Positions 1 through 6,165 of a DNA stretch of 6,165 nt are shown piece after piece. This DNA comes from a virus (taxonomy: Duplodnaviria; Heunggongvirae; Uroviricota; Caudoviricetes): the IMG/VR virus record IMGVR_UViG_2778261704_000023, positions 1-6,165 of that record; one strand, given 5' to 3'. The notes beneath the pieces are model-generated. The model was not told the origin of the DNA. It saw only the letters and a program-made list of their open reading frames with translations, and did not search any database. Every line of letters begins with the position of its first letter. Positions within the stretch are counted from its first letter, which is position 1. A program made the translations under genes and the position numbers.

Positions 1-473
1 GGGGCCAGCATCTGGGCCACACCGCCCAGAATCATGCTGGCTCCAAGTGAAAACAGCATCGTGGTGGCAGAAAAACCACCGGCTGCCAGGGCTGAACCCC
101 ATAACGCCATTGATGCCCCGGCAGTGAAGAAAGAGCCCACGATGGCTGCCGCCCCCAGCACAATCTGCAGTCCACCCTTTCCGGCCCCGGCCAGTCGCGG
201 CACAATGTGGATGACCGTTCCCTCACCCAGCTGTTCGTGAAGACGGGCGTACACCGCCTCCGGTGCCGTGTCCTCACCGCGAATACGTATCTGGTACCAG
301 CCTTCGTTCATCTGACGGCGGAATCCCGGCATCTGCATCGACAGGGCACGGATGGCTTCCGCTGCCGTGTTCACATACAGGCTGAGGCGGCGGCCAAATC
401 GTTGTAAATCCCCGTGAAGGCAGATACGTGCCAGTGGCGGTGACGCCAGGCTGAATGCGTTCGTCGTTGCCAT
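1..473 (-). CDS. I: Lambda-like tail assembly protein I (gpI homolog), N-terminal ~157 codons; the 3' end runs off the window start
   Basis: Not in the supplied ORF track because no stop lies within the window. Manual minus-strand translation from ATG at 473..471 gives MATTNAFSLASPPLARICLHGDLQRFGRRLSLYVNTAAEAIRAL...IHIVPRLAGAGKGGLQIVLGAAAIVGSFFTAGA..., open to position 3. This closely parallels lambda gpI as I recall it (MAATHTLPLASPGMARICLYGDLQRFGRRIDLRV...). GAGAGG lies about 11 nt upstream of the ATG. The start overlaps the 3' end of K by about 100 nt in another frame. Confidence 0.85.
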   Translation of the reverse strand, partial: MATTNAFSLASPPLARICLHGDLQRFGRRLSLYVNTAAEAIRALSMQMPGFRRQMNEGWYQIRIRGEDTAPEAVYARLHEQLGEGTVIHIVPRLAGAGKGGLQIVLGAAAIVGSFFTAGASMALWGSALAAGGFSATTMLFSLGASMILGGVAQMLA

Positions 474-1081
474 TTTTCGGAATACCTCTCCCGTTTACTC
501 AGTTGTTCAGGCAGATGGTGAAGCAGTTCACCGTTGCCGCAGTATATGGCGGCATGATTGGCCACCGATGCGCCAAAGCAGCACAGCAGGATATCGCCAG
601 GCTGTGCGGAAGGCAGGGAAATCCTGTAAAAACCAGTCGCCTCCATATTGTCCAGGTACAGGTTCTGACCGTTGCGCCACCAGTCATCCTCACGCTCAAA
701 ATCCGGCATATCAATTCCCGCCAGATGGTAGGCATCCCGGAACAGCGTGTAACAGTCCGTCACCCCGTGCTCAAAGCGCCGTCCTGTCAGATGTGGCACA
801 CAGCGGAATTTATGAATTTCCCCCCGGCAGACCAGCCACCAGGACAGTGCACTTTTTATCTGCAGCCGCCGGTCGGCCTCGCTCAGCCAGGGCAGACCAC
901 CGGGATGACTGTGGACCAGTGCCACAATCTCCCCCTGCATCTCTGCCCGCAGCCAGTCTTCCGGTGCAATACGAAAATACGCCTCCGGCTCTGCAGAGGT
1001 AAGCGTCGTCTCAGCACCGTCTGGCAGATCCTGAAATTCCTGAGAGAATAGTGGACACCAAATATGGTGGACGCTATCCAT
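371..1081 (-). CDS. K: Tail assembly protein K (gpK-like, MPN/JAMM plus NlpC/P60 domains), C-terminal 208 codons, fused in frame to 28 codons supplied by the left end of the IS; native N-terminus is displaced to 3461..3576
   Basis: ORF-track 236-aa ORF. From residue 29 (SAEPEAYFRIAPEDWL...) it matches lambda gpK as recalled. Contains the JAMM motif HSHPGGLPWLSEAD (HxHx7SxxD) and NlpC/P60-like Cys and His (GVTDCYTLF ... NHAAIY). Codons 1-27 and part of codon 28 (1081 down to 999) lie inside the IS; the ATG at 1081 has no obvious Shine-Dalgarno sequence. Confidence 0.85.
   Translation of the reverse strand: MDSVHHIWCPLFSQEFQDLPDGAETTLTSAEPEAYFRIAPEDWLRAEMQGEIVALVHSHPGGLPWLSEADRRLQIKSALSWWLVCRGEIHKFRCVPHLTGRRFEHGVTDCYTLFRDAYHLAGIDMPDFEREDDWWRNGQNLYLDNMEATGFYRISLPSAQPGDILLCCFGASVANHAAIYCGNGELLHHLPEQLSKRERYSEKWQRRTHSAWRHRHWHVSAFTGIYNDLAAASACM
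991..998. repeat. Target-site duplication, left copy (CTGCAGAG)
   Basis: Identical to 3453..3460 and immediately abuts the IS terminus; the sequence is native gpK coding sequence. Confidence 0.9.
999..1027 (+). repeat. IS66-family left terminal inverted repeat (imperfect)
   Basis: GTAAGCGTCGTCTCAGCACCGTCTGGCAG. Compared by eye with the reverse complement of 3424..3452 (GTAAGCGTGCAGCAAGAACCGTATTGACG): the first 8 nt are identical and about 18 of 29 positions match. Confidence 0.7.
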
Positions 1082-1484
1082 GAAATCATTAACCGCAGTG
1101 CGTAAAAAAAGCCCTAATTATCCCGTTGAGTTCAAAATCAAAATGGTTGAACTCTCGCATCGACCAGAGATCTCCGTAGCGCAACTCGCTCGTGAGCATG
1201 GGATCAACGATAATTTGCTGTTCAAGTGGCGCCAGTACTGGCGCGAAGGAAAACTACGTCCTCCTTCAACAACAGAAAACAACGTGCCTGAGCTGCTCCC
1301 GATAACACTTGATGCCGAAGATGTTGTCCCTACAACCTCCCCCCGGTCACAACCTGTAGCTGCTGCGACACCTGAATCACTCAATATCAGCTGTGAAGTG
1401 ACGTTCCGGCACGGATCACTCCGTCTGAATGGTGCCATCAGCGAAAATATCCTGAACCTGCTGATACGGGAGCTCAAACGTTGA
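1080..1484 (+). CDS. tnpA: IS66-family accessory protein TnpA (orf1)
   Basis: 134-aa ORF at the first position inside the IS, ATG at 1080, 81 nt from the left terminus. Its stop overlaps the tnpB start (TTGA at 1481..1484). The start could instead be the internal Met22 at 1143. Confidence 0.75.
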   Translation: MKSLTAVRKKSPNYPVEFKIKMVELSHRPEISVAQLAREHGINDNLLFKWRQYWREGKLRPPSTTENNVPELLPITLDAEDVVPTTSPRSQPVAAATPESLNISCEVTFRHGSLRLNGAISENILNLLIRELKR

Positions 1485-1828
1485 TCCCATTACCATCAGG
1501 GACAAAGATCTGGCTGGTCGCTGGCATCACCGATATGAGAAACGGCTTCAACGGCCTGGCGGCAAAGGTGCAGACGACGCTGAAAGACGATCCGATGTCA
1601 GGTCACGTTTTTATCTTCCGTGGGCGTAATGGCAGTCAGGTAAAGCTCCTCTGGTCTACCGGCGATGGACTGTGTCTGCTGACCAAACGGCTGGAGCGCG
1701 GCCGCTTCGCCTGGCCGTCAGCCCGGGATGGCAAAGTGTTCCTCACACCGGCACAGCTGGCGATGCTGCTGGAAGGTATCGACTGGCGGCAGCCTAAAAG
1801 ACTGCTTACGTCCCTGACTATGTTGTAA
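1481..1828 (+). CDS. tnpB: IS66-family accessory protein TnpB (orf2, IS66 Orf2-like; unrelated to the IS200/IS605 TnpB nuclease)
   Basis: 115-aa ORF MIPLPSGTKIWLVAGITDMRNGFNGLA..., an N-terminus I recognise from IS66-family TnpB annotations. The start codon is TTG at 1481, overlapping the tnpA stop, which suggests translational coupling. Confidence 0.85.
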   Translation: MIPLPSGTKIWLVAGITDMRNGFNGLAAKVQTTLKDDPMSGHVFIFRGRNGSQVKLLWSTGDGLCLLTKRLERGRFAWPSARDGKVFLTPAQLAMLLEGIDWRQPKRLLTSLTML

Positions 1829-1876
1829 GCCTCTTTATCCTGGTCGACGCTGAATGAGCCTGGTAATATACCCGGT

Positions 1877-3415
1877 ATGAGCAGCTCACTTCCTGACGAT
1901 ATCAATGCACTGAAACGTCTCCTTGCCGAACAGGAGGCGCTGAACCGTGCCCTGCTGGAAAAGCTGAACGAGCGTGAACGCGAAATAGACCATCTGCAGG
2001 CACAGCTGGATAAGCTGCGCCGGATGAACTTCGGCAGCCGCTCCGAAAAAGTCTCCCGTCGTATCGCACAGATGGAAGCTGACCTGAAGGCACTTCAGAA
2101 AGAAAGTGATACCCTTACCGGTCGGGTTGACGACCCGGCCGTGCAGCGCCCGCTGCGTCAAACCCGCACCCGCAAACCGTTCCCCGAATCACTCCCCCGC
2201 GATGAAAAACGGCTGCTGCCGGCAGCATCATGCTGCCCGGAATGTGGAGGCTCACTGAGCTATCTGGGTGAGGATGCCGCCGAACAGCTGGAGTTGATGC
2301 GCAGCGCCTTCCGGGTTATCCGGACTGTACGTGAAAAGCATGCCTGTACTCAGTGCGATGCCATCGTGCAGGCCCCCGCGCCTTCACGGCCCATCGAGCG
2401 GGGTATCGCAGGACCGGGGCTGCTGGCCCGCGTGCTGATCTCAAAGTATGCAGAGCACACCCCGCTGTACCGCCAGTCTGAAATGTACGGCCGCCAGGGC
2501 GTGGAGCTGAGTCGTTCACTGCTGTCGGGCTGGGTGGATGCATGCTGCCGGCTACTGTCACCGCTGGAAGAAGCGCTTCAGGACTATGTGCTGACTGACG
2601 GTAAGCTCCATGCTGATGACACGCCTGTCCCGGTGCTGTTGCCAGGCAATAAGAAAACGAAGACCGGGCGGTTATGGACCTACGTTCGTGACGACCGTAA
2701 CGCCGGGTCAACGCTGGCGCCGGCGGTGTTGTTCGCTTACAGCCCGGACAGAAAAGGCATCCATCCGCAGACCCATCTTGCGGGGTTCAGTGGTGTACTG
2801 CAGGCGGATGCATACGCCGGGTTCAACGAGCTGTACCGGGATGGCCGGATAACGGAAGCCGCCTGTTGGGCTCACGCCCGCCGTAAAATCCACGATGTGC
2901 ACGTTCGCACCCCGTCAGCCCTGACGGAGGAAGCGCTGAAACGGATCGGCGAACTGTACGCCATCGAGGCAGAGATAAGGGGAATGACGGCGGAGCAGCG
3001 CCTTGCCGAACGTCAGTTGAAAACGAAACCGCTGCTGAAATCCCTGGAAAGCTGGCTGCGTGAAAAGATGAAAACCCTGTCGCGACACTCAGAACTGGCG
3101 AAAGCGTTCGCATACGCCCTGAACCAGTGGCCGGCGCTGACGTACTATGCAGATGATGGCTGGGCTGAGGCGGACAATAACATCGCTGAAAATGCGTTGC
3201 GGATGGTCAGTCTGGGCCGCAAAAACTACCTGTTCTTCGGTTCGGATCATGGAGGAGAGCGGGGAGCGCTGCTGTACAGCCTGATCGGGACGTGCAAACT
3301 GAACGGAGTGGAGCCAGAAAGCTACCTCCGCTATGTCCTTGACGTCATAGCCGACTGGCCGATAAACCGGGTCGGCGAACTGCTCCCCTGGCGCGTAGCA
3401 CTGCCGACTGAATAA
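1877..3415 (+). CDS. tnpC: IS66-family transposase TnpC (orf3)
   Basis: 512-aa ORF. N-terminal heptad leucine-rich coiled coil ([36 protein letters not shown]). Cys cluster CCPEC...C..C (codons at 2231..2356), typical of the IS66 transposase zinc-finger region. Acidic residues follow, consistent with a DDE core. Confidence 0.9.
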
Positions 3416-3423
3416 CACATCCC

Positions 3424-3452
3424 CGTCAATACGGTTCTTGCTGCACGCTTAC
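3424..3452 (-). repeat. IS66-family right terminal inverted repeat (imperfect)
   Basis: Reverse complement begins GTAAGCGT, matching the left terminus; it lies 9 nt after the tnpC stop. Confidence 0.7.
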
Positions 3453-3460
3453 CTGCAGAG
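3453..3460. repeat. Target-site duplication, right copy (CTGCAGAG)
   Basis: Identical to 991..998 and immediately abuts the IS terminus ...CGCTTAC at 3452. Confidence 0.9.
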
Positions 3461-3586
3461 ATATTCACACAAGGGATATACCGCTCCCCCTCCGGCGTTC
3501 TCACCACGAAGCCGCACGACTCCGCAGGCGCACACCGCCGGGCATGCGCCAGAATCGCTGATTCAGTCTGTGTCATAAACCGGGAT

Positions 3587-4285
3587 TTACTGCGAAAGTT
3601 TATTAATGGAAAGGAAACCGCCAAAGTTGCCGACATTCCTGCGCAGTTCACACCCGCGCATGCATTTACTGCATCTGTCCTTCCGGATATCCGTGGTGGG
3701 GTTGTCGAACTCATCCGCCACTGCCGGACCGTTATACCCGCATTCATCAGAGCGGTAATCCCACATACAGGTGTTCGCCAGCATGATGCGACCGGGAAAC
3801 AGCGCCCCGTCCGTCTCGGTCGGTGTTGCCAGCACAAACGAGGCTGTCATGGCCGTCAGCTCTGACATCTGCTCCACCACCCAGCGGTCGCTCAGCTCCT
3901 GCTCCGGGTCCGCTTCCGGATTGCCCGCCACAAAATTCACCGCATCCAGAAAACGGGCATACACCCGGCGGCGGACCACCGTGGCCCCCACCAGGCTCTG
4001 CAGGTCCTCCGCCATCCCGGTGACCAGACCAAACAGATTCGACACCGTCAGCGACGGGCGGGCACTGCTGCCCTTCCCGTTCATCTCAAAGCCACTGCCG
4101 TCAATCGGGTATGCCTGGTACTTCCGCCCCTGCCAGGTCACCGGCTCCCCTTTTTCATTCAGCTCATTACAGAAAAAATACCGCTCACCACCCTGGGCCT
4201 TCAGGTCAATTTCCCAGAGCACCACCCGCGGTGACTGCTCTGATTTAACCGACTCGTTCAGGCTTTCCCCGTGAATATGCTGCAT
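3587..4285 (-). CDS. L: Minor tail protein L (gpL homolog; tail-tip protein with a Cys4 Fe-S cluster motif)
   Basis: 232 aa, the same length as lambda gpL, with high similarity along its length as recalled (MQ.I..E.LNE...EQS..VVLWEIDL...GGERYFFCNE.NEKGEPVTWQGR.YQ ... NVGNFGGFLSINKLSQ). The ATG at 4285 overlaps the M stop. Confidence 0.92.
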   Translation of the reverse strand: MQHIHGESLNESVKSEQSPRVVLWEIDLKAQGGERYFFCNELNEKGEPVTWQGRKYQAYPIDGSGFEMNGKGSSARPSLTVSNLFGLVTGMAEDLQSLVGATVVRRRVYARFLDAVNFVAGNPEADPEQELSDRWVVEQMSELTAMTASFVLATPTETDGALFPGRIMLANTCMWDYRSDECGYNGPAVADEFDNPTTDIRKDRCSKCMRGCELRRNVGNFGGFLSINKLSQ

Positions 4286-4626
4286 CAGTTCACCACCTGC
4301 TCAATCGTACAGCTGAAATCACTGTACCGGACGTTATCCGTGACGCTCCACTCCCGGCACACCACCCTCACCGTCCGGTTATGTTTCGGCGGTCGCCACA
4401 AAAAGGCACGGTAACCACCATGCCAGGATAAAAATTCATCCAGCCAGCGCCGGGTTGACTCATCCGTCACCCGGAACACCGCCTGAAACGTCTTCAGTTG
4501 AGGATTCAGTCCTGTGGGGCGACGCTGTTCATAACCGTCACCAAACCGTACCCTCGCCACCGACGGTTTCTCACTCACCTGCATCCCTTCACGCGGGACC
4601 AGATGCAGCGTTTTTATCTCAGCCAC
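4285..4626 (-). CDS. M: Minor tail protein M (gpM homolog)
   Basis: 113 aa, with similarity to lambda gpM (109 aa) as recalled (...VRFGDGY.QR...GLN..LKT ... HGG...FLW.PP ... EQVVN). The start appears to be GTG at 4626..4624, with GGAGG 8 nt upstream; it overlaps the end of H by 8 nt. Confidence 0.88.
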   Translation of the reverse strand: MAEIKTLHLVPREGMQVSEKPSVARVRFGDGYEQRRPTGLNPQLKTFQAVFRVTDESTRRWLDEFLSWHGGYRAFLWRPPKHNRTVRVVCREWSVTDNVRYSDFSCTIEQVVN

Positions 4627-6165
4627 TCAGCATTCCTCCGTCACGTCGCATGGACAACATCACCGCCTGCACCCGCTGGTCAATCAGCTGCACAAGACTG
4701 CCTGCCGCCTCCGGCCCTATCTGGCCATTAGTCCCGTCATTCTGAATGGCGATATGGTAGACCGGGGAATACACCAGGCCCGCACTACCGTTCATACTGC
4801 CCACCGCTCGCACACCCAGCGAGCCATCCGCCGCCCGGGTCAGGGGCATAATGGCTTCAGGACCGGCCTCCCCCATCAGTCCCGCCCCTTTTGCAAAGGC
4901 AAAGTACGTGGGCGTATCCACAATACTGTTGCTGTACGCACTCAGGTTTGCCGAGGTATACACGCCGCCTTTTGCATTGGCCACCGCCCCGCCCAGCCAG
5001 TCACCAATGCTGCCGAGAAATCCTCCCGCACCGGACATACCGTTTGCCGCCGTCTTAATTCCGTTGACAATCGCGGCATTCATAAGAACTTTTGATATTT
5101 CCTGCAGCACTGATGAGGCCCAGCTGCGCCATTCCACTTTATTTCCGTTCAGCATCTCCGTGATGTTATTCACCATCCCTGAGATACCCTCCGTCGCAAG
5201 CTGTGCTGCCTGTGAGGCGTAATCGGACGCATTATCCACCCAGTTACTGAATCCCTCCTGCAGCCCTTTCTGCCAGTCCGCACGCTGCACATCCGATTCG
5301 GCATAAAAGGCTGCCTGGTCCTTAAGGCGTTCGCTCAGATACTGCGCGTTCTGTGCCCGTGCCTGTCTGTAAAAATCCTCACTGATATCCCCGGTCTGAT
5401 ACTGAGACTGAAGGTCCGCATCCTTCTGGCGGAAGCTGTCGCGGATCTGCTGCAACTCCCGCATGCGTTCCCTGGCTCGTTCTCCCTGCCCGTATCCCAG
5501 CAGTTCGGCTTCATTTGATGCACGCGCAGCCACATTATCATTCTTCAGGGTCTCTTCCCGGGATCGCAACTGTTCCCGGATTTTTTGCTGGTCAATCAGG
5601 GCCGCGTTACGCAGCAGTTCCTGCTTCTGCATCTCCGTCAGGGTTTTCAGTTCGCCCTGCGCAGTCTGGTACTTCAGCTTCGCCAGCTCTGTATTCTGAC
5701 CCGCCAGTGCCAGTTGCTCTTTCTGCTGCTTCAGTAGCCGGGAAAAACTGTCTTCCGCTTTTTCCGTCTCTGATTTTCCACCCCGGGATTTAGGTTTGTT
5801 CGCCTCGTTATTACGCCAGGCTTCCAGGGCATTACTGATATAACGCTGTCTCGCCTCCTGATACGAATCCCCCACAAAACCAAGGTCATCCGCCGCATAC
5901 CCCAGCCGGGCACGCTCTTTTTCCTCCCCCTTCAGTCGGGACAGGGCCAGCTCACGCTCTGTTTTTGTCAGGGCACTCTGCTGTTTATCATCCAGGGTGG
6001 CCTGTGGCAGCCGTAACGGTACATTCACCAGCCCCTGACGCTGCTGAAGCAGTTCATTCCCCAGCCCCAGCAGACGGTTGAATTCCGTATGCTGACCGTT
6101 CATAACCAGCATGGACTGGTACACCTTATTCTGCTCTGCCGCCTGCTGACGAATTAACGCCACAC
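4619..6165 (-). CDS. H: Tail tape-measure protein (gpH-like), C-terminal ~515 codons; the 5' end lies beyond the window
   Basis: Long minus-strand ORF immediately upstream of M and open to the window edge; the Met at 6163 is only the first in-window Met, not the true start. Q/E/K/R-rich predicted coiled-coil stretch followed by a Gly-rich hydrophobic segment (GMSGAGGFLGSIGDWLGGAVANAKGG), as expected for a tape-measure protein C-terminal region. Position and order match lambda H-M-L-K-I. Confidence 0.8.
   Translation of the reverse strand, partial: VALIRQQAAEQNKVYQSMLVMNGQHTEFNRLLGLGNELLQQRQGLVNVPLRLPQATLDDKQQSALTKTERELALSRLKGEEKERARLGYAADDLGFVGDSYQEARQRYISNALEAWRNNEANKPKSRGGKSETEKAEDSFSRLLKQQKEQLALAGQNTELAKLKYQTAQGELKTLTEMQKQELLRNAALIDQQKIREQLRSREETLKNDNVAARASNEAELLGYGQGERARERMRELQQIRDSFRQKDADLQSQYQTGDISEDFYRQARAQNAQYLSERLKDQAAFYAESDVQRADWQKGLQEGFSNWVDNASDYASQAAQLATEGISGMVNNITEMLNGNKVEWRSWASSVLQEISKVLMNAAIVNGIKTAANGMSGAGGFLGSIGDWLGGAVANAKGGVYTSANLSAYSNSIVDTPTYFAFAKGAGLMGEAGPEAIMPLTRAADGSLGVRAVGSMNGSAGLVYSPVYHIAIQNDGTNGQIGPEAAGSLVQLIDQRVQAVMLSMRRDGGMLSG

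Follow-up and report, generated by a model that had tools for sequence, protein, structure and literature searches.

ISEc22 interrupts tail gene K of a lambda-like prophage within a perfect 8-bp target duplication

Introduction

A tail gene of a lambda-like prophage, K, is interrupted by an insertion sequence in a 6165-bp stretch of viral DNA (the whole of which is called the window here), which raises the question of what the inserted element is, how it came to lie there and whether the prophage can still assemble a tail. A preliminary description, made from the letters alone, saw an IS66-family element with three intact genes and a perfect 8-bp target duplication, and proposed a recent insertion that leaves the prophage defective. 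The evidence assembled below makes it almost certain that ISEc22 inserted into K by transposition and split the gene, with the loss probably open to rescue in trans. How recent the event is and how defective the prophage is prove to be the two parts of the preliminary description that need rewording.

Results

The inserted element

A complete element of the IS66 family occupies 999..3452 on the + strand, 2454 bp in all, from GTAAGCGT at 999 to ACGCTTAC at 3452. Over its entire 2454 bp it is 100% identical to RefSeq E. coli copies at other loci, where identical copies adjoin cybC, gpJ, an S49 peptidase gene, irmA and others under the label 'IS66-like element ISEc22 family'. A published table gives ISEc22 as a 2454-bp member of the IS66 family (PMC5001619), the same length as here. 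The element can be named ISEc22 (the ISfinder name as used by NCBI PGAP), an insertion sequence common in E. coli, by way of these PGAP-named copies and the equal length.

End-to-end comparison places the left terminal inverted repeat at 999..1024 (+ strand), beginning GTAAGCGT, and the right one at 3427..3452 (+ strand), ending ACGCTTAC. The two ends are inverted-identical at the first 8/8 bp and at 17/26 positions overall, and are thus imperfect repeats. Han et al. reportedly described in 2001 that the ends of the IS66 family begin GTAA, and both ends fit imperfect inverted repeats of this kind, beginning 5'-GTAA. The termini proposed in the preliminary description, 999 and 3452, were tested against 11 distinct ISEc22 sites, all of which end at exactly the same two bases. 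A literature search for a 'CwAH' motif of IS66 returned nothing.

Three consecutive genes lie on the same strand of the element, all open. tnpA (1080-1484, + strand, 134 aa) encodes a helix-turn-helix accessory protein matched by NCBIfam IS66_ISRel24_TnpA (82.8 bits, cutoff 74) and Pfam HTH_Tnp_1. tnpB (1481-1828, + strand, 115 aa) encodes an accessory protein of IS66 Orf2 type (NCBIfam IS66_TnpB, 119.9 bits; Pfam TnpB_IS66, 131 bits) and has the same coordinates in the RefSeq annotation of the nearest complete genome (L001). tnpC (1877-3415, + strand, 512 aa) encodes the DDE transposase (NCBIfam transpos_IS66, 466.6 bits); the Pfam models LZ_Tnp_IS66, zf-IS66, DDE_Tnp_IS66 (model positions 1-283 of 284) and DDE_Tnp_IS66_C are covered at essentially full length, giving TnpC leucine zipper, zinc finger, DDE and C-terminal domains at the level of domain models. 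All three products match their IS66 models (TnpA, TnpB and transposase) along the full length, and each NCBIfam score exceeds the curated cutoff. All positions first given for the element hold, and its three genes are intact as described. The stop of tnpA (TGA) and the start of tnpB (TTG) overlap in TTGA (1481-1484), an arrangement that suggests translational coupling. Because its ORFs and ends are intact and identical copies sit at many loci, this ISEc22 copy appears to be functional and may still be able to move.

Target duplication and empty site

Copies of CTGCAGAG abut the element on the left (991..998) and on the right (3453..3460), and the + strand of the window holds this 8-mer at these two places only; the left copy sits within a 10-bp palindrome, CTCTGCAGAG (989-998). 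The chance that a given 8-mer recurs exactly at the abutting position of the other IS end is about 4^-8 (1.5e-5), and perfect 8-bp duplications are present at 11/11 distinct ISEc22 insertion sites in E. coli genomes. The perfect duplication is a direct reading on both sides. The empty site, which the preliminary description had expected to hold one repeat copy in an IS-free relative, is found in O111:H11 88-19539 (L002), which reads ...CCGGCTCTGCAGAGATATTCAC... with a single CTGCAGAG and is co-linear with the window over exactly 3703 bp, the window minus 2462. Such a structure almost certainly arose by transposition of ISEc22 into codons 39-42 of K in a lambda-like prophage, a staggered 8-bp cut of the target being filled in to yield the CTGCAGAG duplication.

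Removal of 999-3460 (the IS and one repeat) leaves a single uninterrupted K ORF of 247 aa, and its product matches the intact K of L002 at 247/247 aa; both flanks are native K coding sequence, as had been thought. This result also bears on whether homologous recombination between two ISEc22 copies, or an assembly chimera, could have produced the locus in place of simple transposition. Rearranged or chimeric ISEc22 copies do exist, since the 8-bp flanks fail to match in 9/35 full copies for which metagenome or virome contigs show both flanks. At this locus, however, the flanking 8-mers are identical, the two sides rejoin into an ORF co-linear with the empty site, and the same junctions recur in 7 independently assembled complete genomes. 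Comparison with the empty site rules such an origin out, and the odds left to it are negligible.

The broken K gene

By its domain content, K here is a lambda gpK-type tail-tip assembly gene, with a predicted product that joins JAB/MPN and NlpC/P60 domains; its homologue is named K in phage records. Pfam places Prok-JAB at residues 3-105 and NLPC_P60 at residues 111-224 of the rebuilt protein, and the HxHx7SxxD motif, HSHPGGLPWLSEAD, lies beyond the break, with its first residue at 68. The break thus falls inside the JAB domain and leaves the peptidase domain wholly on the 3' side. The 5' fragment (3453..3576, - strand) holds codons 1-41, including Glu19, a candidate JAMM-motif glutamate; it reads on into the IS and stops at 3331 to give an 82-aa truncated product, and its RefSeq name in L001 is 'Mov34/MPN/PAD-1 family protein, incomplete'. 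The 3' fragment (371..998, - strand) includes the left duplication copy and encodes residues 40-247 plus the stop, with the remainder of the JAB domain, its HxHx7SxxD motif and NlpC/P60; in L001 it is 'C40 family peptidase, incomplete, missing N-terminus'. With codons 1-41 separated from the rest by the IS, this copy of K cannot make the full-length 247-aa protein.

Could a shorter K suffice for tail assembly, the IS being at most polar? A 236-aa chimeric ORF (371..1081, - strand) joins 28 IS-encoded residues, from an ATG at 1081, in frame with K residues 40-247, and its analogue at L005 is annotated by RefSeq as an intact C40 peptidase. Lambda K has, moreover, long been annotated as a 199-aa protein (PMC7291167), and that start lies downstream of the insertion point; for this reason, the need for the N-terminal 48 residues rests on domain conservation. 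Those residues are part of a conserved domain, given that Prok-JAB matches the 247-aa form from residue 3 onwards, and a shorter K would lack Glu19. In this allele, too, Ile stands in place of the lambda start (Met49), and no Met follows until residue 59. A promoter scan of 300-3700 found no sigma-70-like promoter from which a shorter K might be expressed, and terminator-like hairpins in the same interval are at about shuffled expectation; the two scans lend no support to an outward promoter driving the K remnant. RefSeq treats both K pieces as pseudogene fragments in a 99.9%-identical relative. The chimeric frame is probably incidental, although a protein of partial activity might in principle be made from it, and a K that stays sufficient through this frame or an internal start is quite improbable. 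Inactivation of this K copy by ISEc22 is the preferred reading.

Neighbouring tail genes

The genes around K are those of a lambda-type tail operon, and ISEc22 lies antisense to this H-M-L-K-I-J operon. Upstream of K are the 3' part of the tape-measure gene H (4619..6165, - strand; Pfam Phage_HK97_TLTM and Tape_meas_lam_C, and the RefSeq annotation of L001), which leaves the window at its right end, and two intact genes, M (minor tail protein; 4285..4626, - strand; Pfam Phage_min_tail, 100.4 bits) and L (minor tail protein L; 3587..4285, - strand; Pfam Phage_tail_L, 309.5 bits). Downstream, the 5' part of tail assembly gene I (1..374, - strand) begins with a GTG at 374 that overlaps the K stop, remains open from 374 downwards and leaves the window at its left end; the same ORF in L001 is a RefSeq 'tail assembly protein'. 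The order tape measure, M, L, K, I, J is likewise that of the RefSeq annotation in L001 and L002. Expression of I and J, downstream of the insertion, may be lowered by it. An Rfam scan of the whole window gave no family at gathering score.

Spread and age of the insertion

Seven complete genomes carry this same K insertion and match the 6165-bp window at 99.5-99.9% identity; the serotypes of 5 of these genomes are O103:H2, O153:H2 and O118:H2. The window differs from the nearest complete genome by 6 SNPs, all in 1-527, and no complete genome searched is 100% identical to it. Because it is found in 7 complete genomes, the insertion is passed down within a lineage or travels with a prophage common to these strains, and an event private to one strain is excluded. 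This qualifies the proposal that the insertion is recent. Many copies elsewhere share 100% identity with the IS, and the K halves, whose joint product equals that of an intact K allele, show no decay since insertion; both are good evidence of recency. The insertion is inherited in a group of H2-flagellar STEC strains and is useful for marking that lineage.

Such persistence might also mean domestication, whereby the insertion is kept since the host gains from a particle-deficient prophage that locks type III effector cargo in the chromosome. In the nearest complete genome the prophage lies at ydfJ, with nleG7, an espS pseudogene and nleD adjoining the tail genes; the insertion has been kept in all 7 genomes, of which the five typed ones represent three serogroups; and ISEc22 insertions recur in the lambdoid tail genes K, L and H and between I and J. 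A neutral lesion persisting in a clonal lineage would look alike, however, and the apparent enrichment in tail genes is an ascertainment effect, tail genes having been the search target. Trans complementation would, in addition, undo any 'locking'. Domestication is accordingly an unlikely account, and a transposition into K that has since been inherited is preferred.

Target choice of ISEc22

A 31-bp segment of K has received four independent ISEc22 insertions, and two of these share one 8-bp target but lie in opposite orientations. The consensus of ISEc22 duplications is weakly palindromic, approximately G-N-W-T-A-W-N-C, and on either side of the target A/T positions recur at distances of 16 and 19 bp from the duplication: +16 of the right flank is A/T in 51/55 sites and +19 of the left flank in 106/126. 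A target signature of about 46 bp, used by ISEc22 and perhaps by IS66-family transposases generally, may make the 5' part of lambdoid K genes a hot spot, a tentative proposal to which slightly less than an even chance is given; the insertion in the window would then be one instance of that hot spot. In the literature searched, which did not cover the main IS66 papers, no description of an IS66-family target preference was found.

A position weight matrix was built on flanks obtained outside the tail-directed searches, 118 on the left and 46 on the right. Its predictive value is real: 10/10 held-out tail sites have local percentiles between 78 and 99.7. For the site in the window, however, the percentile is only 85.6 (rank 1048 of 7294), and the matrix alone was rejected as an explanation of the K cluster. 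A shared antisense orientation of tail-region ISEc22 copies was also discarded: it was apparent because the search joined same-strand pieces only, and a query with the inverted IS found sense-orientation insertions too. If the target signature holds, it would be of modest import, as an initial clue to the way in which target DNA is engaged by transposases of the IS66 family, and would account for repeated insertions in the same few bases of K.

Discussion

Consequences for the prophage

Loss of full-length K would block tail assembly, by analogy with lambda. A defect in cis is reasonable given that K is split inside the JAB domain, and to that extent the preliminary description of the prophage as defective stands. 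In trans the label is less secure. The carrier strain EC20017429 has an intact K paralogue in another prophage, identical at 245/247 aa, and experiments in O157 Sakai have shown that lambdoid morphogenesis genes of near-identical sequence can complement one another (PMC2669165). Trans rescue is plausible, since at least one carrier has an intact K of 99% identity, and the loss of K is probably covered by the near-identical K of co-resident prophages. K may not be the only lesion of this prophage, since the portal gene of the same prophage is annotated as frameshifted in the nearest complete genome. The availability of a 99% identical K in trans means that 'defective' should be applied with care to prophages of poly-lysogenic strains.

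Comparison with known systems

The locus combines a known element with a known kind of prophage damage, and RefSeq has already annotated the exact structure in several genomes. IS insertions in the prophage morphogenesis genes of EHEC/STEC are well documented, and this one adds very little to them. From RefSeq-labelled ISEc22 copies no difference was detected; the length, the tnpA-tnpB-tnpC layout and the nucleotide sequence (100% identity) are the same.

An 8-bp target duplication and a tnpABC layout have been reported for IS66 (PMC6778807). The prototypes IS66 and IS679, from Agrobacterium Ti plasmids and the EPEC plasmid pB171, share with ISEc22 three ORFs, a DDE transposase encoded by tnpC, the 8-bp duplication and imperfect terminal inverted repeats (PMC6778807). 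ISEc22 is nevertheless a separate family member of diverged sequence, 2454 bp long here against ~2.55 kb for IS66. ISEc8, common in O157:H7, belongs to the same family, has an equal architecture and is also found in lambdoid tail regions, beside I; it differs in being only ~88% identical over the matched region and is a separate element per RefSeq.

The nearest likeness in prophage damage is found in IS-disrupted lambdoid prophages of EHEC, such as Sp4 of O157 Sakai, in which nu1 is disrupted by an IS; defects of this kind can be complemented in trans (PMC2669165). There too a lambda-like prophage that resides among many near-identical prophages has lost a gene for morphogenesis or packaging to an IS. 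The two cases differ in the gene hit (nu1 in Sp4, K here), in the IS and in the background, which here is H2 non-O157 STEC.

Identity of the element

Matches at 100% identity and 100% coverage to the 2454-bp IS are found among 5426 complete E. coli genomes, invariably annotated as 'IS66-like element ISEc22 family', and ISEc22 is tabulated as a 2454-bp member of the IS66 family (PMC5001619). Because of this identity and shared length, the window's element is, judged by sequence, ISEc22 in its currently widespread form. A copy spanning at least 80% of the IS is present in 2192 of the 5426 genomes, with a median of three matching places per genome having any, and the genes adjoining the matching copies vary (cybC, gpJ, an S49 peptidase gene, irmA and others).

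On the plus strand of the window, CTGCAGAG occurs only at 991-998 and 3453-3460. The IS between these copies starts with GTAAGCGT at 999 and ends with ACGCTTAC at 3452; its two ends form a perfect inverted repeat over the outermost 8 bp and agree at 17 of the outermost 26 positions. Three open reading frames lie on the plus strand: tnpA (1080-1484, 134 aa), tnpB (1481-1828, 115 aa), whose TTG start overlaps the tnpA stop, and tnpC (1877-3415, 512 aa). The three proteins match the NCBIfam models for IS66 TnpA, IS66 TnpB and the IS66 transposase above curated cutoffs. Pfam places HTH_Tnp_1 in TnpA, TnpB_IS66 in TnpB and all four IS66 transposase modules in TnpC, where the DDE domain spans 283 of 284 model positions. 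The preliminary description of an IS66-family element carrying tnpA, tnpB and tnpC at 999-3452 is borne out by these matches and the three open frames.

Disruption of gene K

The minus strand of the window encodes H (partial), M, L, K (split) and I (partial). Removal of 999-3460 leaves 3703 bp, with K restored as a single 247-aa open reading frame. The same 3703-bp arrangement is found at 99.2% identity in an IS-free relative, E. coli O111:H11 88-19539, where the co-linear junction reads ...CCGGCTCTGCAGAGATATTCAC... with one CTGCAGAG and the K protein is identical to the reconstructed K at 247/247 residues. The insertion does lie within native K coding sequence, as proposed, and the empty site leaves the proposed target duplication standing.

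In restored K, Pfam recognises Prok-JAB at residues 3-105 and NlpC/P60 at residues 111-224, and a metal-binding motif, HSHx7SxxD, begins at residue 68. K is required for lambda tail assembly. gpK went undetected in virions in recent structural work, which considers the protein non-structural (PMC10721106). Lambda gpK is classically 199 residues long (PMC7291167), a form that would begin downstream of the window's insertion point. We regard the 247-aa version as the genuine K gene, because the window's allele has Ile where lambda has its classical start (Met49) and the JAB match begins at residue 3; RefSeq K homologues also favour the longer protein.

The duplication covers K codons 39-42, and the 5' fragment (3453-3576, minus strand) is therefore limited to residues 1-41, including Glu19, before running into the IS and reaching a stop at 3331. 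On the other side, a 236-aa chimeric frame (371-1081, minus strand) opens at an in-frame ATG at 1081 from the IS left end and places 28 IS-encoded residues ahead of K residues 40-247. A scan of window 300-3700 found no sigma-70-like promoter, and we treat this frame as incidental. Its counterpart in strain 64.1 (L005 1488-2210), which carries another ISEc22 insertion in K, is listed in RefSeq as an intact 'C40 family peptidase' (WP_374704724.1), a label that is probably an annotation artefact.

Insertion sites and target preference

Across 11 distinct ISEc22 insertion sites in lambdoid tail regions, the window's own (also found in strain 2015C-3163) counted among them, the element ends in the same two terminal bases and is flanked by a perfect 8-bp duplication (11/11); the proposed ends and duplication withstand this comparison. 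Duplications in K are CTGCAGAG at the window's site, GGAGATAT 4 bp away (L005 2112-2119), GGATATAT at the same 8-bp position as GGAGATAT but around an inverted IS (L009/L010), ATATCTTT 23 bp from the window's site (L003 3872-3879), ATATATCC, and GAGCAAAC in the 3' part. The others are in the 3' end of L (ACTTTGGC), the I/J interval (TCTGAATC) and H (GGTTCAGG, CAAAAGTT and TGAGAAAG).

Searches with the K::IS structure, with the IS in both orientations, reveal four independent ISEc22 insertions in a 31-bp stretch of the JAB-coding 5' region of lambdoid K genes (equivalent to window 991-1021), namely the window's site, those at +4 bp (L005) and +23 bp (L003), and the inverted insertion of L009/L010. 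By a post hoc calculation, three random points in a 744-bp gene would cluster this tightly with a probability of about 0.005. A perfect 10-bp palindrome, CTCTGCAGAG (989-998), contains the window's duplicated 8-mer, and at the corresponding position other K alleles carry short inverted repeats (CTCCGG-CTCA-CCGGAG and GGGAAA-ATATC-TTTCCC).

Flanks of ISEc22 from one-genome-per-species contigs, metagenomes, viral contigs and E. coli loci cluster into 126 distinct left and 55 distinct right sequences. Within the duplication, position 3 is A/T in 74% of left and 80% of right flanks, position 6 is A/T in 82% and 76%, position 4 is T in 71/126 and 29/55, and position 5 is A in 57/126 and 31/55. A/T is also frequent 16 bp outside the duplication (left 72%; right 51/55, 93%, p about 8e-11) and 19 bp outside it (left 106/126, 84%, p about 7e-14; right 71%). 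The resulting signature is a weakly palindromic duplication consensus, approximately G-N-W-T-A-W-N-C, plus A/T positions well beyond it. When a weight matrix is trained solely on sites from outside the tail searches, 10/10 held-out tail sites score between the 78th and 99.7th local percentiles, and the window's own site at the 85.6th. Given these percentiles, the preference is real but weak, and it does not on its own account for the K cluster. A literature search, with coverage that did not include the main IS66 papers, found no paper on IS66-family target preference.

Both flanks are available for 35 full-length ISEc22 copies in metagenome and virome contigs, and nine of these lack matching 8-bp flanks (L076, L079, L100, L106, L113, L125, L142, L149 and L159), consistent with recombination between copies or chimeric assembly. 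One copy from such contigs is 2464 bp long. A Streptococcus sanguinis assembly has an exact ISEc22 right end on one short contig (NZ_JAHZOW010000016.1, 1112 bp), most likely through contamination by enterobacterial DNA.

Age, spread and prophage state

The insertion had been called recent. It shows signs of being molecularly young, namely an IS identical to copies at other places and K halves free of decay, but it occurs in more than one strain, being shared by seven complete genomes at 99.5-99.9% identity across the whole window. Serotypes were found for five of the seven: O103:H2 (2015C-3163, RM13322 and 20151001), O153:H2 (2011C-4315) and O118:H2 (EC20017429); none was found for Z1323MEC0002 or 2003-3014. 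Six SNPs, all within 1-527, separate the window from the nearest complete genome, so the window's own strain lies outside the genome collection.

In 2015C-3163, the closest complete genome (NZ_CP027219.1 8591-46165), the host prophage adjoins a truncated ydfJ and, past the tail fibres, carries the type III effector genes nleG7 and nleD along with an espS pseudogene. The annotation marks the prophage's portal gene as frameshifted, a possible second lesion besides K.

The suggestion that the prophage is likely defective holds in cis, where K is split, but rescue in trans is possible. Among the carriers, EC20017429 has an intact K, 245/247 aa identical, in a second prophage, and in Z1323MEC0002 the empty-site query finds a full-length match at another place in the genome. 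Morphogenesis defects are complemented among near-identical lambdoid prophages in O157 Sakai (PMC2669165). Because of these other copies and the Sakai precedent, 'defective in cis, possibly rescued in trans' is the accurate description.

Comparison with known elements

Related insertions occur in other tail regions. An identical ISEc22 lies between I and J in the O157:H7 PV15-279 chromosome (L004 1501-3954, duplication TCTGAATC). In other strains a similar position is taken by ISEc8 (L008). Just upstream of K, at the 3' end of L, NZ_CP117053.1 carries a 2455-bp ISEc22 (L011 1615-3154) with a transposase gene annotated as frameshifted, a decayed copy compared with the window's intact one. Search matches point to a similar three-piece pattern in the Stx2a-converting phages Stx2a_1447 and Stx2a_WGPS2 (AP012536.1 and AP012537.1), in which IS66-family transposases adjoin tail assembly genes.

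The original observation is confirmed and its interpretation essentially right. The K::ISEc22 finding is itself of low interest, since such insertions are routinely seen in this kind of locus and are already annotated; any novelty would lie only in the K hot spot and the target-site signature. The tnpABC layout and the 8-bp duplication are reported IS66 properties (PMC6778807), and the window holds a known ISEc22 acting as is known for IS66-family elements.
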